NCBI GenBank assembly: GCA_035565775.1
Contig: DATMRW010000028.1
Location: 98,856 to 162,855 of the forward strand
Source of the DNA: Xanthobacteraceae bacterium
GTDB lineage: Bacteria > Pseudomonadota > Alphaproteobacteria > Rhizobiales > Xanthobacteraceae
DNA: 64,000 bases
Reading direction: 5' to 3'
In this document: piece after piece, positions 1 to 64,000 of the stretch
Position numbering within the stretch: position 1 is the first letter of the stretch
How the letters are laid out: every line of letters starts with the position of its first letter
Position numbers and translations under genes: made by a program
Notes under the pieces: model-generated
Seen by the model: only the letters and a program-made list of their open reading frames with translations
Databases searched by the model: none
Told to the model about the DNA's origin: nothing

Positions 1-1214
1 ACAAAATGACGCAGGAGCTGCGCACCCAGCGCGACGATCTAGTGAGCGCCAGCGACGTGATCGACAGCCGGCGGCGGTTCATCGAGGCGGTGCTGTCATC
101 GGCGAGCGCGGGCATCATCGGCGTGAACAGCTCCGGCAAGGTCGAGATTTTGAACCGCTCGGCCGAAAAACTGATCGACAAGCCGGAGTCGGAAGCCCTC
201 GGCAAGACGCTCCTTGAACTGCTGCCCGAGCTCAGCGAGATGATCTCCAAGCTGCGCGAGGGCACGCAGCGGCTGGTGCAGGGGCAGATCACGATCAATC
301 GCAACGGCACCGAACGAATCCTGCAGGTGCGCATCAGCGCCGATCAGGCCGGACAGATTCGCGAAGGCGGCATCATCACGCTCGATGACATCACCGAGCT
401 CGTCTCGGCGCAGCGCACATCCGCGTGGGCGGACGTGGCGCGGCGCATCGCCCATGAGATCAAGAACCCGCTGACGCCGATCCAGCTGTCGGCGGAACGG
501 ATCAGGCGCAAGTTCGGCAAGGTCATCACCGAGGATCGCCCGATCTTCGATCAATGCACCGACACCATCGTTCGTCAGGTCGATGACATCCGGCGCATGG
601 TCGACGAGTTCTCGCGCTTTGCGCGGATGCCGAAGCCCGCCATCGAAGGCGAGGACGTCGCCGAATGCGTACGGCAGGTCGTCTTCCTGATGCGGGTCGG
701 CCATCCGGAGGTCGATATCGAGACCGACATCCGCGAAGAACCGATGCCGGCGCAGTTCGACCGCCGCCTGATCTCGCAGGCACTGACCAACATCATCAAA
801 AATGCGACCGAGGCCATCGAGGCAGTTCCCGCCGAGACGCTCGGCCGCGGCCGCATCGAGGTAAAGGCGATGCGCGAAGGCGACGATATCGTGATCGACG
901 TGGTCGATAACGGCATCGGCCTGCCGGCCACCAGCCGCTCGCGCCTGCTGGAGCCTTACATGACCACCCGCGAGAAAGGCACCGGCCTTGGCCTCGCAAT
1001 TGTCGGCCGCGTTCTTGAGGATCACGGTGGACGGATCGAACTGAACGACGCTGCAAACATCAATCCTGGCGCTCGCGGAGCGTGGGTCCGGCTGCGCTTC
1101 GCCGCGGCCGGCTACGATCCAACGAAGGCCGAAACATCGGCAAGCCAGGATCAATCCACCAATGCCGGGCAGAACAACGGCCAGCTTGAAGTGAGCATGC
1201 GACATGGCGAATGA
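1..1214 (+). CDS. ntrY: Sensor histidine kinase NtrY, C-terminal ~400 aa (5' end outside window)
   Basis: The reading frame is open to the window edge. It has the H-box HEIKNPLTPIQLSAERI and HATPase G-boxes (VDNGIGL, GTGLGLAIV). It overlaps the downstream ntrX start, as in ntrYX operons. Confidence 0.85.
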   Translation, partial: KMTQELRTQRDDLVSASDVIDSRRRFIEAVLSSASAGIIGVNSSGKVEILNRSAEKLIDKPESEALGKTLLELLPELSEMISKLREGTQRLVQGQITINRNGTERILQVRISADQAGQIREGGIITLDDITELVSAQRTSAWADVARRIAHEIKNPLTPIQLSAERIRRKFGKVITEDRPIFDQCTDTIVRQVDDIRRMVDEFSRFARMPKPAIEGEDVAECVRQVVFLMRVGHPEVDIETDIREEPMPAQFDRRLISQALTNIIKNATEAIEAVPAETLGRGRIEVKAMREGDDIVIDVVDNGIGLPATSRSRLLEPYMTTREKGTGLGLAIVGRVLEDHGGRIELNDAANINPGARGAWVRLRFAAAGYDPTKAETSASQDQSTNAGQNNGQLEVSMRHGE

Positions 1215-2574
1215 GATTTTGATCGTCGATGACGAGGCGGATATCCGTGAGCTCGTCGCCGGCATTCTGGAAGACGAGGGCTTCAAGACCCGCACCGCGC
1301 GCGACGCCGATACGGCACTGGCCGAGATCAGCGCGCGGCGGCCCGATCTGATTTTCCTCGACATCTGGATGCAGGGCAGCCGGCTCGATGGATTGCAGCT
1401 TCTGGACGAGGTCAAGCAGCGCCACGCCAACGTGCCGGTGGTGATGATCTCCGGCCACGGCAATATCGAGACGGCGGTGGCCGCGATCAAACGCGGCGCC
1501 TACGATTTCATCGAAAAGCCGTTCAAGGCGGACCGGCTCATTCTGGTCGCCACCCGCGCGCTCGAAAACTCGCGCCTCAAGCGCGAGGTGCGCGAACTGA
1601 AGCAGCAGTCGACGCAGGCCTCCACGCTCATCGGCCGCTCGCCGTCGATGAACCAGTTGCGGCAGACGATCGAGCGCGCCGCAAAGACCAACAGCCGCAT
1701 CCTGATCGTCGGCCCCTCCGGCGGCGGCAAGGAGCTCGCCGCCCGCACGCTGCACAACCTTTCGCCGCGCGCCGACGGTCCGTTCGTCGTCATCAACGCA
1801 GCGGCGATCACGCCGGAGCGGATGGAGATCGAACTGTTCGGCGTCGAGGCCAGCGACGGCGAACACCCGCGCAAGCCCGGCGCGCTCGAGGAAGCCCACG
1901 GCGGCACGCTGTTCATCGACGAAATCGCCGAGATGCCGCGCGAGACGCAGAACAAGATTTTGCGCGTGCTGGTGGACCAGACCTTTCAGCGCACCGGCGG
2001 CACCGCGCGCGTCAATGTCGACGTCCGCATAGTGTCATCGACCTCGCGCAACCTCGAGGTCGACATTGCCGAAGGGCGTTTCCGCGAGGATCTCTACCAC
2101 CGCCTGTCCGTCGTTCCGATCCGCGTGCCGGCGCTGTCCGAGCGCCGCGAGGACATTCCCGAGCTGATCGAGTATTTTATGGAGCAGATCTCGCAGGCCA
2201 CCGGCCTGCCGAAGCGCCGCATCGGTGATGATGCAATGGCCGTGCTGCAGTCGCACGTTTGGCCGGGGAACGTCCGCCAACTCCGCAACAACGTGGAGCG
2301 CGTGATGATTTTGGCAGGCGGCGATCCCGAGGCGATCGTCACCGCCGATATGCTGCCGCAGGATGTCGGCTCGATGGTGCCGACGATGCCGACCGGGCAT
2401 AATGGCGAGCACATCATGGGGCTGCCGCTGCGCGAGGCCCGCGAAATGTTCGAGCGCGATTACCTGATCGCGCAGATCGGCCGTTTCTCCGGCAACATCT
2501 CGCGCACCGCCGAGTTCGTCGGCATGGAGCGCTCTGCCTTGCACCGCAAGCTCAAGGCGCTCGGGGTCGGCTGA
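1204..2574 (+). CDS. ntrX: Sigma-54-dependent response regulator NtrX
   Basis: It has an N-terminal receiver (ILIVDDE, DLIFLDIWM), an AAA+ core (GPSGGGKE, GTLFIDEI) and a C-terminal Fis-type HTH. It overlaps ntrY by 11 nt. Confidence 0.9.
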   Translation: MANEILIVDDEADIRELVAGILEDEGFKTRTARDADTALAEISARRPDLIFLDIWMQGSRLDGLQLLDEVKQRHANVPVVMISGHGNIETAVAAIKRGAYDFIEKPFKADRLILVATRALENSRLKREVRELKQQSTQASTLIGRSPSMNQLRQTIERAAKTNSRILIVGPSGGGKELAARTLHNLSPRADGPFVVINAAAITPERMEIELFGVEASDGEHPRKPGALEEAHGGTLFIDEIAEMPRETQNKILRVLVDQTFQRTGGTARVNVDVRIVSSTSRNLEVDIAEGRFREDLYHRLSVVPIRVPALSERREDIPELIEYFMEQISQATGLPKRRIGDDAMAVLQSHVWPGNVRQLRNNVERVMILAGGDPEAIVTADMLPQDVGSMVPTMPTGHNGEHIMGLPLREAREMFERDYLIAQIGRFSGNISRTAEFVGMERSALHRKLKALGVG

Positions 2575-2591
2575 AGGGTAGGTCAGTTCCA

Positions 2592-3449
2592 ATGTCCCGC
2601 ATTGCCTATGTGAACGGCCAATATGTCCCGCAACGCGATGCCGTGGTGAACATCGAAGATCGCGGCTATCAGTTCGCCGATGGCGTCTACGAGGTCTGCG
2701 AAGTCAGCCGCGGACGGATCGTCGATGCGCCAAAACATCTCGCGCGACTTCAGCGCTCGCTTGGGGAACTGCGTATCGCCGAGCCGACGCCGACACCGGT
2801 GCTCGCCATGATCATGCGCGAGGTCATCCGCCGCAATCGCGTGCGCGACGGCATCGTCTATCTCCAGATTACGCGCGGCGTCGCGAGGCGCGATCACGGC
2901 TTTCCGCTTCATCCGGTCAAGCCGAGCCTCGTCGTCACCGCAAAGACGCTGAGCGTCGAGCGCCGGCAGCAGACTGCCGCCCGCGGCATCCGCGTCGTCA
3001 CCGTGCCCGACAACCGCTGGGGGCGGGTCGACATCAAGTCGACCAGCCTGTTGCCCAACGTGCTGGCCCGGCAGGCCGCCCGCGATCAGGGCGCGCAGGA
3101 GGCTTGGTTCGTCGATGCCGACGGCTTCGTCACCGAAGGCGCGTCGTCGAACGCGTGGATCGTCAAGGACGACGGCCGCATTGTGACCCGACCGGCGACC
3201 AACGAGATTTTGGCGGGCATTACCCGCTCTGTGGTGCTCGACGTGCTCGCAGCGCTTCAGATGAAACTGGAGGAACGGCCGTTCACGCCCGAGGAGGCTA
3301 GCACCGCGGCGGAAGCCTTCGTGACCGCCAGCAGCCAGATCGTCATGCCCGTCGTGGCGATCGACGGCCGCCCGGTCGGAACCGGCCAGCCGGGTCCGGT
3401 CGCCGCCAGACTGCGTGACGAGTTCCATCGCTTTTCTCAATTTTCATGA
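2592..3449 (+). CDS. Class IV (fold type IV) PLP aminotransferase, D-amino-acid aminotransferase-like
   Basis: The 285-aa product has N-terminal YVNGQYVP and EDRGYQFADGVYE, typical of D-alanine/branched-chain aminotransferase family IV. Confidence 0.7.
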   Translation: MSRIAYVNGQYVPQRDAVVNIEDRGYQFADGVYEVCEVSRGRIVDAPKHLARLQRSLGELRIAEPTPTPVLAMIMREVIRRNRVRDGIVYLQITRGVARRDHGFPLHPVKPSLVVTAKTLSVERRQQTAARGIRVVTVPDNRWGRVDIKSTSLLPNVLARQAARDQGAQEAWFVDADGFVTEGASSNAWIVKDDGRIVTRPATNEILAGITRSVVLDVLAALQMKLEERPFTPEEASTAAEAFVTASSQIVMPVVAIDGRPVGTGQPGPVAARLRDEFHRFSQFS

Positions 3450-3627
3450 GGATTGGCCGCGTTTGGCAGGTTCCGCATCTGCGCTGGACTTGCTTAACCG
3501 GGTAGGGTGCTCTCTAATCGGGACACCGGATTCCCGAGGGGGATCTCATGGTCTCCGGTGCAGGAATGGCCCGTAAAGGTGCCATTCCTGGTCAAGAACA
3601 AAAAATCTTACAGCGGGATAACAACAA

Positions 3628-3876
3628 ATGGCGACAGACCGCGCTCAAAACCTACAAGATACTTTTTTAAACCACGTTCGGAAAACCAAGACGCCCCTGA
3701 CGATCTTCCTCGTCAACGGCGTGAAACTGCAGGGTATCGTCACCTGGTTCGACAACTTCTGTCTGTTGCTGCGTCGGGATGGCCATTCCCAGTTGGTCTA
3801 CAAACACGCAATTTCGACGATTATGCCAGGCGCCCCGATCCAACTGTTCGAGGGCGGCGAGGATACTGCGTCTTGA
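3628..3876 (+). CDS. hfq: RNA chaperone Hfq
   Basis: The 82-aa product contains the canonical Sm1/Sm2 sequence [58 protein letters not shown]. Confidence 0.97.
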
Positions 3877-3887
3877 GAAAGACCTGA

Positions 3888-5270
3888 TTGAAACCCCGGT
3901 CATTTGACGGGGAAGGCGAGCGACCTCAAACGACAACCATTCCCTCGACGGGGCTGGTTATTGTCGTCGGGCCTTACCGCCGGCTTCGCCGCGGTGAGGC
4001 CGACCTCGCCACAGAGCCTCACGGGATCCGAAACCCGGAGGCGCGACTGGAGGAGATGACGGGCCTTGCGCTTGCCATCGACCTGACCGTTGCCGCCTCC
4101 GTGCTCGCGCCGCTCAACGAGGTGCGCCCCTCCACATATCTCGGCAAAGGCAAGGTCGAGGAGATCGGCGAACTGGTCGCCGAGCACAAGGCGGGCCTCG
4201 TGGTGATGGACTGTGCGCTTTCGCCGGTCCAGCAGCGCAACCTCGAGCGCGTCTGGCGGATCAAGGTGCTCGACCGCACCGGCCTCATTCTCGAAATCTT
4301 CGGGCGGCGCGCCAAGACCAGGGAAGGCACGCTTCAGGTTGAGCTTGCGCATCTCAACTACCAGCGCAGCCGCCTGGTGCGGTCATGGACCCACCTTGAG
4401 CGCCAGCGCGGCGGCTATGGCTTTTTGGGCGGCCCCGGCGAAACCCAGATGGAAGCCGACCGCCGGATGATCGACGAGCGGATCGCGCGCATCAAGCTCG
4501 ATCTGGCGAAGGTGCAGGCCACGCGGCGGCTCCATCGCGCCGGCCGCGAGCGCGTGCCTTATCGGGTGGTTGCGCTGGTCGGCTACACCAATGCCGGCAA
4601 ATCGACGCTGTTCAATCGCCTGACCGCGGCCGAGGTTCAGGCCGAGGACATGCTGTTCGCGACGCTCGATCCGACCCTGCGGGCGCTCACCTTGCCGCAT
4701 GGCGCCAAGGCGATGCTGTCGGATACCGTCGGCTTCATCTCGGACCTGCCGACCATGCTGGTCGCCGCCTTCCGCGCCACGCTGGAAGAGGTGGTCGAAG
4801 CCGAAGTCATTTTGCATGTCCGCGACATCTCGCATGAAGACGCCGAGGCGCAGCGCGCCGACGTCGACTCGGTGCTCCGGCAGCTCGACATCGACGTTCA
4901 CAAGAACGGGCGGATCATCGAGGTCTGGAACAAGGTCGACCGGCTCGACGCCGAGGCCCGCGAACGGCTGGGCTACTTGTCCGCCCGCCAACCGCGGCCG
5001 TGCTATCTCGTCTCTGCCGAAACCGGCGAGGGGCTCGACGTGCTGCTCGCTGCGATCGAGGATCAGCTCGCGGCCAATCGCACGACGCTGCAATTCTCCA
5101 TCGATCCCGCCGACGGCGCGGGCATCAGCTGGCTGCACCGCAATTCCGAAGTGCTCAAGAAAGAGCTGCTGGAGGACGGCCACGTGCTGATGACGGTGCG
5201 GCTCGACGCCAGCAAGCGCGATCTGGCGATCCATCGCTTTACCGGGCAGAAGCCGACGCCGCCAGATTGA
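3888..5270 (+). CDS. hflX: GTPase HflX
   Basis: It sits directly downstream of hfq. G-domain motifs are GYTNAGKST (G1), DTVGF (G3) and NKVD (G4). The TTG start at 3888 is uncertain. Confidence 0.88.
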   Translation: MKPRSFDGEGERPQTTTIPSTGLVIVVGPYRRLRRGEADLATEPHGIRNPEARLEEMTGLALAIDLTVAASVLAPLNEVRPSTYLGKGKVEEIGELVAEHKAGLVVMDCALSPVQQRNLERVWRIKVLDRTGLILEIFGRRAKTREGTLQVELAHLNYQRSRLVRSWTHLERQRGGYGFLGGPGETQMEADRRMIDERIARIKLDLAKVQATRRLHRAGRERVPYRVVALVGYTNAGKSTLFNRLTAAEVQAEDMLFATLDPTLRALTLPHGAKAMLSDTVGFISDLPTMLVAAFRATLEEVVEAEVILHVRDISHEDAEAQRADVDSVLRQLDIDVHKNGRIIEVWNKVDRLDAEARERLGYLSARQPRPCYLVSAETGEGLDVLLAAIEDQLAANRTTLQFSIDPADGAGISWLHRNSEVLKKELLEDGHVLMTVRLDASKRDLAIHRFTGQKPTPPD

Positions 5271-5313
5271 TCGGGCTTTAATCTCTGCAAGTAAGAATAC
5301 TTGTCGCGATGCG

Positions 5314-6162
5314 TTAGCGTGTCGCTTCAAGTTTTTTGGCTTCGTTCCAGAGCTCGTCCATCTCGGCGAGAGAAGCAGCGTTCAACGTTTTGCCGCGCGC
5401 CGCGAGTGCCGTTTCGATATAGGCGAAGCGGCGGGTGAACTTGTGATTGGTCCCGCGCAGCGCGCCTTCTGGATCGACATTGGCATGACGCGCAAGGTTG
5501 ACCAGCGCGAACAACAGATCGCCCACCTCATCGCCAATCCGTGAGCGGTCGCCGCCGTCAAGCGCGGCCTCGATCTCATCGGCTTCCTCGCGGATTTTGG
5601 CCAGCACCGCGCGCGGATCGTTCCAGTCGAAGCCGACAGTCGCCGCCTTGTATTGCAGCTCGAGGGCGTGAGCGAGGGCAGGCTGGATGGACTTCACACT
5701 CGCCAGAAGCGAGACGGGGCCATCGACGGCTTCGCCCCGGTGCGCAGCGCGCTCGGCTTTTTCCTCAGCCTTGATGCGCCGCCACGATCCCTGGACCTCT
5801 TCGGGCGTCATCGTGCCGGCCTGCTCGCCGAAGACATGCGGATGGCGGCGGATCATCTTCTTGGTAACCGCCTGCACGACGTCGCCGAAGGTAAAAGCAT
5901 TCTGTTCCTCCGCCATGCGAGCGTGAAACACCACCTGCAGGAGAAGGTCGCCAAGCTCATCGCAGAGGTCGTGCATATCGCCGCGCGTGATCGCATCGGC
6001 GACCTCATACGCTTCCTCGATCGTGTAGGGGGCGATGCTGGCAAAATCCTGCTCCAGATCCCACGGGCAGCCGGTTCCAGGCGTGCGCAGCGCCGCCATG
6101 ATCTCGATCAGTCGCGCGATATCGCGGGAGGGATCCATCGTCCGATTTCTGGCAGTAGTCAT
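5314..6162 (-). CDS. mazG: Nucleoside triphosphate pyrophosphohydrolase MazG
   Basis: The 282-aa product has tandem MazG domains with EExxE/D motifs ([20 protein letters not shown]). Confidence 0.9.
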
Positions 6163-6281
6163 CGTGCACCGGGCTTGTCAGAAGAAGGGATGGGCCCCTT
6201 ATGCCCCAGGCGGGCGCCGCGGCCCAGCCGAAAATCGCGCAAGCGTTTGGTGGAGAGCGCGGGCAGTGCTATGGACGCGCC

Positions 6282-7016
6282 ATGAGCGATTTTCTGAAGA
6301 ACGAAACGGCCCTCGTCCTGTTCTCCGGCGGGCAGGACTCGACGACCTGCCTAGCCTGGGCGCTGGCGAAATTCGCGCGGGTGGAGACGCTCGGTTTTGA
6401 CTATGGCCAGCGCCACGCCATCGAGCTCACCTGCCGCGACCGGCTGATCGAGGGGCTGCGCGCGATCAATCCCAAATGGGACGAGCGGCTGAGCGAGCAC
6501 CACACGCTGGCGATCCCGACGCTCGGCGAGATTTCCGGCACGGCGCTGATCCACGATGTCGCGATTGCGATGAACGAGGATGGGCTGCCGAACACGTTCG
6601 TTCCGGGCCGCAACCTGATTTTCCTGACCTTCGCTGCGGCGCTGGCCTACCGGCGCGGCATCCGCCATATCGTCGGCGGGATGTGCGAGACGGACTATTC
6701 GGGCTATCCCGATTGTCGGGACACCACCATCAAGGCCCTGCAGGCCGCGCTCAATCTCGGCATGGCGCGCGAGGTGGTGCTGCACACCCCGCTGATGTGG
6801 CTCGACAAGGCCGAGACATGGGCGCTGGCGAACGATCTCGGCGGAGGCGATCTTGTCGACCTGATCCGCGACCAGTCGCACACCTGCTATCTCGGCGAGC
6901 GCGGCGAAAAGCACGATTGGGGATATGGCTGCGGCGAATGCCCGGCCTGCCAGTTGCGGGCGAAAGGCTGGGCCGACTATGCTCGCGGCAGGAAGGACCA
7001 CGCCGCAACTCCCTGA
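6282..7016 (+). CDS. queC: 7-cyano-7-deazaguanine synthase QueC
   Basis: It has the PP-loop [11 protein letters not shown] and a C-terminal Zn cluster CGECPAC. I placed the start at ATG 6282 (MSDFLKNE), not at the 27-codon upstream extension in the ORF track. Confidence 0.9.
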
Positions 7017-7028
7017 CGGAGCCGCGCC

Positions 7029-7277
7029 ATGCTGACCCTGAAGCCGAACTGCGAGTGCTGCGACGCCGACTTGCCGCCGGAGAGCACGGCGGCCCGGATC
7101 TGCACGTTCGAGTGCACGTTCTGCGCCGACTGCGCGGAAGGCCCGCTCAACGGCATCTGCCCGAACTGCAAGGGCGAACTGGTGCGGCGGCCGATCCGGC
7201 CCGTCGCAATGCTGACAAAATATCCCGCCTCCTCAGAGCGCCACCTGCGCAAGGAGCCGTGTCCTTCCGCCGCGTGA
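7029..7277 (+). CDS. DUF1272 domain protein (Cys-rich)
   Basis: The 82-aa product (MLTLKPNCECCDADLPPES...CTFCADCAE...CPNCKGEL) matches the DUF1272 pattern. Confidence 0.75.
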   Translation: MLTLKPNCECCDADLPPESTAARICTFECTFCADCAEGPLNGICPNCKGELVRRPIRPVAMLTKYPASSERHLRKEPCPSAA

Positions 7278-7279
7278 TC

Positions 7280-8128
7280 TCAGGCCTTGCGTGAGGCGAG
7301 GCGATAGAGTGCGCGTGCGCCGCTGTCGAGCAGGAAGCCGAGCGCGCCGATCAGCACCACGGTCGCCATGAGTTCGGGATAGGCAAGGCGGTCGCGCGTA
7401 TCGAGGATGAAGTAGCCGAGCCCGGCCGACACCCCGAGCATTTCGCACGGCACCAGCACGATCCAGACGATGCCGATGGCAAGCCGCAGGCCTGTCAGCA
7501 CATGGCCCAGCACGCCAGGCACGATGACGTGGAGCAATGTCTCCCAGCGTGTCGCCGCAAGGCTTTCCGAGAGCCGCAGCCAGGCCGGATCGAGCTGCTT
7601 CACGCCCTGCGCAGTGTTGAGCAAAATCGGCCAGACTGCGGCAAAAGTGAGAAGAAAATAGATCGGCTGATCGCCGACGCCGAACACCATCACGGCGATC
7701 GGCATCCACGACAGCGGCGAGATCATTCGCAGCAACTGGAAGGTCGGCGAGGTCGCGGCGTTGAGAAGGCTCGAGCTGCCGACCGCCAGCCCGAGCGGCA
7801 CGCCGATCAGCAGCGCAAGGCCGAGGCCGACCAGCACGCGGCGCAGGCTGGTTGCGACATGGATGCCGAGATCGGGCTGCGTCAGGAGATGGGCGAGGGC
7901 GCCGGCGGTGTTCTGCGGCGAGAAGTTGCGCAGAAAACTGCCTGCGGGAGCGACGAACTCCGTGCCGATCCACCACAGGACGACCAGCAGCACAAGGCCG
8001 GAGGCGCCGAGCGCAATAGAGCGCAGCGACGGCAGCACCGCGCCGAAATGGAGAAGCGCCAGCGCGCCGCGATCTCTTAGCGAGGTGTCGCAGGCGCGCA
8101 GGCTGTCGGTGGGCCAGCTCGTGGTCAC
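7280..8128 (-). CDS. ABC transporter permease, NitT/TauT (nitrate/sulfonate/bicarbonate) family
   Basis: The 282-aa product is polytopic and shaped like a BPD_transp_1 permease. Its GTG start overlaps the stop of the upstream binding-protein gene (GTGA). Confidence 0.85.
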   Translation of the reverse strand: MTTSWPTDSLRACDTSLRDRGALALLHFGAVLPSLRSIALGASGLVLLVVLWWIGTEFVAPAGSFLRNFSPQNTAGALAHLLTQPDLGIHVATSLRRVLVGLGLALLIGVPLGLAVGSSSLLNAATSPTFQLLRMISPLSWMPIAVMVFGVGDQPIYFLLTFAAVWPILLNTAQGVKQLDPAWLRLSESLAATRWETLLHVIVPGVLGHVLTGLRLAIGIVWIVLVPCEMLGVSAGLGYFILDTRDRLAYPELMATVVLIGALGFLLDSGARALYRLASRKA

Positions 8129-9312
8129 GCCTTGATCAACTCCGTGCGGGTGAAGGATTCCGGCACGCCGAACGCGGCCATGCCACCGGCCGCCGTGACG
8201 GCGGCCTTGACGTGGCGATCATCGACCAGCTCGCGCGCTGCGACCGCCGGATCGAGCGTATCGAGGAACGAGCGGTTGCCCTCCACCAGCGTGTCCTTGA
8301 GCCTGCGCACCAGTTCCTCGGTGTAGCTCGGATAAGGATAGGGCTGGAAATCGATCCGCCGTTCGCGCCAGTCGGGATGGATGATCGCGCCGTCCTTCAG
8401 ATATGCGGCGTTGTCGGTGTCCGGCGGCGACAGCACCTTTTCCAGCACGGCCTTGCTGTGCGGCGTGTAACGGTTGGGATCGTCCTTGGAGAGCAGAGCC
8501 GCGGTCTCGCTGCGGTTCGCGCGCGTCCAGAGCTGCGCCTTCACCATCGCGTTGACCACCTTGCGCGACCATTCCGGGCGCTGCTCGAGGTCGCGCGCAT
8601 GCATGAAGACGAGGCAGCAGGCGTGGTCGCGCCAGACGTCGCCGGTGAAGCGCAGCACCTTGCCGACGCCGAGCACTTCGGCAGCGGCGTTGAACGGCTC
8701 GGCAACGATGAAGCCTGCGATCTGCTTGGCGGCGAGCGCAGGCACCATGTCCGACGGCGCCATGACGATGAGATTGACCTCGTTCGGCGCGGTGCCGCCG
8801 CCCTTCTTCGAGACTGGGGTGAGGCCGTTCTCCCGGAGCAGGATTTGCAGCACGACGTTGTGGATCGAATACCAGAACGGGATGGCGACGGTCTGCCCGC
8901 CAAGCTCCTTCACGCTGTTGATGTGCGGCGCGACGCTGAGGCCGGAGCCGCCGGTATGGTTCCAGGCGACGACCTTCGCCGGCGCCTTGCTGCCGAAGCG
9001 CGCCCACACCGCCATCGGCGAAAGCAGGTGCACGACGTTGACCTGGCCTGAGATGAAGGCTTCGAGAAGCTGCGCCCAGCTTCGCAGCAGCACCGGCTTC
9101 TCCGCCTTGATGCCTTCGGCCTCGAAAAACCCCTTGCCGTGGGCGACGAGCAGAGGCGTTGCGTCGGTGATCGGCAGATAACCGATGCGCAGCGGTGCAT
9201 CGGTTTCCTGCGCGCGCGCCTCATAGCTGCGCAGGAGCGGCAAAGCGCCGGCCGCGGTGAAGAGCGCCGACAACCGCAGCATTTCTCGCCGATTGAATTC
9301 GCTGGTGTTCAT
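8125..9312 (-). CDS. ABC substrate-binding protein, NitT/TauT (NrtA/SsuA-like) family with Tat signal
   Basis: I placed the start at ATG 9312 (MNTSEFNRREMLRLSALFTAAGA), which has a twin-arginine-like signal. It makes an ATGA overlap with the ATPase stop at 9309. Confidence 0.8.
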   Translation of the reverse strand: MNTSEFNRREMLRLSALFTAAGALPLLRSYEARAQETDAPLRIGYLPITDATPLLVAHGKGFFEAEGIKAEKPVLLRSWAQLLEAFISGQVNVVHLLSPMAVWARFGSKAPAKVVAWNHTGGSGLSVAPHINSVKELGGQTVAIPFWYSIHNVVLQILLRENGLTPVSKKGGGTAPNEVNLIVMAPSDMVPALAAKQIAGFIVAEPFNAAAEVLGVGKVLRFTGDVWRDHACCLVFMHARDLEQRPEWSRKVVNAMVKAQLWTRANRSETAALLSKDDPNRYTPHSKAVLEKVLSPPDTDNAAYLKDGAIIHPDWRERRIDFQPYPYPSYTEELVRRLKDTLVEGNRSFLDTLDPAVAARELVDDRHVKAAVTAAGGMAAFGVPESFTRTELIKA

Positions 9313-10103
9313 GACAGCCCCTTGGTGGCAGGACGACGCGAGGCCTTGCGCAGCGTCGTCAAAATTTCGACGCGGATCGCGCCGGTCTCGGCAATGAAAT
9401 CCTCGCGCGGCTTCGGCAGGTCGATCCGCCATTCGCCGATCTGGCCGGCAGGCGAGCCGCCGAGCAGAATGATGCGGTCGGAGACGAGCAGGGCTTCGTC
9501 AATGTCGTGGGTGATGATCACCGTCGCTGCGCGAAAATCCTGCACGACCTTGAGGAGCAGGTGCTGCATCTCCGCGCGCGTCACTTCGTCGAGCGCGCCG
9601 AACGGCTCGTCGAGCAGAAGAATCTCTGGTTTGCGGGCGAGGCAGCGGGCGAGCGCGGCGCGCTGCGCCATGCCGCCCGAAAGCTGCGCCGGAAAATTCT
9701 TGCGAGCATGCGACAGGCCGACCTCATCGATGGCGCGGTCGATCCGCGCCTGTGCCTCACGCGCGGAGAGGCCCGGTTGCGACTTGAAGCCGAGGCCGAA
9801 GCCGACGTTCTTTTCCAGCGTCAGCCAGGGCAACAGGCTCGGGTCCTGAAACGCGATGGCGACCCGCGGATGAACGCCCTGCAACGCCGCGCCATTGACG
9901 AACACCTCGCCTCCGGTCGGCTGCTGCAAGCCGGCGAGCACACGAAGAAGGCTCGACTTGCCGACACCGCTCGGCCCGAGAATGCTGACCGTCTCGCCCG
10001 ACTGCAGCGCGAAGTCGAAATCGTCGAGCACCGGCCGGCTTTCGCCGGGATAGTGCAGGGCGATGCTTTTTGCTGACAGGGCCGGCGCGGCGGAAGTTGT
10101 CAT
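9309..10103 (-). CDS. ABC transporter ATP-binding protein (NitT/TauT type)
   Basis: It has Walker A GPSGVGKSS, the signature LSGGMAQR and Walker B LLLDEPF. Confidence 0.9.
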   Translation of the reverse strand: MTTSAAPALSAKSIALHYPGESRPVLDDFDFALQSGETVSILGPSGVGKSSLLRVLAGLQQPTGGEVFVNGAALQGVHPRVAIAFQDPSLLPWLTLEKNVGFGLGFKSQPGLSAREAQARIDRAIDEVGLSHARKNFPAQLSGGMAQRAALARCLARKPEILLLDEPFGALDEVTRAEMQHLLLKVVQDFRAATVIITHDIDEALLVSDRIILLGGSPAGQIGEWRIDLPKPREDFIAETGAIRVEILTTLRKASRRPATKGLS

Positions 10104-11203
10104 TGTGCGGCTACCAAGGTTTCCTGCGCGCGCAGCACGGTTTTGAGCTGCGAAATGCTCGGCGTAATCAGCGGAATGAAAGCCATCTCGCGTAGGCGCC
10201 GCTGGATGTCGCCGCCCGGCTGCGTCAGATAGGCCTTGCCGCCGGTGGCGCAGAGTTCGAGGTTCACGGCCTCCGTCGCAATCTCCGAGAGGCGGATACG
10301 GATGCGGAAGAGTTGGGCGGCCTGCGAGACGAAACGGCCATCGCGAAGCCCGGCCTCAAGCTGCGCCTGCACAGCGGAGAGATCGCGCAGCAATTCGTCG
10401 ATCGTACCGGCGAACACTTCGCGGCCGTCGCCAAGTTTGGTCTGCGCCACGTGCAGAGACTTTCGCGCAAGGCCGATGGCCATCGCACATTGCATCGCAA
10501 GGAAGGCGGGGCGGACGACGGGGAGCCACTCACCCGCATTGGCATGGAGGATCCGGTCACGCCCGATCAGCGCGTGGTCGATCTTGATCGCGGCGGTGTT
10601 CGAGCCGCGCATCGCCATCAGATCGAGATCGGCGGAGCGCGCAACCCCTAAGTCTTCCGACGAGAGCACGCCGACGAAATCCGGCTCGCCGTCCGCGCCC
10701 TTGATTGCGGCCGCGACATCGAAGCCGCTCACCGGCAGGTTCGTCACCCATGGCAGCTTGCCGTCGATACGAAGGCGCCCGCCATCCGCATGGCTCGCGC
10801 GCACCTGCAATTCCTCGATGCCGGCGAGAAACTTCATCGCATTGGAAAGACCGGTCGCGCCCGCGCGGCGGCCGGAAAGAAGATCCGGTAGCAGCTGTTC
10901 ACGAAGCGCGGCATTCGGGCTTTGCAAAAGATACTCGATGAAGGTGCGCTGCCCCCAGAAAACAAAACCGGCAGTGAGGGACTCTTCCGAAACTTCGGTA
11001 ATGGCACGGACCGCGCCGATGATGTCGCCACCGGCGCCGCCCCATTGCCAGGGCACGCCGATAGCGAACAGACCTGCATCCGCAAGGCGCGGCAAAACAT
11101 CTCCAGCGCCCGAGGCCGAATGATCGAGATCTAGTGCTGATCCTTCAAGCCACGTCGCGATATCATCGGCGACTGGCCGTGCTTGGGGCGCTGACATGGT
11201 CAT
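10100..11203 (-). CDS. Acyl-CoA dehydrogenase-fold protein
   Basis: The 367-aa product has ACAD-like organisation. Its ends overlap both flanking genes by 4 nt. The substrate is unknown. Confidence 0.65.
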   Translation of the reverse strand: MTMSAPQARPVADDIATWLEGSALDLDHSASGAGDVLPRLADAGLFAIGVPWQWGGAGGDIIGAVRAITEVSEESLTAGFVFWGQRTFIEYLLQSPNAALREQLLPDLLSGRRAGATGLSNAMKFLAGIEELQVRASHADGGRLRIDGKLPWVTNLPVSGFDVAAAIKGADGEPDFVGVLSSEDLGVARSADLDLMAMRGSNTAAIKIDHALIGRDRILHANAGEWLPVVRPAFLAMQCAMAIGLARKSLHVAQTKLGDGREVFAGTIDELLRDLSAVQAQLEAGLRDGRFVSQAAQLFRIRIRLSEIATEAVNLELCATGGKAYLTQPGGDIQRRLREMAFIPLITPSISQLKTVLRAQETLVAAQ

Positions 11204-11772
11204 TCCGCGGCGGCCTGTGTCACGCCCGTCCAGGCATATGGCTCGAGCTGCGGATTAAGCGCGGGCTGGCCGAGATTGTTGGCGAAGTTGCAGAGGGTCG
11301 CGAGGCTGACGCCGAGCACGACTTCGAGCGCAGAGGCATCATCGAAGCCGGCGGCCTTGAAGGCCGCAAGCTCGCTTGCGTCCACGTTGCCGCGGCTGCG
11401 AATGACGGCGCGAGTAAAGTCCGCCACCGCGTTCAGCTTTGCATCCGGACCCTTGGTTCCGACGCGAAGAGCATTCACCACGTCGTCGGTGAGGCCGGCC
11501 TTCTTGTAGGCGATGGCGGTGTGGCCCGCGACGCAGAAACCGCAGCCATGGGTCGCGGCGGCGGTGATCTGCACGGCTTCACGCTCGGCCAGGTTCAGAC
11601 TCGCGCGGGCATTGATCCCGGAGACGGTCTGATAGGTTTCCAGCGCGACCGGCGCGTTGGCAAGAAGGCGGACGAGATTGGGCAAAAAGCCATTGTTTGC
11701 TTGCGCGGTCTCAAGCCCGGCCTTGGCGGCCTCTGGCGCGTCTTCAATCGAACGAAGGGGAATTCGTGACAT
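11200..11772 (-). CDS. Carboxymuconolactone decarboxylase (AhpD-like) family protein
   Basis: The 190-aa product carries a CxxC-type motif (HGCGFCVAGH) typical of the AhpD/CMD family. It is the first gene of the 11772->7280 operon. Confidence 0.75.
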   Translation of the reverse strand: MSRIPLRSIEDAPEAAKAGLETAQANNGFLPNLVRLLANAPVALETYQTVSGINARASLNLAEREAVQITAAATHGCGFCVAGHTAIAYKKAGLTDDVVNALRVGTKGPDAKLNAVADFTRAVIRSRGNVDASELAAFKAAGFDDASALEVVLGVSLATLCNFANNLGQPALNPQLEPYAWTGVTQAAAE

Positions 11773-11827
11773 AAAAAACTCCTGAACGGAATTGACGCGA
11801 GGATGCGACCCCGCCGAGAACCGTCGA

Positions 11828-11853
11828 ATAATTCAAGAATTATAAGCGCTTAT
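11828..11853. promoter_or_regulatory. Two overlapping perfect palindromes upstream of the CMD/ACAD/ABC operon (candidate operator)
   Basis: ATAATTC-AA-GAATTAT (11828-11843) and ATAAGCGCTTAT (11842-11853) lie 56-80 nt upstream of the start codon at 11772, in an AT-rich patch. Confidence 0.3.
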
Positions 11854-12026
11854 GCAGCGAGGCAATGGACGGGCGCCCGTCGCGCGAAAAGAAAAATATC
11901 CTTCGAAGGGCAGGATCGAACTCGAAAGATTTTCGCTGCGCTGCCGGAAATCGCAGCAGCTTTGTCATAGGAAGGCCGGAGGGTTTTGGCGAGAAAATCT
12001 AGTGGCGGACCGCGCAGGCCCTCAAG

Positions 12027-12070
12027 GCAAAAGAAAACCGGACCGCGGCGGCGAGCGCTGCGATCCGGTT
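12027..12070 (-). terminator. Rho-independent terminator candidate downstream of the liv-type operon
   Basis: On the minus strand the hairpin AACCGGA...TCCGGTT is followed by TTTCTTTTG, about 55 nt after the livF-like stop at 12124. Confidence 0.45.
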
Positions 12071-12123
12071 CCATCTGGGCGCAGGTGGAGAGCCGCGCCG
12101 CAATCGTTTGACAGTTTAAAGGA

Positions 12124-12861
12124 TCAAGAAGCCTCGGCGTCCTCCGCGATCGCATCGAGCCCGAGATAGGCGCGCTGGATCGCATCGTCGGCCTGAAACT
12201 CCGCCGCGGTGCCCTTGCCTATGATTTTGCCGTTCTCGAGCAGGTAGCAAATCTGCGCGATCTTGAGGGTGTGGTTGGTATTCTGCTCAACGAGCAGAAT
12301 ACCAAGTCCGGTCTCCGCGATCTTCGGTAGCGCCTTGAACAGCTCGGCGGTGAGAAGTGGCGAAAGGCCGAGCGATGGCTCATCGAGCAGCAGCATGGAC
12401 GGGCGGGACATCAGCGCGCGGCCGATGGCGACCATCTGCTGCTCGCCGCCGCTCATGGTGCGCGCGATCTGGTTCATCCGCTCGCCGAGGCGAGGGAAGA
12501 GGGTAAGGATCAGGTCCAGCCGCTCCTCGACGTTTTCGCGGGCCCGGTTCGGAAACGCACCAAGCTTGAGATTGTCGCGCACCGTCAGGTCGCTGAACAG
12601 GAGGCGGCCCTCCGGCACCAAGGAAAGTCCCGCCTCGACGATCAGATGTGGCTTCGTGCCGGTGAGCGACTGGCCGTCCAGCGAGATGCTGCCGCCCGGC
12701 AGAAACTTGACCAAGCCAGCCATCGCCTTCAGCAGCGTCGTCTTGCCCGCGCCATTGGCGCCGAGCATCACCGCGATCTCGCCGGGCTTGACGCTGAGGC
12801 TGACATCATCGAGCGCCTGATGCTTGCCGTAACGAACGGAAAGGTTGGACACCTCAAGCAT
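12124..12861 (-). CDS. livF: Branched-chain amino acid-type ABC ATP-binding protein (LivF-like)
   Basis: It has Walker A GANGAGKTT, the signature MSGGEQQM and Walker B LLLDEPS. Confidence 0.85.
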   Translation of the reverse strand: MLEVSNLSVRYGKHQALDDVSLSVKPGEIAVMLGANGAGKTTLLKAMAGLVKFLPGGSISLDGQSLTGTKPHLIVEAGLSLVPEGRLLFSDLTVRDNLKLGAFPNRARENVEERLDLILTLFPRLGERMNQIARTMSGGEQQMVAIGRALMSRPSMLLLDEPSLGLSPLLTAELFKALPKIAETGLGILLVEQNTNHTLKIAQICYLLENGKIIGKGTAAEFQADDAIQRAYLGLDAIAEDAEAS

Positions 12862-13591
12862 GACTGTCTCCCAGATAGGCGTCGATCACCGCCTGATCGG
12901 ATAGAACCGATTTTGGCGTGCCTTCAGCAAGTTTTTGCCCGGCATTCATCACCACGCAGCGGTTGCACAGCGTGTTGATGGCCGACATCACGTGCTCGAC
13001 CATCACAATCGTCGTGCCTTCGCGGCCGAGCTTGCGGATGAGGGCGATGCCGGTGCCAAGCTCGGTGGCGTTCAGGCCGGCGAGCCATTCGTCGAGCAGC
13101 AGGAGTTCCGGCTTCAGCGCAAGCGCGCGCGCAAGTTCGAGCCGCTTCTGGTCGATGTAGGTGAGCGCACTCGCCGGAAGATCGTCCATGCCAGTGAGGC
13201 CGACCATCGCAAGCGCCTCGCGGCCGAGGTTGACAGCCTTCTGCCCCCACACCGGATTGTCGGTGAAGGCGAGGCCGACCGCAGCATTCTCCAGCACCGT
13301 CATTTCCTGCACCAGCCGGACAAGCTGAAAGGTGCGGCCGATGCCGGCCCGCGCCACCCGGAAGGCAGGCTTGTTGGAAATGAGCGCACCCTTGAGGCGG
13401 ATCTCGCCGCTGTCGGGGCGCAGGCCGCCGGAGATGAGATTCATCACCGTGGTCTTGCCGGAGCCGTTCGGGCCGATCAGGCCGAGCACGTCGCCGCGCT
13501 CAACGTTGAACGACACATCATTGACGGCAACCAGACCGCCAAAGGTCTTGCGGACCTTGTCGAGCTGCAGGAGCGTACCGTTCGCAGTCAT
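12854..13591 (-). CDS. livG: Branched-chain amino acid-type ABC ATP-binding protein (LivG-like)
   Basis: I placed the start at ATG 13591 (MTANGTLLQLDKVRKTFGG). Walker A is GPNGSGKTT. The longer 568-aa track ORF is an out-of-context upstream extension. Confidence 0.85.
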   Translation of the reverse strand: MTANGTLLQLDKVRKTFGGLVAVNDVSFNVERGDVLGLIGPNGSGKTTVMNLISGGLRPDSGEIRLKGALISNKPAFRVARAGIGRTFQLVRLVQEMTVLENAAVGLAFTDNPVWGQKAVNLGREALAMVGLTGMDDLPASALTYIDQKRLELARALALKPELLLLDEWLAGLNATELGTGIALIRKLGREGTTIVMVEHVMSAINTLCNRCVVMNAGQKLAEGTPKSVLSDQAVIDAYLGDSHA

Positions 13592-14544
13592 GCGCGCTCT
13601 CCTGCGGGTTCGGCGATCACGGGCGCAGGCTTGCGGCGGCGAGCATATTTTTCCACCACGCCGACGATGCCGTTCGGAACGAGATAAACGATCATGATGA
13701 AGACAAGCCCGAGCAGGATCGAGAAGGCGTTGGGAAAGTTGGCTCCGAGATATTCGAACAGCAGCGTCAGCGGGACGACGCCGAGCAGGGGGCCATACAG
13801 GCGGTGCATGCCGCCAAGCAGCGCCATGATGACGACCTGGAACGACAGCGTCGCATTGAAGGCGATCGCGGGATCGATATAGGTCCAGCGCGGCGCCATG
13901 ATCGCGCCGGTGAGCGACATGAACACCGAGCTGATGACGAACAGCCACAACTTGACCGCGGTGGTGTTGACGCCGAAGTGGCGCGCCACGACCTCGTCGC
14001 CGCCGATGACGCGCAGCGCAAAGCCGATCCGCGAGCGGCCGATGAGGAGACCGGCGAGAAGCAGCACCACGAGCAGCGCGAGGAGCTGCCAGTAGATCGC
14101 CCGCTGCGATACGTCGAGGAAAATATAGCGGCCGATCGATTGCGTGACGTTGACCTCGTACCAGGTCACGAGCTGCCGGATCATCTCGGTCAGGCCGAAG
14201 GTGAAGATGACGAAGTAAACGCCGGCAAGGCGCAGCGTCGCGAGGCCGACGACCAGCGCCAGCAGCGCGCCGATCACGGCGGAGACCACGAGCACCGCCC
14301 ACCACGGCATGCTTTCGCCGAGCACTGCCACCGTATAGGCGCCGACGCCGAAGAAGGCGACGCTTGCCAGCGAGACATAGCGCGTGGGGCCGGAGAACAT
14401 GCCCCAGGCGGTTGCCAGCACGCCAAAGCTGAGCAGCCCAATGGACAGCGACAGGCCATAGCTGCCGATCGCCAGCGGCCAGAAGGCCAGCAAGATGCCG
14501 CCGATGATCGTAGCGAAGAAAGGAATGCGCGAGTCGTTGACCAT
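13588..14544 (-). CDS. livM: Branched-chain amino acid-type ABC permease (LivM-like)
   Basis: The start at 14544 (MVNDSRIPFFATIIGG) gives a polytopic membrane protein. ATGA overlaps occur at both ends. Confidence 0.85.
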   Translation of the reverse strand: MVNDSRIPFFATIIGGILLAFWPLAIGSYGLSLSIGLLSFGVLATAWGMFSGPTRYVSLASVAFFGVGAYTVAVLGESMPWWAVLVVSAVIGALLALVVGLATLRLAGVYFVIFTFGLTEMIRQLVTWYEVNVTQSIGRYIFLDVSQRAIYWQLLALLVVLLLAGLLIGRSRIGFALRVIGGDEVVARHFGVNTTAVKLWLFVISSVFMSLTGAIMAPRWTYIDPAIAFNATLSFQVVIMALLGGMHRLYGPLLGVVPLTLLFEYLGANFPNAFSILLGLVFIMIVYLVPNGIVGVVEKYARRRKPAPVIAEPAGERA

Positions 14545-15413
14545 CACGCGGCCTTTCCAAAAATGCCCGTAGGCCGGATGATGAGAGCTAACAGGAACAC
14601 AGCGTAAATCACCGCAATGGTCAGGCCCGGATCCCAGAACGTCGCGACCATGGATTCGACCAGCCCGAGAAAGAAACCTGCGAGGAACGCGCCGAACACG
14701 TTGCCGACGCCGGCCATGATGACGACGATCAGCGCCTTCATGGTGAAGGCCACGCCCATCTGCGCCGTGAAGGTCATGAAGGTGGAGGCGAGAACACCGC
14801 CGAGCGCAGCAATCGCGCCGCCGAGGGCGAAGCCGAGCGCCGCCGCCCATTTCACGTCGATGGCGACAAGACCGGCGCCAACCGGCTCGGAGGCAACCGC
14901 GCGCAATGCCGCGCCGGTGCGGGTTTTCAGAAGAAGCAGGTAAGCGCCGGCACCAAGCACCAGTGCCGCCAGCAACGCAACGAGGCGATTGGCCGAAGTC
15001 GTGGAGCCCAAGACGTTCACGGGGAAATCGAGATACGAGTAGCTCGTATAGTTCGCGCCGAACGTCACCAGCATGATGCCCTGGATGACGAAGAGCAGGC
15101 CGAAGGTGATCAAGATGCTGTCGACCTCAAGCGCGATCGGATTGCGCGCTCGCGCCACAAGCGGCGTCAGCATGATCGAATAGATCAGCCACGACAGCAC
15201 GAACGCCGCTGGCGCCACCACGAGCAGCGACAGATAGGGGCTGATCCCCAGGCTGCCGAAAAGGACGTAGGTCGCAAAACTCCCGAGAATGAGAATTTCG
15301 CCATACGCCAGATTCATGATCCGCGAGACGCCGTATTGCAGCGTCATGCCCATCGCCACGAGCGAATACATCGCGCCGAGCGTCAAGCCGGATAGAAGTG
15401 CGTTCATCAACAT
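14544..15413 (-). CDS. livH: Branched-chain amino acid-type ABC permease (LivH-like)
   Basis: The product is polytopic. The start is probably MLMNALLSGLTLGAMY (15413 or 15407). Confidence 0.85.
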   Translation of the reverse strand: MLMNALLSGLTLGAMYSLVAMGMTLQYGVSRIMNLAYGEILILGSFATYVLFGSLGISPYLSLLVVAPAAFVLSWLIYSIMLTPLVARARNPIALEVDSILITFGLLFVIQGIMLVTFGANYTSYSYLDFPVNVLGSTTSANRLVALLAALVLGAGAYLLLLKTRTGAALRAVASEPVGAGLVAIDVKWAAALGFALGGAIAALGGVLASTFMTFTAQMGVAFTMKALIVVIMAGVGNVFGAFLAGFFLGLVESMVATFWDPGLTIAVIYAVFLLALIIRPTGIFGKAA

Positions 15414-15486
15414 GGTTTCGATCCTGTTGAACCCCGGCGGCACGCGCCGCCGGGGCCAGACATCAGTCAGGCGATCGTTTCAGACC

Positions 15487-16713
15487 TCAGTCCTTCTTGG
15501 CAGGCCACGCCGGCTTCGGGAACGTGATCTTGCCGGCACCCGGCAGGCTACTCGGGCCAAGGCCCTGCAGTTCGCCGTTCTGCCACTGGCCGATCTTCCA
15601 CATGGTCGGCATGGTCTGGTCGGGCATCGAGACCTTGCCCATGATGGTGTCGAAGGAGCCGGACTTCATCTCGGCGGCGATCTTCTCGCGGTCGAGGCCG
15701 ACGCGCTCGACGGCCTGCTCCAGCACCTGGAGGGAGGCATACATCGGCACGCTGGCGGAGCGATCCGGCTCGCGGCCGGTCGCCTTGCGGTGACGCTCCA
15801 TGTAATCGGCGATCGCCTTGCTCTTGGCATCGATGCCGCCGAGGGTCACGACGCCTTCAACCGCATCGCCAAAGCGCTGCTTGTAGAGCGGGAAGAAGCC
15901 GCCGACGCTGACCATGAACAGGTCCGGGTTGTAGCTGAGAAGGCGGGCCTGCTCGGTGAGGCCGATGGTGTCCGGCGGATAGCTGAACGCGACGAAGACC
16001 TTCGCATTCATCGCCTTCACCTCATTGATGATTGGCGACAGATCCTGAGTGCCGACCGGGTAGGTCTTGTCGTAGATGATCTTGAAGCCCGCGGCGGGCA
16101 GGGCCTTGCGGGCCGCGCCGGACAGATCGACGCCGAAGCCGTCACCGACTGCCGCCATGGCGATCTTCTCGTCGATCTTGCCTTCCTTCTTCAGCTTGAC
16201 GAGCTGATCGACCAGCGCATCGACATAGGAGGCGCTGGTGCCGGCAAGCCAGAAGCTGAGCGGCCAGCGCTTGGCAAGCTCAACCGAGCGATCGGTGATC
16301 GCGGTCGGGCCCATCTGGATGTACTTGTGCTTTGCAAACAGCGGGCCGACGGCGAGGTTGACGGCGGTGCCCCACGGCGACAGCAGAAGGTCGACCTTGT
16401 CCTGGGTGATGAGACGCTCGACGGCGCGCACCGCTTCTTCCGAGTTGGAGCGGTCGTCATATTCCACGACTTCAACCGGCAAACGCTTGCCGTTGACCAT
16501 CATGCCGCCCTTTTCGTTCATCTCCTTGACCCAGAGCTCGTAGTTCGGCACCTGCGAGGTCATCGCGCCGCCCGAGTTCGGTCCGGTCTTGGAGATCGCA
16601 TAGCCGATCTTGACCTTGCCTGGCGTCTCCTGCGCCAGCGCGCCGCCGGTTAGCGACATTGCGGCGAGCGCGGTGCCCGCCGCTGCGAGCAATTTCAATT
16701 TCCTGAAAGTCAT
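15487..16713 (-). CDS. Periplasmic substrate-binding protein, Leu/Ile/Val-binding (type I PBP) family
   Basis: I placed the start at 16713 (MTFRKLKLLAAAGTALAAMSLTGGALA signal peptide). The protein has LivK-like architecture. Confidence 0.85.
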   Translation of the reverse strand: MTFRKLKLLAAAGTALAAMSLTGGALAQETPGKVKIGYAISKTGPNSGGAMTSQVPNYELWVKEMNEKGGMMVNGKRLPVEVVEYDDRSNSEEAVRAVERLITQDKVDLLLSPWGTAVNLAVGPLFAKHKYIQMGPTAITDRSVELAKRWPLSFWLAGTSASYVDALVDQLVKLKKEGKIDEKIAMAAVGDGFGVDLSGAARKALPAAGFKIIYDKTYPVGTQDLSPIINEVKAMNAKVFVAFSYPPDTIGLTEQARLLSYNPDLFMVSVGGFFPLYKQRFGDAVEGVVTLGGIDAKSKAIADYMERHRKATGREPDRSASVPMYASLQVLEQAVERVGLDREKIAAEMKSGSFDTIMGKVSMPDQTMPTMWKIGQWQNGELQGLGPSSLPGAGKITFPKPAWPAKKD

Positions 16714-16822
16714 TCGGTGTGTCCTCCTCAATGGTCTTAGTTTATCTTCCGGCATGTTCACTGATATGAGCCGTCGGACTCTCCAGGCTTTTGGCCCGAA
16801 TTCGATGCTGCGCGCGCAGACC

Positions 16823-18211
16823 TCACATATCCATCAGACCAATCCTCATCCCCAGCTGTGAACGGGCGATATAGGGCCCGAACGCTAGATACTGGGCCGA
16901 GGGATGGCCGCGATACATTTGGACGTCGCTAAAATATTGCTGGAGCGGCTGGCCCTTGCGGGCGGCCGTGGTGCCGGCAGTCTGAAACAGGAGTTCGGTG
17001 GCATCGCAGGCGATCCGGCCGGCGGTTTGCAGCATGCCCCAGAGGCGCAGGTTGTCGTCGAGCGTCACTGGCTTTCCGCTGGCCTGCCACTCATGGCATT
17101 TTTCCATCAGCTGCTCGCACGCCTGCAGCAGCAGCGCCTCAGCGGAATCGGTAAGCATGATCGCGTAGCCAAAATTGCGCTGGAAATCGTAATGGTCGCG
17201 GCGCAGCACGAAGGGGGGAAAGATCGTCGTCTCGCTGTTTATGATCTTTTCGTATTCATCGATCGCGGCGCGCGCCGCGCCGATCACCGGCGCAACGAGG
17301 GACGCATGATAGGGCGCCATCAGGCGGCCAAGATACATCGGGTTGCCGTGCAGGCGGGTGCCGGGCGTGCCGTCCTTCATGCTGTCGGGCAGGGCGTAGA
17401 AGCTGGGAAAGTCGACGATGTGATGCGAGGGTACGAAGACGTCGTCGAGCCTTGCGCTGTTCGAGCCGCTGGCGCGCATGCCAAGGGTGCTGTCGCCGCC
17501 CCAGTCGTCGAGGATGGTGTAATTGCTGCGCGGTACGACGAAATTGACCGCGCGCGGCCGCCGGCCATCGCCATCGTCGATCAGCGTCGTCGCCACGAGG
17601 TGGGTCGAATAGGGGATGCCCGACGCATATCCCCAGGTGCCGTTGACGATATAGCCGCCGTCCGCCTTGCGCGCCGTCCCCGACGGCAGCGCGCGATGGG
17701 GGGCGACGAATTCGCCGTAGGGACCAAAAATTTCGCGCTGGGCGTCCTCGCCCCAATGCGAGGCGATGGCGAAGGCATGGGAGGCGGCGAGCGTCAGACA
17801 CCAGCCCGCTGACGGATGCCCGCGCGAGACCTCGATCATCACCCGATAGAATGTTGGCAGATCGAACTCATAGCCGCCGAACATCCGCGGCTGGCAGATG
17901 CGGTAAAACCCCGCATCGCGGAAGGCTTCGTGCATTTCAGGGGAATAGGTGCCGCGTTGATTGCTCTCTTCCTGCTGCTCCCGCAACCGGGAGCGCAAGG
18001 CGCGCGCACGCCGAAGCAATTCGGCCGGCCTCAAATCTGGTTCAGGCACGCGCGGAAAATGCGTGCGTTCCGCCGCTGCAGCAGGTGTCGCCGGTGCCAC
18101 CGTTCCCCCCGGAAGTTGCCGGCTGCTGTCATCGCATTGCAGTGCGGCGACGCTCCAGGCTCGTTCGATTTTCTCTCCTGCCTGTTCGCACACTTTGCGA
18201 AAGATAGGCAC
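16823..18211 (-). CDS. Acyl-CoA dehydrogenase-fold flavin-dependent monooxygenase/dehydrogenase-like protein
   Basis: ACAD type-2-like blocks are present (GFYRICQPRMFGGYE, VNGTWGYASG). The start is uncertain; the GTG at 18100, preceded by GGGGGAA, is a plausible alternative. Confidence 0.65.
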   Translation of the reverse strand: MPIFRKVCEQAGEKIERAWSVAALQCDDSSRQLPGGTVAPATPAAAAERTHFPRVPEPDLRPAELLRRARALRSRLREQQEESNQRGTYSPEMHEAFRDAGFYRICQPRMFGGYEFDLPTFYRVMIEVSRGHPSAGWCLTLAASHAFAIASHWGEDAQREIFGPYGEFVAPHRALPSGTARKADGGYIVNGTWGYASGIPYSTHLVATTLIDDGDGRRPRAVNFVVPRSNYTILDDWGGDSTLGMRASGSNSARLDDVFVPSHHIVDFPSFYALPDSMKDGTPGTRLHGNPMYLGRLMAPYHASLVAPVIGAARAAIDEYEKIINSETTIFPPFVLRRDHYDFQRNFGYAIMLTDSAEALLLQACEQLMEKCHEWQASGKPVTLDDNLRLWGMLQTAGRIACDATELLFQTAGTTAARKGQPLQQYFSDVQMYRGHPSAQYLAFGPYIARSQLGMRIGLMDM

Positions 18212-18266
18212 CTATCGAAAGATAGTGACAAGCCGCTGTTCAGCCGGCATTGTTGACAAAAGATAG
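18199..18266. promoter_or_regulatory. Repeated GATAG-containing motif in the divergent promoter region
   Basis: GAAAGATAG occurs at 18199 and 18217, and AAAAGATAG at 18258. An inverted copy forms GATAGG-CA-CCTATC at about 18203-18216. Confidence 0.3.
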
Positions 18267-18280
18267 GGTAGGAAACGAAG

Positions 18281-21040
18281 TTGAACGGCGCAGTTGGAAG
18301 TGCAGCCCCGGATTGGGGACGCTCTGCACGTCTGATACCGACCAAGATGATACCACCGTCGATCACGGCAAAATTGCTTGATCGCGACCTGATACGTCAC
18401 GTGGATACCGTTCTTGCAAGGCCGCTGACCGTTGTCCGCGCGCCGGCAGGCTATGGCAAGACCACGATGCTCGCCCAGTGGTATCATCGTCTTCGGCAGC
18501 GCGCCGTCGCCACTGTCTGGCTGTCGCTCGACGAGTTCGATACCGATCCGGCCCTGTTGCTGGCCTACATCGCTGAGACACTTCGTCGCGAAAGAGTGCT
18601 CTCCGCCAATATCTGCCGCGACGAGCTCAACGCTGGCGCCGATCCCGACCGGGTACTGATCGCCGGCCTCATCGATGGCATCCTGCAACATCGCGCGCCG
18701 GTCGCGATGTTCTTTGATGATCTCCATCTGCTGCGCAATCCCGATGCGCGGTGCCTGGTCAATCGCCTGATCGTTCATTCGCCGCCGAACCTGCATCTCG
18801 TGCTCGCGAGCCGCGAGGCCGCCATCCAGTTCGTTGGGCGACAGCGGCTGCGCGGCAACGCGCTCGAGATTACTTCGCGAGACCTCAGCCTTTCGCGCGC
18901 CGAGATCGAAGAATATCTCGCGCAGAACGGTTTTGCCGATCTTGACGATCCGGCGCGCTCGCACCTTGAATCTTCGACCGAAGGCTGGATCGCCGGCATC
19001 AAATTCGCCGTCAGTGGCCTCGGTCCGAGCTACGACCGCAACCGCGCGATCCGTTCGCTGCACGGCAGCCGGCGCCAGATCGCCGAGTTCTTCGCCCATG
19101 ACGTGCTCAACGGTTTGCCCGCAGATATTCAGGACTTTTTGCTCAAAAGCTCGATCCTCGCCGAGTTTTCGGCGGGGCTCGCTGAATCGGTGACGGGCAG
19201 GGCCGATGCGCAGGCCATCATCGCAAAGCTGGAGGCCGCCGGCCTTTTCATCTTCACCCTCGGCGAGGACGAAACCTGGTTTCGCTACCATCAGCTTTTC
19301 GCCGGCTATCTCCTTCACGAACTGGAAATGCGCTATCCGGGCATCCGCAAGACGCTGCATCTCAAGGCGAGCCGCTGGTACGCCGACGAAGGCTTGTCAG
19401 AGGAAGCCTTCATCCATGCCCTGAAGGGCGACGACGCTGTGCAGGCCGCCGAGATATTGGACGATTGCTGCTGCGACATTCTCTATGACGGCCGCCCCGG
19501 CCCGCTGCTTGGGATGATCGAACGCCTGCCCGAACACGTGCTCGCTCAGTTTCCGCGGCTGATGCTCACCAAGGCGTGGTCGGCAGTGGTGCACTGGCAG
19601 TTCGAGGAGGCAGCGCGCCTGCTCGACATGACCGAAGCGATTTTGGACAAGAAGCAGAGCGACGGCGTTTTGCCCGAACGCGACCTTGTCGAACTGCGCG
19701 CGCTCTTCTTACATCGCAAAATGATCTATCAGCGTTTCCGCGACGACATTTTTCAGGAGCAGTCGTACTGCGACAAACTCCTATCCGGGCCGTCGATCAA
19801 TGACAGCACGATGCTCGGGACCATCTACGACACGCTGATCCACGTCGAGGCCGATCAGTTCAACTTTTCCCGCATCGATTATCTCGAGCGCACGACCCGC
19901 GACCTCCTCCAGCGCCGCGGCAACGTCTTCATGATGGTCTGGCACAAGGCGACGATCGGCCGCGCACGCCTGATGAGCGGCGAATCCGACGAAGCGATCG
20001 CAGCATACCGTGAAGGGGCGCGTTGCGCCGCCGCCATCGCACCGATGGAGAGCACGCTCGCGGCGGTGCCGTCGCTGTTGCTGGCCGAGGCGCTCTACCT
20101 GCGCAATGAGATTTTGGAAGCCAAGCAGCTCTGCGCGACCTATTTTTCGCTGGTGACGGCTTACGGCCTGCCGGAACAGCTCATATCGGCCTATACGGTG
20201 CAATCCCGCCTGCTGCGCAACGACGGAAAGCAGGAGGAGGCGCAGGCCGTGCTCGACGCCGGCATCAAGCAGGCGCTCGCCCAGCGCTTTCAGCGGCTCA
20301 AAATCTACCTGACCTATGAGAAGGTGCTTGGCCATCTTCAGCAAGGCAACCTGAACGCGGCGCGCGCGCTGTTTGCGCGGTTCGGCCTCGATGAGGACCG
20401 CTCCGAAATCGTTCCCAAGGGCAAGACGACAGTCGCGCGCGAGCGCCAGGCGCTGCTCTGGACGCGAATGGCGCTGGCCGAAGGGAAGGTGGCGGATGCC
20501 CGTTCAGTTGCCATGCACTGGCGCGACTTCGCCCACAAGGCCGGGGCAACCCTGTCCGAGATCCAGTGGGACATCCTGCTGGCGCTGATCCATCTTCGGG
20601 ACGGCAACGTGCAGGCTGCGACTCGCAACCTGCGCCGCGCGGTGCTGACGGCGGGGCCGGGCAGGTATCTGAGGCTTTTCCTCGACGAAGGCGCGCCGAT
20701 CATGAATCTGGTCGCCCAGCTTGACGGCGCGCTCGGCCCCGTGTCCGGTTCCGACGCGGTGTTTGCCCAAAATCTGCTCGCGGTCGCCGATCCGAGCCTG
20801 GCGCGCAAGAAGCTGCCGGACGTGCCGATGACAGTGCATGGCAGCCTTGGCGCCCGCGAACTGGAGATCATGCGGCTGATCGCGGACGGCCTGTCCAATC
20901 GCGAGATCGGCCAGCGGCTCGGCATGACCGAGGGCACGGTGAAGTGGCATCTGCAACAGACCTATGACAAGCTCGGCGTGCGCCGCCGCCAGCTCGCCGT
21001 CGACAAGGCCAGACGACTTGGCCTCGTCGGCCACCATTGA
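18281..21040 (+). CDS. MalT-like LuxR-family transcriptional regulator (STAND ATPase + TPR-like + LuxR HTH)
   Basis: The 919-aa product has an N-terminal P-loop VVRAPAGYGKTTML and a long helical repeat region. The C-terminal LuxR HTH reads LGARELEIMRLIADGLSNREIGQRLGMTEGTVKWHL. The start codon is TTG. Confidence 0.85.
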   Translation: MNGAVGSAAPDWGRSARLIPTKMIPPSITAKLLDRDLIRHVDTVLARPLTVVRAPAGYGKTTMLAQWYHRLRQRAVATVWLSLDEFDTDPALLLAYIAETLRRERVLSANICRDELNAGADPDRVLIAGLIDGILQHRAPVAMFFDDLHLLRNPDARCLVNRLIVHSPPNLHLVLASREAAIQFVGRQRLRGNALEITSRDLSLSRAEIEEYLAQNGFADLDDPARSHLESSTEGWIAGIKFAVSGLGPSYDRNRAIRSLHGSRRQIAEFFAHDVLNGLPADIQDFLLKSSILAEFSAGLAESVTGRADAQAIIAKLEAAGLFIFTLGEDETWFRYHQLFAGYLLHELEMRYPGIRKTLHLKASRWYADEGLSEEAFIHALKGDDAVQAAEILDDCCCDILYDGRPGPLLGMIERLPEHVLAQFPRLMLTKAWSAVVHWQFEEAARLLDMTEAILDKKQSDGVLPERDLVELRALFLHRKMIYQRFRDDIFQEQSYCDKLLSGPSINDSTMLGTIYDTLIHVEADQFNFSRIDYLERTTRDLLQRRGNVFMMVWHKATIGRARLMSGESDEAIAAYREGARCAAAIAPMESTLAAVPSLLLAEALYLRNEILEAKQLCATYFSLVTAYGLPEQLISAYTVQSRLLRNDGKQEEAQAVLDAGIKQALAQRFQRLKIYLTYEKVLGHLQQGNLNAARALFARFGLDEDRSEIVPKGKTTVARERQALLWTRMALAEGKVADARSVAMHWRDFAHKAGATLSEIQWDILLALIHLRDGNVQAATRNLRRAVLTAGPGRYLRLFLDEGAPIMNLVAQLDGALGPVSGSDAVFAQNLLAVADPSLARKKLPDVPMTVHGSLGARELEIMRLIADGLSNREIGQRLGMTEGTVKWHLQQTYDKLGVRRRQLAVDKARRLGLVGHH

Positions 21041-21255
21041 TCGGGGCTGCCGCAAGCGCAAAGCACCTCCTGCATCCCCGCCTTTCCAGTCGGCGTGAAG
21101 TGGTGGGCGCCTACATGCATAAATTGCCTTTACCCCATCGCGCTATCCCGTCTTGATCTGGATCAACGCGCATCGGCACATCAGTTTATAACCCAATATG
21201 CCTCTCGATGGTTGGCGAACGTAGCTCTGGGCATCGCTTCCCGGCAAGGTATGGC

Positions 21256-22413
21256 ATGGCTGATCATGGCGTTGAACACCTCCACGGTCCAGCAGAACGC
21301 GACCTCCGGCTTGACCTGATACGAGGCGTCGGACAGTGGATGGTCTTTCTTGATCACATCCCTTACTCCATCGTCGGCTGGTTCACCCTTCGCAACTATG
21401 GTTTCAGCGACGCCGCGGAGTTCTTCGTATTCGTATCAGGATACACCGCCGGCTACGTCTACGGCCCCGCGATTGCTCACGGACAGTTTCTCGGAGCGAT
21501 CAAACGAATTTTGAAGCGAGCCTGGCAACTTTACGTCGCGCATATTTTTCTTTTCCTGTTTTTCATCGCCCAGATTTCTCGCACAGTGCGCCGCTTCGAC
21601 AACCCCATGTATGGGGATGAATACAACGTCCTGCATTTTCTTGAGCACCCCGACGTAATGGTCGGGCAGGTCTTGGCCTTAAAGTTCAAGCCCGTCGACC
21701 TCGACGTTCTGCCCCTCTATATCGTGCTGGTCCTTGCGCTGCCGGTGATCCTGTGGGGGCTCGTGCACCGTCCCCGCTGGACCTTGCTCGCCTCGGCAGC
21801 CGTTTACATCCTGGCGCGGGTCTTCGACTGGAACCTGCCTTCGTTCCCGACAGGAAGCTGGTACTTCAATCCATTCACGTGGCAGCTCCTGTTCGTGTTC
21901 GGCACCTGGTGCGGCCTCGGCAAAATCTCTGAAATCGGAAGTCTTCTCCGGTCTCGCGCCGTCCTGATTTTCGCAATCGCGTGGATCGCGTTCTCGTTCC
22001 TGATCGTGATGAGCTGGCACATTTCGGCTCTCGGCGAGTTGGTCCCGGAATGGCTGGGCAAGGCCATGTATCCAATTGACAAAACCAATCTCGACTTGCT
22101 TCGTGTGACCCATTTCCTCGCGCTGGCGATCGTTTTCGTGCACTTTATCCCACGCGACTGGCCGATGCTTCATTCCACTACGCTGCGCCCGGTCATTCTG
22201 ATCGGACAGAACTCGCTGCCGATCTTCTGCCTGGGTGTGTTCCTGTCATTCGCCGCGCACTGGATCCTCGTGCAGATCGCAGGCGGTGTGTTCGCCCAGA
22301 TTCTGGTCAGCGCTGCCGGCATGACGGCGATGGTCGCCGTGGCATGGCTCTTGTCAAAGTTCAAAGCGCTTCCCGATCGTTTCGCATCGCCCGGCGTGCA
22401 TAAAGCCAAGTGA
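21256..22413 (+). CDS. OpgC-like membrane acyltransferase family protein
   Basis: The product is polytopic. Its N-terminal block RDLRLDLIRGVGQWMVFLDHIP...LRNYGFSDAAEFFVFVSGY is typical of OpgC. The start is probably ATG 21256. Confidence 0.72.
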   Translation: MADHGVEHLHGPAERDLRLDLIRGVGQWMVFLDHIPYSIVGWFTLRNYGFSDAAEFFVFVSGYTAGYVYGPAIAHGQFLGAIKRILKRAWQLYVAHIFLFLFFIAQISRTVRRFDNPMYGDEYNVLHFLEHPDVMVGQVLALKFKPVDLDVLPLYIVLVLALPVILWGLVHRPRWTLLASAAVYILARVFDWNLPSFPTGSWYFNPFTWQLLFVFGTWCGLGKISEIGSLLRSRAVLIFAIAWIAFSFLIVMSWHISALGELVPEWLGKAMYPIDKTNLDLLRVTHFLALAIVFVHFIPRDWPMLHSTTLRPVILIGQNSLPIFCLGVFLSFAAHWILVQIAGGVFAQILVSAAGMTAMVAVAWLLSKFKALPDRFASPGVHKAK

Positions 22414-22624
22414 ACGCCGATTATTTCGACCTCAGCGAGGACAACTTGATGGTTCTTCCGCCGCCAATACTCACGATGATTTCAATGGTGCCCTAACCGC
22501 CCGTGTAGTTAAAATCCGTGCGCCGAATGCGCGTGGGTTAGTCCTCTGCGGCTACGCGCAAAAGTCCAAAAATTCTCCGTGGCGTGCCGGTCCACCGCGG
22601 CAACAACGCAAGAGGGAGGAACAT

Positions 22625-23845
22625 ATGGACAGCCTCAGTCGCAGGAACTTTCTGGGTACTGCTGCGGGCGCGGCAGGGATCCTCATAATCCCACCGTCGG
22701 CGCGCGCGCAGTCGGCCGATCCAATGCTGACGCCTGGCGTGCCAGGCGGAGTTGCGACTTACGCGAACATGGCGACCTTGCCAGGCAAGAAGCCGCTGAT
22801 CCAGCTCTCAGACCGGCCGCCGAACTACGAATCTCCGCTCGAGTACTTTCGGACCACGATAACGCCCAACGAAGAATTTTTCGTGCGCTATCACCTTGCC
22901 GACATCCCGGATGTGAACGTCGCGGACTACAGGCTCAAGATCGACGGGGAGGGGGCCACCAATTCCGTTGAGCTGACGCTCGACGATCTGAAGAAGATGC
23001 CGCATGTCGACATCGTGGCGGTCAACCAGTGCTCGGGCAGTCGTCGGGGCCTGTCCACTCCGCATGTGCCCGGCGTGCAATGGGGTTTTGGTGCGATGGG
23101 GTGCGCCCGCTGGACGGGGCCGAAGCTGAAGGACATTTTGGAGAAAGTCGGCATCAAGAAGGAGTGCATCGAAATCGGCTTGAACGGCGCTGATGGGCCG
23201 GTGTTCGACAAGACGCCGGACTTCATCAAGAGCATCCCGCTCTGGCGCGCCATCCATGAGTCGACCATCATCGCCGTCGAAATGAACGGACAGCCACTTC
23301 CGCATTTCAACGGCTTCCCGGCGCGCCTGATCGTGCCGGGCTGGACCGGGACCTATTGGATGAAGCACCTCATCCATATCGAGGCGCTGACGAAGCCGCA
23401 GGGCGGCTTCTGGATGAAACCCGCCTATCGCATCCCGGTCGGCGAGTTCCCAGTTCGCGATCGCTTCATCACGCAAGAGGACGCGACCTCGACGCCGATT
23501 ACCGAGATCGTGGTCAACTCGTTGATCACCAGCCATCGCGACGGCGCAAAAGTGCAGGCCGGCAAGGTGACGATCTCTGGCCTTGCATGGGACGGCGGCT
23601 ATGGCATCCGCACGGTGCAGATATCGACCGATGGCGGCAGTACATGGTCAGCGGCGAAGCTCGGCAAGGATTTTGGCGACTATGCCTTCAGGCCGTGGAG
23701 CTTTGATCTGCATGCCAAGCGCGGCAAGAACTCCGTGATGGTCAGCGCCACCAACATGATCGGGCAGACGCAAACCTCAAAGCTGCTGTTCAACGGGGCC
23801 GGATACAACAACAACGTGATGCAAAGCATCACGTTGAACGCCTGA
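22625..23845 (+). CDS. sorA: Sulfite dehydrogenase / sulfite-oxidase-family molybdoenzyme SorA
   Basis: It has the Tat signal SRRNFLGTAAGAAGILIIPPSARA and the Moco-Cys block VNQCSGSRRG. A small cytochrome c gene follows it. Confidence 0.82.
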   Translation: MDSLSRRNFLGTAAGAAGILIIPPSARAQSADPMLTPGVPGGVATYANMATLPGKKPLIQLSDRPPNYESPLEYFRTTITPNEEFFVRYHLADIPDVNVADYRLKIDGEGATNSVELTLDDLKKMPHVDIVAVNQCSGSRRGLSTPHVPGVQWGFGAMGCARWTGPKLKDILEKVGIKKECIEIGLNGADGPVFDKTPDFIKSIPLWRAIHESTIIAVEMNGQPLPHFNGFPARLIVPGWTGTYWMKHLIHIEALTKPQGGFWMKPAYRIPVGEFPVRDRFITQEDATSTPITEIVVNSLITSHRDGAKVQAGKVTISGLAWDGGYGIRTVQISTDGGSTWSAAKLGKDFGDYAFRPWSFDLHAKRGKNSVMVSATNMIGQTQTSKLLFNGAGYNNNVMQSITLNA

Positions 23846-23860
23846 CGAGGAGGGGGAGAG

Positions 23861-24142
23861 ATGCAAAAATTTGCGATTGCATTCGTTGTCGCGCTCCTCG
23901 CCGGAACTGCCTCCGCAGAAGAGCAGGTCATAAAGCTCAAACAGGCGCCAGGCGTCGACAAGGTGGAGGGCAATTGCGGCGCCTGCCACAGCCTCGCATA
24001 TATCCCGATGAACTCGGTTTATCTCGATGCCGCCGGCTGGGATGCCGAAGTCAGCAAGATGATCAAGGCCTTTGGTGCGCCGATCGACGACAGCGATGCC
24101 AAGGCGATCACCGACTATCTGAAGAAAAACTATGGCACCTGA
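23861..24142 (+). CDS. sorB: Monohaem cytochrome c (SorB-like)
   Basis: The 93-aa product has a signal peptide and one CGACH haem-binding motif. It starts 15 nt after sorA. Confidence 0.75.
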   Translation: MQKFAIAFVVALLAGTASAEEQVIKLKQAPGVDKVEGNCGACHSLAYIPMNSVYLDAAGWDAEVSKMIKAFGAPIDDSDAKAITDYLKKNYGT

Positions 24143-24476
24143 TCGGGATCACGCATGGTGGAGCAGATCGCGAACCGCCCGACAGGGCGGCAGATCGACC
24201 TGAAACGGTTTTTAGTAAGATCCGTCCCTGGTGCCGTTCAGATACGAAGCGGATCCTAAGAGCATCCGATGGGAGAGGGCGCTGCACCAGACGCCCCTGA
24301 GTTGAGCGTGTCGCCCGCAGCGCGCGCCTCCTCCTCTCAGCTTGTCCGGCGCCGACCTCTCCTTGGAAACGCACCATCGGCGCCAGCCTCTATCGCCGCG
24401 CCGAACCGGCTAAGGATGAGGCAGGAAGCTCCCGAACCTCCTTGCGAAAGCGTAAGGTGCCGGACAGGACGCCGTA

Positions 24477-25199
24477 ATGCGCTCTGCCTATATTTCGTGG
24501 GCACTGGCATCCATTCCGGAGCGAGAGATGGCCTACCAAATATCGATCTGGCTGCTGCCAGTGCTGATTGCGGTCACTTTTCACGAGGCCGCGCACGGGT
24601 TCGTGGCCCATCTTCTCGGCGACGATACGGCGTGGCGCCTAGGCAGAGTCAGCTTCAACCCGTTGCGGCATATCGATCCGGTCGGAACGGTGCTGCTGCC
24701 GGCGATGCTTCTACTGCTGCGCTCGCCGTTTCTGTTCGGCTACGCAAAGCCGGTGCCGGTCAACTTTCGGGCGCTCCGCAACCCCAGGTTCGGGTCCGTT
24801 GCGGTTGCGGCTGCCGGTCCTGCCATGAACTTTCTGCTGGCGACGCTGGCCGCATTGGCGCTCAATTTTGTCCCATATGTCCCGGCAGTGGCCGCCCAGT
24901 GGGTCTTGCTCAACCTGGAAAATGCCATTCTCATCAATATCCTGCTGGCAGTCTTTAATCTTTTCCCGCTGCCGCCGCTGGATGGCGGCCGGATCGCGGT
25001 CGGTTTGTTGCCAAAAGCGCTTGCGATGCCGCTGTCCCGGCTCGAGCCGTACGGCATTCCCATTCTGCTGGGGATGCTCATTCTTCTGCCGCTGCTTGGC
25101 GCTCAACTTGGTCTGGATTTCAGCTTCGTTGCGCAGGCCCTGCGCGCGTCCAGCCAATTCCTGATCGAGAACCTGCTTCGATTGACCGGCAACGCTTGA
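24477..25199 (+). CDS. Site-2 protease family zinc metalloprotease (membrane)
   Basis: The motif HEAAHGF lies within the first TM region and the protein is polytopic. An alternative start is ATG 24528. Confidence 0.8.
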   Translation: MRSAYISWALASIPEREMAYQISIWLLPVLIAVTFHEAAHGFVAHLLGDDTAWRLGRVSFNPLRHIDPVGTVLLPAMLLLLRSPFLFGYAKPVPVNFRALRNPRFGSVAVAAAGPAMNFLLATLAALALNFVPYVPAVAAQWVLLNLENAILINILLAVFNLFPLPPLDGGRIAVGLLPKALAMPLSRLEPYGIPILLGMLILLPLLGAQLGLDFSFVAQALRASSQFLIENLLRLTGNA

Positions 25200-25334
25200 G
25201 CGGCGGCCGCAGAGGCCATTGGAGCAGGCGGTGAGGGGCCACTGAAGCAGTTCTACGAGGTGATTATTTTCGAAGGGTTGCCTTCAACGGAGCCGCTCGG
25301 ATGTATCCAAGGACGCCGCGAAACGAACGGTGAG

Positions 25335-25361
25335 GTCCGCCGCACGGGGGCGGCGGACTTT
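25335..25361 (+). terminator. Hairpin terminator candidate at the backbone/island boundary
   Basis: GTCCGCCGC-ACGGGG-GCGGCGGAC is followed by TTT, about 135 nt after the protease stop. Confidence 0.4.
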
Positions 25362-26153
25362 GGCTAGCCCGTGGGGAGGGCGGTGGTGCCGTTGTGGATA
25401 CGAAATCAGGCGGGATGACCAATCGGGTAGGCTTCCATAGAAAACCGCGCCGAGGATTTACCTATCGTTCCGGAACGACGCCACTGATGGTCGGGCGCAG
25501 AAACCGGCACAATCCAGAAGACTCAAATAGGACACGAATGACTCAGATCGAAGCCTAAACTGTCATGCTCATCCGAATCCTGCATTTACCGCTTTCGTAA
25601 GCCATTGAAATATTCGAGCAAAAAAGATGCGCCTTAAACCGATTTTGGCACAAAGATCTGCTGATTCCTGCACTTCACCTCGATCGATCATTGAATTTCT
25701 GCATCAGCAGGCGCCAGCTAAACAGAATGCATAATTGACTAGAATGTTTTCGAAAGGTTGTGGCGCTCGGTGCAATTTTCAGCCCCGATACGCGGGCATC
25801 CTTGACCGGTATGGCGAGGCTTACCTCCCGCGCCATCGCCTCAGCAGCGGCCAGTTCACCGTCATTGGTGCGATCCAGGCATGTCTCACGGATGCGCTCA
25901 GCGATCTCCGTCAACCAAGCCGCCGGGGAAATCCCTATAGCATGGCCTGGCCTGGCCCGGACCGCGGCTTTCTAGCAGGTGGCCGTTGAAATCCTCGAGT
26001 GAAGGCGTTCTGCATGGGCTTGCCGGGCGCCGTGTATTGCTAGTCGACCTTCGCAGCCCCCGCTCAGACGAGGATATGGCATTCGAGGTGATATGTCGGC
26101 CGCTCATTCTCGCATATGTTGTGGCGATCGGATTTTCAAAATCGAGTCGCCTC

Positions 26154-27767
26154 ATGCAGAACAGAGATCCACTGGCCTTCTTAAGTTATGTCCGAGATGA
26201 CGACGCGCATGACCTTGGCCGCATTTCAGATCTGAGAACGCGCCTTGAAGGCGAAGTCCGAATACAGACCGGCCGTCCCTTTCCGATCTTCCAGGACCGC
26301 AATGACATCGTTTGGGGTGAGCGTTGGAGGGAGCGAATCAAGGAGGCAATCGACAGCATCTCATTCCTGATCCCAATCATTACGCCTAGCTACTTCCGTA
26401 GCCATATGTGCCGGGAAGAGTTTGAGGCGTTTCTCCTTCGAGAGCGCTCGCTTGGCCTTCCTCGTTTGATCCTGCCGGTTTACTACGTCTCAGCCGACGA
26501 AATTGACGACGCGGCGAAGCATCCGGACGATATGGCAGCGGTCCTGCGGGAGCGGAACTGGTCGGACTGGCGTGGACTGAGATTTCCCCCGCTCGACCGT
26601 CCGATCATCCGCGAACAGATCGCGACACTCGCGAAGACGATTAAGGAGACGATGATCGAGCTGCGCGCCGAGTTGGACGCTGCAACTCAAAGCAAGCGCC
26701 AGCCGATTCAAGCTGTGCCGTCACCACCACCCCCGGCTGAGGTTGCCGCTCCGCAGCCTGTCATTGTTGCGAATCCGCTTGCGATCCCCGTGGCGCGGGT
26801 CGAGAAAGCTTCGGCAAGCGCTGTCAAACGTGCGCAGAAACAGCCTTATTACGTGTACACGACGAAATTTGACGAGGTAATCAGCCCACGCCAATTGATG
26901 TCATCTGACGAAAATCTTCGGCTACATCAAACTCTCCTCAAAACCATTCGTACACAATCCCTGCAATTTAAAGATGTGATTGAGAATGGGACTGCCCAGA
27001 TTGCCGAAGTCGCAAACGAGCAAGACATTTCGATTTCTATCCTGATTGACAATTCAGGAAGCATGCGCGGAAAGAAGATTGGAGACACTGCCGCATGGAC
27101 ATCGATCGCGTCCTCGATCATGTCGAGCGCTGGTGTCAGCAACGAGATCTTGGGGTTCACCACCAAGGCTTGGAAGGGTGGTCAGTCGAGGGAAATATGG
27201 CTCTCTGACAAGAAGCCCACACTTCCTGGTCGTCTGAACGACCTCCGCCATATTGTCTACAAGAGCTTCGACGAGACCTTTCAGGAAGCAGACATCAATT
27301 TCTCGGTCATGATCAGGGAGGGTATCCTGAAAGAAAACATCGATGGCGAAGCCCTCTTATGGGCCTATTCCCGTTTGCAGCGCCGTCATGCCGAACGCAA
27401 AATTCTTGTTGTTTTGAGCGACGGCTCTCCCGTCGACGATTCAACCCTATCGGTGAACCCTGGTGCCTTCCTGGCCGACCACCTCAAATCAAGCGCTGTT
27501 TGGATAAGGTCCCTGGGTGAAGTTGAGCTTTATGGTGTGGGAATCGGAGACAACGTCGACATCTATTACGGACAGAGCAGCCCTACACTCGATGACGAAC
27601 AGATAGGTCCAGACCTCCTGAGCCTCCTGTCTCTCATTCTGCGGCGTGATACTCTGGCAGTTCGGGCGTTCCAGAGGTCAGTTGTACGGCCCATCAAGCC
27701 GCCAAAATCGCATCCATCTCGTCCTGCGAAACGACGTCGCCGCACGGAGGCATCACCCGATGCTTAG
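26154..27767 (+). CDS. TIR domain - CobT-type vWA (MIDAS) domain fusion protein
   Basis: The N-terminal TIR pattern is AFLSYVRDDD...FPIFQDRNDIVWGERW...FLIPIITPSYFRSHMCREEFEAF. A Pro-rich linker follows. The C-terminal half is colinear with CobT (YYVYTTKFDEV, LIDNSGSMRG, ILGFTTKAWKGGQSRE, LNDLRHIVYKS, KENIDGEALLWA, LSDGSPVDDSTLSVNPG). The start is ambiguous (25986 GTG, 26076 ATG or 26154 ATG). Confidence 0.85.
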   Translation: MQNRDPLAFLSYVRDDDAHDLGRISDLRTRLEGEVRIQTGRPFPIFQDRNDIVWGERWRERIKEAIDSISFLIPIITPSYFRSHMCREEFEAFLLRERSLGLPRLILPVYYVSADEIDDAAKHPDDMAAVLRERNWSDWRGLRFPPLDRPIIREQIATLAKTIKETMIELRAELDAATQSKRQPIQAVPSPPPPAEVAAPQPVIVANPLAIPVARVEKASASAVKRAQKQPYYVYTTKFDEVISPRQLMSSDENLRLHQTLLKTIRTQSLQFKDVIENGTAQIAEVANEQDISISILIDNSGSMRGKKIGDTAAWTSIASSIMSSAGVSNEILGFTTKAWKGGQSREIWLSDKKPTLPGRLNDLRHIVYKSFDETFQEADINFSVMIREGILKENIDGEALLWAYSRLQRRHAERKILVVLSDGSPVDDSTLSVNPGAFLADHLKSSAVWIRSLGEVELYGVGIGDNVDIYYGQSSPTLDDEQIGPDLLSLLSLILRRDTLAVRAFQRSVVRPIKPPKSHPSRPAKRRRRTEASPDA

Positions 27768-28085
27768 GCGGAGTTGGAGCTACTCGCAAGATCGGCACGG
27801 ACAGGTCCTGACGCTTTTCGCGGCATCTGCTTTGTCGCGATCCGCGGAAGAAGTAGTCATCTGCCTCGAGTTTTACCTTAGGATGTTCCGTCGCCTCGGC
27901 CTCAACGTCCGCTATCGGCTGCCCGATCGTTGAGAGCCGGCATTTCGCTTCCGGCCCCTAACATGCCTAAGCAGGCCGAGCTATTGATAAGATGACCACC
28001 GCATACGCGTCGATGCCTTGCGATTGCCAACCGAGTTATGCCGGTGACCGAGATGTTGGAAGTGGGAACTATTGACACGCCAAAT

Positions 28086-28814
28086 CTAGGCGCCCGGCTT
28101 TCCCCTGCCGATCGTCCAATCACGCTTGCTCCGCACGTCGTAGAATTGCTCTAGGCCTGGATAGGGACGTGCAAGTGCGGATTCATCAGCTGAGTATCTC
28201 GTCACAAATTCGGACCAGCTAAAGTTGATGTCTGGTCCCCGCTGAACAATCAAATGTCCTTCGGCGAGCCGATAATTGTGCGCGATATGCCGGCGAATTT
28301 GGTCACAGATGAGGTTCGCTGCACGTGTCAGCTCAAGCATCAGATCGCTGACGATATCGACATGGAAGTCATACTGGCTCGACAGCCGTTCGTAACGCGG
28401 TGGATCCCATTCCTCGATTTGGTAAAACTTTGCCGTGAAATGCATAGGGCTGCTTGGATGGCGTTCGAGATGGCTTCGAAGGGTTTCGTGGAAATCCTGC
28501 AACACCCGGCTGAAATTGCTGAACGCTCGCTCGAGTTCAGGATAGCGACCCGGCCAAACTCGACTAAGCAGCCAAGACCGCAACTTTTCGAGATCGTCAT
28601 CGATCTCGACCCGAATGTGAGGTTGCCCGGAGCCGAGGACGAAGCTGCTCCAACCTTTCCAATCGTCGAGATGGGCGCGCTGCGCCCATTCGTCGATATA
28701 ATCGCCGTAGATTGTGTCGTCGCGCAGCTTCAAGCGATCAAGCCCAAGTGACTGCTCGACCCATGCCTCATGCGAAGCCTTGAGCTCTTTCAGCTTTCCG
28801 ATGTGGTCTGCCAC
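28086..28814 (-). CDS. Hypothetical protein, 242 aa, mostly helical character; possible HEPN-like RxxxxH motif
   Basis: It is a clean ORF convergent with the TIR-vWA gene, and I recognise no family. The motif RRHIAH lies at aa 174-179 (nt 28278-28295). Confidence 0.55.
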   Translation of the reverse strand: MADHIGKLKELKASHEAWVEQSLGLDRLKLRDDTIYGDYIDEWAQRAHLDDWKGWSSFVLGSGQPHIRVEIDDDLEKLRSWLLSRVWPGRYPELERAFSNFSRVLQDFHETLRSHLERHPSSPMHFTAKFYQIEEWDPPRYERLSSQYDFHVDIVSDLMLELTRAANLICDQIRRHIAHNYRLAEGHLIVQRGPDINFSWSEFVTRYSADESALARPYPGLEQFYDVRSKRDWTIGRGKPGA

Positions 28815-28880
28815 CTCTGAAGTGGTCCTCCCTGAAGTCGGCTATTGAGCCGTAGAGAGGCCGTTGGAATGCCCCAGAAT

Positions 28881-29044
28881 GTTAATCGGCACGGGGGGCG
28901 GATTACTGCAGGTAACGGCACTAACGTGGTAAATGTAATCAAAAAAATCCGGTTCGGGATGGGGTCACGATCGGCGCCGATCGTGACCCCATCCCGGCGC
29001 AAATTTCGTCTCTCATCACAAGGAGTTGCCGCTGCAAGTTAACG
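28881..29044. repeat. Structured intergenic repeat, copy A (40-nt perfect palindrome at 28956-28995)
   Basis: It is about 80% identical by eye to copy B at 41822-41982 and in the same orientation. The core is GGGATGGGGTCACGATCGGCGCCGATCGTGACCCCATCCC. Confidence 0.75.
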
Positions 29045-29276
29045 AAGCTTTATTCAACACTTGCCTACTACACAGCGCTGCACGATGCCGGTTTCTGGTA
29101 CGGTGGGCGGCTGCCGAAGTGGTTACAGATTCCGGTTGGGGCGGCATCACCGCGAACCGGCACGCACGCGTAGCGCGCCCAACGAGCGGAAAGGCTGGAT
29201 GGAGTGAATTCAGTATCTACGGTCAAGAAGCCGACCTTCTTTGGCAGGCAGGCACGTAGCACTCGAAGCCCAACGG

Positions 29277-29298
29277 CGCCCCCTCTGCACAGGGGGCG
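29277..29298 (-). terminator. Hairpin immediately after the response-regulator stop
   Basis: CGCCCCCT-CTGCAC-AGGGGGCG ends 2 nt from the stop at 29300. No clear U-tract follows. Confidence 0.3.
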
Positions 29299-29299
29299 A

Positions 29300-30379
29300 T
29301 CAGTTCTCCAAGGATAGCGGAATCGTTGCCCGTATCAGCAAGGCAACCAGATCGACCTGGCGGTTCGTCTGGGTTTTTTGGAACAGGTTCTGCAAGTGGA
29401 ACGTGATGGTCGTCTGCTTGACGCCGAACTCCTCCCCAATCTCTTCGAGCCGTTTTCCGGCGACCAGAGCCGCGGCCAGTCTGGCTTCCGCCGAGGTGCA
29501 GCCGAACAGGGACGCCAACACCTCGGCCGAGATCTCGGCTTGCTTGTCAGGATCGACCACCAGTGCCATGGCATGACGGGCGTTGCTGCCCGGCAGGCTG
29601 AGCGAAGAGAGTTGCAGAACGAGAGGGTGTCCCTCTTCTCTCTCTACAGCGAAAGTCTGGCTAGTTCCGATATCCCGCATGACCGTCGCGAGCGCCGTTC
29701 TCATGGATCGCGAGGGACTTGCGAAGCGGGCAAGCAGGCCGCCGGAGGTCAGGGAAAGGCCGTCCGCTTTTTCGATCAACTGCCGCCCCGCCTCGTTGGT
29801 CATGCGGACTTCGCCCGTCTCCTCGAGCAGGAAGATGCCGATCGACAGCCGGTCCAGCGCGGCCGCCAGGGCCGCCAACGTGATCTCGCCGTCTCGCACG
29901 GCCTGTTCGATCATGCGTTGCTGTTCAAGCTGAAGATCGGCAAGGATTGACTGACGAACCCGATCGACAAGTCGCAGCCGCGATTTGATGGTCGCCAGCA
30001 GATCGTCGTAATCGACTGGCTTGACCAGATAGTCGTCGGCTCCGGCATTCTTGCCGTTCAGCATCTCGGCCCTGTCGGCCAGCGCCGTCAGAAAAATGAA
30101 GGGCACCTCAGCGAGCTCAGGCCTGTCGGCCCTGAGCTTCGCCATCAACTCGTACCCACCGAGCTCGGGCATGGTGATATCACACAGTATCGCGTCTGGA
30201 CGTGCCGCGGTCAGCTTGAGAAGGGCCTCCTGTCCGTTGCTCGCCTCGACAACGTGGTAGCCGGCCGAAACGAGTTCCTCCACGATGTCGGAGCGGAGAT
30301 CAGCTTCGTCCTCGACGCAGAGAATCGTTCTCTGCCGGTGGAAATCCTGATCCACTACCGCCAAACGATCCGCCTTCAT
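29300..30379 (-). CDS. Response regulator, receiver + middle domain + LuxR-type HTH
   Basis: The receiver is ILCVEDEADL...AILCDITMPELGG...LVKPV. The C-terminal HTH is SAEARLAAALVAGKRLEEIGEEFGVKQTTITFHLQNLFQKT. It overlaps the kinase gene stop. Confidence 0.85.
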   Translation of the reverse strand: MKADRLAVVDQDFHRQRTILCVEDEADLRSDIVEELVSAGYHVVEASNGQEALLKLTAARPDAILCDITMPELGGYELMAKLRADRPELAEVPFIFLTALADRAEMLNGKNAGADDYLVKPVDYDDLLATIKSRLRLVDRVRQSILADLQLEQQRMIEQAVRDGEITLAALAAALDRLSIGIFLLEETGEVRMTNEAGRQLIEKADGLSLTSGGLLARFASPSRSMRTALATVMRDIGTSQTFAVEREEGHPLVLQLSSLSLPGSNARHAMALVVDPDKQAEISAEVLASLFGCTSAEARLAAALVAGKRLEEIGEEFGVKQTTITFHLQNLFQKTQTNRQVDLVALLIRATIPLSLEN

Positions 30380-32157
30380 GCTGCCAACGCTTCCTCTTTC
30401 GGAATTCTGAGAACAAAAGTCGAGCCGCCGCCATTCCGCGGAAGGGCATCCACATCGCCGCCGTGCATTCGGGCGATGGTGCGCGCTACATGTAAACCAA
30501 TGCCGGTTCCTTCGACGCCGATCGCGGCTTTGGCACGAAAGAACCGTTCAAACAATTTGTCGCGCTCACCTTTGGAGAAGCCGATGCCGCGGTCGCTGAC
30601 CTTGATGTGAAGCCATCGGTCGTCCACTGCGACCATGACATCGATCGGATCGGGCGGAGACGAATACTTGACCGCATTGGAAAGAAGATTGGCGACCACC
30701 TGGTCGATCAGAAGCGGGTCGCATGACACCGAGCCCGGCAGTTGATCGAGCTCCATGGTGAACCGCCGGTTGGGCGTTGTTTCCTTCTGGCGTTCGCAGG
30801 CTTCGACGATGAGCTTTCCGAGATCGCAGCGGCGAGGGGCAAAGTCGATTTCCCCAGCGTCGAGCTTGGTGGCGTTGAGCGTGCTGGAAACCAGCCGGGT
30901 CAGACGCAGGGTCGCCGTCCTGATCTTTCCGGCTCGCTCGCGGATCTCCTCCTCGCTCATTTCCTTGCCACGGCGGATCATGCGCTGGGCACTAGAATCG
31001 ACAATGGAGAGCGGGGTCCTGAACTGGTGTGAAACCATCGAGACGAAGCCCTTGTAGAGTTCGCGCAGCCTCGTCTCCCTTTCCAGCGATTCCTCGAGAT
31101 CCCTCGTTCGTTCCTTGACGGTCGCCTCCAATTGATCGCGGTGTTCGACCAGCTGCATCCGGGCAAGATGTGCCTCGGTGACATCGCGAATGAAGAGAAT
31201 GCCGCCGACGATCGCCCTTCCTGACCGGACCGGATGAGTGAATTTCTCTACATAGCGGTCGCTGCCCGGGAGCGGATGGGCGGGCATATGAAGGCTATGT
31301 CCCATCAGCGTGTCGCACATCATGTTCAGGATGACATGATCCTCTGGCAGTCGATAGGCATCCTTGACCAACTGGCCAACGACATCAGAACTACAGGAAG
31401 CTGGAAACATCTCGCCCATCACCGAGTTCCAGTGCGTGCACCGGCCGTCCACATTGAAGGCGATCACCCCGTCGCCACTTGATTGCAGAAGCAGATTCGA
31501 GAAATCCCGGTCCCGCCGTAAAGCGTCTTTGGCGCGGGCGGTGCTGCGCAGGCTGGCCAGCAAACGTCCAACGATGACAATGCCGCAGCCGAGGATAAGG
31601 AAGATCGCGACGATGGCCTCCCACAACACGGACGAATATCGATTTCGCTGCCTGGCGACATTGTCTCGTTCTGCGATTAACACTCGCGTGGCCGCGGCCT
31701 TGAGCTTGCTCGCATCAGCCCGCAAGACCTCCAATCGCGCCTGCGGTATCGCGCTCCTGTGCAAGAGAGCAGCTTGGAGGGCATTATCGAACGCCATGAG
31801 ATTGGAGCGCGCTGTCTCAATAACGGTGGCCTCATTTGCATCCGCCACCGCTGGCCCCAGAGTGCCCTGGGAAACAACGTTCATACGGCTGATCGCCAAA
31901 TCCATCTGGAGATGGAGTTGCTCGGCATCTTCGGTCAGTCTTTCACTGCTGTTCCAGTCATACGCTTTGAGGATCAGGCGCTGTTCTTCATCGTGAGCCT
32001 GATAGAGCGCGTAGAGTAGACTTTCACCGAAGCCGGTGGCGAGTTCAGCCTCTGTTTGAACGAGCCGGTGCAGGGCGAATGTCAGCAGGAGGGCGGATGC
32101 GACCACAGCCCCAATCGTCATGCCCGATATCGTCCGCTTCTTCGCCGTGGAACTCAT
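30376..32157 (-). CDS. Sensor histidine kinase (TM - PAS - HisKA - HATPase)
   Basis: It has the H-box VSMVSHQFRTPLS and G-boxes SDRGIGF and GTGIGLHVA. I placed the start at ATG 32157 (MSSTAKKRT), giving an ATGA overlap with the upstream gene. Confidence 0.85.
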   Translation of the reverse strand: MSSTAKKRTISGMTIGAVVASALLLTFALHRLVQTEAELATGFGESLLYALYQAHDEEQRLILKAYDWNSSERLTEDAEQLHLQMDLAISRMNVVSQGTLGPAVADANEATVIETARSNLMAFDNALQAALLHRSAIPQARLEVLRADASKLKAAATRVLIAERDNVARQRNRYSSVLWEAIVAIFLILGCGIVIVGRLLASLRSTARAKDALRRDRDFSNLLLQSSGDGVIAFNVDGRCTHWNSVMGEMFPASCSSDVVGQLVKDAYRLPEDHVILNMMCDTLMGHSLHMPAHPLPGSDRYVEKFTHPVRSGRAIVGGILFIRDVTEAHLARMQLVEHRDQLEATVKERTRDLEESLERETRLRELYKGFVSMVSHQFRTPLSIVDSSAQRMIRRGKEMSEEEIRERAGKIRTATLRLTRLVSSTLNATKLDAGEIDFAPRRCDLGKLIVEACERQKETTPNRRFTMELDQLPGSVSCDPLLIDQVVANLLSNAVKYSSPPDPIDVMVAVDDRWLHIKVSDRGIGFSKGERDKLFERFFRAKAAIGVEGTGIGLHVARTIARMHGGDVDALPRNGGGSTFVLRIPKEEALAA

Positions 32158-32702
32158 TGAACCTCGATTCTGGTGAGCTGCCAGACCCACCGGGCATCAT
32201 GGTGTTCATCCTGAATTCTTGAATTGGTGTCGCGCGGGTAGACGATCCAGATCGGACCTTTGTCCCGGCGGGTCGAAGGTCTGCCGTCCATGCGCATGGC
32301 AAGCAACGCGCCAAACTCGAGCGCCTCGGAGACAGGCGTGAGGATCTCGTATTCGTTCAGCGCTATCGCCCGAAGCGTTTGCGCGTCATCTACGCCGACG
32401 AAATCGAGAAGGTCTGCGAGGAGGACGCCATCGAAGATCTTCTTCCCATCTGTCCGGGGTGTCGACGTCTCAATGCGGCGTTGAGGCAGGGCGGCAAGCA
32501 TAGCCTCGTCGAAGACTGCTTCATCGGGGTAATTGGCCCTGTCAAGCTTGCCCGTGATCGTAAGGAGTATCGGACCGGTTGGCGTGGCGAGCTGGCTCGC
32601 GGACACCGCTGTAGCAGCAAGAAATATAACCAGTCCAACGGCCGGCCCCCGAGCCGCTTGGTAGAGGCTGTCTTGCGAAAGAAAACGCCGGGATCGTCTC
32701 AT
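32154..32702 (-). CDS. Periplasmic protein of the short molybdopterin-binding-oxidoreductase-fold family
   Basis: The 182-aa product has a signal peptide. Its blocks PILLTITGKL...FDEAML..., ALNEYE..., RDKGPIWIVYP and ARWVWQLTRIEV match the roughly 170-aa family usually annotated as molybdopterin-dependent oxidoreductase. Confidence 0.55.
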   Translation of the reverse strand: MRRSRRFLSQDSLYQAARGPAVGLVIFLAATAVSASQLATPTGPILLTITGKLDRANYPDEAVFDEAMLAALPQRRIETSTPRTDGKKIFDGVLLADLLDFVGVDDAQTLRAIALNEYEILTPVSEALEFGALLAMRMDGRPSTRRDKGPIWIVYPRDTNSRIQDEHHDARWVWQLTRIEVQ

Positions 32703-32909
32703 AGATTTCTGATCTTCTCGAATTTCAATTCTCGGAGGCTACCACCCTTACATTTCTAAACTGAGAAAAATCTGCCGCCCCCCTATGAACGGAGGGGGCG
32801 GGCCTCTGATTATTCGGCCTACATGCGATCCGGCAATTCAATCTCACAGACAAAATGTCCGCTGTGGAGAGAGGCGCGAACCATTTTTGTCCACGATTTG
32901 GGAAAGAAC

Positions 32910-33233
32910 ATGAAACTCATTGTATTAATGAGCGTGATTGCGCTCGCCCTTGCCGGTAACTCGGCGACTGCGGCCCCAGCTGGGGGAAAGTCAACCGTGC
33001 GGGCCGGTCAGCAAAAGTCAGCCGCTAAGAAGAGGGAGGCCTGCGAGGAAGCGATGCGGGCGGAGACCAACGCCGCGATGCTCGGCAGCGCTCTCGGCAT
33101 GGTGGGCAGCCTCGGAGGTTTGGCGGGGCGCGGCGGCGCTTTGGCCGGGCAGATCGCCTCGACCGCCGGCGACATGGTTGCCAGGGAGCAGTCCGCCAGC
33201 GCACGCGCAGGAGTCACGCAGAAATGCTACTGA
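32910..33233 (+). CDS. Small secreted Gly/Ala-rich hypothetical protein (107 aa)
   Basis: ATG 32910 is preceded by GGAAAG. The signal peptide is MKLIVLMSVIALALAGNSATA. Confidence 0.5.
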   Translation: MKLIVLMSVIALALAGNSATAAPAGGKSTVRAGQQKSAAKKREACEEAMRAETNAAMLGSALGMVGSLGGLAGRGGALAGQIASTAGDMVAREQSASARAGVTQKCY

Positions 33234-33739
33234 TCGGCACAAGCAGAGCGCAGAAGTGGCTTTCCTCCATCCTGGCCTCTGCGCTCGTTTTTGGTGGTGC
33301 AATTGTGCCGGCCGCGGCGCTGGGCGCCCTCGAGGTGGAAAAAGTTGTCACCATTCTGGAACGGCTGTCTACGGAGACTGGGAGGACGGTCTTCTACGAC
33401 GAGAGTGCCGCTCAGGAATGGTTCGAAATTGACGGCGAGTCCTCACAGCTCATTCCTGCCGCCGGTTTTTCCAATACGTTGTGGAAGGAAGCCTTCGACC
33501 GGACCATGATGGGCTTCATCGCAACCATCTCGCCAGCCGAAATGGAAAAGATGATGGAAGAGTTTGCAGACGCCATCGGCGAAGTCGCGAAGATGACCCC
33601 GCAGCAGAAGCAGGAAGCGTTGAATGCGCTGCGCGCGGAGACGGGGAAATTCGACGCGGTCCGGAAGCGGGGCGCTCCGTATCGGGACATCGTCAAGCCC
33701 TTCGACCAGCGGCTGAGAAATATTTCACTGCGGAAATAG
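33224..33739 (+). CDS. Hypothetical exported protein (171 aa)
   Basis: It overlaps the previous stop by 10 nt and has an N-terminal hydrophobic segment. I recognise no family. Confidence 0.5.
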   Translation: MLLIGTSRAQKWLSSILASALVFGGAIVPAAALGALEVEKVVTILERLSTETGRTVFYDESAAQEWFEIDGESSQLIPAAGFSNTLWKEAFDRTMMGFIATISPAEMEKMMEEFADAIGEVAKMTPQQKQEALNALRAETGKFDAVRKRGAPYRDIVKPFDQRLRNISLRK

Positions 33740-33766
33740 CGGCGACAATCAGGAGGAGGTGCCTGT

Positions 33767-34009
33767 ATGGCTTTCGAAATTCCGATCTATCGCTTCAAGC
33801 GGGACGTACCGTTTGAAGAGGCCAAGAAGACAGCGCTTCGGCTGAATGACGTTCTGGCCGAAACGCCAGGCTTCCGATCGCGCACGACCTGTTATGACGA
33901 AAAGTCAGACACCTGGATCGATCTCGTCGAGTGGGGAATGATGGAGCATGCGCTCGTCGGGTTTGAAGAATTGGTGAATTCCTCAAAGGTGCATGAGTTC
34001 AGAAAATAG
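33767..34009 (+). CDS. Small hypothetical protein (80 aa), possibly ABM/Dabb-like
   Basis: It is a compact ORF with AGGAGGAGG upstream. Only its size and composition suggest a ferredoxin-like fold. Confidence 0.4.
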   Translation: MAFEIPIYRFKRDVPFEEAKKTALRLNDVLAETPGFRSRTTCYDEKSDTWIDLVEWGMMEHALVGFEELVNSSKVHEFRK

Positions 34010-34021
34010 GAAGTCGCAAAA

Positions 34022-34330
34022 ATGCCGGTTATGATCATTGCGCAGCTCAGATTTCGGGACATCGAAAGGTATCGAAAGTATCAGTCTCAATTCTCGAACG
34101 TCTTCGGGAAGTTTAATGGAAAGTTGCTAGTCGCAGACGAGAAAGTACAGGCAATCGAAGGCAGCGACTGTCCTGACAAAATTGTTGTACTTGAGTTTCC
34201 GGATAGCGAATCCGCCGAGCAGTTTCATAACTCTCTAAAATATCGAGAGATTTCGGAGGATCGTAAAGCCGGAGCTCATGCGCTCGTGGTCCAGGTGAAG
34301 TCGTTTCACAATGGAGGCACGTTTCCTTGA
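34022..34330 (+). CDS. DUF1330 domain protein
   Basis: The 102-aa product has the pattern MIIAQLRFRDIERYRKYQ...VLEFPDSESAEQFHNSLKYRE, typical of DUF1330. Confidence 0.75.
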   Translation: MPVMIIAQLRFRDIERYRKYQSQFSNVFGKFNGKLLVADEKVQAIEGSDCPDKIVVLEFPDSESAEQFHNSLKYREISEDRKAGAHALVVQVKSFHNGGTFP

Positions 34331-34334
34331 GCAA

Positions 34335-34805
34335 CTCGTCGCGCAGGCGGCCGCTGGCTTACAGTGACCTCGTCCTACCCGCGCCCCTGGTTGTCATGGA
34401 CGGTGCTCTTTCGCTGGCGCTGCGTCCCAACACGATGACCGGGGTAAGCCTAGCCTAGATGTGCTCAGCAATGGCCTGGTGCGCGAACGAGCGGCGGTCG
34501 AGTCCTGCCTTGCGCTGGGCGGGACGCGGTCCGGTCGTGCGCGAGGCGCTGCGAAGCGGTTTGATGCCCACGATCAATGGCATGGCGCGATCGGGCTCGT
34601 GTCGTTGCCGGGCATGATGACCGGCCAGATCCTTGCCGGTGTCGAACCGGTGGACGCCGTGAAATATCCACTCATGATCATGTTCCTGATTGCCAGCGGA
34701 ACGGGGCTGGGGACACTGGCTGGCGTCTTGGGACGCGGGCGCTTGCTCACGGATCATCGGCATCGATTGCGTCTCGACCGGATCACTGTCGACATACCGG
34801 GGTAA
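34335..34805 (+). pseudogene. fetB: fetB (YbbM/UPF0014 iron-export ABC permease) C-terminal remnant with frameshifts
   Basis: FetB-like blocks are spread over different frames: RPNTMTGVSL / DVLSNGLVRERAAVESCLALGGT / VVREALRSGLMPTINGMA / IGLVSLPGMMTGQILAGV. A tandem CCTAG duplication at 34449-34458 creates a stop. The N-terminal part and the fetA partner are absent. Confidence 0.65.
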
Positions 34806-35069
34806 GCTAGGCGGTGCTTTGCGCGGCAACTCTCTCCGCACGGATGGGACGCTTAGGAGCGTGCGGTGCACGGAGTTGAGCCAGCCGGACCTCACTAAGG
34901 GGATGCCGAGCGCGCACCTTCGCGAAGGTGGCATGGTCGTTGGCCTCGTTGGCGAGGAAGAGGTACTCCTCGCAGCGTTGCTCCGGCATGACGAGTGGCT
35001 CTCATCCCTCTCGGGGGAAGGGCAGCAGCACGAACTCAAAACCTATTTCACGAACGTGGGGGGCTGAAT

Positions 35070-43680: not shown

Positions 43681-43877
43681 ACCAAGCATAATCCGCCGCG
43701 CGGGCACGAAAGGAAAGCCCGCGGTTATGAGTATGTCGAGCCGGCGCCGGCGATGACCTTTCGCGATTCTCACAGCTGGATCACAAGAGAAGGTTGATGC
43801 GCTTTTCTGTCTTCTCGCGAGCATTGTTGGTCGGTGAAGAAGTTGGGTGCCTTCTGGCCTGCTTTCGCTTCCGGCGC

Positions 43878-44903
43878 CTATTTGTTAATGCAGGCGATCG
43901 CGTAGTAGTTATATCCGCATCTGTTACCGGAGTGCGTTAGCAGATGGCGGCGCGAACTCGTGCGATCGCGACATATGCCTCTCGTATGAGCGTCTAAATC
44001 GCCCCCGTCTTGAGGACAAAGGACATGCTCCCAATATCCGCCGGCGGCGTATTGGCCCTGGCGCACCAAATGCGTTTCGGCTGTAACTCCGGCAAGCTTA
44101 TTGTTTAGAGACGCGATTTCGGCAAGCATCTTACCTTGCCGTTGCTTATTTTGCGTCGCCAAGTCGAAGCCGAGCATTTCCTCTGCCGGCAGTTCGACCG
44201 AATAGGTACCATGATTTGTAACAAGAGCGGCCAAGAACCGTTCGAATTTTTCGGCACCGCTTGAGGCCTTTTTCCCTATCCGCTTGCAGATCACGGAAAA
44301 CGGTTGAACTGATCCTGTTTCCTGCGTGGCGTCTGTGATTGTTGTGGGCTTGCCGTCCTTGGAAAGTGCCGTCGTTCGGCAAACTGCGGCTTTCGGATCA
44401 TACGTAAACGCTCGAAAGGAGACATTTGTTTTTGTTGGATCGAAGTCAGCACGGATAACGACAGATGTGGGATCAAAAATCGCGTGGGAAACCCGCACGG
44501 CAGCCAGTTCAAGTGCCCGACATTCGTTGAAACTCTTCTGCGCAGCGATGACGATGGTTCGTTCAAAATCATATCCGTCGCTCGTGGCTAACCGCTCTTG
44601 CAGGTTTTCTTTGCAAAACTGCGTCATCCTCTGACGAGCTTGCTCGTTGCTTCCTGAGAAGCCAACGACGATCGCTTTAATTGGAATTGTTAGGTCTAGC
44701 TTTGTGCTTTCTTGCCGGAGCTCGCCGTTCTTCTCGCAATGCTTATTCCAGAGATAGTCGTGTTCTGCAGTTTGCCTCACGCGGATCGACACGTTAGCAA
44801 CAGATGTCGCATAGACGTCCGCACAAAAAGACTCTTGGCCCTGCACCAAGCTCGGAACGATTGAGAACAAAGCCAATGCACAAAGAAATCTCTTCGTTTT
44901 CAT
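43878..44903 (-). CDS. Hypothetical secreted Cys-containing protein (341 aa), low GC
   Basis: ATG 44903 starts the signal peptide MKTKRFLCALALFSIVPSLVQG. This is the most AT-rich stretch in the window by eye. I recognise no family. Confidence 0.6.
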   Translation of the reverse strand: MKTKRFLCALALFSIVPSLVQGQESFCADVYATSVANVSIRVRQTAEHDYLWNKHCEKNGELRQESTKLDLTIPIKAIVVGFSGSNEQARQRMTQFCKENLQERLATSDGYDFERTIVIAAQKSFNECRALELAAVRVSHAIFDPTSVVIRADFDPTKTNVSFRAFTYDPKAAVCRTTALSKDGKPTTITDATQETGSVQPFSVICKRIGKKASSGAEKFERFLAALVTNHGTYSVELPAEEMLGFDLATQNKQRQGKMLAEIASLNNKLAGVTAETHLVRQGQYAAGGYWEHVLCPQDGGDLDAHTRGICRDRTSSRRHLLTHSGNRCGYNYYAIACINK

Positions 44904-45044
44904 GAGTTTGCGCCCCATTACACTTGCGCGTCTAGCGATCAAGGCGATTTTTGAGTCGGTTGTTGGCCGTCAGGACGTGTGAGACAGACTGATGGATTTT
45001 GCGGGGGGAGGATTTCTGGTTCATCGTAGCCGTAAGGAGCGAAG

Positions 45045-45392
45045 ATGAAGCAGAAATCCGGGTCCGGCAAAGCGCCGGCAGAACAGGTGTTGAAGGACAT
45101 CCGACGGCAGACTCGTCGGCATTATTCGGCGGAGGAGAAGATCCGCATTGTGCTGGAGGGTTTGCGCGGCGAGGAGAACATCTCCGAGCTTTGCCGCCGC
45201 GAAGGCGTCGCCGCCTCGATGTATTACGGCTGGTCGAAGGAGTTCCTGGAAGCTGGCAAGCGCCGCCTGGCGGGCGACACAGCCCGTGCCGCCACGTCCG
45301 GCGAGGTGAAGGATCTCCGCCGGGAGACCGCGGCCTTGAAGGAGGTCGTAGCCGATCTCACCCTGGAGAACCGTCTGCTCAAAAAAGCATGA
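45045..45392 (+). CDS. IS3/IS911-type transposase OrfA (HTH)
   Basis: The 115-aa product reads YSAEEKIRIVLEGLRGEENISELCRREGVAASMYYGWSKEFLEAGKRRL and ends in a leucine-zipper-like region. An A6G run lies at 45381-45387. Confidence 0.85.
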   Translation: MKQKSGSGKAPAEQVLKDIRRQTRRHYSAEEKIRIVLEGLRGEENISELCRREGVAASMYYGWSKEFLEAGKRRLAGDTARAATSGEVKDLRRETAALKEVVADLTLENRLLKKA

Positions 45393-45414
45393 ACGCGGAT
45401 GGGGAGGACGAGGC

Positions 45415-46395
45415 ATGAGGTATCCTGCGTCCGAGAAGGCCGAGATCATCGCGCTGGTCGAGCAATCGCATCTGCCGGCCAAGCGCACGCTGGACAAGCT
45501 TGGCATCCCCCGCGCCACGTTCTATCGCTGGTATGATCGCTACCGCGAGGGTGGCGTCGAAGCCCTAGCCGATCACCGCTCAAAGCCGGATCGAGTCTGG
45601 AATCGTATCCCGGATGACGTCCGTGGCCAGATCATCGACCTGGCACTGGAGCTTCCGGAACTGTCGCCGCGGGAGCTCGCGGTGCGCTTTACCGATGAGA
45701 GAAAGTACTTTGTCTCCGAGGCTTCGGTCTACCGCCTGCTGACGGCGCACGACCTTATCACCAGTCCGGCCTATGTGGTAATCAAGGCGGCGGACGAGTT
45801 CAAGGACAAGACCACCGCCATCAACCAACTCTGGCAGACTGACTTCACCTACCTCAAGATCACTGGCTGGGGCTGGTACTATCTGTCGACGGTGCTCGAT
45901 GACTTCTCGCGCTACATCGTGGCCTGGAGACTCGGTCCCACGATGTGCGCATCCGACGTCATGGCCACGCTCGATCAGGCACTGGCAGCCTCTGGTCTGG
46001 ATCATGTCAACGTCAGACAGCGGCCCCGACTTCTCAGTGACAACGGGTCGAGTTACGTCGCGGACGATCTGGCAATGTGGCTCAAGGGCAAGGACATGCA
46101 GCATGTACACGGCGCGCCGTACCATCCGCAGACCCAGGGTAAGATCGAGCGGTGGCACCAGACGCTGAAGAACCGCATGCTGCTCGAAAACTATTATCTA
46201 CCGGGTGATCTCGAACGGCAGATCGGCGCCTTCGTCGAACACTACAATCATGATCGCTACCATGAGAGCATCGACAACGTTACACCTGCCGACGTCTACT
46301 TCGGCAGATCTGAGACGATCCTAGCCGAACGCAAACGTATCAAGCTTGCCACCATCGCAGACCGTCGCTTGCAGCATCGACTGCAGGCCGCTTAA
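45415..46395 (+). CDS. IS transposase OrfB (HTH + rve integrase core, DDE)
   Basis: The 326-aa product has LWQTDFTYL (D), LLSDNGSSY (D) and QTQGKIERWH (E). Its own ATG is preceded by GGGGAGGA. Confidence 0.9.
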   Translation: MRYPASEKAEIIALVEQSHLPAKRTLDKLGIPRATFYRWYDRYREGGVEALADHRSKPDRVWNRIPDDVRGQIIDLALELPELSPRELAVRFTDERKYFVSEASVYRLLTAHDLITSPAYVVIKAADEFKDKTTAINQLWQTDFTYLKITGWGWYYLSTVLDDFSRYIVAWRLGPTMCASDVMATLDQALAASGLDHVNVRQRPRLLSDNGSSYVADDLAMWLKGKDMQHVHGAPYHPQTQGKIERWHQTLKNRMLLENYYLPGDLERQIGAFVEHYNHDRYHESIDNVTPADVYFGRSETILAERKRIKLATIADRRLQHRLQAA

Positions 46396-46460
46396 ACTCT
46401 AACCCCTGATGAGCCAGAGCCTCCCTTCGCAAAATGCCTGATCAGTCTCAAATTATCTGA

Positions 46461-46904
46461 CGACGGACAGTTGCGGCGATTGGGCTGACACTCACCATTG
46501 TTCTCGCGATACGATGGCGGCTGCCGAAGGATGCGGGTGTGGATCTTGCGCCCTCCAATCACTGGGCCGAGCCGGTTGTTACGATCCCGCTGACCGATGA
46601 TCGTGGCCCGGTTCTGATCGAAATCGATTATCGCGTCGCCCCGGAGCGGCAGGCTGAATTTGTCGCGGTGTTACGGCGCTTCCGTCCCATCCGGCAGCGC
46701 GACGGCGCGATCCGCTGGGATATCTGGGAAGACATTGCCCAGCCTGGCCGGGTCATTGAGGTCTTTATCGTTGAAAGCTGGGTTGAGCACCAGCGGCAGC
46801 ATGCGCGGGTGACCCAGACCGATGCGCTGGACCAGGACATGCTGAACATGTTCCATGTCGGAGACCAGCCGCCCGTCGTCCGCCACCTGCTGCGGCCGCT
46901 GTAA
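46461..46904 (+). pseudogene. C-terminal fragment of an MFS-type transporter, truncated by the IS
   Basis: The frame opens right after the IS end. It encodes a last TM helix (VAAIGLTLTIVLAI) and then a soluble tail of about 120 aa. No N-terminal part is present. Confidence 0.45.
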
Positions 46905-46973
46905 TTGCGATCGATGGAAGGAAAGCGTCGTTTGCGTAGCGTTTCCAGATACGCAGATTCCCTGGTTGGCTGA

Positions 46974-47693
46974 GGCGCATCAAATTCCCAGAGGGATGAT
47001 GCCTCGCTCTCGGGAGGCTTTCGGTCGAATGCGCTCAGCGGGGAGGCGGCGACGGAGAACGGGGATCAAATCTCCCCCGAGGTTTTCATCAAACTTGCCG
47101 AGGAGGGCGGCTTCATCGACCGTGTGACGCGCATCGTCATCTGCACAACGCTCAAAGAAATGGGGCCGCGATTGAAAGAGTCGCCCGACTTCCATTGCGG
47201 GATCAACCTCAGCAGTAGTGACGTCTTGGACGCTACGCTTTGCGACTTTTTGGAACGCGAGGTGAGAAACAATGGACTTGACCCGCGCCAGATCATTCTC
47301 GAAATCACGGAGCGGTCGAGCGCCGACCCAGCACAGCTGATGGTCAGCATGGAGTCGTTCCGTAGCCGCGGCTACGAGTTCTTTCTCGACGACTTCGGAA
47401 CGGGCTATTCGAACCTTTCCTATCTCGCAAAACTCCCGATCAAAGGCATAAAGCTCGACCGCATGTTCACGCAGGCGATCGGGAAAGAGGCAATGGGATC
47501 CACAATCGCCGAGAACGTCTGCACCGTGGCCAATGCGCTGAACCTCCAATTGATCGTCGAAGGCATTGAGACCGAAGAACAGGCTGCGTACATCAATGGT
47601 CTCAATGCGACGGCGATCGGCCAAGGCTGGCTCTACGGCAAGCCTGCCCCTGCGCGGCGCGTGCAAATCGGCGCCTCCACGATCCCGCCGTGA
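46974..47693 (+). pseudogene. EAL (c-di-GMP phosphodiesterase) domain fragment, N-terminally truncated/degenerate
   Basis: It has ISPEVFIKLAEEGGFID, EITERS, FLDDFGTGYSNLSYL, IKLDR and VEGIETEEQ. The frame opens only at 46974 with no convincing start, and the EAL signature position reads GFRSNAL. Confidence 0.55.
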
Positions 47694-47732
47694 GGATGCG
47701 AGCCGCCGGCGACTTTTCGGCCCATGCTCGGG

Positions 47733-48018
47733 CTAGAGCCGAAAATCAAGCTGCGCCGCTGACTGCGCCTCGGCCTGGCCGAGGCTCGACAGCGTGGCGC
47801 TCAGCAGCCGCACCGGCTTTCGAAATGGATAGGAGGCTAGTCGCGGTCGCAAGGATCGCGCCGTCGTCGGGAAAGGCGGCGGGGAGGGTTTTGCTGCGCG
47901 TGATGATCTGGAGTCCGCGAACCGGATCTTCATGGTCACGGTCTTTGCGGACATGTCGTTGGCCTCGCAATATCGCCAGATCTTCGCAATGAGGGGCGCA
48001 AGCTCGCGCTTGTCCGTC
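47733..48018 (-). pseudogene. dinB: DNA polymerase IV (dinB) C-terminal remnant with two frameshifts
   Basis: The segment KTVTMKIRFAD is in one frame, QIITRSKTLPAAFPDDGAILATATSLL in another, and PVRLLSATLSSLGQAEAQSAAQLDF-stop back in the first. No N-terminal polymerase domain is present. Confidence 0.6.
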
Positions 48019-48554
48019 TACCGGCAGTGCAGGAATCCTCTGACCGGAGTGCAGGAATCTGTTGAGCGCGACATAAACGACAAAGCAACCGATCCCCATA
48101 TCCATAATTCGCATAAGGTATATTATGGAATATTATTATTCCCGCAATATCAGTCAGATACGGAGTTTCCGCAAAGTTCGCTATTGTCACCTTGCAGACC
48201 GCGACCGCTCATCGACGGTCCAGCATGGCGATCTTGCTCCTCAGCTTCGCGCTCGATCGAAACCATTGCTGCCCAGAGCCCTGCGCGCCTCCGGCGACCG
48301 TTGATGGCAGCAACTCTTGGCTTCATCATGCGTCCTAGCCGAGATCCTTCCTCAGAATTGGCTTCGCCTTGAGCACGCGGCATGACGAGCCCTGCCGCTG
48401 CCCGTCCAAAAGCGACGGTATGCGGAAACATTTGGAATTTTCCGGAAATCCGATTACTCAGGATTGAGGCTGATTACCGCGCTCGACAACCGCCGGGCCG
48501 GCGTCGCGCAACACATCAAAAAAAGCCCGTAACGCGTTGAAATTGGAGGAAAAT

Positions 48555-50216
48555 ATGCCGACAGACAACTCCGCGAACCAATATGACGTCGGCCTTCCGA
48601 AAACCCCGGCAAACTATGTGCCGCTGTCGCCACTGAGTTTTCTCGAGCGCTCGGCAAAAGTTTACCCGCAGCTTCCCAGCGCGATCTACGAGGGCCGGGT
48701 CTATACCTGGGCGGAAACCTATGCCCGCTGCCGGCGGCTCGCCTCGTTCCTGACGACCCGCGGCGTCCGGCGTGACGACACCGTGGCTGCCATTCTGCCA
48801 AACCTTCCGGCGATGAACGAACTGCATTTCGCCGTGCCCATGGTCGGCGCAGTGCTCAACACGCTGAACACCCGGCTGGACCCGACGTCGATCGCCTTCA
48901 TGCTCGACCACGGCGGCGCCAAGGTGCTGCTGGTCGACCCGGAATATTCCGACATGATCTCGACCGCGCTCGGTCTGATGAGCGGTCCCAAGCCGTTCAT
49001 CATCGACGTGGACGACGCCGCCTATGCCGGACCGCGCAACTGGATCGGCGCGATCGAATATGAGGCGGCGATCGCCTCGGGCGATCCTGAATTCGTCTGG
49101 ACGCTTCCGCAGGACGAATGGGACGCCATCGCGCTCAGCTACACCTCCGGCACCACGGGCAACCCCAAGGGCGTCGTCACCCATCATCGCGGCGCCTATC
49201 TGAACGCCGTCAGCAACATCCTGGCCGGCAATCTCGGCCAGCATCCGGTCTATCTCTGGACGCTGCCGATGTTTCACTGCAACGGCTGGTGTTTTCCGTG
49301 GACCATCGCGGCCACCGCCGGCATCAATGTCTGCCTGCGCAAGGTGGACCCGACCAAGATTTTCGAGCTGATCGGCCAGCATGGCGTGACCCACATGTGC
49401 GGGGCGCCGATCGTCTACAACACGCTGATCAACGCGCCGGACGCGCCGAAGGGCTCGCCGAGCGGGAAGGCGATCTCCGGCCTGATTGCCGGCGCGCCGC
49501 CGCCGGTCGCCGTGCTGGCGGGTGCGGAGCGCATCGGCATCAACCTGACCCACGTCTATGGCCTCACCGAGACCTATGGCCCCGCCTCCGTCTGCGCCGA
49601 GCAACCCGGTTGGGACGCCCTTCCCGCCGCCGAGCTTGCCGAGAGGAAACGGCGGCAGGGCGTTGCCTATCACCTGCAAGAGGCGATTTCCGTCCGCGAT
49701 CCCGTCACGATGGAGGAAGTGCCGCACGATGGCGAGACCATCGGTGAGGTCATGTTTCGCGGCAACATCGTGATGAAGGGCTACCTCAAGAACGAGCCGG
49801 CTACCCAGGACGCCTTCGCCGGCGGCTGGTTTCACACCGGCGATCTCGGCGTCGTCGACGCGCAGGGCTACGTGACGATCAAGGACCGCTCGAAGGACAT
49901 CATCATTTCGGGCGGCGAGAACATCTCGTCGGTCGAAGTCGAGGACGTGCTCTACAGCCACCCGGCGATCATGTTCGCAGCTGTGGTGGCCAAGCCCGAT
50001 GCGAAATGGGGCGAGGTGCCGTGCGCCTTCGTCGAACTGAAGGCGGGCGCCGAGACGACCGAGGTCGAAATCATCGCCTTCTGCCGGGAGAAGCTGCCGG
50101 GCTTCAAGACGCCGAAGGCCGTGGTTTTCGGAGAGATTCCCAAAACCTCGACCGGCAAGATCCAAAAGTTCATGCTGCGCAACCAGGTCGGGTCGGCGAA
50201 GGCAATCTCGGCATGA
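48555..50216 (+). CDS. AMP-forming acyl-CoA synthetase (medium-chain fatty-acid-CoA ligase-like)
   Basis: It has the AMP-binding motif LSYTSGTTGNPKGV, plus GWFHTGDLG and the C-terminal KTSTGKIQK. ATG 48555 is preceded by GGAGGA. Confidence 0.9.
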   Translation: MPTDNSANQYDVGLPKTPANYVPLSPLSFLERSAKVYPQLPSAIYEGRVYTWAETYARCRRLASFLTTRGVRRDDTVAAILPNLPAMNELHFAVPMVGAVLNTLNTRLDPTSIAFMLDHGGAKVLLVDPEYSDMISTALGLMSGPKPFIIDVDDAAYAGPRNWIGAIEYEAAIASGDPEFVWTLPQDEWDAIALSYTSGTTGNPKGVVTHHRGAYLNAVSNILAGNLGQHPVYLWTLPMFHCNGWCFPWTIAATAGINVCLRKVDPTKIFELIGQHGVTHMCGAPIVYNTLINAPDAPKGSPSGKAISGLIAGAPPPVAVLAGAERIGINLTHVYGLTETYGPASVCAEQPGWDALPAAELAERKRRQGVAYHLQEAISVRDPVTMEEVPHDGETIGEVMFRGNIVMKGYLKNEPATQDAFAGGWFHTGDLGVVDAQGYVTIKDRSKDIIISGGENISSVEVEDVLYSHPAIMFAAVVAKPDAKWGEVPCAFVELKAGAETTEVEIIAFCREKLPGFKTPKAVVFGEIPKTSTGKIQKFMLRNQVGSAKAISA

Positions 50217-50232
50217 GACAACGGGCTGGCGC

Positions 50233-51033
50233 TCAGCCGTTGAGCGTCAGCCGCATTCCGTCATAACCCGGCACGACGCCGGGCGGCAGTTGCTTGCGCA
50301 AGGTCTCGTAGTCGAGATCGGCATGCATGTTGGTGATCACCGCCCGCTTCGGCTTGAACTTGTCGATCCAGCGAAGCGCATCGTCGAGCGAAAAATGGCT
50401 CGGATGCGGCGAATAGCGCAGGCCGTCGACGATCCAGAGATCGAGGTTTTCCAGCGCGGGCCAGCTTTCCTGCGGAATGCCGTTGAGATCCGGCGTGTAG
50501 GCTGCATCGCCGATACGATAGCCAAGCGCCGGAATCTCGCCGTGATCGACCAGAAAAGCACGAAGGGTGAGTGGACCGCCCTTCCCCTTGATGGTCTGCC
50601 CCTCGCCCGCCTCGATCCGGTGATGCGTCAGGATCGGCGGATAGCTGCTGCCCGGCGGCGACGTGAAGCAATAGGCAAACCTTGGCAAAATATCCTTCGC
50701 CGTTGAGTCATTGAACCACACCGGAATGCGCTTGCGCATATGCAGCACCACCGAGCGCAGGTCGTCGATCCCGTGGGTCTGGTCCGCATGCTCGTGGGTC
50801 AGAAACACCGCGTCGATGTGGTCGACATTGGCGTCGATCAGTTGCTCGCGCAGATCGGGCGAGGTGTCGACAATCACTCGCGTGACGCCTTCGTCGCTCA
50901 CCGCTTCTGCCATCATCGAGCAGCGACGGCGGCGGTTTTTCGGATTGGTCGGATCACAAGCTCCCCAGCCGAGCGCAGGGCGCGGCACGCCAGCGGATGA
51001 ACCGCTGCCGAGAATGGTGAGCGTAACCGTCAT
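50233..51033 (-). CDS. MBL-fold metallo-hydrolase (PhnP/GPA-like)
   Basis: It has the motif HEHADQTHG. The 266-aa ORF overlaps the tatD stop by 4 nt. Confidence 0.85.
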   Translation of the reverse strand: MTVTLTILGSGSSAGVPRPALGWGACDPTNPKNRRRRCSMMAEAVSDEGVTRVIVDTSPDLREQLIDANVDHIDAVFLTHEHADQTHGIDDLRSVVLHMRKRIPVWFNDSTAKDILPRFAYCFTSPPGSSYPPILTHHRIEAGEGQTIKGKGGPLTLRAFLVDHGEIPALGYRIGDAAYTPDLNGIPQESWPALENLDLWIVDGLRYSPHPSHFSLDDALRWIDKFKPKRAVITNMHADLDYETLRKQLPPGVVPGYDGMRLTLNG

Positions 51034-51836
51034 GCCTGAGCCTCCGTCGCAAAGCCCTGCGGCGCCGGCACCTTGCTGAACAGCCGGAAGAAGTTTTGGG
51101 TCGTCTGCCGCTGCAGCTCATCAAACGATACGCCGCGCGTTTCGGCCAGCACTTTTGCGGTCTCCACCACATAGGATGGCTCGTTGCGTTTGCCGCGGAA
51201 TTTTCCGGGCGCAAGGAACGGCGCGTCGGTCTCGACCATGATCCGGTCGGCAGGAATTTCGGCGGCGAGATCGCGTAATTCCTGCGACTTCTTGAAGGTG
51301 ATAATCCCGGTGAAGGAGATCGAAAGCCCATGGGCCAACGCCTTCATCGCAAGCTCGCGCCCGCCCGTGTAGCAATGCAGCACGGCGCGGAATGGTCCCT
51401 TCGCCATTTCCTCATCAAGTATGCGGCCGCAAGCCTCATCGGCCTCGCGGGTGTGGATCACCAGCGGCAAGCCGGTGGCCCGCGCCGCGGCGATATGGGC
51501 GCGAAAGCCGCGCTCCTGTGCCTCGGGCGAGCTGTTGTCGTAAAAATTGTCGAGCCCCGCCTCGCCCAGCGCCACCACTTTCGGATGGTGCGTCAGCGCG
51601 ATCAGTTCCTCGGCGGTGATGCCGTCTTCTTCGTCCGCCTGATGCGGATGCGTACCGACCGAGCAGAACACGTTCGGAAAGCGCTCAGCGATGGCGAGCA
51701 GCCTGTCGAGCTGCCGCACCCGCGTCGAGATGGTGAGAATGCGACCGACACCCGCCTCTTCCGCCCGCGCCACGATGGCGTCGAGGTCGTCCGCAAAGTC
51801 CGAGAAATCAAGATGGCAGTGACTGTCGACCAGCAT
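51030..51836 (-). CDS. tatD: TatD-family metal-dependent hydrolase/DNase
   Basis: The N-terminus MLVDSHCHLDF and the pattern of conserved His/Asp residues fit a TatD of 268 aa. Confidence 0.9.
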   Translation of the reverse strand: MLVDSHCHLDFSDFADDLDAIVARAEEAGVGRILTISTRVRQLDRLLAIAERFPNVFCSVGTHPHQADEEDGITAEELIALTHHPKVVALGEAGLDNFYDNSSPEAQERGFRAHIAAARATGLPLVIHTREADEACGRILDEEMAKGPFRAVLHCYTGGRELAMKALAHGLSISFTGIITFKKSQELRDLAAEIPADRIMVETDAPFLAPGKFRGKRNEPSYVVETAKVLAETRGVSFDELQRQTTQNFFRLFSKVPAPQGFATEAQA

Positions 51837-51850
51837 TTCACTCAGCTCGG

Positions 51851-53467
51851 TTACTTGTCCGCCTTGGCTTTCGCCGGTTTTTCCTTTGCCGGCTTGGCCT
51901 CGACTGCTGCGTCAGGCTCGACATAGCGCGGGAAAATCGGCGCGGGCGCAGGCAGACTCGTGCCGGGCCGGTGGCGCTTCCCCTGCCCCAGCGCGGCAAA
52001 GTCGCGCTCGTCCGCAGGCACGCCCAAAATGTCGAGCAGCTTGGCGGAAGAGTCCGGCATTACCGGCTGCGCCAGAATGGCGATCTGCCGCAACACTTCG
52101 GCGGTGACGTAGAGGACCGTGGCCTGCCGTGCCGGATCGGTCTTGGCGAGCGCCCACGGCGCCTCGCCGGCGAAGTAGCGGTTCGCTTCCGCCACGACCG
52201 CCCACACCGCGTTGAGCGCCTGATGGATCTGGTAATTGCCGAAAGCGGCGCGCGCCTGATCCATCATCGCGTCGGCCATCGCCAGAATGGCATTGTCGTT
52301 GTCGCTGAATGCGCCCGGCGTCGGAAGCTTGCCGTCAAACTGCCGCGCGATCATCGTCAGCGAGCGTTGCGCGAGATTGCCGAGATCGTTGGCAAGGTCG
52401 GCATTAGTGCGCGCGACGATCGCCTCGTGGCTATAGCTGCCGTCCTGCCCGAACGGCACTTCGCGCAGCAGGAAGTAGCGGAGCTGATCCACGCCATAGG
52501 CGGTCGCAAGACCGAACGGATCGACGACATTGCCGACCGACTTTGACATCTTCTCACCACGGTTGAACAGAAAACCGTGGGCATAGACGCGCTTCGGCAA
52601 CGGAATGCCGGCGGACATAAGGAACGCAGGCCAGTACACCGCATGGAAACGGATGATATCCTTGCCGATGATATGCGCATCCGCCGGCCAGTAGCGCCAG
52701 TTCTTGTCGCCCTCTTCGGGAAAGCCGACTCCGGTGATGTAGTTGGTCAGCGCATCGACCCACACATACATCACGTGCTTCGGGTCGTCAGGGACCGGCA
52801 CGCCCCAGTCGAAGGTAGTGCGCGAGATCGAGAGATCCTTCAGGCCACTCTTGACGAAGCTGACAACCTCGTTGCGGCGCGCGTCCGGTCCGATGAAATC
52901 GGGCTGATCGGCATAGAGCTGCAGCAGGCGATCCTGATAGGCCGAGAGGCGGAAGAAATAGCTCTGCTCCTCCACCCATTCCACCGGGGTGCCCTGCGGG
53001 CCGCGGCGCACACGGTCCTCGCCGACGGTGGTTTCGTCCTCGGCGTAATACGCCTCGTCGCGGACCGAATACCAGCCCGCATAACTGTCGAGATAGATGT
53101 CGCCGGCCTTCGCCATGCGTCGCCAGATTTCCTGGCTGGATGTGTGGTGCGCCTTCTCCGAGGTGCGGATGAAACGGTCGAACGACACATTGAGGCGCTC
53201 GTCCATTTCACGGAAACGGGCGGCGTTGCGCGTCGCCAGCTCCAGCGGCGTCAGCCCCTCCTTCTCCGCCGTCTGCGTCATCTTCAGCCCGTGCTCATCG
53301 GTTCCGGTCAGGAAGAACACGTCCTTCCCATCGAGCCGCTGAAACCGCGCCAGCGCATCGGTCGCGATCGCCTCATAGGCATGGCCGATATGGGGCACGC
53401 CATTGGGATAAGCGATCGCCGTGGTGATGTAATAGGTTTCTCGGGTCGGACTGGATGCATTCGCCAT
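51851..53467 (-). CDS. metG: Methionine--tRNA ligase
   Basis: It has the class I HIGH motif (PHIGHAYE) and KMSKS (EKMSKSVGN), and an anticodon-binding region. Confidence 0.95.
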
Positions 53468-53520
53468 TGGCGAGCGGGCCTTTCACTGGATTACAAAGCG
53501 GTCCTCACGCGCGAAGACCG

Positions 53521-54558
53521 TCACCGCGTCACCTCGGCAAGAAGCCCAAAAGCCGTAAAAACCAACGGTTTGCGCTCAAGATTGAAGGTTTCTGTTTCGC
53601 GTGCGGATTGCGTGATCTTTTCCCATACCTCCGCCAAACGCGCAAGCCGCGGAAGATCGGCCACGGCCTCGGGATTTCGCAGGCGCGCCATGATCCAGCG
53701 CTCCATGGTGTCCATGAACGCGCCGAGCGCGTCACGGTCGCTGGTCCCGAGTGCGTCGCTGAGGGCGTGAAGTTCATTACCGTCCACGCGCGGCAGCGTG
53801 CTGAGCAGCTTTGCAGTGCGCTCGCGAAGCTTCAGCGCATCCCCGCCAAGCAGCATTAGGGCGCGGGCAACGCTGCCCTCTGCCGCATCGGCGGCATCTA
53901 TCAGCGCCGGATCGTTGACGTCGATCCCGGTCGCCCTCGCCGTCGCATGGATAACTTCATCAGCCGTCAGCGGCCGCAGCAGAAGCTTTCGGCAACGCGA
54001 GAGAATGGTCGGCAGCACCCGCGCGGGCGCACGGCTGACCAGCAGGAACAGCGAGCGCGGCGGCGGCTCCTCCAGCACCTTCAATAGCGCGTTGGCCGAA
54101 TTCTGGTTCAGCTCCTCCACCGTATCGACGATGCACACCCGCCAGCCCTGCGCGGCGGCGGTCGAGCCAAAGAAGCTCAGAGTGCGGCGAACCTGTGGGA
54201 CAGTGATGACGGTGTTCATCACGCCCTTGTCGTTGAGCACGCGCTCCAGCGTCAAAAGTCCGCCGTGGGAGCCGGACGCGACCTGGCGGGCCGAATGATC
54301 GTCTGGATCGATTTGAAGCGAGGTCGCCCGCTGCACTGCCGGCGACGCCGGGTCGCCATGGGCGAGCACGAACCGCGCCATGCGATAGGCGAGCGTTGCT
54401 TTGCCGATGCCGTCGAAGCCGCCGATCAGCCAGGCATGGGGGATCTGGCCGCTGCGATAGGCGGCAAGCAGCGTCTGCTCGCCCTCGCGATGGCCAAATA
54501 GCTCGCTGGTCGCGCGCGGATGCGGGATGACGGTTGCCTCGTCGGTGGCCTTGCTCAT
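53521..54558 (-). CDS. holB: DNA polymerase III subunit delta prime
   Basis: I placed the start at ATG 54558 (MSKATDEATVIPHPR), an ATGA overlap with tmk. It has the AAA+-like block HAWLIGGFDGIGKATLA and the sensor block SRC. Confidence 0.85.
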   Translation of the reverse strand: MSKATDEATVIPHPRATSELFGHREGEQTLLAAYRSGQIPHAWLIGGFDGIGKATLAYRMARFVLAHGDPASPAVQRATSLQIDPDDHSARQVASGSHGGLLTLERVLNDKGVMNTVITVPQVRRTLSFFGSTAAAQGWRVCIVDTVEELNQNSANALLKVLEEPPPRSLFLLVSRAPARVLPTILSRCRKLLLRPLTADEVIHATARATGIDVNDPALIDAADAAEGSVARALMLLGGDALKLRERTAKLLSTLPRVDGNELHALSDALGTSDRDALGAFMDTMERWIMARLRNPEAVADLPRLARLAEVWEKITQSARETETFNLERKPLVFTAFGLLAEVTR

Positions 54559-55247
54559 GCCGCGCTGCCCTTGTCTTGACGCGCAACGGACAGGCGCTGC
54601 TGCACCGCCGCCCAGACCCGCGCAGAAACCGTCTCGGCATCGGCATCGGCGTCGATCAGCACGCAGCGATCGGGATTTTCTGCAACGATCTGGCGAAACG
54701 CCTCGTTGAGCTGGCGATGAAAGGCGATGCCCTCGGCCTCGAAGCGGTCGGCCTCGCCGGCGCCGCGCCGAAGGTTTGCCCGCTTTAGGCCGACTTCCAC
54801 GGGCACGTCGAGAACGAGCGTCAGATCGGGCTTGAGGTCGCCGATGGTGACGCGCTCCAGCGCATTGAGGAGTTCGGGCGCAACCTGCCCTACTTTGCCC
54901 TGATAGACCTTTGTTGAATCCGCGAAGCGATCGCACAGCACCCATTCGCCGCGCGCCAGCGCAGGCAGGATGACGCGATGAACGTGATCGTCGCGCGCAG
55001 CCGCAAACAGCAGCGATTCAAGATCAGAGCCGATCAGCTTGCCCATTCCCGACAGCACGAGATGGCGGATGATTTCCGCCCCCGGCGTGCCGCCGGGCTC
55101 CCGCGTGACGAGATTTCGGATGCCCTCGCCCCGGAGCCGCTCGGCCAAAATCCTGATCTGCGTCGACTTGCCGGAGCCTTCGCCGCCTTCAAAGGTGATG
55201 AAACGGCCCCGCTCGACAGGGGCCTTTGATCGAACCGCCCGCGCCAT
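54555..55247 (-). CDS. tmk: Thymidylate kinase
   Basis: I placed the start at ATG 55247. It has the P-loop FITFEGGEGSGKSTQ and the DRF motif (LCDRFADS). Confidence 0.9.
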   Translation of the reverse strand: MARAVRSKAPVERGRFITFEGGEGSGKSTQIRILAERLRGEGIRNLVTREPGGTPGAEIIRHLVLSGMGKLIGSDLESLLFAAARDDHVHRVILPALARGEWVLCDRFADSTKVYQGKVGQVAPELLNALERVTIGDLKPDLTLVLDVPVEVGLKRANLRRGAGEADRFEAEGIAFHRQLNEAFRQIVAENPDRCVLIDADADAETVSARVWAAVQQRLSVARQDKGSAA

Positions 55248-55249
55248 CG

Positions 55250-56521
55250 CTACAGCCTCTCGATCCCGGCGCGGAACAGGCTGATGAAAAGCTCGCTGGC
55301 GCCGTCGACTGCGCGCTGCATCAGCGTGCCCTGCCCGACCGCGCTCGCGGTATAGAGCGGCATTTCGACGGCGACATTGCCATTGCGCCACACCTTGATC
55401 ACACCCACCTTCGCACCCGCCTTCACGGGAGCCTGCAAGGGACCATCATAGATCACCCGCGCCAGCAGCTTGTCGGTGCCGTTGCGCCGGACCATCACGG
55501 AAACCGGCTCGGGACTGACCAGATCGACCCTGTGTTCGGCGCCGCCAAACACCTTGGCCTGCCCGACGACCTGGTCGGCGGCGAACACCGCGCGGGTCTC
55601 GAAATTGCGGAACCCCCATTCCAGCAGCTTCTTGGCTTCGGCCGCCCTGCTGGCCGCATCCTCCAGCCCATTTACGACAACCACAAGGCGGGTGTGGTTT
55701 TGCACCGCAGAGCCGACGACGCCGTAACCGCCCTCCTTCGTGTAGCCGGTTTTCAGCCCGTCGGCACCGTCGAGCGACGTCAACAGCGGGTTGCGGTTGA
55801 ACTGGCGGATCTTGTTCCAGGTGAATTCGCGCTGGCCGAACAGCTTGTAGTGTTCCGGATAGGTCAGGATCAGGTGCCGGGCGAGCGCCGCCAGTTCGCG
55901 CACCGACATCTTGTTGTGCGGATCCGGCAGGCCGGTCGAATTGCCAAAGGTCGAGTGCTCGAGGCCGATTTCCCGTGCCCGCTTGGTCATTCTCTCGACG
56001 AAGGCAGTCTCATTGCCGGCGATCCCCTCGGCCAAAATCATGCAGGAATCGTTGCCGCTTTGAACGATGGCACCGTGGAGCAGGTCGTCGACCGAAATCA
56101 CGCTGTGAATCGCAGCGAACATCGTGGAGCCGCCGGACGGCGCCCCGCCCTTGCGCCACGAGTTCTCGCTCACCCGATACTGGTCGGTGAGCTTTACCTC
56201 ACCTTTCGCGATTGCATTGAACACGGTTTCAACCGTCATCAGCTTCATCATGCTGGACGGCGCGCGGAGCTGATCGGCATCCTTCTCGAACAGCACGCTG
56301 CCGCTTTGAGCCTCGACGAGGATCGCCGTCGGCGCGGCGGTCTCATAGCCGTCGTCTTTTTTCCCAGGTGGCGCGCCTTGCGCCTCCGCCGGAGCGGCGA
56401 TCCCCGCGAGCAGCCCAAAAGCGAGGACCGCAGCCGCCATCGGCCGGACAAAGCCCGCGAATACGCCGGCTGATCGGCGGCGCCCGCGGTTCGGATGGTC
56501 GGTATGAGGCTCAATCTGCAT
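55250..56521 (-). CDS. Serine-type D-Ala-D-Ala carboxypeptidase (PBP5/6 family)
   Basis: It has SxxK (SMMK), SGN (QSGND) and KTG (LKTGYT) motifs and a signal peptide. The start may be internal. Confidence 0.85.
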   Translation of the reverse strand: MQIEPHTDHPNRGRRRSAGVFAGFVRPMAAAVLAFGLLAGIAAPAEAQGAPPGKKDDGYETAAPTAILVEAQSGSVLFEKDADQLRAPSSMMKLMTVETVFNAIAKGEVKLTDQYRVSENSWRKGGAPSGGSTMFAAIHSVISVDDLLHGAIVQSGNDSCMILAEGIAGNETAFVERMTKRAREIGLEHSTFGNSTGLPDPHNKMSVRELAALARHLILTYPEHYKLFGQREFTWNKIRQFNRNPLLTSLDGADGLKTGYTKEGGYGVVGSAVQNHTRLVVVVNGLEDAASRAAEAKKLLEWGFRNFETRAVFAADQVVGQAKVFGGAEHRVDLVSPEPVSVMVRRNGTDKLLARVIYDGPLQAPVKAGAKVGVIKVWRNGNVAVEMPLYTASAVGQGTLMQRAVDGASELFISLFRAGIERL

Positions 56522-56854
56522 CTTCGAATTCCCAATGCCAGCGTTCTAGATCATGTGCGGCAAAAGGGGAAACCGGCGGCCTGCTGCCAAACGCCGCAAA
56601 ATGGCCGGGGTCGGCGCAGGATAGCCTGCAATTGCCGCAGCCAGCGGCCACAAGCGCGAAACTTTTGAGATTGTTGTGGATCGCGCCCCCTGGCCATCCC
56701 GGCATCGGGCCCAAACCTCGATTAAGGAACAGTTTACCGTGCCAAAACCCCCGGCGCGCACGCCGCCGCCCGGCCCGGTAGGATCGGTCACTCCCCTTGG
56801 TCGCCCCAGAGATGACCAGGATCGGCGACAACTTTTTTGAATACGAGACCCTAG

Positions 56855-57061
56855 ATGACCATCACCTCGCCCCTGCGCCTCGTCCCCGTGTCCCTGACGA
56901 CCGGAGCCATTCGCCCCGACATCACCGTTGATACGCGCGAGGGTGGCGCGACAGCAAGATGGGCCTCCCGCCTTGGCATCTCCGAGGAGGCGCTGCATGC
57001 AGCTATCGCCGAGGTTGGCCCGTCCATCGCCGCGGTACGCCGTCATCTTCTGCTGAAATAA
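56855..57061 (+). CDS. DUF3606 domain protein
   Basis: The 68-aa product has the pattern WASRLGISEEALHAAIAEVGPSIAAVRRHL, typical of DUF3606. Confidence 0.7.
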   Translation: MTITSPLRLVPVSLTTGAIRPDITVDTREGGATARWASRLGISEEALHAAIAEVGPSIAAVRRHLLLK

Positions 57062-57156
57062 ACGAAAGGCAGGACGAGCATCGGCGCCGTCCCAAGCCGG
57101 GATTGGGCCGAGCCGTGGTGTGCGTGAAGGCAGAGACTTCACTCGCCGGTTATCGA

Positions 57157-57330
57157 TCACGCTCGAAAGATCGTCAGCCCCAGTATCAACAGGACGATGA
57201 AGATCACGACGAACACATAGAACAGCACACGCGCGATGTCGCCAGTCGCGGCGGACACGCCTGTAAAGCCGAACAGGCCGGCGATGATCGAGATGACAAG
57301 AAAGAACAGCGCCCACTTCAGAATCGACAT
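57157..57330 (-). CDS. DUF1328 (UPF0391, YtjA-like) small membrane protein, 57 aa
   Basis: It is below the 60-aa threshold, so it is not in the ORF track. My own translation is [57 protein letters not shown]. Confidence 0.75.
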
Positions 57331-57468
57331 ATCGCACTCTCCGGCAGCTTCAATCGGACATTGAACAAACCTGCCGTAGTCGGGAAAGTTCCGGCTTTCC
57401 GAGCGTCAAACGAAACGGACCGGACGGCTAACCATCCGGTCCACTCCGCTGTCGATTGCAGTGCCGCC

Positions 57469-58779
57469 CTAGAGCACGATGGACGGCAGCCAGGTGGCAA
57501 GGCCCGGAAACAACATCACCAAGATCAGCCCGAGCAGCAGCACCAGCGTGTAGGGCGTGACCGAGTGATAGATGTCGCCCATCGTAATGTTCGGGGGCAC
57601 GATGGCCTTCAGATAGAACAGATTGAAGCCGAAGGGCGGCGTCTGATAGCCGATCTCCATATTGATGATGAAGAGAATGCCGAACCAGATCGGATCGAAG
57701 CCATAGGCGGTGATGATCGGGAGAAACACCGGCAGCGTGATCATCATGATGCCGACGGGATCGAGCACCATGCCGAGCAGCAAGAGCACGAGCTGCATGA
57801 CGATGATCGCGCCCCATGGGCCGCCTGGAATATGCGCGGCTAAGCCCTGGATCAGCGACGTTGCGCCCATGCCCTGATAGGCCGCGCTGAAGGAATGCGC
57901 AGCGAACAGGATCCACATGATCATGCCCGTGAGCACGAAGGTGCGGAGCGCTGACTCCCGCACCAGCTCCCATGTCAGCTTGCGATGCACGGCCGCTGAA
58001 ATCAGCGCACCGAGAACGCCGGACGCCGCGGCCTCCGTCGGCGTCGCGATGCCCAACATGATCGAGCCGAGCACCATCGTCACGATCAGCATCGGCAGCA
58101 GCACCGCCCGAAGAGCTTCGATCTTATCCGCCCATGTGCCGCGCTGATCGATAGGAAGCGCCGGTCCCATCTCCGGCTGCAGCCAGCAGCGGATGAAGAT
58201 GTAGGCGCAGATCATCAGCGCCAGCATGAGCCCCGGAATGACGCCCGCCGCAAACATCTTTCCGACCGACGCACCGGTGATCAGCGAATAGAGGATCATC
58301 AAAACGCTCGGCGGGATCAGGATGCCAAGGCCGCCGCCCGCGCTGATACAGCCGATCGCCATGCGCTTGTCGTACTTCTGCTCGAACATCGCCGGCAGCG
58401 CGATGGTGCCCATGGTGACCACGGCCGCGCCGCTGATGCCGACCATCGCCGCGAACAACGTGCAGATCGCGACGGTGCCGATGGCAAGGCCGCCGCGCAC
58501 CCCGCCCCACCACAGGTGCATCATCCGGTAGAGCGCCTGGGCAACGCCGGACTTCTCCAAAATCATCGCCATGTAGACGAACAAGGGGATCGCGATCAGC
58601 GTAAAGCTGTTCATGCTGCCCCAGACCTGCGAGGCGACCATGTAGAAGGATTCAATGCCCCAGGTGAAATACAGGAAGACGATCGAGATTCCGCCGAGCA
58701 CGAACACCAGCGGAAGTCCGGCGATGAGGAAAACGATCAAGGAGAGGAAGAACAGAACCGTCAAGAGACCAATGCTCAC
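57469..58779 (-). CDS. dctM: TRAP transporter large permease (DctM)
   Basis: The product is polytopic and 436 aa long. The GTG start at 58779 is preceded by GGAGG and makes a GTGA overlap with the dctQ stop. Confidence 0.9.
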   Translation of the reverse strand: MSIGLLTVLFFLSLIVFLIAGLPLVFVLGGISIVFLYFTWGIESFYMVASQVWGSMNSFTLIAIPLFVYMAMILEKSGVAQALYRMMHLWWGGVRGGLAIGTVAICTLFAAMVGISGAAVVTMGTIALPAMFEQKYDKRMAIGCISAGGGLGILIPPSVLMILYSLITGASVGKMFAAGVIPGLMLALMICAYIFIRCWLQPEMGPALPIDQRGTWADKIEALRAVLLPMLIVTMVLGSIMLGIATPTEAAASGVLGALISAAVHRKLTWELVRESALRTFVLTGMIMWILFAAHSFSAAYQGMGATSLIQGLAAHIPGGPWGAIIVMQLVLLLLGMVLDPVGIMMITLPVFLPIITAYGFDPIWFGILFIINMEIGYQTPPFGFNLFYLKAIVPPNITMGDIYHSVTPYTLVLLLGLILVMLFPGLATWLPSIVL

Positions 58780-59324
58780 TTTTCGCCTCCAGCGGTGTCG
58801 TGCAGGGTCAGGTCCGCAGGCATCTCGATGTCGAGCGCAGTCAAAATGTCCTGGATGAGTTTGACGATGCCCTGCATCAGGAGCAGCACGGCGCCGACGG
58901 GAATCGCCAGCTTGGCGGGCCAGATCGGCGGGTTCCACGCCGACTGCGAACGCTCCCAGAACTCAATCGATTCATAGGCGAGCGAACTGCCGAAATAGAC
59001 CAGCGCACCGAGAAACAGAAACGTGAGCACCGATGTGAAAATGTCGATGATCGCGCGATTCCTGATGCTCAGCCGCGAGAACAAGAGGTCGACATTCACG
59101 TGCTCGCGATGCAGCAGGATGTAGCCGCCGGAAAGAACCGCATAGATGCCGAACAGAAGCTGCGTCGCCTCCCCGGTCCACACCAGCGGCGATCCGGAGA
59201 CATAACGCACAAAGATTTCGAAGATCAGGAATGCGAAGATCGGAATGATCAACAGGGAGACCAGGCGTCCGATCCGCTCGTTGAGAAGCGAAACCGCGCG
59301 CATGATCACGAAGAGCGCTTGCAT
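58776..59324 (-). CDS. dctQ: TRAP transporter small permease (DctQ)
   Basis: The 182-aa product has four hydrophobic segments and lies directly upstream of dctM. Confidence 0.85.
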   Translation of the reverse strand: MQALFVIMRAVSLLNERIGRLVSLLIIPIFAFLIFEIFVRYVSGSPLVWTGEATQLLFGIYAVLSGGYILLHREHVNVDLLFSRLSIRNRAIIDIFTSVLTFLFLGALVYFGSSLAYESIEFWERSQSAWNPPIWPAKLAIPVGAVLLLMQGIVKLIQDILTALDIEMPADLTLHDTAGGEK

Positions 59325-59441
59325 GATGCGACATCCCGTGCAGCACCGGGCACGATCAGGCGCCCGGAAATCCCAGCGTCAGAAAAAGGCGGACCATCAA
59401 GGAAACACCCGAAGCGTATGCCGCTCCGGGTGCCGCTGCCT

Positions 59442-60482
59442 TTACTCGATGTAGCCGAGCTCGCGCAGAAAGCCTTTCAGCGTATCGACGGCCTTTTGCG
59501 CCACCGGGCCTTTCTTGGCCTCTTCATCCCAATGCTTCATCGCGACCTTGGAGGCATGGGCAAGCACATCATCCGGCAGCTGGTTGACCTTGACGCCCTT
59601 CTCCTTGATGGCCTTCGCCAGCGTCACCTGCTCCTGGAACTGGTACTCGTTGGTGCGAAGCCAGAACTGATCTTTCAGCAGATCGTAGAAGCACTTGCGC
59701 GACTGCTCCGGCAAGGCGTCGATTGCCTTCTGGTTAACAACGAAGGCGTCGGTGCCGGCGATGTTGAGCGCGGGCTTGATGTGATACTTTGCGACCTCGT
59801 AGAAGCCCATCGAGTTCGCGCCCTGCACTGCGCCCCAGTGCACGCTGTTGATCACGCCGGTGGAGAGCGCCGGATAGATTTCCGGCCCTGGCAGGAACGA
59901 AGCGGAGGCGCCAGCGTCAGTGAGAAAACGCTGCAGCACGCCGGACGAACGCACCTTCAGCTTGCGAAAATCGTCGAGCGACGTGACAGGCGTCTTCGAC
60001 ACCATTTCGGTGGGATAGACCTTATCGGTCGAGTAGAAAACGCCGTGGACCGCCACCTCGTCACGGATCATTTTCTCAAAGCCGAGCTGGCTATGGAAGA
60101 ACGCGGTCTCCCAAACGTTGCGGAAGGCAAACGGCAGGCCCGATGCAATTCCGGCGGTCGTGATCGTCTCGGGCAAATAGCCCGGCGAGATCGTGCCCAT
60201 CTGAATGATGCCGCGTTTCACCGCGGGAAAGGTTTCCTTCGCGGGAAACAGCGCGCCAGCCTCGTGAAGGTCGAGCACGAACTGCCCCTTGGTGCAATCG
60301 GCGAGCTTTGTCTTCAACGTGCCGAGGCTGTCCTTGAACGAACTGCTGGCGCTCGGCCAATGCGACTGCACGCGCCATGTTGTCGTCTTTTCTTGCGCAA
60401 CGCCCGACGTTGGATAAGCCAGCAGCACAGTCGCTGCAGACATCATGATACCCGCGGTCAACTTCAGTCGATTGTTGGTCAC
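59442..60482 (-). CDS. dctP: TRAP transporter substrate-binding protein (DctP family)
   Basis: The 346-aa product has a signal peptide and is the first gene of a dctPQM arrangement. Confidence 0.85.
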   Translation of the reverse strand: MTNNRLKLTAGIMMSAATVLLAYPTSGVAQEKTTTWRVQSHWPSASSSFKDSLGTLKTKLADCTKGQFVLDLHEAGALFPAKETFPAVKRGIIQMGTISPGYLPETITTAGIASGLPFAFRNVWETAFFHSQLGFEKMIRDEVAVHGVFYSTDKVYPTEMVSKTPVTSLDDFRKLKVRSSGVLQRFLTDAGASASFLPGPEIYPALSTGVINSVHWGAVQGANSMGFYEVAKYHIKPALNIAGTDAFVVNQKAIDALPEQSRKCFYDLLKDQFWLRTNEYQFQEQVTLAKAIKEKGVKVNQLPDDVLAHASKVAMKHWDEEAKKGPVAQKAVDTLKGFLRELGYIE

Positions 60483-60898
60483 GCTGCGCTTCCTCTTACT
60501 TTTGTATTTTGATCAGTCATTTTTGATTGTTCAAAAGACTAGGAGGACGACATGGCGGGTGTCAACACGGCAAGCCCGCGCAGCGCAAACACGTGCATCA
60601 TTGGCAACGACAAAGGCGTAACGGAAAAATTATCGTGTGATCAATGACATCAACGCGACAAGCAGGCGTCAATTCCGCATGGCGAACGAGCAATGCGCAC
60701 AACATCGCAAGCGATCTCGTAGCCCATGCGATGCTGCGCCTGCTCTCGCCTTCCGCACAGCGAAAAAGAATATGCTTTGCGCATGCAAATTCGAAACAGG
60801 CATGCGCAGCAGATGGCAACGAGGCGCGCTGATTCGACGCACCGCCATCTGCTCGCGCATCCGAAGTGCGCAGGCTCAACCAAACGATCAGTGTGTCG

Positions 60899-61600
60899 TC
60901 AGATGCCGAGATAGGCCTCGCGCACGCGCTCGTCGGCGATCAGCTCAGACGACGTGCCCGACATGGTGATACGGCCGACTTCCATCACGTAGCCGCGGTC
61001 GGCGATCTTCAGCGCACCATAGGCATTTTGCTCGACCAGCAGCACGGTCACGCCAAGGGCCTTGAGCCCCTTGATGACGTTGAAGATCTGCTGCACGAGC
61101 AACGGCGCCAGCCCCATCGACGGCTCATCGAGGAGCAGGCATTGCGGCCGCCCCATCAATGCGCGGGCGATTGCGAGCATCTGCTGCTGCCCGCCGGATA
61201 GTTGGCCCGCGGTAATCTCGCGCTTCTCCTGCAGCACCGGAAACATCTCGTAGGCCTGATCCATGTCGGCCCGCACGCGCGCGTCGGAGAACAGGTATGC
61301 GCCGAGCCGCAGATTTTCCGCGACCGTCAGGTTGGTAAAGATCTGCCGGCCCTCGGGCGACTGGGCAAGGCCACGCGCGATGCGCTTATGCGCCGGCACT
61401 CCGTTCAGCGGCTCGCCGCGAAACTCGATCGTTCCTGCCGAGGCCGGCTGAATTCCGGAAAGGCACTTGAGCAGCGTCGTCTTGCCTGCGCCGTTGGCAC
61501 CGACGACAGTGACGATTTCACCCTGATTGATGGTCAGGTCGATGTCATGCAGCACCTCGATCCGACCATAGCGCGAGCACAGTCCTCTAACGGTCAGCAT
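60899..61600 (-). CDS. livF: Branched-chain amino acid-type ABC ATP-binding protein (LivF-like)
   Basis: It has Walker A GANGAGKTT, the signature LSGGQQQM and Walker B LLLDEPS. Confidence 0.85.
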   Translation of the reverse strand: MLTVRGLCSRYGRIEVLHDIDLTINQGEIVTVVGANGAGKTTLLKCLSGIQPASAGTIEFRGEPLNGVPAHKRIARGLAQSPEGRQIFTNLTVAENLRLGAYLFSDARVRADMDQAYEMFPVLQEKREITAGQLSGGQQQMLAIARALMGRPQCLLLDEPSMGLAPLLVQQIFNVIKGLKALGVTVLLVEQNAYGALKIADRGYVMEVGRITMSGTSSELIADERVREAYLGI

Positions 61601-62372
61601 CGGGAAGGTCCTTCACGTCGGCGCCGAGATAGGCTTCGATCACGTTGGGGTCGCGGCTCACCGTCGCCGGATCGCCCTCCGAGATCTTTTCGCCGTGATC
61701 GAGCACGACGATATAATTCGAGATATGCATCACCATCTTCATGTCGTGCTCGACGAGCAGAACGGCGATGCCCTCGGCCGCGACCTGAGCGATGAGCTGG
61801 TCGATCTCCCGAGTCTCGACCGCGTTGCACCCGGCGGCCGGTTCATCGAGCAGCAGGATTTTTGGATTGACCGCAAGCGCACGGGCAATCTCCAGCCGCT
61901 TCAGCGCGCCATAGGAGAGCGAGCCGGCCTCGCGGTGCGCGACCTCCCCTAGCCCCACCCGCTCGAGCAGCTGTCGGGCCGACGCGCGCGCGCTCTCGGA
62001 GCGGCGGCGCGAACCGGGCAGGCTCAACAGGTCGGACCAGATCGGGCCGCGCTCCTCCAGGTGATGGCCGGTGATGACGTTTTCCAGCACGGTCATCGCT
62101 TGGAAAATCTGCAGGTTCTGGAACGTGCGCGACAGACCGCGGCGCGCCAGAAGATGCGGCTCCATGCCGGTGACATCTTCGCCGTTCAGCCGCACGCGGC
62201 CGGATTTCGGAATGTAGATTCCGGAAATCAGGTTGAAGAGCGTCGTCTTGCCCGCGCCATTGGGCCCGATCACCGACGCGATCTCGCCCGGCTTCACCGA
62301 GAAGCTGACATTGTGAACCGCGCGGGTGCCGCCGAAGACGATTCCAAGTCCCTGAACTTCGAGCAGGCTCAT
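61587..62372 (-). CDS. livG: Branched-chain amino acid-type ABC ATP-binding protein (LivG-like)
   Basis: It has Walker A GPNGAGKTT, the signature LSYGALKR and Walker B LLLDEPA. Confidence 0.85.
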   Translation of the reverse strand: MSLLEVQGLGIVFGGTRAVHNVSFSVKPGEIASVIGPNGAGKTTLFNLISGIYIPKSGRVRLNGEDVTGMEPHLLARRGLSRTFQNLQIFQAMTVLENVITGHHLEERGPIWSDLLSLPGSRRRSESARASARQLLERVGLGEVAHREAGSLSYGALKRLEIARALAVNPKILLLDEPAAGCNAVETREIDQLIAQVAAEGIAVLLVEHDMKMVMHISNYIVVLDHGEKISEGDPATVSRDPNVIEAYLGADVKDLPDADR

Positions 62373-63331
62373 TCGCTCTTCCCTCGCAGACGGCGGCCGA
62401 TCGACGGCAAAATCCCTTCAGGCAGGAAGATCATGACAAGCATCATGACGAGGCCGAGCAGGATGTACTCATATTCCTGAAACACCGTGAGCACCTGCGG
62501 CAGGATTGTCAGAATTGCCGCGCCGAAAACTGCGCCGAGCACCGAGCCCGCGCCGCCGAGCACCGCCATCGTCACCATCTCGATGGAGTGCATGAAGCCG
62601 GCGGCATCCGGCGTGATGAACTTGTTCTGCAGGGCGAGCAGCGAGCCTGCTGCCGACGCATACACTGCCGAGATGACGAAGGCCTGCAGCTTCAACCGGG
62701 GCACATCGATGCCGACCGTGCGCGCCGCCACTTCGGAGCCATGAAGCGCCCGCAGCGCCCTGCCCGTCGGGCTGTTGTAGATATTGAGCGCAATCCATGC
62801 ACCGAGCAGCAGCGCGAGCCCGGCGAAGGCGTACCAGAACTCGGCGTTGGTCAGGTTGAGGCCCGCATCCTTGAGAAGGCCGCGCAGGCCGAGGTCGGGC
62901 ACGGCAATGCCGTCCGGCCCGCCGGTGATCGCTCCCTCCTTGGAAAGCACCATCGACACCAGCACGCCGAAGCCGAGCGTAGCGACGCCAAGATAATAGC
63001 CTTTCAGTTTCAGGATCGGGCGCCCGACGAGCCATGCCATGACCGCGGAAAGGATCGCGCCAAGCACCGCCGCGATGGACGGGTGGATGCCGAGATAGAG
63101 CGGGCCGAGCGCGCAGGTATATGCGCCAATGCCGACAAAGCCGGCATGGCCGAGACTGATCTGCCCGGCATAGCCGATCAGGATCACCATGCCGACCACC
63201 GCGAGGCCATTGACGAACACCAGCGATCCCACGCGATAGTAGAATGCCGACGGGAAGAACAACGGCGCGACCGCAATGAGCGCGGCGAGCACGAGGAGCG
63301 TGACAAGTTTGGTATGGCGCGTCATGGTCAC
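62369..63331 (-). CDS. livM: Branched-chain amino acid-type ABC permease (LivM-like)
   Basis: The 320-aa product is polytopic, with 4-nt overlaps at both ends. Confidence 0.85.
   Translation of the reverse strand: MTMTRHTKLVTLLVLAALIAVAPLFFPSAFYYRVGSLVFVNGLAVVGMVILIGYAGQISLGHAGFVGIGAYTCALGPLYLGIHPSIAAVLGAILSAVMAWLVGRPILKLKGYYLGVATLGFGVLVSMVLSKEGAITGGPDGIAVPDLGLRGLLKDAGLNLTNAEFWYAFAGLALLLGAWIALNIYNSPTGRALRALHGSEVAARTVGIDVPRLKLQAFVISAVYASAAGSLLALQNKFITPDAAGFMHSIEMVTMAVLGGAGSVLGAVFGAAILTILPQVLTVFQEYEYILLGLVMMLVMIFLPEGILPSIGRRLRGKSE

Positions 63332-64000: not shown

Follow-up and report, generated by a model that had tools for sequence, protein, structure and literature searches.

The cobaltochelatase subunit CobT is the best-described relative of the protein considered here, and its contacts with the motor CobS are known from structures (bioRxiv 10.64898/2026.07.21.739949). 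In the CobST complex the CobT shaft inserts into the pore of the CobS ring and CobT_N binds the CobS small domain, and in the CobSTN complex domain VI of CobN adjoins the CobT MIDAS. Apo-CobS binds two CobT_C domains without the shaft, on the concave face of the ring, with an interface of 842 Å2 for the two domains; CobT_C also dimerizes, with an interface of 388 Å2 (bioRxiv 10.64898/2026.07.21.739949). For adaptors of the NorQD type, the MIDAS is proposed to face the target, and a finger in the motor pore and further contacts are needed; the authors of the NorQD structure presume that finger-in-pore binding is general to AAA+/vWA pairs.

vWA proteins are also found in predicted immunity. The vWA-MoxR ternary systems, which are predicted to be immune, consist of several genes: a MoxR ATPase is encoded next to the vWA protein, and a VMAP or iSTAND protein makes up the third component (Kaur, Burroughs, Iyer, Aravind 2020; PMC7159879). 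CobT is not mentioned in that paper. A different arrangement is represented by Swarozyc, a DUF4062 TIR-like NADase that is reported to assemble on the multimeric phage portal and to deplete NAD+ (bioRxiv 10.64898/2026.05.01.722283).

The window, that is, the whole stretch of 64,000 nucleotides of Xanthobacteraceae DNA that was analyzed, encodes a protein in which an N-terminal TIR domain is joined to a C-terminal CobT-type vWA domain; a literature search found no paper on a TIR-CobT fusion. A sequence-only reading of the window had drawn attention to this gene. Its observation is confirmed and its interpretation holds in part: the domain assignment, the replacement of part of CobT by TIR and the accessory context stand, while full colinearity with CobT does not, and the sensor/effector role in defense is a putative one.

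Gene and Protein Architecture

The TIR-CobT_C protein of 537 aa is encoded at 26154-27767 (+) of the window, inside a surrounding ORF at 25986-27767 (+) in the ORF list. The ATG at 26154 was chosen as the start according to the ~540-aa length of the homologues and their common N-terminus 'MxxRxPxAFLSY', and the complete CDS, 537 aa plus stop, is supported by the ORF list, the homologue start and translation. The stretch directly upstream (26010-26153, +), putatively a promoter and 5' UTR, is carried along with the gene, as delimited by the limits of blastn similarity; no sigma-70 consensus was found in the upstream region. All features described below lie on the same (+) strand.

From the N-terminus, the protein consists of TIR_2, a helix, a Pro-rich disordered linker and the CobT_C vWA domain. 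Pfam matches TIR_2 (PF13676) at aa 23-140 (E=3.6e-11, 44 bits vs a cut-off of 28) and CobT_C at aa 289-496 (E=4.3e-55), in agreement with the two domains proposed earlier, and every motif quoted for them is present in the protein. PF13676 is present in all full-length homologues. At the C-terminus, a basic, low-confidence tail ('...RPAKRRRRTEASPDA', aa 505-537, 27666-27764) has a pLDDT of ~45 in the AlphaFold model and is limited to the family's closer subclades. Neither a signal peptide nor a domain associated with secretion was seen in the protein sequence. The gene has a GC of 0.545 and a GC3 of 0.60, compared with GC3 values of 0.69-0.80 in its neighbors and a GC of 0.63 at the window ends, which bears out the proposal of a lower-GC island. 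Many copies of the gene carry the label 'cobaltochelatase CobT', a misannotation; 'CobT-related' is also used among the sources.

TIR Domain, Helix and Linker

The TIR domain covers aa 5-145 (26166-26588), as delimited by Pfam TIR_2, AlphaFold, Foldseek and PDB sequence matches. Its AlphaFold model has a flavodoxin-like beta-alpha fold with the strand and helix order of TIR domains, and pLDDT is 81-93 outside the BB loop. It matches the SNC1 TIR domain in structure (5tec, E=1.4e-3, Foldseek) and, by sequence matches in the PDB, the TIR domains of L6, AbTir-type proteins, PdTIR (Paracoccus) and TcpB/BtpA. The acidic residue that had been noticed at the position of the TIR catalytic Glu is E89 (codon 26418-26420), within 'MCREEF'. 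A phmmer search of PDB chains pairs it with the Glu of 'WCLMEL' (flax L6) and the second Glu of 'WTEYEL' (7uxr), and it is unchanged in all 30 family sequences. We take the aligned residues of L6 and AbTir to be their catalytic glutamates.

The BB-loop region 'QDRNDIVWGERWRERI' (aa 47-62, 26292-26339) was delimited by family conservation and AlphaFold pLDDT. Seven of its residues (Q47, D48, D51, W54, G55, W58 and R61) are invariant in the 30 sequences, and the loop is predicted to be flexible, with a pLDDT below 50 at aa 52-62. TIR domains are generally known to form assemblies, and a loop that is invariant yet modeled at low confidence would fit one that becomes ordered only upon oligomerization.

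A long helix predicted by AlphaFold (aa 150-182, 26601-26699; pLDDT ~85-90) follows the TIR domain and is moderately conserved (A157, A160, I163, K164). The Pro-rich linker noted earlier was located at aa 183-208 (26700-26777) by AlphaFold pLDDT, which is below 50 at aa 182-208, and by its variability, as both its sequence and its length differ across the family. Among NCBIfam models, weak similarity was seen to ThcB4 (type III Thoeris; 16.8 bits vs a cut-off of 220) and to the FxsC TIR. No specific model of PADLOC v2 matches, the only hit being a weak one to PDC-S66 (29.7 bits, aa 44-122 of the TIR domain), and the earlier failure to recognize a named defense system is thereby borne out.

CobT-Type vWA Domain and Lost Motor Contacts

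The vWA domain occupies aa 289-500 (27018-27653; Pfam CobT_C, family profile, Foldseek). It is preceded by the N-terminal extension of CobT_C, beta0-alpha0'-alpha0 (aa 230-288, 26841-27017), which was recognized from the CobT alignment and AlphaFold. Identity over aa 230-502 is 44% to Vineibacter CobT and 44-47% to alphaproteobacterial CobT, and the segment 'YYVYTTKFDEV' aligns with the CobT pattern 'Y.v.T..FDE'. The MIDAS is intact, as had been claimed. The loop D299-N-S301-G-S303 (27048-27062), N395 within 'KENIDGE' (27336-27338) and D423 within 'SDG' (27420-27422) align with D422, S424, S426, N518 and D546 of CobT, which are named as MIDAS residues there (bioRxiv 10.64898/2026.07.21.739949), and all five are invariant in 30 of 30 homologues. 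In the Foldseek search, the domain was matched best by the vWA domains of NorD from NorQD complexes (E=5e-8).

Colinearity with the C-terminal half of CobT had been described as holding block by block. The overall identity supports colinearity, but ~37 residues of CobT between helix alpha0 and strand beta1 are absent from the TIR-CobT_C protein. The missing stretch is the shaft (Q373-D414 in the solved CobT), and in the AlphaFold model the helices at 251-271 and 273-287 lead directly into beta1 at 292-298. The spacing from FDE to MIDAS is 60 aa in the window protein and 57-61 aa in nearly all TIR-type proteins measured, compared with 97 aa in most of ~100 true CobT representatives. Against 21vt_A, a crystal construct of CobT_C lacking the shaft (CobT_C-delta-shaft), the family profile gives one unbroken alignment (E=9e-99); against full-length CobT (9uka_G) the alignment splits and residues 370-409 are skipped. 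CobT_N is missing as well: Pfam finds no match to PF06213 in the TIR-CobT_C protein, and the true CobTs in the same homologue search have it. The NCBIfam equivalog for CobT, TIGR01651, scores 251 bits vs a cut-off of 759, and only its model positions 390-590 of 600 are matched. Judged by its sequence, the protein is not a cobaltochelatase subunit.

Since the shaft is deleted in addition to CobT_N, both contacts with the CobS motor are gone; the MIDAS face is kept. That the TIR domain replaces the part of CobT that contacts CobS had been suggested earlier, and it agrees with the contact made by CobT_N in the CobSTN structures (bioRxiv 10.64898/2026.07.21.739949). With CobT_N and the shaft both absent, the protein is by construction without an AAA+ partner and should not be expected to need one.

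Constraint on the vWA domain is uneven. Mean identity is 47% within the TIR-CobT_C family vs 66% among true CobTs, with the MIDAS face fixed, and 42 of the 45 family columns conserved at 90% or more have the same residue in CobT. The CobT-specific blocks 'GFTTxAWKGGQSRE...PGRLNDLRH..YK' are nearly unchanged; helix alpha1 and the C-terminal 'GIGHDV..RYY' region, both highly conserved in CobT, are less constrained in the family.

Distribution and Mobility

The fusion recurs: the TIR-CobT_C architecture was found in more than 100 sequence clusters, and all clusters with organism names are alphaproteobacterial. Carriers include plant-associated rhizobia, Agrobacterium, the methanotroph Methylosinus, marine Hoeflea and a scaffold from the TARA ocean metagenome. 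Among shaftless CobT_C matches of odd length, most are N-terminally truncated TIR forms; the exceptions are a pentapeptide-repeat fusion (P0162), a protein whose N-terminus is unassigned (P0180) and two TIR proteins that carry a long insert of helices. TIR is the dominant effector partner of shaftless CobT_C.

Phyllobacteriaceae, Methylosinus and Hoeflea match the window at 84-91% nucleotide identity, and the match is confined to the gene plus no more than 144 bp of upstream sequence. By blastn, the similarity to the locus of a Phyllobacteriaceae MAG (L009, 90.6%) begins at 26010 and that to the Methylosinus locus (L001, 86%) at 26101, with no shared sequence upstream of 26010 in the compared loci. 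Because this cross-genus similarity is confined to the gene and its short upstream stretch, the gene moves among alphaproteobacteria as a one-gene cassette. Around the cassette, a search for flanking repeats, att-like sites, tRNA and a terminator gave only short chance-level repeats and no tRNA.

Other observations concern the spread of the gene. A cluster whose members share at least 90% amino-acid identity covers Rhizobium jaguaris, Xanthobacteraceae and Phyllobacteriaceae, a relative at 79% is located on an Azospirillum plasmid, and presence is patchy even between close relatives. A scan of the genome collection with the window protein alone returned three close relatives. In the plasmid collection, one full-length copy was found, on a 720-kb Agrobacterium replicon, and the remaining matches are true cobT. 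TIR-CobT_C was not found in the phage collection, where the only matches are CobT-like phage proteins with 28-34% identity.

Genomic Contexts

Fourteen contexts were compared, namely the window and 13 loci of other genomes, each taken with 8-10 kb of flanking sequence. Half of them (7/14) are defense islands or prophage/mobile regions, in keeping with the accessory setting proposed earlier, and the other half are ordinary housekeeping neighborhoods. In the window, a DruE helicase lies 7 kb from the gene (PADLOC E=0), together with Vsr and an IS. In Hoeflea the gene is situated at the end of a provirus, and in Bradyrhizobium in a phage-like element. GmrSD, an integrase and a resolvase are nearby in Mesorhizobium; ThsB_TIR, a caspase, AbiJ, GmrSD, IS66 and YobI in Neorhizobium; TerB, a BrxC/D-like ATPase and a helicase in Agrobacterium; and Cas1 in the Phyllobacteriaceae locus L009. 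Two homologues lie near thiamine genes.

No neighboring gene recurs across the 13 other-genome loci within their flanks, and none of 10 flanking proteins of the window recurs when compared with all loci by tblastn. A downstream ORF of 242 aa was considered as a partner and rejected: it is a 5'-truncated remnant of the HNH family that does not accompany the gene elsewhere. The statement that the window contains no cobS-like ATPase is upheld, as the best tblastn match to a CobS query in the window has E=0.073. No MoxR-type ATPase was found among ~15 scanned neighboring genes of the window, nor any MoxR-type AAA+ gene in the Pfam-annotated flanks of the 13 other loci except the housekeeping-type cobS of the Methylosinus locus, which is 625 bp from the gene. 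The other 13 of the 14 loci have no cob gene nearby, and the homologues do not sit consistently in cobalamin clusters. No remnant of CobT_N was found near the gene at any locus. The idea that the TIR domain makes an alpha-ribazole-type linkage for cobalamin was dropped, the contexts not being cobalamin loci.

Proposed Mechanism

We consider it somewhat better than an even chance that TIR-CobT_C is a stand-alone abortive-infection protein, in which a ligand of the MIDAS face clusters the TIR domains and these deplete NAD+. The C-terminal domain is derived from the vWA domain of the CobT adaptor; it has lost the M48C-like N-domain and the pore-inserting shaft, and it retains the MIDAS face that such adaptors turn to the target protein. 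In the uninfected cell, the protein would be inactive, whether as a monomer or in some other way. The target, most likely a multimeric protein made by the phage, would engage the MIDAS metal through an acidic side chain, and its binding would gather several copies of TIR-CobT_C. The TIR domains, carried on a flexible tether of helix and Pro-rich linker, could then pack head to tail into arrays in which the active site is completed, whereupon E89 would cleave NAD+ and the infected cell would no longer support phage growth. In this proposal no partner gene is needed, so the gene could spread alone.

This one-protein immune reading is favored by the two domains with their invariant E89, BB loop and MIDAS residues, by the missing motor contacts, by the single-gene mobility, the lack of a conserved neighbor, the low GC3 and the frequency of defense and mobile contexts, and by a vWA domain more divergent than in true CobTs around a fixed MIDAS face; Swarozyc is a precedent for a single TIR-like NADase assembling on a phage multimer (bioRxiv 10.64898/2026.05.01.722283). 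Counting against it are the seven housekeeping contexts among the 14 and the PADLOC match, which is weak and confined to the TIR part.

Alternative Explanations

The CobT-specific blocks kept here are absent from annotated phage CobTs, a hint, counting against the abortive-infection reading, that the ligand belongs with the host chelatase and is not a generic phage protein. On a reading of this kind, which we regard as unlikely, the protein would be a chelatase-linked guard or decoy whose CobT_C surfaces bind host CobN, host or phage CobS rings or CobT_C itself, and the TIR domain would fire on a phage CobS/CobT-like chaperone pair or on a disturbed host complex. [quoted passage not shown] Rhizobium, Roseobacter, Vibrio and Pseudomonas phages, among others, have CobT-like and CobS-like genes side by side next to replication genes. 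Every named host of the family is alphaproteobacterial, and one homologue is close to cobS. However, both strong CobS contacts have been deleted, the apo and dimer interfaces that remain available are small, cobS is adjacent in only one of 14 loci, constraint is relaxed on helix alpha1 and 'GIGHDV..RYY', and conservation of the blocks on the MIDAS side may merely reflect the fold and metal binding. A fuller version, in which a housekeeping enzyme module would have become an immune sensor for machines of its own type, seems to us slightly less likely still. Here shaftless CobT_C would still recognize CobN, CobS or CobT_C and fire the TIR domain on phage CobS/CobT-like pairs, which are common in Rhizobium phages and those of other hosts, or on hijacking of CobN, with viral shaftless CobT_C proteins as candidate decoys.

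TIR domains may also synthesize signaling nucleotides or serve as scaffolds. The protein could be a signal producer or an NAD-linked toxin, acting in plasmid or prophage addiction, in inter-bacterial competition or, like a Thoeris TIR, through an unlinked host effector. Copies on a plasmid and on a prophage, the conserved TIR catalytic residue, the weak likeness to ThcB4 and the FxsC TIR, and the ThsB_TIR and caspase pair near the Neorhizobium gene are in line with this, but no antitoxin-like small gene or effector gene is conserved beside the TIR-CobT_C gene, signs of secretion are lacking, and a signal-only TIR moving alone would require a receptor in each recipient; we consider this reading doubtful, more so than the preceding ones. 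Very improbable is a role in cobalamin synthesis, be it as a dominant-negative CobT paralogue capping CobN or as a coupler of NAD status to cobalt insertion. The CobT annotations in several sources, the high CobT_C similarity with an intact MIDAS, the homologue adjoining cobS and the two near thiamine genes could be cited for it, but the score is far below the equivalog cut-off, CobT_N and the shaft are missing, nearly all loci are without a nearby cob gene, defense-island and prophage contexts occur, and a mobile, low-GC3, patchy cassette is the opposite of a pathway component. The least probable reading is that of a non-enzymatic scaffold or mimic, similar to Tcp/Btp proteins, that interferes with TIR signaling of a plant or animal host. 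Its appeal lies in the TcpB/BtpA and Paracoccus matches in the PDB and in the many carriers that are plant-associated rhizobia or Agrobacterium. The gene is also found, though, in a methanotroph, in marine Hoeflea and on an ocean scaffold; the protein has no secretion signal; the invariant catalytic Glu and BB loop point to enzymatic use; and the fused vWA domain is of an intracellular type without an obvious role in a host cell.

Significance

If the abortive-infection reading is true, a one-gene TIR immune system with a MIDAS/vWA sensor would be added to the known systems, and a metabolic adaptor would have become an immune receptor through deletion of its motor contacts and gain of an effector. 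The CobSTN structure makes this proposal unusually concrete, since it reveals that the CobS contacts were discarded and that the MIDAS face, where CobN is met, was retained; it thus allows the direct design of point mutants and partner searches. The named carriers are all Alphaproteobacteria, and to our knowledge few defense systems have been assayed in rhizobia, Agrobacterium and their kin using native phages. There is also a database problem, in that copies of TIR-CobT_C are wrongly labeled 'cobaltochelatase CobT'.

Comparison with Known Systems

With CobT (TIGR01651; 9uka series, 21vt), the protein shares 44-47% identity over its C-terminal ~270 aa, the beta0-alpha0'-alpha0 extension, the CobT-specific insertion block and the five MIDAS residues. 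It differs from CobT in having no CobT_N (M48C-like), acidic linker or shaft and in the addition of TIR, and the gene is mobile and patchy, without linkage to cobS or cobN. NorD, CbbO and ViaA are likewise MIDAS-bearing vWA adaptors, and NorD is the best structural match of the vWA domain; in contrast to them, the TIR-CobT_C protein has no finger, and an effector replaces the motor-binding N-domain.

The CobT-like/CobS-like pairs of phages (e.g., Rhizobium phage RHph_X66 and Vibrio phage ICP2) have a vWA domain of the CobT_C type with a DxSGS MIDAS. Annotated phage CobTs keep the N-terminal domain, a shaft-like block and the adjacent CobS, and lack the CobT-specific insertion block. Viral contigs also encode stand-alone shaftless CobT_C proteins (L017, 280 aa; L018, 577 aa; L019, 331 aa), which share the DxSGS MIDAS and have neither TIR nor an adjoining CobS. 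As for Thoeris, no ThsA-type effector (SIR2, TM or Macro with SLOG) lies beside the window gene or its homologues.

The vWA-MoxR ternary conflict systems (VMAP, iSTAND; PMC7159879) resemble TIR-CobT_C in that an effector, sometimes TIR, is fused to the vWA protein. TIR-CobT_C differs in having no MoxR gene or third gene, in its CobT-type vWA domain with deleted motor contacts and in its alphaproteobacterial hosts. Swarozyc is likewise a single protein, with an N-terminal TIR-type domain and a C-terminal auxiliary domain. Although TIR-CobT_C has TIR_2 instead of DUF4062, an unrelated sensor domain and other hosts, Swarozyc may by analogy be the closest model for how the TIR-CobT_C protein could work.

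Domain architecture of the fusion protein

The open reading frame spans window positions 25986-27767 on the plus strand, and translation from the ATG at 26154, a start shared by most homologues (~540 aa, N-terminus 'MxxRxPxAFLSY'), gives a protein of 537 aa. The sequence-only reading had described a TIR N-terminus joined to a CobT-type vWA domain, which is borne out by Pfam: aa 23-140 match TIR_2 with E=3.6e-11, exceeding the curated cut-off, and aa 289-496 match CobT_C with E=4.3e-55; all motifs that it quoted are found in the protein. In an AlphaFold2 model (30 homologues as input, mean pLDDT 80.7), a TIR fold (aa 8-140) is followed by a long helix (aa 150-182), a disordered Pro-rich stretch (aa 182-208), a vWA-type domain (aa 213-504) and a disordered, basic C-terminal tail. 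The motif '[IV]P.[AV]R' (window 26784-26804, aa 211-217) is conserved family-wide inside the otherwise variable linker (family alignment A1). Its residues 213-215 form a short strand directly before the CobT_C domain in the model, and a role in docking or autoinhibition is conceivable.

A CobT_C domain without its shaft

CobT is composed of CobT_N, a disordered linker of ~90 aa and CobT_C; CobT_N is M48C-like and binds to the small domain of CobS; CobT_C comprises beta0-alpha0'-alpha0, the shaft and the vWA domain. Upon nucleotide binding the shaft inserts into the CobS ring pore, and CobN domain VI adjoins the CobT MIDAS face (D422, S424, S426, N518 and D546). The crystal construct of CobT_C carries a deletion, Q373-R413 according to the text and Q373-D414 according to a figure legend (bioRxiv 10.64898/2026.07.21.739949), and the removed fragment coincides exactly with the shaft.

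The window protein is the natural counterpart of this shaft-deleted construct. By BLASTP, aa 230-502 are 44% identical to the true CobT of Vineibacter (622 aa), with 37 gap positions immediately before the MIDAS strand. Of two solved CobT sequences in the PDB, the family profile matches 21vt_A, a 269-aa construct, in a single continuous alignment (E=9e-99), whereas its match to full-length 9uka_G falls into two parts, skipping chain residues 370-409, because the family lacks the shaft. In a multiple alignment the gap is common to other TIR-type members, and the block is retained in true CobTs and annotated phage CobTs. Over 160 sequences, the spacing from 'FDE' to the MIDAS Asp is 97 aa in most of ~100 true CobT representatives; in the TIR-type proteins measured it is, with few exceptions, 57-61 aa. 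All five MIDAS residues (D299, S301, S303, N395 and D423) are invariant in the family. The window protein itself is not a CobT, since it scores 251 bits against the NCBIfam equivalog cut-off of 759. The earlier proposal that a TIR domain replaces the part of CobT that contacts CobS therefore stands for CobT_N, which is absent with TIR in its place, but the C-terminal half also lacks the shaft and is not fully colinear.

CobT is held on the CobS motor by two elements, CobT_N and the shaft (bioRxiv 10.64898/2026.07.21.739949). A finger-in-pore contact is likewise required in the related NorQ/NorD pair, and its authors presume that this is general for AAA+/vWA pairs (PMC13036017). An AAA+ ring would not be expected to drive a CobT_C that has neither element. 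The lack of an ATPase gene at the locus would then be a property of the protein rather than a gap in the locus, because both motor-holding elements are lost. As first noticed by eye, the window holds no cobS-like ATPase: tblastn with a CobS query gave no match within it, and no MoxR-type gene occurs among the scanned neighbours.

The TIR domain

In phmmer alignments to PDB chains, 'SHMCREEF' of the window protein pairs with 'SKWCLMEL' of the flax L6 TIR and 'KNWTEYEL' of 7uxr. This places E89, the acidic residue already suspected, at what we take to be the catalytic glutamate position of TIR NADases; it is unchanged in 30 of 30 family members. The BB-loop segment Q47-R61 is mostly invariant across the same number, and the loop is modelled with pLDDT <50 despite this invariance. 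For a TIR enzyme, this would fit a loop that becomes ordered only upon packing of the TIR domains. The top NCBIfam similarity of the TIR half is a partial, below-threshold match to the FxsC TIR.

Conservation, origin and related forms

Conservation was compared column by column for the vWA domains of 39 TIR-type proteins and 109 true CobTs. In the TIR-type set 45 columns are conserved at ≥90%, and 42 of them carry the CobT residue; they lie in the MIDAS loop, 'GFTTxAWKGGQSRE...PGRLNDLRH..YK', 'KENIDGEAL' and 'SDGxPVDDSTLSxN'. Constraint is relaxed in helix alpha1, aa 411-421 and the C-terminal 'GIGHDV..RYY' region, and mean pairwise identity is 47%, versus 66% for CobTs. When a neighbour-joining tree is built from the vWA region only, the shaftless proteins fall into one clade of 49 tips, in which the three intruders are a pair of fragments and a single phage sequence on a long branch; this tentatively suggests a single origin.

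The fusion partner of shaftless CobT_C is almost always TIR, sometimes (two forms) with a long helical insert; the exceptions are one pentapeptide-repeat fusion and one N-terminus of no recognised domain. Shaftless CobT_C proteins that keep an intact DxSGS MIDAS and have neither a TIR domain nor CobS nearby are also encoded on viral contigs of IMG/VR: a bare 280-aa protein on a 308-kb contig (L017 9995-10837, +) and proteins of 577 aa (L018 9173-10906, +) and 331 aa (L019 9851-10846, +). Such proteins may belong to phage chaperones or act as decoys that counter the TIR-CobT_C sensor. Phages of Rhizobium, Vibrio, Pseudomonas and others carry a full CobT-like protein adjoining a CobS-like ATPase beside replication genes, and BFVD structure matches are of this paired kind. 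For example, adjacent CobT-like and CobS-like genes in Rhizobium phage RHph_X66 (L014 3288-7027; CobT-like protein of 778 aa) and Vibrio phage ICP2 (L015 2810-5683; 580 aa) adjoin DNA polymerase III alpha or primase genes, with no cobN at either locus.

Distribution and genomic contexts

Among the homologue search matches listed, the TIR_2 + CobT_C architecture comprises 109 clusters (90% identity), and all organism-named clusters are alphaproteobacterial (Methylosinus, Hoeflea, Mesorhizobium, Bradyrhizobium, Neorhizobium, Agrobacterium, Parvibaculaceae). Public annotations read 'TIR domain-containing protein' or, wrongly, 'cobaltochelatase CobT'. The window protein's own ≥90% cluster includes Rhizobium jaguaris, a Xanthobacteraceae MAG and a Phyllobacteriaceae MAG, and an Azospirillum baldaniorum plasmid carries a 79% relative. 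The gene is transferred horizontally as a one-gene cassette, because DNA similarity to the Phyllobacteriaceae locus L009 (90.6%), Methylosinus (86%) and Hoeflea (84.7%) is limited to 26010 or 26101 through ~27760, which amounts to the gene and no more than 144 bp of upstream sequence; ten proteins from the window's flanks are absent from every homologue locus; and GC3 is 0.60 (GC 0.545) against 0.69-0.80 in neighbours. No repeats, tRNA or integrase were found at the cassette ends in the window.

No neighbour gene is conserved across 14 contexts (the window and 13 other loci), of which half are defence-related or mobile and half housekeeping. The former comprise the window (DruE-type helicase 7 kb downstream, PADLOC E=0; Vsr-like nuclease; IS transposase), Hoeflea (end of a P2-like provirus, also an IMG/VR provirus contig), Mesorhizobium (GmrSD, integrase, resolvase), Neorhizobium (ThsB_TIR + caspase, AbiJ, GmrSD, IS66, YobI), Bradyrhizobium (portal/Prim-Pol element), Agrobacterium (TerB, BrxC/D-like ATPase, helicase) and L009 (Cas1). 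Distant homologues in Methylosinus (L001 8001-15483) and Bradyrhizobium (L020 3066-9554) lie near thiO-thiS-thiG-thiE, the former convergent with a cobS-dnaJ-bolA group and the latter beginning 77 bp past thiC on the same strand; this proximity to thiamine genes may be chance or shared synteny.

The lower-GC accessory island noted earlier is confirmed at ~21-48 kb (GC 0.585 versus 0.63 at the window ends). It includes a Vsr-like very-short-patch nuclease (40815-41342, -; PADLOC E=2e-16), a protein whose C-terminal part is a PNP_UDP_1 phosphorylase domain and whose ~200 N-terminal residues have no domain assignment (42064-43035, +), and an IS transposase (rve + HTH; 45415-46395, +). The 1836-aa DEAD/Helicase_C protein at 34995-40505 (+) matches the Druantia helicase DruE over its full length (PADLOC DruE2); no other Druantia component was recognised in the few adjacent ORFs scanned, which makes it a possible orphan or a possible component of a variant not yet recognised. 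Adjoining the fusion gene, a 242-aa ORF (28086-28814, -) is truncated at its 5' end and belongs to a ~329-aa family in which some proteins carry HNH_2 (PF13391). It has lost ~85 N-terminal residues and with them the HNH motif, has a GC3 of 0.62, like the TIR gene and unlike the neighbours, and is not found alongside the TIR gene in other genomes. At the high-GC edge of the accessory island lies a 919-aa MalT-like regulator (18281-21040, +; STAND/AAA_16 NTPase, MalT TPR, LuxR HTH).

Proposed function and relation to known systems

We somewhat favour a stand-alone abortive-infection protein. The MIDAS face would bind an acidic residue of a trigger protein, binding would cluster the tethered TIR domains, and these would cleave NAD+ through E89. 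The main rival, which we regard as unlikely, is that CobT-specific surfaces still recognise CobN, CobS rings or CobT_C of host or phage, so that the protein guards or senses chelatase-type machinery; the conservation of these surfaces in the TIR-type vWA speaks for it. Three lesser alternatives are a different kind of NAD-linked function in conflict, a non-enzymatic TIR scaffold and a role in cobalamin biosynthesis. As to the last, homologues are not consistently in cobalamin clusters, cobS being nearby in Methylosinus only among the 14 contexts.

The sequence-only reading recognised no named defence system, and our searches agree: neither the literature searched nor PADLOC holds a description of a TIR-CobT fusion, PADLOC's only candidate being PDC-S66, a weak match to the TIR region. 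TIR-vWA fusions are known from MoxR-vWA ternary systems, in an account that does not mention CobT (Kaur et al. 2020, PMC7159879). Such systems depend on a third gene as well as a MoxR ATPase, whereas no MoxR gene was seen among the scanned neighbours of the window gene. A TIR effector and a sensor domain in one protein is a known kind of arrangement, of which the TIR-CobT_C fusion is a form without prior description found. The nearest precedent in function is Swarozyc (bioRxiv 10.64898/2026.05.01.722283), in which one protein, combining a TIR-like NADase and an auxiliary domain, assembles on the portal of the phage.
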